Part shown: positions 1 through 4,803 of the stretch, one piece after another
Layout of the letters: each line of letters starts with the position of its first letter
Position numbering within the stretch: the stretch's first letter is position 1
Source of the DNA: a virus
Taxonomy: Duplodnaviria; Heunggongvirae; Uroviricota; Caudoviricetes
IMG/VR virus record: IMGVR_UViG_2713896785_000008
Length of the DNA: 4,803 nt
Direction: 5' to 3' (one strand)
Translations under genes and position numbers: made by a program
The notes under the pieces: model-generated
Told to the model about the DNA's origin: nothing
The model's database searches: none
The model's input: the letters and a program-made list of their open reading frames with translations, nothing else

Positions 1-719
1 CGACGTTTGGGGCGTAACATAAAAGACTCCGGCGACTCCGGATCCACTTTCAGCGCCAGCACCTTTTTCGCCTTATCCTGGATGATGCTGGTGGCAGTAA
101 CCGAAGGCACAAGGTCACTTTCCCGGGTGACAGACGGCACAACAGGCTTCGGTAATCTCAGTGCCTTACGGGCTGCACTTTCCGGTAAGGCATACGCCAG
201 GTCATTACGAATCAGCCACCAGCACAGTTCCGGCATTGTCACAACGTGACTATCATCAAAACCGAGATCCCGACGCACAACAGACAACACCCAGCGGGCA
301 CAGTTATCCGTTGCCATTGCTTCCAGCCGTTCCGTGAACTGATCGCGCAGCTGGTTATCGCAGTGCCAGCACAGACGGATTGCGCCCGGAGCGTGTCGCA
401 TTGTGGTCATGTTCTCGCTGTGCCAGTCGGAATGAGGCCACTGGCAGCCTTTTTCACGAAGTAACCAGCTTTCAAGACATTCCACGCCACCAGCACGACG
501 GATCACCGCCTCATGGCGGAACACGGCCCGAACGGCAGGATCATCCGCCAGCGGTTGTGATGCTGCCGGAACGGCACCACTGGCAAAAGATGAATAACGT
601 TCCGGCTCAGGCTCCAGCAGGACACGCCCCTGCATAAACAGGGGCATCAGCTCTGAACCTGGTCTGAACAAGACGATCCCCATACGCGGGGCAATTTCAG
701 GGGTCAGCAGTGCTCTCAA
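1..719 (-). CDS. Hypothetical protein, 3'-truncated by the window edge; Cys/His cluster weakly suggests an HNH/NinG(Rap)-like nuclease
   Basis: The minus frame is open from 728 down to position 1 (no stop in window, hence absent from the ORF track). Candidate starts: TTG 719-717 with GAGG 7 nt upstream (overlapping the upstream TGA), ATG 683-681, or ATG 410-408. Translation includes ...GCQWPHSDWHSENMTTMRHAPGAIRLCWHCDNQ... Start choice is uncertain. Confidence 0.45.
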   Translation of the reverse strand, partial: MRALLTPEIAPRMGIVLFRPGSELMPLFMQGRVLLEPEPERYSSFASGAVPAASQPLADDPAVRAVFRHEAVIRRAGGVECLESWLLREKGCQWPHSDWHSENMTTMRHAPGAIRLCWHCDNQLRDQFTERLEAMATDNCARWVLSVVRRDLGFDDSHVVTMPELCWWLIRNDLAYALPESAARKALRLPKPVVPSVTRESDLVPSVTATSIIQDKAKKVLALKVDPESPESFMLRPKR

Positions 720-728
720 CGTAGAACC

Positions 729-1244
729 TCACAGCACAATCTGTTTCAGTTTCTGTACCGCTTTCCCCATATCCGCCATAGCATCAACAAACTCATCAAA
801 TTTACGACTTGCCATTCCATACGCCTGGAGGATTTCCAGTTTCAGAGGATCCAGTTGCTTTTTAATTTCCGCACGATCATTAAATTTCTTCTCTGCTTCT
901 TCCGCAGCCCTGATCAGCTCCTCAGCATGCCTGCGTAATTCATCCGGAGTAACGGTCTTTTTAATCACAACGGGTTCCTCTGTTTTTACTGGTATTTCAC
1001 TATTTACTGCCTGATGTCCAAATTTAGGATGATGTAACGTTGTAGTTCTTCCATCATTCGCAACGACCAGAAGTCCACTGTCGCGGATAATGCCAATGAG
1101 TATCTCCTTATCCCTTTTATTCAGTAGACTGTACGCCTGCACTTTCTGTGATATCTGGGTCAGTGTTGCGCCTTCCGGCATTCGTTCAACAAAACGTTTA
1201 ACCCTGGATAAAACTGGCTGCAGATGGGGTGGTGTAATTCTCAT
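729..1244 (-). CDS. Hypothetical phage protein (171 aa); N-terminal region looks like a possible winged-helix, C-terminal region is charged/coiled-coil-like
   Basis: Complete ORF with ATG 1244-1242 preceded by GGAGG at an 8-nt spacer (TGAtgGGAGGcgtggagcATG). No overlapping ORF on either strand in the track. I do not recognise the family. Confidence 0.65.
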   Translation of the reverse strand: MRITPPHLQPVLSRVKRFVERMPEGATLTQISQKVQAYSLLNKRDKEILIGIIRDSGLLVVANDGRTTTLHHPKFGHQAVNSEIPVKTEEPVVIKKTVTPDELRRHAEELIRAAEEAEKKFNDRAEIKKQLDPLKLEILQAYGMASRKFDEFVDAMADMGKAVQKLKQIVL

Positions 1245-1259
1245 GCTCCACGCCTCCCA

Positions 1260-2019
1260 TCAGTGAACGGTATCGAGCAGCTTTAACAGCTCAGGGAATC
1301 GGGATTCGAAGAAATGCGGCTGCGTNNNNNNNNNNNNNNNNNNNNNNNNNNNNNNNNNNNNNNNNNNNNNNNNNNTCGCGCTGCTCGACGATCCCCAGTT
1401 TCACCATCTGGTGATATGCCTGATTAGCCGTCAGGCGTATACCATACTGTTTCAGCAGTGCACTCAGTGACAGTGTCGGGCGGCTTGAACCATCTGGCGC
1501 ATCAGCAGGTGCATCAATGGCATAGCTCGGCATAAGTTCAGGAAGACCTGCTACCTTTGATAATTTCTGGTATGCACCAAGTTTCGAGGAGTTTGACAGA
1601 TTTAGAGTCTTTGCTGCTGATTCAAGCAGAATGACCCCGGATTTAATTTTGTCGGATGTGGTTTCTTCTGGTGATGAATTATGAAGCGCATCAAAAGTAC
1701 GTATCACTTTTAAGCTGAATGCCGGGCTGATCCACATTGCATATGCATAGACCAGCTCTTTACAGACATACGTCCCACCATTGCGCCCCTGAATGGTGAT
1801 GACAGGAATACTACGGGAATCTCCCGTAGTTTCTTCTTCCAGTAATTCCACAAGAGCCTTCGTTTCAGGACGACGCATAAACTCGTGAACTTCCAGCGAA
1901 CGGGAGGAGCGATTCTCACCAGCGGCAAGAAGAGCAGCTTTCTGAAGGTCGTTAAGACAGTAGTTAGATTCAAAGTACTGGCGCACAGAAACGCCATCAA
2001 TTACAAGCAACTGATTCAT
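1260..2019 (-). CDS. KilA-N domain protein (antirepressor/Roi-like), interrupted by a 50-N run
   Basis: ATG 2019-2017 preceded by GGAG at a 6-nt spacer (GGAGaaaccaATG). Translation MNQLLVIDGVSVRQYFESNYCLNDLQKAA...RPETKALVELLEE...IPVITIQGRNGGTYVCKELVYAYAMWISPAFSLKVIRTF fits the KilA-N/APSES-type pattern. The track's longer start at 2115 adds a K/S-rich extension with no RBS. The 3' end is uncertain because of the N-run at 1326-1375: the track frame stops at 1291, while an alternative frame (...FPELLKLLDTVH*) stops at 1262-1260 directly on the RBS of the next gene. Confidence 0.6.
1326..1375. other. Run of 50 N (assembly gap or masked bases) inside the KilA-N gene
   Basis: Directly visible. 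50 is not a multiple of 3 and the true length is unknown, so reading frame across it cannot be trusted. Confidence 0.95.
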
Positions 2020-2105
2020 TGGTTTCTCCACAAATTTCGGGACTGCACTCCCTTTTCGTTGATGCAAGATGAACTTACTGCGATTTTTAATAGTTATCAA
2101 GGATA

Positions 2106-2125
2106 CACTGTTCATAAATACAGTA
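2106..2125. promoter_or_regulatory. Consensus LexA (SOS) box in the promoter region of the KilA-N gene
   Basis: caCTGTtcataaatACAGta matches CTGT-N8-ACAG with an AT-rich centre; on the minus strand it reads TACTGTatttatgaACAGtg. It lies 87-106 bp upstream of the KilA-N ATG in a 150-bp AT-rich intergenic region. Promoter-like hexamers nearby on the minus strand: TGAACA-16 nt-TATTAA, or TTGATA-17 nt-TAAGTT. It is the only CTGT-N8-ACAG match I found scanning the window by eye. Confidence 0.5.
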
Positions 2126-2170
2126 TCTTTAACGAGGTAATACCCAAATTTAGGGTGTTGCTCAATTCCG

Positions 2171-2378
2171 TTACCGAGTTGCTAATTTGCAACTCGCTTT
2201 TTCGTACTTACTGATAGTGATCTCGACCTTCCCTTCCGGGATAACCGGTCCCCACTCCACCAGNNNNNNNNNNNNNNNNNNNNNNNNNNNNNNNNNNNNN
2301 NNNNNNNNNNNNNNNNCCTTTGTTGGGGTGTCGCCAGTACGTGTTCACGCTGGGCGGAAAAGGCAGGATCAGCTTCAT
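2171..2378 (-). CDS. rusA: RusA-like Holliday junction resolvase, interrupted by a 53-N run
   Basis: ATG 2378-2376 overlaps the upstream TGA (ATGA coupling). N-terminal translation MKLILPFPPSVNTYWRHPNKG matches the RusA N-terminal motif (LPWPPSxNxYYRH). After the gap, ...VEWGPVIPEGKVEITISKYEKASCKLATR* matches the RusA C-terminal region (...PVTKGGRLELTITE...). Stop TAA 2173-2171. With 53 N the two parts are out of frame and the protein would be about 68 aa against about 120 for RusA, so the N-run probably under-represents the missing sequence. Confidence 0.55.
2175..2204 (+). terminator. Perfect 8-bp inverted repeat (CGAGTTGC-taattt-GCAACTCG) followed by CTTTTT on the plus strand; terminator-like hairpin or operator
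   Basis: Stem 2175-2182 / 2189-2196, loop 2183-2188, T-tract 2197-2202. The T-tract follows the stem only on the plus strand, where no gene is supported. It lies inside the 3' end of the rusA-like ORF, so function is unclear. Confidence 0.3.
2264..2316. other. Run of 53 N (assembly gap or masked bases) inside the rusA-like gene
   Basis: Directly visible; see the rusA-like feature for why its true length is probably larger. Confidence 0.95.
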
Positions 2379-2701
2379 ACTTTCAGGCCCCTCTCATGTA
2401 ACCAGTGGGTTGCACGCAGCCTTGCGTTTTCCTCACCGGCAAGCAGTGAGTGGATAATCCCGACCGCCTCGCTGTCGTCGTCCTTCACCGCGGTATGAAG
2501 CGTTATCCCCCGGGCCACGCCACGCTTTATCGTGATGACGCCTTTTTTCTCCAGTGCGCGAAGATGCTCTACCGCTGCATTCACTGAACGGTATCCCAGC
2601 ATGGTTGCCACCTCCTGATTGGTTGGCGGAAAGCCACGCTCTTTCTGATAAGAAATCAGCATATCCAGCACCTGCTGCTGGCATTGAGTTAATGTCGTCA
2701 T
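2375..2701 (-). CDS. LexA-like DNA-binding protein: LexA N-terminal winged-helix domain only, no S24 peptidase domain
   Basis: 108-aa ORF. MTTLTQCQQQVLDMLISYQKERGFPPTNQEVATMLGYRSVNAAVEHLRALEKKGVITIKRGVARGITL aligns from residue 1 with the LexA DNA-binding domain as I recall it ([68 protein letters not shown]), including the recognition helix RS-NAA-EHL-AL-KG. The remaining ~40 aa are unrelated and there is no Ala-Gly cleavage site or Ser/Lys dyad region. ATG overlaps the methyltransferase stop (ATGA at 2698-2701). Confidence 0.75.
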   Translation of the reverse strand: MTTLTQCQQQVLDMLISYQKERGFPPTNQEVATMLGYRSVNAAVEHLRALEKKGVITIKRGVARGITLHTAVKDDDSEAVGIIHSLLAGEENARLRATHWLHERGLKV

Positions 2702-3351
2702 GCCGCCATCTCCCTGACCAGTTTTTCCGCCTGCTGGCGAACCTGCGCCAGAAACGCCTCACCACATGCCTCAAGTTCATCGCGCCCAATGTAGCTGATT
2801 GCCGGTCCCTTCCAGGTCTTGTCAAAAACAGCAATAGCACCAGCGAAAAAAGCTCCTGTCGGTACCTGCTTCTCGTCTTTCGGGATAAACCAGACAGGCA
2901 GTTCAAAACCAATACGCCCGCGAATAAAAGCAATATGATCTGCATCTTCCGGCCACCACACTTCGCTGGTGGCAGCTTTGATCAGGAAAACATAGCGNCC
3001 GCCCTTATCACGCATGGCACTGGCATGNTTCATGATGTAACGCATGCCGGTGATGTATTGCCCCTCATGCTGACTGGCGCGGCTGTATGGAGGATTACCA
3101 AAGGCAGCACCTTTAAGCTCCGCAAGGCGTTCTGACCAGTCATGCGCCAGCGCGTTGTCTTCCGCCGTGTAATACGCGGCACATTTGGCGTTATCACCGT
3201 CAGTGAACAGATCCAGAACAAACGGACCAAACAGGGTGTTAATTCCCCAGAAAATGTTATCCGGCGTGCGCCACTGATCTCCCACTTCCTTCAGTTCATG
3301 GGCTGGTTTATTCCGCAGTTCCACCAGCGCCTGGCAATATTTATTACTCAT
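2698..3351 (-). CDS. Phage-type DNA N6-adenine methyltransferase (Dam-like), orphan
   Basis: 217-aa ORF with the NPPY motif IV (…AAFGNPPYSRAS…) typical of amino-methyltransferases. ATG 3351-3349 preceded by GGGGG, overlapping the upstream TAA (TAATG). Two ambiguous bases (2998, 3028) give X in the translation. No restriction endonuclease partner in the window. Confidence 0.8.
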   Translation of the reverse strand: MSNKYCQALVELRNKPAHELKEVGDQWRTPDNIFWGINTLFGPFVLDLFTDGDNAKCAAYYTAEDNALAHDWSERLAELKGAAFGNPPYSRASQHEGQYITGMRYIMXHASAMRDKGXRYVFLIKAATSEVWWPEDADHIAFIRGRIGFELPVWFIPKDEKQVPTGAFFAGAIAVFDKTWKGPAISYIGRDELEACGEAFLAQVRQQAEKLVREMAA

Positions 3352-3443
3352 TAAGCCCCCACGTAAAAAGCATCCGCAATGTCTCCGGAAGTACAGCCCG
3401 GATGGGCTTCAATGAATTTCTGAACGTCATTTAACAGACTCAT
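3351..3443 (-). CDS. Small ORF (30 aa, MSLLNDVQKFIEAHPGCTSGDIADAFYVGA) translationally coupled between the rep and methyltransferase genes
   Basis: ATG 3443-3441 lies 2 nt after the rep TGA (3448-3446) and is preceded by GGGGGTGA. Its TAA (3353-3351) overlaps the methyltransferase ATG (TAATG). Codon usage looks typical (CTG, GAC, CAG, GAA, CCG, GGC). Too short for the ORF track. Confidence 0.3.
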   Translation of the reverse strand: MSLLNDVQKFIEAHPGCTSGDIADAFYVGA

Positions 3444-3445
3444 GA

Positions 3446-4438
3446 TCACCCCCTGAATCCTGCCGGGATCTGGCTGTAGTCCACGTTGTCGTAACTGGCT
3501 TTGAAGTACGGGTCTTCACGTTTTTCTGTGTGCGTGCTGACGGACGGCGATAAGCGCAGGGAAAGCTCATCCCATTTTTCCCGCAACTTCGACGGGCTGA
3601 GCACGTTACGGCACCAGAACGGATCGCGGCTGACGCGGCTGTACATCTCGCAGATTTGTTTGTGAGTACGACCATCCTGCACACACATCAGGCGAATTTC
3701 GTTTGCCCATGCTGTCCAGTTCGGTTCTTTGGGACGAACCACCTCGCCGTCACATTCGGCGGCCTGCTCGTACAGGGCGATGATTTTTTTCCAGAGCCAC
3801 TGTGCGCAGGTCAAATCATCCTGCGTTCCCCACTGGCGCTTTTTAGGGCTGAATACAACCGCATCAGGATGGCGAGTTAAAAACTCCTGTTCAGCCGTTT
3901 GCGTGTCCGGTTGCGAAGCGTCCGGACGAGAAGAGGTTTTATTCTCTGTAGTAATCTCTGTTGTATTCTCTGTAAGATCATTGGGCCATTTTGACCCGAT
4001 GACAGCGTGTCGTTTTGAACCAATGGATCGTATCATTTTGCGCCCATCCATCAGGTCACTTTGACCCGATGGAGAAGTGCATTTTGACCTGATGGATTCG
4101 TTCACTTTGACCTCTTCTAAAAGCTCACTTTCATAGTTGATCGTGTAGAAGTTGGTCATGTCACGCTTCGATTTATTGAGTTGCTCGCGACGCAAAACCC
4201 CAAGTGATTTCAGGCTTGCAAATGTGCGTTTCAGAGTGGACTCTGACCAGAACGGAAACTGCTCCAGCCACTGTTCTGTCGTGTTATAAACCCAGCGAAT
4301 TCCGCCATGCTCAGTGCCTGAATTCGTTTCATTCAGCCAGTAATGAAGCTGCTGCAACACAATTGCCTCATTCAGACCAATACGGCATGCAAGATCACGA
4401 TTTATCACAATGGGCTGGGATGTCATTAACAGGCTCAT
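3446..4438 (-). CDS. Phage replication initiator (replisome-organizer type: N-terminal DNA-binding domain plus conserved phage C-terminal domain; lambda O-like role)
   Basis: 330-aa ORF. ATG 4438-4436 preceded by GAGG at a 6-nt spacer. N-terminal ...PIVINRDLACRIGLNEAIVLQQLHYWL... is the characteristic replisome-organizer N-terminal motif as I recall it. An iteron array and AT-rich tract lie within the gene, as in lambda O. Confidence 0.8.
   Translation of the reverse strand: MSLLMTSQPIVINRDLACRIGLNEAIVLQQLHYWLNETNSGTEHGGIRWVYNTTEQWLEQFPFWSESTLKRTFASLKSLGVLRREQLNKSKRDMTNFYTINYESELLEEVKVNESIRSKCTSPSGQSDLMDGRKMIRSIGSKRHAVIGSKWPNDLTENTTEITTENKTSSRPDASQPDTQTAEQEFLTRHPDAVVFSPKKRQWGTQDDLTCAQWLWKKIIALYEQAAECDGEVVRPKEPNWTAWANEIRLMCVQDGRTHKQICEMYSRVSRDPFWCRNVLSPSKLREKWDELSLRLSPSVSTHTEKREDPYFKASYDNVDYSQIPAGFRG
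3936..3985. other. AT-rich tract flanking the iterons (putative DNA unwinding element of the origin)
   Basis: About 70% A+T with three TCTCTGT copies, immediately downstream of the iterons in the direction of rep transcription, matching lambda ori layout (iterons then AT-rich region). Confidence 0.45.
3987..4114. repeat. Iteron array: six direct repeats at 23-24 bp spacing, consensus CAYTTTGACCYGATGGA (putative origin of replication)
   Basis: Copies at 3987-4003 (cattttgacccgatgac), 4011-4027 (cgttttgaaccaatgga), 4034-4050 (degenerate), 4057-4073 (cactttgacccgatgga), 4080-4096 (cattttgacctgatgga) and 4103-4114 (cactttgacctc, partial). They sit in the linker-coding part of the rep gene. Confidence 0.65.
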
Positions 4439-4447
4439 GACCGACCT

Positions 4448-4786
4448 CTATTTCCCTGAATTTACGACGAAACTGTTCGAGCGGACTGAAGCATTCATGT
4501 TCATAGCCTTCACGGAGGTAGATAACCCGTTGTGTTTCCGGCTCCCAACGAATGACTCTGACGGGCACTCCGTAGTGATCTTTGAACCAGCGGTTAACTT
4601 GTCGCAAAGGACTGTCTCCTTCTGCCGGTTGAAATCACCCACAGCCCACTCTGCAAAGCTGTGGGTTACAATTTCCCTGTCACCTGGTACATTCACTGCA
4701 TAGCAATACTCCACCTTCGCTTTTCCACCCGGTACAGGAAGCGCAATCAGTTGCGAGCGACGGTAGTGTGTTGTTAAACTGTTCAT
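4448..4786 (-). CDS. Hypothetical protein upstream of rep (112 aa as drawn; frame of the 3' half uncertain)
   Basis: ATG 4786-4784 preceded by GGAGA at a 9-nt spacer. TAG stop 4450-4448 overlaps the rep RBS. The N-terminal ~58 aa look coding. The C-terminal half is Ser-rich and is overlapped by a more protein-like alternative frame (TTG 4607 to TGA 4395); see findings. Confidence 0.4.
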
Positions 4787-4803
4787 GCGTTAGTTTCTCC
4801 ACA

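Follow-up and report, generated by a model that had tools for sequence, protein, structure and literature searches.

Gene content of the locus

The stretch of DNA analyzed here (the window) is 4,803 nt long and represents part of the early-right, nin-like region of a lambdoid prophage of the SfIV/PhiR49_1/CPS-53-e14 kind. Every gene in the window is encoded on the minus strand, a correction to the original prediction for this DNA. The features are compiled in Table 1. Two runs of N conceal more sequence than their length: the run at positions 2264 to 2316 hides approximately 240 nt of rusA, and that at positions 1326 to 1375 hides approximately 106 nt of the KilA-N gene. Consequently, rusA seems truncated in the raw list of open reading frames (ORFs). 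The spacer between rusA and the KilA-N gene harbors the LexA box, the predicted promoter P_kil, the leader stem-loop, and a Shine-Dalgarno region (TGTGGAGAAAC), the motif of which was also observed 5' of several other genes of this phage type.

As had been predicted, the KilA-N gene is followed by further genes on the same strand, namely, ORF171 and then the DUF968 gene. Gene-order comparison revealed no counterpart of ORF171 in PhiR49_1 or E. coli E2863; the intact relatives E. coli E2863 and O104:H4 C227-11 have their genes arranged as dam, lexN, rusA, spacer, KilA-N, DUF968, and Q. The spacer is present in 186 of 5,426 complete E. coli genomes (3.4%) and in five phage records of the SfIV and PhiR49_1 types. 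Carriers of the cassette include O111 STEC, the O104:H4 outbreak lineage, and Shigella phage SfIV.

Table 1. Features of the window, with coordinates, strand, and basis of assignment
Feature	Position	Strand	Basis or remark
YmfM-like ORF and DUF4222 ORF	4786-4395	-	
O-like replication gene	4438-3446	-	
Phage Dam methylase gene	3351-2698	-	PF05869
LexN gene (108 aa, LexA N-terminal domain only)	2375..2701	-	Pfam PF01726, E = 3e-19
rusA	2171..2378	-	Alignment to PhiR49_1 and annotation; stop codon 2173-2171
Terminator-like hairpin and T run, within the 3' end of rusA	2175..2202	+	Consensus scan
rusA/KilA-N spacer, non-coding, 151 nt	2170-2020		
Weaker candidate promoter TTGAGC-17-TATTAC, upstream of the box	2137..2165	-	Read from sequence
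LexA (SOS) box, 20-mer	2106..2125		CACTGTTCATAAATACAGTA on the plus strand; TACTGTATTTATGAACAGTG on the gene strand
Predicted -35 hexamer TTGATA of P_kil	2095..2100	-	Begins 5 bp after the box
Predicted -10 hexamer TAAGTT of P_kil	2072..2077	-	17-nt spacer; conserved in relatives
Leader stem-loop GGGA-GTGCAG-TCCC	2039..2052	-	Invariant xTGCAG loop, covarying stem
Shine-Dalgarno region	2022..2032	-	GGAG at 2029-2026; just 5' of the ATG
KilA-N gene	1260..2019	-	Pfam PF04383; ATG 2019-2017; intact homologue in PhiR49_1
ORF171 (171 aa), between the KilA-N and DUF968 genes	729..1244	-	ORF list; PHROG 2539 (unknown function)
DUF968/HNH-type gene (ydfU family), 5' part	3..719	-	Pfam PF06147; PHROG 96; continues past the window end

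A candidate LexA operator upstream of the KilA-N gene

The core of the box is the palindrome CTGTTCATAAATACAG at positions 2108 to 2123 of the plus strand. It has the form CTGT-N8-ACAG with an AT-rich center (A or T at seven of its eight bases) and is the single exact occurrence of this pattern in the window. The corresponding 20-mer ends 86 nt before the ATG of the KilA-N gene. For scoring, a symmetrized LexA matrix was used, which was built from 28 E. coli LexA sites and is approximate. With this matrix the box scored 21.8 bits, compared to 6.7 bits for the second-best site in the window. This value falls within the range of the training sites (12.8 to 26.8 bits) and is close to the 22.3 bits obtained for the recA and sulA sites. 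The corresponding heterology-index-like value is 5.5; published functional SOS boxes of Salmonella have heterology indices of roughly 1.5 to 13, a scale that is not directly comparable with an index derived from the approximate matrix used here. At the base composition of the spacer, the probability of a score of at least 21.8 bits is approximately 1e-7 per position, and 20,000 first-order Markov simulations of the spacer yielded no score as high as that of the box. Scoring against a LexA weight matrix had been proposed as a check on the original prediction of an SOS box, and its outcome, together with the uniqueness of the exact match and the distance to the runner-up, bears the prediction out. 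Judged by its sequence, the box is near consensus and most likely a functional operator of host LexA, and we regard it as highly probable that LexA binds it.

Conservation of the box among relatives

In E. coli and the known phages, the spacer occurs in two nearly invariant forms that are an 11-nt indel apart. Sequences this similar are useless for footprinting, and homologues were therefore gathered from other species. The comparison set was assembled from homologues of the KilA-N protein, with one genome per species, in other Enterobacterales and comprised 46 full-length loci (245 kb in all) with 46 to 67% protein identity. With the LexA matrix, 15 positions in these 245 kb scored at least 13 bits, and 10 of these positions are located 75 to 157 nt upstream of the KilA-N start, an interval that makes up less than 2% of the sequence; as the 46 loci share kinship, this enrichment figure overstates independence. 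The 10 upstream sites are distributed over nine genera, i.e., Citrobacter, Raoultella, Rosenbergiella (two sites), Serratia, Pantoea, Enterobacter, Superficieibacter, Edwardsiella, and Erwinia. Sites of 12.8 to 12.9 bits are found at the same place in three further loci, which brings the count to between 10 and 13 of the 46, and several more loci have degenerate boxes there in which the promoter-proximal CAG is retained.

The two half-sites of the boxes in relatives differ in their variability. The proximal half is always CAG, while the distal half is CTG, GTG, or TTG, and in many relatives the box is weak, with GTG or TTG replacing CTG. An imperfect distal half is likewise found in the dinG and recN sites of E. 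coli, which are bona fide LexA sites. The flanks of the boxes in relatives often cannot be aligned with the window. At one Erwinia locus (L118), the box is located over the strong -10 hexamer of a TTGCCA-17-TATATT promoter, i.e., in the classical layout, directly before the leader hairpin. In total, at least eight diverged sequence groups, with two promoter geometries among them, have either retained the box or formed it anew, and the box of the window is the best in the whole family as scored with the LexA matrix. That a LexA-type palindrome has persisted in two geometries despite such divergence speaks for selection. The SfII-type relatives, whose KilA-N protein is 70% identical, have rusA joined to the KilA-N gene by 19 nt, and both box and promoter are absent at this junction. 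The existence of weak boxes and of these boxless relatives suggests that LexA control is optional for the KilA-N gene family. Relatives have near-consensus SOS boxes elsewhere as well, namely, within the coding region of cI and across the initial codons of a methyltransferase gene that lies 3' of Q.

The predicted promoter P_kil and the probable downstream operon

P_kil was found solely by gap-free stacking of the spacers of diverged relatives. The stacked layout consists of the box, 4 to 5 nt, the -35 hexamer, 17 nt, the -10 hexamer, approximately 8 nt, the stem-loop, 10 to 20 nt, the Shine-Dalgarno region GTGGAGAA, and the ATG. At a fixed distance, diverged relatives have TTGAAA, TTGAAG, or TTGAAT in place of the -35 hexamer TTGATA of the window, and TAAGGT, TAATGT, or TATGGT in place of its -10 hexamer TAAGTT, while the 17-nt promoter spacer is constant in length and variable in sequence. 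Conserved hexamers at a fixed spacing with variable sequence between them have the look of a working sigma-70 promoter. A consensus promoter scan of positions 1900 to 2400 reported no promoter, TTGATA-17-TAAGTT being below the stringency of the scan; the -10 hexamer of P_kil is poor, with three of six matches to the consensus.

Transcription from P_kil is predicted to start near position 2065, which would place the 20-mer at about -60 to -41. Located next to a conserved, predicted sigma-70 promoter, the box does lie in the promoter region of the KilA-N (PF04383) gene, as originally stated; the overlap with the promoter hexamers that had also been stated does not exist for the conserved promoter, since 5 bp separate the end of the box from the -35 hexamer downstream, which the box abuts. 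A LexA operator at -41 to -60 is atypical among the SOS genes of E. coli, so that repression could be weak, and repression from the position of the box is less certain than binding of LexA to it. The second candidate promoter of the spacer, TTGAGC-17-TATTAC, occurs in the window type only; relative to its start, the box would be at about +6 to +25. It was given little weight because relatives have rusA coding sequence at this place.

The genes behind P_kil are tightly packed. In E2863 and O104:H4, the KilA-N gene is separated from the DUF968 gene by 7 nt and the latter from the Q antiterminator gene by 13 to 17 nt, and no convincing sense-strand terminator was found between the KilA-N, DUF968, and Q genes. 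This arrangement suggests that a transcript starting at P_kil very probably continues into DUF968 and Q.

A conserved stem-loop in the leader

The stem-loop located between the -10 hexamer and the Shine-Dalgarno region was analyzed in 19 diverged leaders. In the stem, 86.8% of the cells are paired and 17 cells show double changes, and these pairing and covariation values were attained by none of 500 shuffles. The changes in the stem consist of compensatory substitutions and of G-U pairs. Hairpins of this kind are biased toward the sense strand (42 versus 9). The leader hairpin persists even where box and promoter are absent, and it is duplicated in some loci of Pantoea, Erwinia, and Rosenbergiella. 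An Rfam search with the spacer and five relatives gave no family matched by the leader hairpin. Hairpins containing TGCAG are also located upstream of yfdP and yfdR, and the SfII counterpart of the yfdP hairpin has a different loop. The leader hairpin may be one copy of a repeated site resembling nut/boxB, a reading against which the differing loop of the SfII yfdP hairpin counts.

LexN, a phage protein with the LexA DNA-binding domain

The original prediction had placed a LexA-like gene just upstream of the box. A gene for such a protein, consisting of the LexA_DNA_bind domain only (PF01726, E = 3e-19), is indeed located upstream, with rusA between this gene and the box. Its product LexN can be aligned without gaps to residues 2 to 69 of LexA and retains S39, N41, A42, and E45 as well as the wing residues R64 and G65, which we take to be the residues contacting CTGT and DNA in the LexA-DNA crystal structure. 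LexN also aligns to LexA chains in the PDB, with E values of about 1e-15, and its AlphaFold2 model displays a winged helix followed by two short helices. An Ala-Gly cleavage site and a match to S24 are both missing from LexN, the chain of which ends at residue 108, and its score against TIGR00498 is 71 bits compared to a cutoff of 111. These properties argue that LexN is not a LexA orthologue and that it cannot be inactivated by RecA*-stimulated self-cleavage. From the sequence it is plausible that LexN represents an uncleavable binder of SOS boxes.

Box and LexN gene were tested for strict coupling, and none was found. Six loci have a box without a LexN gene within 2.5 kb (L090, L096, L098, L099, L103, and L118), and six others have LexN without a box (L088, L089, L092, L094, L046, and L059). 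The GTG half-sites find no explanation in the recognition helices of diverged LexN proteins. LexN and the box thus vary separately, and host LexA is the simpler choice of primary ligand. The proposal that the box is a target of host LexA, of the phage mimic, or of both is thereby narrowed: host LexA would come first and the mimic may be a second ligand, box and LexN not being strictly co-occurring.

The KilA-N protein

In the intact relative, the KilA-N protein has 271 residues. Its KilA-N domain (PF04383) comprises residues 10 to 114 and was recognized with E = 1.1e-15 and 57.8 bits, compared to a gathering cutoff of 23.8. The N-terminal 110 residues, which hold the KilA-N match, are 37% identical to the N terminus of P1 KilA. 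The protein belongs to PHROG 129, a family labeled "transcriptional regulator". For the C-terminal 157 residues, no Pfam family was found even at E values of up to 10. The NCBIfam search gave nothing, and neither the sequence search of the PDB nor Foldseek against the PDB gave anything significant. The AlphaFold2 model, with a pLDDT of 74, features the KilA-N domain and, joined to it by a helical linker, a small C-terminal alpha/beta domain. The Foldseek matches in the PDB are weak only and comprise DNA-binding proteins, namely, winged helices of the MarR and PadR types and the APSES domain of yeast Mbp1. Furthermore, the C-terminal half is shared with entries named "DNA-binding protein" from phages of Klebsiella, Pseudomonas, and Paenibacillus. 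The domains predicted for the KilA-N protein make DNA-binding regulation its most likely function.

Pfam, NCBIfam, and PHROGs revealed no ANT, KilAC, or Tum-type domain in the KilA-N protein. The cI gene is located outside the window, and the domains of CI were therefore read from three prophages carrying the cassette (E2863, O104:H4 C227-11, and PhiR49_1); in these, CI possesses a Peptidase_S24 domain (E = 6e-19 to 2e-27). With a repressor of this type, a dependence on an antirepressor as in 186 and Gifsy is not needed. The original prediction had read the locus as the layout of a LexA-controlled antirepressor. The position, similar to that of the Gifsy SOS locus, stands; the identity of the KilA-N protein as an antirepressor finds no support, neither in its recognized domains nor in the S24-bearing repressor of the carrier prophages.

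Proposed regulation and alternative explanations

The reading that we prefer, and that on the available sequences we consider reasonably probable, is that host LexA represses P_kil and that DNA damage relieves this repression independently of CI, with KilA-N mRNA being made as a result. In the lysogen, host LexA bound next to the -35 hexamer would keep P_kil low, probably because it fills the zone used by the alpha C-terminal domains of RNA polymerase and crowds the -35 hexamer. Upon DNA damage, RecA* would drive the cleavage of LexA, and P_kil would open with no requirement for CI cleavage. The mRNA would begin with the conserved stem-loop leader, continue with the KilA-N coding sequence, and proceed into the genes packed behind it, which are ORF171 and DUF968 in the window and DUF968 followed by Q in relatives.

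The main ligand may also be LexN rather than host LexA. Having no cleavage domain, LexN would close the box, and perhaps host SOS boxes as well, during lytic growth once host LexA has been destroyed, acting either alone or after host LexA. This assignment, which we judge unlikely, draws on the gap-free alignment with residues 2 to 69 of LexA and the presumed CTGT-contacting residues kept in LexN, on the modeled pair of short C-terminal helices behind the winged helix, which could serve for dimerization, and on the proximity of lexN, a member of the same operon that is encoded approximately 250 nt upstream; in addition, loci with a GTGGAT distal half mostly have a diverged LexN. Against it stand the six loci with a box and no nearby LexN and the six with LexN and no box, the near-consensus character of the window's box as a host site, and the weak DNA binding of the isolated N-terminal domain of LexA. 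There is a small chance, too, that LexA binds with little or no regulatory effect, the box being a passenger or a decaying site and the KilA-N gene being expressed by read-through from the early right operon. The operator does lie outside the core promoter, several relatives have degraded boxes, the SfII-type relatives manage with a boxless 19-nt junction, and CI, by its S24 domain, would itself be SOS-cleavable, making additional LexA control dispensable. Arguments against a passenger site are the retention or new formation of the box in at least eight groups of diverged sequences and in two geometries, the conservation of the adjacent hexamers at a fixed spacing, and the fact that the family's best box is that of the window.

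Two further alternatives dispense with P_kil or with LexA altogether. The box could control a plus-strand promoter for a short, oop-like antisense RNA ending at the terminator-like hairpin. This hairpin with its T run is located on the plus strand approximately 50 nt beyond the box, and TACAGT within the box is similar to a -10 hexamer; however, no acceptable -35 hexamer is found at 16 to 18 nt, our reading of the alignments revealed no antisense hexamers conserved in relatives, and the hairpin is specific to the window type, and lies inside the rusA coding sequence, one such hairpin in 500 nt being close to the approximately 0.4 expected by chance. With conserved hexamers not found, the antisense promoter was rejected as very improbable. 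A chance match is conceivable insofar as the spacer has a G+C content of 38% and short palindromes are common in such AT-rich DNA, yet the per-position probability and the simulations given above, together with the recurrence of LexA-like sites at this place in other genera, render this explanation extremely improbable.

An extension of the preferred reading, i.e., of repression of P_kil by host LexA, is speculative, and we regard it as rather unlikely as a whole. The cassette would give access to the late-gene switch under LexA gating and independently of CI, in combination with a surrogate of LexA that is made by the phage and cannot be cleaved, and the leader hairpin would be a docking site. 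Damage would open P_kil, and KilA-N, DUF968, and Q would be transcribed directly from a still-repressed prophage. Later, with host LexA gone, LexN from the early operon would re-occupy the box and host SOS boxes, and the UGCAG-loop hairpin would dock a further, RNA-level regulator of the operon.

Comparison with known LexA-controlled phage genes

The SOS locus of the Salmonella prophages Gifsy-1, -2, and -3 consists of a LexA box, a dinI homologue, and an antirepressor gene (gftA, gfoA, or gfhA), the antirepressor being needed since the Gifsy repressors are not cleaved; Tum (p95) of coliphage 186 and AntC of N15 are cited as precedents of LexA-controlled antirepressors (Lemire et al. 2011, PMC3121763). 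The Gifsy locus and the window, both from lambdoid prophages, share a LexA box with a promoter of its own, predicted in the case of the window, at a position that is not within the immunity region and lies 3' of the replication genes; in the window, the box is flanked by rusA and the KilA-N gene. A palindrome ahead of the box and several same-strand genes behind it are further common features. Unlike in Gifsy, the T run of the palindrome preceding the window's box is on the wrong strand for a sense terminator. The products differ as well, the Gifsy genes encoding a DinI homologue and a small antirepressor and the gene studied here encoding a 271-residue KilA-N protein, for which family searches in Pfam, NCBIfam, and PHROGs detected no similarity to known antirepressor families, Tum and AntC included. 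Moreover, the Gifsy repressors are uncleaved, whereas CI of the cassette-carrying prophages has an S24 domain. As for 186 Tum and N15 AntC, a prophage gene appears to be tied to the SOS response via a LexA operator rather than via repressor cleavage; unlike in 186 and N15, a dependence of induction on the KilA-N gene is unlikely, given a CI predicted to cleave itself. Judged from these sequences, membership in the class of LexA-controlled antirepressors fails on two features, the type of repressor and the type of product.

With respect to operator position, a precedent is PrstA of CTXphi, a filamentous Vibrio phage in which LexA acts jointly with RstR. At PrstA, the LexA operator is reportedly located directly upstream of the -35 hexamer and has the role of an UP element. 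The box of the window resembles it in its predicted location at -41 to -60 and in its AT-rich center. LexA is described as repressing PrstA by blocking the RNA polymerase alpha C-terminal domain (Quinones et al. 2006, J Biol Chem 281:39407).

The individual proteins of the cassette have known counterparts to different extents. P1 KilA shares the KilA-N N terminus with the protein of the window and differs from it in the C-terminal half; P1 kilA is controlled by C1, not by LexA. LexN and E. coli LexA have the winged-helix DNA-binding domain and the recognition residues in common, whereas the linker with the cleavage site and the S24 domain are found only in LexA. The gene for Roi of HK022 occupies a similar position near Q, the likeness being one of position, but at the locus described here DUF968 intervenes. 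A literature search covering KilA-N, LexA, the SOS box, antirepressors, and Roi as well as the SfIV genome paper yielded no description of the window's box, and a search for phage-encoded LexA homologues yielded no prior description matching the cassette. LexA-controlled prophage modules are already well known; the box of the window is not previously described in the literature searched.

Implications for prophage induction

LexA-controlled genes of prophages set when and how prophages wake and let one prophage influence others. A near-perfect LexA site just upstream of a conserved promoter suggests that DNA damage probably switches the KilA-N gene on directly. The prophages carrying the cassette have late regions like those of Stx phages. 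Provided that P_kil is under SOS control and its transcript extends into Q, antibiotics that damage DNA would directly increase Q in these prophages. Next to the cassette, a LexA DNA-binding domain that is proof against cleavage is encoded in thousands of E. coli prophages. The significance of the locus would rise if P_kil feeds Q, if LexN is a cleavage-proof surrogate of LexA, or if the leader hairpin represents a new regulatory RNA.

Leader stem-loop upstream of the KilA-N gene

The leader preceding the KilA-N gene contains a stem-loop about 30 to 50 nt 5' of the ATG, whose coordinates are listed in the table together with those of the other features. The same structure with the xTGCAG loop was found in the homologous KilA-N loci L007, L045, L046, L084 to L104, L108, L118, L123, L126, and L133, and some Pantoea, Erwinia, and Rosenbergiella loci possess it in two tandem copies. 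In relatives from Proteus and Morganella, the loop is replaced by TGTACGG or TATACGG. SfII-type loci, which lack the box and the promoter, still carry the stem-loop. No Rfam family was matched by it.

An 11-nt indel (CTCGTGGATAA; window positions 2037-2038 versus 4541-4580 in locus L001) lies between the hairpin and the Shine-Dalgarno region. The window represents the short form, in which the lower stem has lost its 3' arm; 143 of the 186 spacer-carrying E. coli genomes show only 90-95% identity to the window, as with the long form. Several genes of the window's phage type have the Shine-Dalgarno motif TGTGGAGAAAC ahead of their start codons. Specifically, in the case of yfdP, the hairpin CGACC-TTGCAG-GGTCG stands between the upstream motif and the ATG, and in the case of yfdR, the upstream motif follows the hairpin GCGC-GGTGCA-GCGC.

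Features of the window and of related loci (L-numbers); bits, score on the LexA matrix
Feature	Location	Strand	Details
Leader stem-loop	window 2039-2052	minus	invariant loop xTGCAG; stem covarying, with G-U pairs
Motif TGTGGAGAAAC	window 2022-2032, 4793-4803; L003 2330, 3748, 6186, 9145		
171-aa ORF	window 729-1244	minus	PHROG 2539, unknown function
YmfM-like ORF (112 aa) and DUF4222 ORF (70 aa)	window 4395-4786	minus	
N runs	window 1326-1375, 2264-2316		50 nt, 53 nt
Terminator-like hairpin and T run	window 2175-2202	plus	within rusA 3' end
Terminator-like hairpin and T run	window 1810-1840	plus	within KilA-N ORF; 9-bp stem
Near-consensus SOS box in CI repressor CDS	L002 (SfII) 8792-8811		TACTGTATATAAAAACAGTA, 26.5 bits
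Near-consensus SOS box in CI repressor CDS	L155 (O104:H4 C227-11 prophage) 3832-3851		TACTGTTTTTACATACAGTA, 24.8 bits
Strong SOS box at DNA methyltransferase gene	L155 13441-13460; L088, L103, L121		TACTGTAAAAATA[AT][AC]CAGT[GT], 22-24 bits

Gene content of the window

The 171-aa ORF is an insertion that separates the KilA-N gene from DUF968; it is missing from PhiR49_1 and E. coli E2863, in which a gap of 7 nt lies between the two genes. The YmfM-like and DUF4222 ORFs overlap in different frames; YmfM of e14 is a reported SOS-inducible division inhibitor. Note that the two N runs correspond to about 106 and about 240 nt, respectively, in the closest relative and thus understate the hidden length, so that neither the frame nor the length of an ORF spanning such a run is reliable and the truncation of rusA is only apparent. 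Both terminator-like hairpins oppose the direction of all genes of the window, and the plus strand shows no obvious transcription unit.

SOS boxes elsewhere in related loci

In SfII and the C227-11 prophage, the near-consensus SOS boxes lie inside cI, about 210 to 230 nt from the ORF start, and this coding sequence is an odd location for a LexA site. Downstream of Q, a further strong predicted SOS box, present in several genera, lies across the first codons of a gene for a DNA methyltransferase; in three loci (L088, L103, and L121), it is positioned about 2.5 to 3.2 kb 3' of the KilA-N start.

The Edwardsiella anguillarum locus (L114) features an ORF resembling the LexA N-terminal domain (1240-1440) directly downstream of KilA-N, not upstream, and both genes would consequently stand behind the predicted box of 19.4 bits.

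Follow-up and report, generated by a model that had tools for sequence, protein, structure and literature searches.

Holliday junction resolvases of the RusA family have been known in the nin regions of lambdoid phages since the 1990s. These regions consist of tightly packed, non-essential genes, extend from the replication genes to Q and show ATGA overlaps between consecutive genes, and rusA is one of their known residents (PMC8022706). The same paper (citing Sharples 1994 and Mahdi 1996) assigns the rusA genes of both E. coli and phage 82 to nin regions of the lambdoid type; there and in PMC10956419, Mg2+-dependent, structure-specific cleavage of Holliday junctions is cited as established for the two enzymes. 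The E. coli K-12 protein, which is 120 residues long and encoded by the DLP12 prophage (PDB 1Q8R, 2H8C and 2H8E), requires D70, D72, K76 and D91 for catalysis (PMC10956419) and, like phage 82 RusA, belongs to the same Pfam family as the protein studied here. Closer still to our locus is WP_000767110.1, a RusA protein of 131 residues encoded by an intact CDS of 396 nt (locus MJ68_RS18320) in the closed E. coli genome NZ_CP027544.1 (strain 2013C-3264).

The window (the whole stretch of 4,803 nt analysed here, whose long ORFs all lie on the minus strand) contains a gene of this type that seems to be cut in two. Besides single n's at 2998 and 3028, it holds two N-runs, one at 1326-1375 (50 N) and the other at 2264-2316 (53 N), and it is the latter that separates the ends of rusA. 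The 5' end (2317-2378, minus strand) comprises codons 1-20 (MKLILPFPPSVNTYWRHPNK), which open with the ATG at 2378-2376, and two nucleotides of codon 21, and the 3' end (2171-2263, minus strand) comprises codons 102-131 (LVEWGPVIPEGKVEITISKYEKASCKLATR) followed by the stop codon TAA at 2173-2171. As drawn, the two halves are in different frames (codon starts at 2378 mod 3 = 2 in the 5' half vs 2263 mod 3 = 1 in the 3' half) and the distance from ATG to stop is 208 nt (~68 codons), compared with 396 nt in the intact gene. On the evidence presented below, obtained by comparing sequences, we propose that this rusA is most likely an intact 131-aa Holliday junction resolvase gene of the RusA family, which merely looks split.

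The closed genome was found by a megablast search of window positions 1380-2263 against complete E. coli genomes, which gave a 100% match in NZ_CP027544.1, underlying a KilA-N gene and an annotated “RusA family crossover junction endodeoxyribonuclease”; the surrounding region was fetched (L001) and used as the reference. The window segments 1-1325, 1376-2263, 2317-2997 and 2999-3027 are exact (100%) in L001, and segment 3029-4803 differs from it at two bases (3920 and 4032). In particular, the 5' and 3' ends of rusA are 100% identical to L001 4626-4687 and 4292-4384, respectively, that is, to the two ends of the annotated RusA CDS, and it is by this identity that the flanks are recognized as RusA termini. 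Between them L001 has 241 nt (4385-4625, encoding residues 21-101) where the window has 53 N, which corresponds to a net loss of 188 nt. The 50-N run is compressed in the same manner: it stands for 106 nt of L001 (3391-3496) in the 3' part of the KilA-N domain gene, the downstream neighbour of rusA (1262-2019, minus strand; 271 aa when intact), with 56 nt lost and with this gene likewise put out of frame as drawn. The long ORF listed at 1291-2115 across the 50-N gap is an artefact, the real KilA-N gene running from 2019 to a stop near 1262. The real locus thus measures 5,047 nt, the window being shorter by 188 + 56 = 244 nt, and the window coordinates are too small by 188 nt to the left of the rusA gap and by 244 nt to the left of the 1326-1375 gap. 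A preliminary description of this DNA had recognized RusA termini in both flanks, had noted that the halves are out of frame and that the protein is about half the expected length, and had suspected that the N-run is shorter than the roughly 200 nt it hides and that positions to its left may be offset; the closed genome bears out each of these points and supplies the exact figures.

The protein encoded in the closed genome is a RusA protein over most of its length. It matches the Pfam family RusA (PF05866) with 56.3 bits (cutoff 22.8), its residues 6-118 covering positions 1-123 of the 124 in the profile, and it matches the known structures 1q8r (E = 3.8e-18) and 2h8c (E = 2e-17). Its alignment with the K-12 enzyme extends over residues 3-120, with N73 conserved as N77; the two proteins differ in length (131 vs 120 aa), with small insertions in the N-terminal third. 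The catalytic residues D70, D72, K76 and D91 of E. coli RusA align to D74, D76, K80 and D95 of the reconstructed protein, all four of which fall in the portion under the N-run (residues 21-101), where the preliminary description had expected the catalytic Asp residues to be hidden; they are presumably present in the RusA of the source strain. The same description had held that its reading would fail if the flanks scored below threshold against RusA profiles. Searched against Pfam, the visible fragments (20, 30 and, when joined, 50 aa) gave no match even at E<=10, which taken literally speaks against RusA; however, such an outcome is expected because pieces of 20-30 aa are too short, so that a profile test of the flanks is powerless, and their identity to the annotated CDS is the result that counts. 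When compared with WP_000767110.1, the window shows no visible difference: both visible parts of its rusA are 100% identical in DNA to that CDS, and what it lacks is the middle 241 nt.

The closed genome also carries a second, related copy of this region (L142, CP027544.1 3,775,313-3,788,305), which was returned by an exact-protein look-up of the O-like protein of the window. This copy 2 encodes a 129-aa RusA that is 98% identical and is without the LexA-like gene found upstream of rusA in copy 1; differences between the two co-resident RusA alleles are confined to the last residues. Each of the two hidden stretches occurs twice in NZ_CP027544.1 and, among 5,426 complete E. coli genomes, is found in ~2,270-2,300. 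The visible stretch between them (1800-2190), by contrast, occurs once in NZ_CP027544.1 and is found in only 187 of these genomes. The alignment of the two copies contains 28 copy-distinguishing sites in 2,106 nt, and each of the four positions at which the window departs from copy 1 is one of them: the window has an n at 2998, within the Dam methyltransferase gene, where copy 1 has C and copy 2 has T, another at 3028, where the bases are T and C, respectively, and the copy-2 base at 3920 and 4032.

With the two prophage copies of NZ_CP027544.1 taken to represent the source genome, we determined, for each k from 15 to 200, the positions at which the k-mers of copy 1 lose or regain their uniqueness with respect to copy 2. 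A k of 63 predicts all four gap edges (reconstructed coordinates 1325, 1432, 2319 and 2561), none of which is predicted by any other k in this range, and every edge lies exactly 62 nt past the nearest copy-distinguishing base. Uniqueness of the 63-mers returns at the right-hand edge of the rusA gap because copy 2 is without the LexA-like gene. To the right of this gap, the variant sites fall into six chains when those separated by less than 63 nt are linked, and the allele shown by the window is uniform within each of them (14 sites with the base of copy 1, then the two n's, which share one 63-mer-linked chain, then nine sites with the base of copy 1, and finally copy 2, copy 2 and copy 1). 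The value of 63 is the upper limit of the standard builds of some assemblers, such as the 63-mer build of SOAPdenovo.

We consider it highly probable (about nine chances in ten) that the split in rusA is a scaffold gap, left when a genome with two prophages was assembled by a de Bruijn method at k = 63, and that the gene itself is ordinary. According to this explanation, the source would be a draft assembly, made from short reads, of E. coli 2013C-3264 or a strain very close to it, and the window would be the nin-type region of a lambdoid prophage, ending with the start of the DUF968 gene and with Q lying further downstream. The source genome would hold a second related prophage with a 98% identical rusA, and the assembler, working at k = 63, would have ended its contigs exactly where the 63-mers were no longer specific to one copy. 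What lay between the unique contigs, short pieces common to both copies, would then have been omitted, and the scaffolder would have bridged these places with N-runs whose estimated length is in fact too low (53 for 241 nt and 50 for 106 nt). To the right of ~2900, the two copies would have been collapsed to one consensus, leaving the two n's and the two bases from the other copy. A strict unitig model also predicts a branch near 2902-2963, yet the assembly continues there; it would have to be assumed in addition that identical stretches of up to 96 nt were resolved by reads or bubble-merging, and that longer ones with nothing but isolated SNPs at their borders were merged. What we infer from these comparisons is that the two copies of NZ_CP027544.1 are also present in the source genome and that the hidden 241 nt are intact there, as well as the kind of assembler and its k. 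The picture agrees with what is seen when multi-prophage E. coli genomes (STEC-type) are assembled in this way: contigs extend k-1 nt past the last base specific to one copy, short nodes common to the copies are lost, the N-run lengths are estimates, and isolated variant sites at collapsed repeats are settled arbitrarily or left as N. Nothing in the window is unusual in this respect.

An alternative is that the source strain has a genuinely damaged rusA, with a deletion, frameshift or insertion hidden by the N-run, and hence a pseudogene, a reading to which the out-of-frame flanks would seem to lend support. We regard it as very improbable. The flanks are 100% identical to those of a closed genome in which rusA is intact, and the relatives agree with that genome. 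Among IMG/VR sequences, all 121 matches to a rusA flank run on into real sequence, none of them having Ns at the junction, and of the 94 loci holding both flanks, 91 have a spacing of exactly 241 nt and none has 53. Likewise, all seven flank matches in metagenome contigs continue as real sequence without Ns, and the five contigs that hold both flanks have them 241 nt apart. The gapped junction itself found no match in viral contigs, where patterns of the flanks alone gave 120 loci in one search and 20 in another, none of which has Ns at the junction. The flank patterns found no match in genome contigs, and when the whole window was compared with the phage collection the best coverage was 78%, with no identical record. 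Three of the 94 IMG/VR loci (L027, L060 and L080) do have other spacings (242, 217 and 1502 nt), and such altered spacing in relatives is a point in favour of a lesion; these are rare real indels or an insertion in rusA. The second gap, nevertheless, is compressed out of frame in the same way in the unrelated KilA-N gene, a sign that both have the same technical origin, and with the k = 63 fit no lesion is needed to account for the missing sequence. There is little chance, of the order of a few percent, that the hidden stretch of this particular strain carries a lesion or insertion comparable to those of the 217-, 242- and 1502-nt relatives and that rusA is inactivated; if it did, the result would still be an ordinary prophage pseudogene. 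In a separate line of inquiry, the occurrence of 59 distinct versions of the hidden stretch among the 94 loci raised the suspicion of a polymorphism hot-spot, an idea that was dropped since the diversity profile shows ~1-3% mismatch, not above the surroundings.

The N-runs could also be deliberate masks, placed by a database or pipeline over real sequence and unrelated to the assembly, given that some collections are described as having a few masked stretches. This reading is just as hard to sustain. Hard masking keeps the length of what it covers, whereas here 241 nt became 53 and 106 nt became 50. Moreover, a mask has no reason to place four edges out of four exactly 62 nt beyond the nearest copy-distinguishing base, nor does it give a reason for the n's to fall on two of the 28 copy-distinguishing sites or for both substitutions to be the bases of the other copy. 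The preliminary description had left the choice between a placeholder and a mask; the k = 63 edges and the alleles speak for the placeholder of a scaffolder and not for a mask. Least likely of all is that the Ns are low-coverage positions of a reference-guided consensus, since, even if read-mapping consensus sequences often hold single n's and N-runs, reference coordinates would persist in such a sequence (giving runs of 241 and 106 with frames preserved) and the hidden stretches, being present in two copies, would be expected to attract more mapped reads and not fewer.

Having argued for a scaffold gap in an ordinary gene, we turn to the setting of that gene, which the preliminary description had taken to be nin-like. 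The evidence supports a lambdoid nin-type region. The closed genome and many other assemblies have the order O-like replication gene, Dam, a 108-aa protein with only a LexA DNA-binding domain, RusA, KilA-N, a 171-aa protein, DUF968 and Q; from Dam to Q, the neighbours are those of the WP_000767110.1 locus. The O-like gene lies upstream of rusA, and the Q antiterminator gene lies downstream in both L001 and L144. Stop and start codons overlap as ATGA at 2698-2701 and at 2375-2378, the latter joining the start of rusA to the stop of the upstream LexA-like gene (2375-2701, minus strand), and in phage records that contain this block the annotations include “DNA replication protein O” and “RusA resolvase”. 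Inside the O-like gene, at 3979-4094 (also at 3936-3974), there are four direct repeats of 23 nt that resemble iterons (core TTTTGACCCGATG), an arrangement that would fit an initiator gene containing the origin, by analogy with lambda. In two relatives (L150 and L154), a single nin region holds two RusA genes, of 131 and 124 aa.

The C-terminal tail of the 131-aa protein (KYEKASCKLATR) spans a mosaic junction and is unlike even that of the co-resident allele. A terminator-like hairpin followed by CTTTTT lies at 2175-2196 on the plus (antisense) strand, overlapping the final rusA codons; its position matches that of the mosaic boundary (~2195) at which the widespread rusA block meets the rare module at 1800-2190.

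The neighbours of rusA also offer some observations on possible regulation. The 108-aa product of the LexA-like gene, which is translationally coupled to rusA, matches the LexA DNA-binding domain of PDB 1lea over residues 2-69 (E = 7e-16) and has no S24 self-cleavage domain; from its sequence, it could act as a non-cleavable LexA mimic. Within the spacer at 2020-2170, the sole sizeable intergenic one, there is a LexA-box-like palindrome (CACTGTTCATAAATACAGTA, of the form CTGT-N8-ACAG) at 2106-2125 (core 2108-2123), ~90 nt upstream of the start codon of the KilA-N gene. The CTGT-N8-ACAG pattern has one match in the window against 0.08 expected, and the palindrome departs from the E. coli consensus at four positions. 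Near this site, no sigma-70 promoter of the consensus type was detected, and a search of the literature for a circuit of LexA box, KilA-N and LexA DNA-binding domain returned nothing directly relevant. The site may place the KilA-N gene under SOS-linked control, and its proximity to a gene for a protein with only the LexA DNA-binding domain is a mildly novel lead, which stands outside the finding on rusA.

The importance of the present results lies mainly in data quality. Both rusA and the KilA-N gene appear broken solely through scaffolding, and to the right of ~2900 the window is a chimera of two prophage copies; frameshift, pseudogene and variant calls made in this window should therefore be read as possible assembly products. 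The biological importance is small: the rusA allele is already present in RefSeq and in ~40% of complete E. coli genomes, and this rusA is an ordinary, already annotated gene, a routine member of a prophage nin region.

Follow-up and report, generated by a model that had tools for sequence, protein, structure and literature searches.

Does a 30-codon open reading frame that fits exactly between two larger phage genes represent a gene, a translational device or the trace of something else? The window analyzed here (the whole stretch of 4,803 nucleotides from IMG/VR virus record IMGVR_UViG_2713896785_000008, a member of the Caudoviricetes) has all its genes on the minus strand, with the small ORF lying between a replication gene (rep) and an adenine methyltransferase gene (dam). 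An earlier note on this DNA had described the ORF as unannotated and unusually tidy for a chance frame, and proposed that it could encode a micro-protein or act mainly as a coupling leader that sets methyltransferase translation relative to rep. The genes concerned are:

3446..4438, minus strand: rep, whose 330-aa product is a lambda-O-like replication initiator; iterons lie within the gene (PHROG 391 "replication initiation O-like", E 7e-102)
3351..3443, minus strand: the 30-codon ORF, a putative gene remnant referred to hereafter as delta-yfdN (from the ORF list, the sequence and alignment with full-length yfdN)
2698..3351, minus strand: dam, encoding a phage N-6-adenine methyltransferase of the Dam family, 217 aa (PF05869, E 3e-45; TIGR01712, E 9e-76)

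The local geometry bears out what had first drawn attention to the ORF. Its ATG (3443-3441) is separated from the rep stop (TGA, 3448-3446) by a spacer of two bases (3445-3444), in agreement with the distance noted earlier; its 30 codons translate to MSLLNDVQKFIEAHPGCTSGDIADAFYVGA; and the last A of its stop (TAA, 3353-3351) is also the first base of the dam ATG (3351-3349), so that the TAATG overlap previously reported is present as described. The G-rich stretch in front of the ATG, which had been termed Shine-Dalgarno-like, is placed to pair strongly with the 3' end of 16S rRNA, its duplex of -10.7 kcal/mol ranking top among seven start sites of the window that we tested, and dam possesses a Shine-Dalgarno element of its own (GGGGG, -8.4 kcal/mol with the same 16S end) within the last codons of the ORF:

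3444..3454, minus strand: Shine-Dalgarno sequence AGGGGGTGATC for the ATG at 3443, including the rep TGA (3448-3446) (from the 16S duplex and comparison with full-length loci)
3349..3360, minus strand: GGGGGCTTAATG, which holds the dam Shine-Dalgarno GGGGG (3360-3356), the TAA of the ORF and the dam ATG (native 3' end of full-length yfdN)

There is a second in-frame candidate start, a GTG at 3449, for which the Shine-Dalgarno duplex reaches just -5.7 kcal/mol against -10.7 kcal/mol for the ATG at 3443. PGAP places the start of both yfdN and the remnant at this GTG, overlapping the rep stop (L001 3612-3695; L002 2612), whereas the annotators of phages SfII and SfV chose the ATG for yfdN; no spacing separates the GTG from the Shine-Dalgarno sequence, and for the ATG, which lies 6 nt further on, that sequence is ideal.

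The identity of the ORF is best described through what occupies the same slot in relatives. Related prophages and phages (SfII, SfV, mEp460, K-12 CPS-53 and others) carry between rep and dam a gene of the PerC family, yfdN, encoding 162 aa; in Shigella phage SfII it is annotated as a "PerC transcriptional activator family protein" (gp42), and in phage SfV as orf40. A 311-bp query around the ORF finds matches in 2680/5426 complete E. coli genomes, and most of its phage matches fall into two pieces spread over 707 bp, such that the relatives hold an extra 396 bp. The closest view of this difference is given by strain JNEC-KY178 (L002), whose rep protein is the same (WP_000054957.1) and whose rep-dam slot is filled by yfdN, a "PerC family transcriptional regulator" with the translation MSLLNDVQKFIEAHPGCTSGDIADAF-AGYSRQ...EEWYLSGN-YVGA* (162 aa counted from the ATG). 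Base-by-base comparison with the window (311 versus 707 nt) yields a left match that runs to the F26 codon and a right match that begins at the Y159 codon, the two overlapping by a single nucleotide (T) of microhomology. The difference is in frame and lies on a codon boundary:

3365..3366, minus strand: deletion junction, at which 396 bp (132 codons, residues 27-158) are absent (from comparison with full-length yfdN)

Codons 1-26 of the ORF are thus the N-terminus of yfdN and codons 27-30 (YVGA) its last four, all of them identical in protein to JNEC-KY178 YfdN. Synteny gives the same assignment (O-like rep, slot, dam, lexA-like gene and rusA, as annotated in L001, L002, L003 and L005), and so do profile searches: residues 1-26 of the peptide, and those residues only, match PHROG 23071 (E 4.5e-13) and PHROG 1324 (E 7.5e-11), families that in the full-length protein span residues 1-103 (109 profile positions) and 1-161, respectively. 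The Pfam PerC domain (PF06069) occupies residues 98-149 of full-length YfdN (36.1 bits, the cutoff being 22.6) and lies wholly within the deleted block; correspondingly, the 30-aa product contains no PF06069 domain above the gathering score, and searches of Pfam (even at E 10) and NCBIfam returned no match to it. For the parent protein, residues 1-73 match nothing in Pfam, even at E 10, and a PDB sequence search with full-length YfdN returned nothing at E 10. Residues 6-68 match PHROG 1687 "MarR family" weakly (E 6.6e-5), and NCBIfam matches are all sub-threshold (the ANR family on the C-terminal part, BilQ, a MarR-type family, on residues 10-68); the PHROG 1687 and BilQ matches are hints that the YfdN N-terminal region may form a winged helix.

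Taken together, we conclude that the ORF is very probably the stump of the prophage regulator gene yfdN, left by a 396-bp in-frame internal deletion, and an ordinary remnant. The earlier suspicion that such a frame could hardly have arisen by chance was therefore well founded: its start and stop are genuine translation signals, and the frame begins and ends where a longer ancestral gene natively does. Indeed, the upstream context of the ATG, CAGGGGGTGATCATG, is the same in full-length yfdN loci, and the 3' end, TACGTGGGGGCTTAATG, is found in at least 72 full-length IMG/VR loci. The tidy fit of the ORF follows from the retention of these two native ends by an internal in-frame deletion. One illegitimate-recombination event at the 1-nt microhomology cut 396 bp from the middle of yfdN, joining codon 26 to the last four codons; the stump thereby retained the ribosome-binding site and start of its parent after the rep stop, together with the GGGGGCTTAATG end that supplies the ribosome-binding site and start of dam.

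The 3' junction is not particular to dam. In dam-bearing full-length loci, the ...GGGGGC(T/G)TAATG end runs into dam (ATGAGTAATAAA...), and in ~32 other loci (among L068-L187), from which dam is absent, the same end is joined directly to a lexA-like gene (ATGACGACGTTAAC...). Since the TAATG end is the same before either gene, it constitutes a standard module junction that carries the Shine-Dalgarno sequence and start of whichever gene follows; the TAATG motif is a recombination or module boundary.

We next consider whether the stump, whatever its origin, has acquired a role in dam expression. The geometry of a coupling leader is present in the remnant (its own start with the strong Shine-Dalgarno sequence noted above, and a stop overlapping the dam start), and lying in an early-right operon it is probably transcribed and translated to a 30-aa peptide, after which ribosomes ending at TAATG may re-initiate on dam much as they would after full-length yfdN, in a passive and inherited manner. 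Coupling is accordingly possible as an incidental, inherited property, as opposed to that of an evolved leader. The stronger proposal is that the stump became exapted, being kept because opening or loading of the dam ribosome-binding site requires its translation through to the TAATG, with the short ORF now tuning how much dam is made relative to rep; this we consider unlikely, and its corollary, that in-frame deletions were favored, equally so.

Several observations speak for exaptation, and others against it. The overlap and the strong Shine-Dalgarno sequence are simply the geometry of the parent yfdN, and dam has its own ribosome-binding site. That the deletion is in frame might seem telling; however, both other frames across the junction also reach dam, the +1 frame stopping 5 nt past the dam ATG (as in L140) and the +2 frame giving a fusion to dam (as in L157). 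Since ribosomes reach the dam start in any of the three frames, no special selection is required for the in-frame outcome; its prior is one in three, and the frame is no evidence of selection. Both reading frames are well preserved, the stump being intact in 63/63 copies and dam (217 aa) in 54/55 evaluable loci with the deletion. This intactness and the in-frame deletion are compatible with some retained role, to which so short an ORF in such similar copies adds almost no weight.

Two further features concern how dam would be expressed once the middle of yfdN is lost. The SfV record (L005) places a dam -35 (TTGCGC) and -10 (TACGGA) at 1976-2002, inside the 3' part of orf40/yfdN; these are author-annotated features with weak hexamers. 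The deletion removes this stretch, so dam would here depend on read-through transcription. In addition, the predicted unpaired probability of the dam ribosome-binding site is 0.22-0.39 in the deleted allele versus 0.49-0.54 in the full-length form, a loss of accessibility that could raise dependence on translation of the stump; against this, the fold predicted for the RNA of 3330-3470 does not exceed shuffled sequences in stability (z +0.36). On these predictions, the lost annotated promoter and the lower accessibility would lean weakly towards a coupling role. Conservation of the short form, which the earlier note had named as a check, fails in related prophages: the relatives differ by the 396-bp in-frame indel and encode the 162-aa protein, and the 30-codon form occurs solely with one junction (116 genomes, as against 2546 for the 162-aa gene).

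Within the same region, codons 10-14 of the remnant (UUCAUUGAAGCCC, 3405-3417) are largely complementary to the dam Shine-Dalgarno sequence and start (GGGGCUUAAUGAG, 3343-3359) on the minus strand, and the deletion brings these two elements from ~440 nt apart to ~45 nt. Their pairing appears in the minimum free energy fold, but since that fold is no better than those of shuffles, we do not put the pairing forward as a structure.

Co-option of the stump may also be framed more broadly, with its translation being needed to open the dam ribosome-binding site, or with the fragment interfering with the YfdN-type regulators of co-resident prophages; we regard co-option in this sense as quite improbable. 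Were the first of these to hold, dam output would be tied to rep translation. In its most literal form, that of a functional micro-protein, the 30-aa peptide would act alone, for instance as a dominant-negative on YfdN-type proteins of co-resident prophages. The setting for such an effect exists, in that the ORF is very likely translated (judging from its Shine-Dalgarno sequence), the module is present more than once in many genomes (at up to four places per genome), and the allele has been maintained in 116 complete genomes and across two genera. Other observations speak against it. The peptide lacks the PerC domain and, of an N-terminal region some 70-100 residues long, keeps roughly the first 26, covering just the first 26 positions of profiles of ~100 positions or more (PHROG 23071 has 109); neither Pfam nor NCBIfam matches it, and the PDB gave no hit with full-length YfdN; the cluster to which it belongs comprises 8 near-identical members, with no short-form family extending past the one junction; and its recurrent polymorphisms are all common to full-length alleles, with no selection specific to the short form visible. 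With the PerC domain and the greater part of the N-terminal region gone, the peptide is very likely inert, and the micro-protein originally suggested becomes highly improbable.

We therefore return to delta-yfdN as a deletion stump, and to its frequency and history. Among complete E. coli genomes, 2546/5426 hold the full-length region (counted where at least 80% of that region is present) and 116/5426 (~2%) the deletion junction (counted by junction-specific sequence). In IMG/VR, the deletion junction is present on 62 contigs and the left junction of the full-length form on at least 120; among deposited phage genomes, cdtI alone has the deletion junction. Phages at a greater distance also have the long form, for example Salmonella ST64B (84% identity). 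Given this majority, the divergent carriers, the single protein family running across the junction and the single junction of the short form, the long form can be placed as ancestral. The reverse polarity, in which the 30-codon ORF came first and the 396 bp are an in-frame insertion (a moron) that made yfdN, draws on the points that a two-allele comparison formally gives no polarity and that lambdoid genomes do acquire morons, but can be dismissed as having next to no probability, for it must accommodate a long form in the majority (2546 versus 116 genomes) and in phages as divergent as ST64B, profiles spanning the junction (PHROG 1324 over 1-161, PHROG 23071 over 1-103), an insertion that landed in frame and completed a domain, and one junction common to all short copies.

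All deleted copies evaluated display the same junction (63/63) and the same 30-codon ORF (63/63). Two different rep clusters are found in front of the short allele, both of them having full-length alleles too, and the short allele comprises 8 haplotypes in which most variable sites are synonymous (codons 3, 4, 15 and 16), with D6E and A30D as replacements. Three common haplotypes of codons 1-26, accounting for 57/63 deleted copies, are present among full-length alleles as well, and every polymorphism that recurs in the stump is found in full-length alleles; the pattern is therefore explained by selection acting on full-length yfdN. These alignments reveal no selection on the short form, a sample of similar 90-nt copies having little power to detect it. 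Recurrent independent deletion, considered as the main explanation for the several backgrounds, was rejected: the junction is identical in all copies, and a microhomology of a single nucleotide makes it unlikely that the same deletion arose repeatedly. The two rep types and several haplotypes are most simply accounted for by a single deletion and subsequent recombination in the flanking DNA, the deleted allele having presumably spread between prophages through such exchange. Flank recombination is normal for mosaic lambdoid prophages.

The deleted allele is now present in E. coli, Salmonella and phage cdtI. The last of these is listed as a temperate phage induced from bacteria (PMC8065619, Table 1), and since cdtI is inducible while carrying the deletion, loss of yfdN is compatible with a working phage. 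Other independent lesions, when considered with cdtI, make yfdN look dispensable. In one IMG/VR locus (L095), a deletion between yfdN RQAE and a QQAE near the end of dam has removed nearly all of dam and fused yfdN to the dam end; a second (L140) has a frameshift in the PerC region of yfdN; and in a third (L157), a frameshift near the yfdN 3' end has turned the two genes into one continuous YfdN-Dam fusion ORF. The gene for this PerC-family regulator thus appears to be not only dispensable but repeatedly damaged in these prophages.

In the cdtI record (L004, AB285204), dam is annotated at 2626-3324 from a CTG inside the remnant, 45 nt ahead of the conserved ATG; this start is almost certainly mis-called. 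The yfdN remnant carries no annotation in that record.

The ORF cannot be called unannotated elsewhere, as the earlier note had it. In strain 2013C-3264 (L001), whose sequence agrees fully with that of the window across the 311 bp compared, the RefSeq/PGAP entry for it is a pseudogene, [quoted passage not shown], and database records of E. coli and Salmonella, covering 108 contigs, include the exact 30-aa peptide under the name "hypothetical protein". Current annotation thus already flags it as an incomplete pseudogene.

Comparison with characterized systems helps to define what has been lost and what kept. The yfdN gene of K-12 CPS-53 and its counterparts SfII gp42, SfV orf40 and that of mEp460 occupy the slot of the remnant (rep - yfdN - dam - lexA-like - rusA), and share with it the Shine-Dalgarno and start context, the first 26 residues, the last four codons and the TAATG junction with dam; the remnant differs in the absence of 132 internal codons, including PerC (98-149), and the role of a PerC-type regulator is no longer possible for it. 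The PerC/Pch proteins of EPEC and EHEC (PerC, PchA-E) have Pfam PF06069 in common with the parent yfdN, while the stump is without this domain. In K-12, yfdN is the PerC homologue, and was deleted to provide a clean background in ler::lacZ assays; the more distant PchD and PchE, also homologues, scarcely influenced ler (PMC5931665). With respect to its junction, the remnant resembles the coupled, overlapping gene pairs (ATGA/TAATG) of lambdoid early operons, its stop likewise overlapping the next start; unlike purpose-made leader junctions, its TAATG comes from a gene of normal length that later lost its middle.

The locus carries little biological weight, being in all probability a real but ordinary in-frame deletion pseudogene. 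It does serve as a warning when genomes are scanned, in that two gene ends joined by an in-frame deletion may pass for a short ORF with perfect junctions; comparison with relatives reveals such stumps at once.

The surrounding operon is compact throughout. Stops and starts overlap or almost abut along the whole block of rep, stump, dam, lexA-like gene and rusA, with further ATGA overlaps at dam/lexA-like (2698-2701) and lexA-like/rusA (2375-2378); upstream, a DUF4222-type small gene (4395-4607, minus strand) overlaps the rep start by 44 nt. A promoter and terminator scan of 3200-3700 gave no promoter-like or terminator-like sites, and no Rfam family matched anywhere in the window. Runs of N (50 at 1326-1375 and 53 at 2264-2316, with single Ns at 2998 and 3028) disrupt a KilA-N-type gene, rusA and two dam codons, and appear to be masking in place of biology.

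Inside rep, five to six iteron-like repeats (CAYTTTGACCYGAT, read on the plus strand) are spaced at 23-24 nt across 3987-4112. Iterons within an O-like gene are the expected site of a lambdoid origin of replication. Adjoining them at 3940-3975 is a 12-nt unit resembling TATTCTCTGTAG, repeated three times in tandem, which codes for the rep stretch TENTTEITTEN.

Follow-up and report, generated by a model that had tools for sequence, protein, structure and literature searches.

The window analysed here, 4,803 nucleotides of a tailed-phage record (IMG/VR IMGVR_UViG_2713896785_000008), contains an open reading frame on the minus strand (3446–4438) in the middle of which short repeats recur at regular distances. 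This raises the question whether these repeats are the replication origin of the element or whether they have a different function or none at all. From sequence comparisons we suggest with good confidence that the region 3938–4119 is the vegetative replication origin of a lambdoid Escherichia coli prophage and that it lies inside the gene of its own initiator. A function, that of an initiator with an internal origin, would thereby be assigned to a gene which is present in full length in about a fifth of complete E. coli genomes (1057 of 5426), which occurs with 100% identity in E. coli chromosomes, and which is labelled "hypothetical protein" in 11 of the 12 records listed (PGAP, E. coli genomes).

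The predicted initiator gene and its protein

The gene codes for an O-like protein of 330 amino acids. The whole protein (residues 1–330) matches PHROG 391, "replication initiation O-like", over profile positions 1–298 of 298 with an E value of 7e-102. The earlier note had regarded the gene as a replication initiator, and this assignment is supported by the match to phrog_391, by the homology of the C-terminal domain to lambda O and by gene order, as in lambdoid relatives it lies in the early-right operon behind a cII-like gene. The label is thus based on remote homology together with gene position. The protein matches no family in Pfam (none even at E ≤ 10, Rep_3 (PF01051) included) or NCBIfam, and a sequence search of the PDB returned no match.

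The N-terminal domain (amino acids 1–105; 4124–4438, minus strand) is predicted to have a winged-helix-like fold and is presumed to be the part that reads the repeats. In the alignment of this domain, termed A1, it shares 47–81% identity with phage proteins of Klebsiella, Erwinia, Pseudomonas, Staphylococcus, and Bacillus; a search of plasmids with the domain yielded 90 records, mainly phage-sized "plasmids". The AlphaFold model of the protein has moderate confidence (mean pLDDT 55.6). It shows helices and a β-hairpin in the N-terminal domain (pLDDT 56–76), and when it was compared with the PDB by Foldseek all matches were winged-helix proteins but weak (best E 0.08, not significant), and they serve here as a hint to the fold. 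The best of these matches, 4pql and 5kbj (E 0.08–0.14), are entitled "N-Terminal domain of DNA binding protein" and "Structure of Rep-DNA complex", and we take both to be N-terminal domains of staphylococcal plasmid Rep proteins. The C-terminal domain (3557–3901, minus strand) is modelled as helical (pLDDT 60–82) and is homologous to lambda O, with 33% identity over 148 amino acids (residues 147–294; BLASTP E 1e-26). Between the two domains, residues 84–178 have a pLDDT below 50 and are predicted to be disordered. The proposal that the repeat DNA also encodes an inter-domain linker is therefore supported by the model. As the same DNA would code for a disordered linker, DNA signals could be tolerated at this place.

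The repeat array

In the middle of the gene (nucleotides 322–460 of 993), between the N-terminal and the lambda-O-like domain, there are six repeats with centres at 4106, 4083, 4060, 4037, 4014, and 3990, that is with spacings of 23, 23, 23, 23, and 24 bp. A direct-repeat search found five copies at 3987, 4011, 4034, 4057, and 4080 (spacing 24, 23, 23, and 23) and an additional CACTTTGACC half-copy at 4103, and Tandem Repeats Finder reported a 23-bp period at 4056–4113. The motif CAYTTTGACCYGATGGA given in the earlier note has five matches with at most three mismatches, compared to 0.04 expected by chance, and none of 200 shuffles gave five. Thus, the six direct repeats with a period of 23–24 bp are borne out far above chance; their number and spacing stand as described, with the restriction that one copy, at 4034, is degenerate and that only one half is left at 4103. 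A putative seventh copy at 4126 has only CAYTTT in common with the others and was left out of the count.

Iteron 1 (4103–4119) is closest to the N-terminal domain and has retained the GGTCAAAG half alone, as seen in the direct-repeat search and the dyad analysis. Iteron 2 (4080–4096, gene strand TCCATCAGGTCAAAATG) and iteron 3 (4057–4073, gene strand TCCATCGGGTCAAAGTG) match the motif exactly, the latter being an inverted repeat with eight of nine arm positions complementary within a 27-bp near-palindrome at 4047–4073. The degenerate iteron 4 (4034–4050, gene strand TGGATGGGCGCAAAATG) was recognised through the direct-repeat family and iteron 5 (4011–4027, gene strand TCCATTGGTTCAAAACG) through both the direct-repeat and the motif search. 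Iteron 6 (3987–4003, gene strand GTCATCGGGTCAAAATG) has seven of nine arm positions complementary and adjoins an array of 12-mers, from which it is separated by a junction at 3974–3986 (gene strand GCCCAATGATCTT). Each of the repeats shows partial dyad symmetry around an AAA/AAG centre; in total, 34 of 54 arm positions are complementary where 13.5 would be expected by chance. Single-strand folding of the origin yielded the hairpin of the palindrome alone (z = −2.1), and a reading of the region as an RNA or hairpin structure was dropped; a search of the window against Rfam gave no match. The junction contains a GATC site at 3976–3979. Such a site just upstream of the 12-mers is present in only 9 of 52 diverse origins, mainly enterobacterial ones, and control by GATC and Dam was rejected as a general feature of these origins.

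Repeats in a coding region need not be signals in the DNA. They might be a by-product of slippage duplications in a low-complexity, repetitive linker and be devoid of any function as DNA, as the region indeed encodes a predicted disordered linker and three of the six copies are in frame and read xIGSK or SIRSK. We nevertheless consider this explanation extremely improbable. A period of 23 bp is incompatible with a peptide repeat, two copies lie in other frames, and the iterons are translated in three reading frames (SIRSK, PSGQS, and DGRKM), which argues for DNA signals rather than a peptide repeat. At third codon positions the iterons are 83, 76, and 59% identical to relatives, values above those of the folded N-terminal domain (50, 52, and 42%). 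The period is also retained although the sequence of the repeat changes completely: among 34 clusters with the same N-terminal domain, autocorrelation is highest at a lag of 23 bp in 29 and at 22 or 24 bp in the remaining ones. Where the N-terminal domain is another and the iterons are unrelated in sequence, the best lag is again 23 bp in 30 of 36 clusters, and for matches from bacterial genomes it falls between 21 and 24 bp in 94 of 118. Codon-level repeats of a linker with no phasing kept in relatives, the outcome that the earlier note had named as speaking against an origin, are thus contradicted by the use of three frames and by the conserved phasing.

The sequence of the repeats follows the N-terminal domain and not the C-terminal domain. 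Mean iteron similarity is 0.55 when the N-terminal domain is the same and the C-terminal domain differs (1027 pairs), 0.18 when the C-terminal domain is the same and the N-terminal domain differs (17 pairs), and 0.26 when both differ. This co-variation supports the suggestion that the motif would set the replication specificity of the phage, and the iterons could be used to sort elements by type of replication specificity. Among the relatives, Erwinia phage Stean is of the GGGCAAATTGCCC type.

The same comparison bears on the possibility that the repeats are bound by a different protein or serve a different process, for example as a partition centromere, as a packaging site or as the target of a regulator such as the neighbouring LexA-like or CII-like protein. 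Packaging sites and centromeres also have phased repeats inside genes, and the window encodes further DNA-binding proteins. However, the array travels with the N-terminal domain of this gene across phyla and through very different neighbourhoods, in which the adjacent genes vary (Dam, LexA-like, PerC-like, Ren-like, helicases). It is therefore highly improbable that the repeats belong to a protein other than the initiator.

The 12-mer array

An AT-rich tract had been described as following the repeats. This is correct when the sequence is read along the minus strand, as the gene is, and the stretch 3938–3978 has 29% GC on the gene strand compared to 50% for the gene. The tract is, however, not merely AT-rich but an array of a conserved motif, namely three tandem 12-mers (3938–3973) with the gene-strand sequences ACAGAGAATACA, ACAGAGATTACT, and ACAGAGAATAAA, which encode TENTTEITTENK; Tandem Repeats Finder reports a 12-bp period at 3943–3974. 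No other 40-mer of the gene is less stable than the one at 3938–3978 (z = 2.9), and in the whole window only one is. We presume that the 12-mers are the DNA-unwinding and helicase-entry element.

The array is the most conserved nucleotide stretch of the gene (71–100% in six comparisons) and has the consensus ACAGAGAnTACn, in which the synonymous sites are frozen. Glutamate is encoded within the array by GAG 43 times and never by GAA, compared to 117 and 104 times elsewhere, and threonine by ACA or ACT 77 times and never by ACC or ACG, compared to 89 and 131 times elsewhere; the p-values for these counts ignore the relatedness of the sequences. The frozen codons span hosts with genes of 32 to 60% GC, and they present a clear case of a DNA signal that constrains a coding sequence. 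They also bear on the slippage explanation. In its favour, translation of the 12-mers yields a T/E-rich repeat, always in one frame, whereas the frozen synonymous codons and the occurrence of 12-mer units in alternative frames in some phages of Gram-positive hosts (mv4, BMBtpLA3, and fPfSau02) speak against it. Given the nearly fixed T-E-x-T frame, an additional constraint at the peptide level is possible.

A protein-based search of viral contigs gave close relatives alone (79–100% identity), and a scan for the DNA pattern was used instead. Of 120 viral matches in this unbiased scan, 119 have the motif in frame in the middle of a gene, with the 12-mers read as T-E-x-T, and 166 of 169 distinct N-terminal regions upstream of the motif belong to one superfamily. 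The order of an A1-type N-terminal domain, phased repeats and at least two ACAGAGAnTACn 12-mers in one open reading frame is found in the window gene and recurs in relatives across phyla; the superfamily is defined here with the window gene as its founding example. Genome matches in Chitinophaga, Prevotellaceae, and Alkalispirochaeta as well as one viral match (L139) lack this architecture, are attributed to chance and were therefore excluded when the breadth in phyla was counted. These comparisons indicate that the array is a sequence-specific element which is conserved as DNA across one initiator superfamily with differing iterons and C-terminal domains. Its sequence is kept nearly unchanged, and the superfamily of N-terminal domains to which it is linked occurs in phages as well as prophages from at least six bacterial phyla. 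A literature search by topic and by motif sequences found no description of the array, of the protein or of the origin of this family. For this large superfamily of initiators the rule would be that variable iterons with a spacing of about 23 bp are followed by a conserved array of 12-mers, and such a rule could be used to locate prophage origins across phyla.

In AT-rich phages of Gram-positive bacteria other parts of the gene are less stable than the array, so easy melting alone is insufficient to explain it. Short repeats also make up other DNA-unwinding elements. The 13-mers of oriC and of plasmid RK2 are recognised in a sequence- and strand-specific manner, and the Rep protein of RK2 binds the units as single strands (PMC10602881, PMC4980987). 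As in these elements, the units (two to five of them) are arranged in tandem beside the sites of the initiator, each about one helical turn long; unlike them, the array of the window differs in sequence, lies within a coding region and is conserved across phyla. We tentatively propose, as an idea with somewhat less than even chances, that the ACAGAGAnTACn array, which a distant subfamily carries as a CAGATA variant, is a sequence-specific core origin element, conserved as DNA in the initiator genes of these phyla while iterons and C-terminal domains vary freely. It would be the counterpart of the oriC 13-mers and DnaA-trios, at which the duplex opens and one strand is bound by a conserved partner, which could be a replication protein of the host or some part of the initiator. 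If this proposal is true, a signature of 20 nucleotides would locate the origins of thousands of prophages.

Control sites for the initiator have to be considered as well. The repeats could be operator-like sites through which the same protein represses its own operon, controls copy number or causes incompatibility, with the true origin located elsewhere. Plasmid iterons serve initiation and control alike (PMC4980987), and the co-variation of N-terminal domain and iterons shows that both belong together and not what the binding brings about. On the other hand, the array is always joined downstream to the conserved and locally unstable 12-mer tract, an arrangement typical of origins rather than operators, its position and layout mirror those of ori-lambda, and a promoter scan gave no promoter-like site in or near the array. 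Three terminator-like sites detected around the origin in the same scan are on the opposite strand and at about chance level. We thus regard a purely regulatory role as improbable and prefer the origin.

Comparison with known origins and a model of initiation

Gene O of lambda contains the phage's origin in its middle part, composed of iterons and an AT-rich tract (PMC7466680). The suggestion that the window reproduces this architecture within the coding sequence of its initiator agrees with several shared features. In lambda, as in the Stx phages 933W and P27, the origin is located mid-gene; the repeats begin at a fraction of 0.32 of the gene in the window and of 0.39 in lambda. Both have dyad-symmetric iterons with an A-tract centre, spaced 23–24 bp apart in the window and 20, 24, and 23 bp in lambda, and downstream of them an AT-rich, purine-skewed tract (66% purine on the gene strand in the window, 70% in lambda). 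In both, the origin DNA encodes the inter-domain linker, and the C-terminal domains are homologous. Unlike in lambda O, the N-terminal domain of the window protein is unrelated by sequence, having no Pfam hit to Phage_rep_O (PF04492) at E ≤ 10 and an hhalign probability of 0.2% for A1 against lambda O. The window has six iterons of a different sequence, and its conserved 12-mer array corresponds by position to a single degenerate unit, TCAGAGAAT, in lambda. In addition, the P gene that lambda has is absent after the initiator gene of the window.

N-terminal domain and iterons are exchanged as one module in both cases, with a junction just beyond the AT-rich tract. In the window this boundary was placed at 3928–3934 by pairwise alignment, where the identity to Shigella phage SfII ends. 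From there as far as the stop codon, the gene and the O-like gene of SfII are nearly identical (C-terminal 482 nt, 10 mismatches, 98% identity), the identity breaks down at window position 3928, and upstream the genes are unrelated, so that SfII has an unrelated N-terminal domain and different repeats despite the shared C-terminal part. The lambda record has two recombination junctions annotated at the equivalent place.

A similar organisation is known from plasmids of the RepA_N type. In pSK41 the winged-helix N-terminal domain of Rep binds Rep boxes located centrally in the rep gene, the central part of the protein encoded by the origin is a dispensable linker, and the C-terminal domain is host-specific (PMC5703833). 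Natural RepA_N chimeras exchange N-terminal domain and origin jointly, and plasmid pPR9 has a pfam13730 N-terminal domain (PMC5703833), the same family as that of SfII. The window shares with pSK41 the in-gene repeats, the linker-encoding origin and the joint exchange of N-terminal domain and origin. Unlike these plasmids, the window is from a phage, its protein has no RepA_N match (PF06970) among Pfam hits at E ≤ 10, and its C-terminal domain is lambda-O-like and not DnaD-like. The DnaD/DnaB_2 domain (PF07261) is absent from the window protein in Pfam and present in a Staphylococcus relative that shares the N-terminal domain. To our knowledge, pSK41 has no 12-mer array. We conclude that the origin is very probably real and a variant of the lambda and RepA_N kind. 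Rep of Lactococcus phage TP901-1 (ORF13, "experimental" in its record) also has mid-gene repeats followed by an AT-rich stretch; unlike the window it has other repeats and no ACAGAGA 12-mers, and it was rejected as a characterised homologue since it does not match the A1 profile.

Taking these features together, we suggest the following course of initiation. Dimers of the winged-helix-like N-terminal domain would bind the six partly palindromic iterons, which have the putative core GGTCA-AAA-TGACC. As the iterons recur regularly every 23 bp or so (some 2.2 helical turns), the bound proteins might wrap and strain the DNA by analogy with the lambda O-some, and this strain could open the adjoining, weakly stable array of three 12-mers. 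The 12-mers may be recognised, perhaps as single-stranded DNA, either by the initiator through one of its conserved parts or by a conserved replication protein of the host. The lambda-O-type C-terminal domain would then recruit the host helicase without a P-like loader encoded nearby. No P-like helicase loader is encoded directly downstream; the initiator gene is followed by a 30-amino-acid open reading frame and the genes of Dam, a LexA-like DNA-binding protein, RusA, and a KilA-N protein. In the near-identical phage mEp460_4F5 the gene order is identical up to gene Q.

The initiator gene and its embedded repeats

The rep gene (3446–4438) lies, like every gene of the 4803-bp window, on the minus strand and codes for a protein of 330 aa; it contains both the repeats and the 12-mers described below. 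The full-length protein matches phrog_391 'replication initiation O-like' (E 7e-102), and no Pfam or NCBIfam family was found for it. Over 3400–4803 the window has 98% identity to Escherichia phage mEp460_4F5, and E. coli chromosomes carry prophages with a 100% identical rep gene. Of 5426 complete E. coli genomes, 1057 contain the gene in full length; among the E. coli records listed it is called 'hypothetical protein' in 11 of 12, the remaining one naming it 'phage replication protein O'.

In related phages the gene comes after cro and cII-like genes. Downstream of rep the window carries, at 2208–3446, a 30-aa ORF and the genes for Dam methylase, a LexA-like protein with DNA-binding function, and RusA; a KilA-N gene is also located on this side. 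A P-, DnaC- or DnaB-like gene following rep was found neither in the window nor in mEp460_4F5, the Shigella phage SfII, and the related phage HannyBb; in HannyBb a Ren-like gene lies directly 3′ of rep. This lack stands beside a C-domain of the lambda-O type in the window protein. Runs of Ns (1326–1375, 2264–2316) and single Ns (2998, 3028) break the KilA-N, RusA-like, and Dam genes and leave the origin region untouched. At 4395–4786 (minus strand) two ORFs in different frames share 160 nt, both with family support: a DUF4222 ORF of 70 aa (4395–4607), which also shares 44 nt with the start of rep, and a 112-aa ORF (4448–4786; phrog_1170, its first 63 aa also matching phrog_20047), which may be an over-extended gene call.

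The direct repeats and the adjacent tract described in the earlier note were confirmed. Tandem Repeats Finder detects a 23-bp period at 4056–4113 and a 12-bp period at 3943–3974. A repeat search gives five copies at 3987, 4011, 4034, 4057, and 4080 (spacing 24, 23, 23, and 23), and the sixth copy, at 4103, is a half copy only. The motif of that note matches the window five times, with 0.04 matches expected by chance. The iteron units, on the gene strand TCCATCnGGTCAAAATG, are centred at 4106, 4083, 4060, 4037, 4014, and 3990, and their arms form a partial dyad around an AAA/AAG centre (34 of 54 positions complementary vs 13.5 by chance). In gene direction there follow a junction with a GATC (3974–3986) and three 12-mers from 3973 down to 3938 (ACAGAGAATACA, ACAGAGATTACT, ACAGAGAATAAA). 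We consider it very probable that this region is the replication origin of the prophage. As textbooks already describe lambdoid phages with an origin inside the gene of the initiator, the finding belongs to a known type.

For the basics of ori-lambda we refer to PMC7466680. The annotated lambda iterons start at 39034, 39054, 39078, and 39101 (spacings 20, 24, and 23 bp) and begin 0.39 into gene O as compared to 0.32 into the window gene, and the coding strand of the AT-rich tract is 70% purine in lambda and 66% in the window. Residues 147–294 of the window protein align with lambda O (33% identity, E 1e-26); the matching part of lambda O, situated C-terminal to its origin-encoded linker, is the domain that binds P. 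A relation of the N-domain (aa 1–105) to lambda O was not detected.

Constraint on the DNA of the repeats and the 12-mers

Since the period is 23 bp, the reading frame changes from copy to copy, and the six iterons encode VKVNE, SIRSK, PSGQS, DGRKM, SIGSK, and VIGSK, that is, all three frames are used. Compared with relatives having 63–75% nucleotide identity in the N-domain, third codon positions of the iterons are 83, 76, and 59% identical, whereas those of the folded N-domain reach only 50, 52, and 42%. We reject the explanation that the repeats are codon-level repeats of a repetitive linker. The same DNA probably encodes an inter-domain linker, as previously suggested: in the AlphaFold2 model residues 84–178, encoded by repeats and 12-mers, have a pLDDT below 50, and folded domains are predicted on both sides.

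No other 40-mer of the rep gene is as unstable as the 12-mer array (z = 2.9), and in the whole window only one is less stable. In 9 (the window gene and eight relatives) of the 10 Gram-negative genes compared, the least stable 36-mer begins at most 8 nt from the array. In the AT-rich phages of Staphylococcus and Bacillus the array is present but is not the least stable part of the gene; as it is kept there, AT-richness is not the whole story. In each of six comparisons at the nucleotide level, no stretch of the gene is better conserved than the array (100, 93, 80, 80, 76, and 71%). Codon usage was counted in 17 clusters that are free of motif selection because they were found by protein search. 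Within the array, glutamate is encoded by GAG 43 times and never by GAA (117 : 104 elsewhere; Fisher p = 4e-11, ignoring relatedness) and threonine 77 times by ACA/ACT and never by ACC/ACG (89 : 131 elsewhere; p = 2e-24, likewise ignoring relatedness). In the phages mv4, BMBtpLA3, and fPfSau02 units stand at 11-nt offsets and read R-D-Y or Q-R-I instead of T-E-x-T. Across 52 diverse origins the third unit, which lies outside the search pattern, is still conserved, with CAGAGA.TA carrying about 1 bit at each position. The iteron region has no common sequence except A-tracts about every 23 nt. Judged from these comparisons, the array is constrained as DNA, and we lean slightly towards the view that the 12-mers act in opening or loading in a sequence-specific way. 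A search of open-access papers by topic and motif sequence found no description of the array.

Coupling of the iterons to the N-domain

Relatives of the N-terminal half were found by tblastn in phages of Klebsiella, Providencia, Erwinia, Pseudomonas, Staphylococcus, Bacillus, Listeria, Lactobacillus, and others. Nine rep genes taken from these matches show the two-part layout at the same position as in the window: repeats at 22–24 bp, often with the core GGTCAAAATG, then TACAGAGAnTAC units. In two Pseudomonas phages the iterons were missed by the repeat search and are visible by 23-nt register and autocorrelation. The phasing is kept among relatives: 34 clusters of genes with the window-type N-domain, separated at <92% identity, all have their strongest autocorrelation upstream of the 12-mers at a lag of 22–24 bp (23 in 29, 22 in 3, and 24 in 2).

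Scanning IMG/VR for two adjacent 12-mers (TACAGAGANTACNACAGAGA) gave at least 120 matches. Among those listed, 119 of 120 share one reading frame, and most lie in the middle of an ORF of about 260–430 aa, a few ORFs being cut by contig ends. Sixty of the 120 listed have the window-type N-domain (E < 1e-10); of the remaining 60, 52 fall in one cluster with another N-domain, besides a few contig-end fragments or singletons. The 36 clusters with non-window N-domains among the matches listed have unrelated upstream repeats, for example, TGGCGGAAAGCGCCA, TGCAGGAAACCTGCA, and GTGAAAATCAC, with a 23-bp period in 30. PHROGs labels of representatives are 'replication initiation O-like', 'replication initiation protein', and 'DnaD-like helicase loader'. 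By iterative profile search one superfamily takes in 166 of the 169 distinct upstream N-regions compared. Of the 240 motif-bearing ORFs compared, none has a lambda-O-, SfII-, or TP901-1-type N-domain and 35 have a lambda-O-type C-domain. A bacterial scan with the same pattern and one genome per species gave at least 120 matches; among those listed, the longest ORF is in the T-E frame for 106 of 120 (motif at median residue 161, median ORF 318 aa) and the upstream lag is 21–24 bp in 94 of 118. Checked singly, loci in Pseudomonadota (alpha, gamma), Desulfobacterota, Bacillota, Cyanobacteriota, Chloroflexota, and Gracilibacteria have the full architecture. Matches in Chitinophaga, Prevotellaceae, and Alkalispirochaeta look like chance.

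The earlier note had proposed that the repeats define replication specificity, and the pairwise comparison of 117 distinct origins points the same way. Mean iteron similarity is 0.55 for the 1027 pairs with the same N-domain (>70%) and different C-domains (<35%) and 0.57 for the 369 pairs with both domains the same, as compared to 0.18 for the 17 pairs sharing only the C-domain and 0.26 for the 3125 pairs differing in both. Iteron similarity tracks the N-domain. The O-like gene of SfII (2547–3488 in the SfII locus compared) shares 472 of its final 482 nt (98%) with the window gene, but the N-domain encoded upstream of window position 3928, just past the 12-mers, is unrelated (Pfam HTH_36). The repeats of SfII are different, recur every 15 bp and therefore keep the frame, and encode SDPSK/SDASK; the gene has no ACAGAGA 12-mers. 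SfII appears to join a different origin design to the same C-domain. N-domain and iterons therefore travel as one module, as would be expected if the N-domain binds the iterons.

Lambda itself has a single degenerate in-frame unit TCAGAGAAT at the place equivalent to the array, and the AT-rich tract of lambda may derive from a common source with the array, in degenerate form. At the spot of this unit two recombination junctions are annotated in the lambda record, equivalent to the window/SfII boundary. The unit, in the form TCAGAGAATTCT, lies just past the lambda AT-rich tract (39157–39174).

Possible initiation mechanism

The comparisons establish how the region is built, that this layout is conserved and coupled to the N-domain, that the 12-mers are locally unstable, and that the C-domain is homologous to that of lambda O. 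For initiation we would picture that dimers of the N-domain bind the iterons, that strain from the phased array opens the 12-mers, and that the C-domain recruits the helicase. The departures from known lambdoid origins are the N-domain superfamily without a Pfam model, the missing loader gene, and the conserved 12-mer array.

The best fold matches of the rep model, 4pql ('N-Terminal domain of DNA binding protein') and 5kbj ('Structure of Rep-DNA complex'), presumably both staphylococcal plasmid Rep N-domains, are weak (E 0.08–0.14) and thus a hint only. TP901-1 Rep has in-gene repeats like the window gene but belongs to another family. In Rep of plasmid pSK41 a winged-helix N-domain binds four Rep boxes within the rep gene and the origin-encoded central part is a dispensable linker, and pPR9 is a natural chimera with N-domain and origin exchanged for the pfam13730 type (PMC5703833).

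Distant N-domain relatives (∼31% identity) in phages of Bacteroides, Flavobacterium, Vibrio, and Burkholderia carry palindromic repeats such as ATTCGCCGAATTCGGCGAAT, followed by an array with a CAGATA variant replacing CAGAGA. Three GATC sites are found within the origin or next to it, one exactly at the iteron/12-mer junction (3976–3979) and the others at 4027–4030 and 4138–4141. The phage's own Dam methylase gene (2698–3351) is found two genes downstream of rep, and a methylase also adjoins rep in several relatives. Only 9 of 52 diverse origins have the junction GATC, so that methylation control, if there is any, would be confined to certain lineages.
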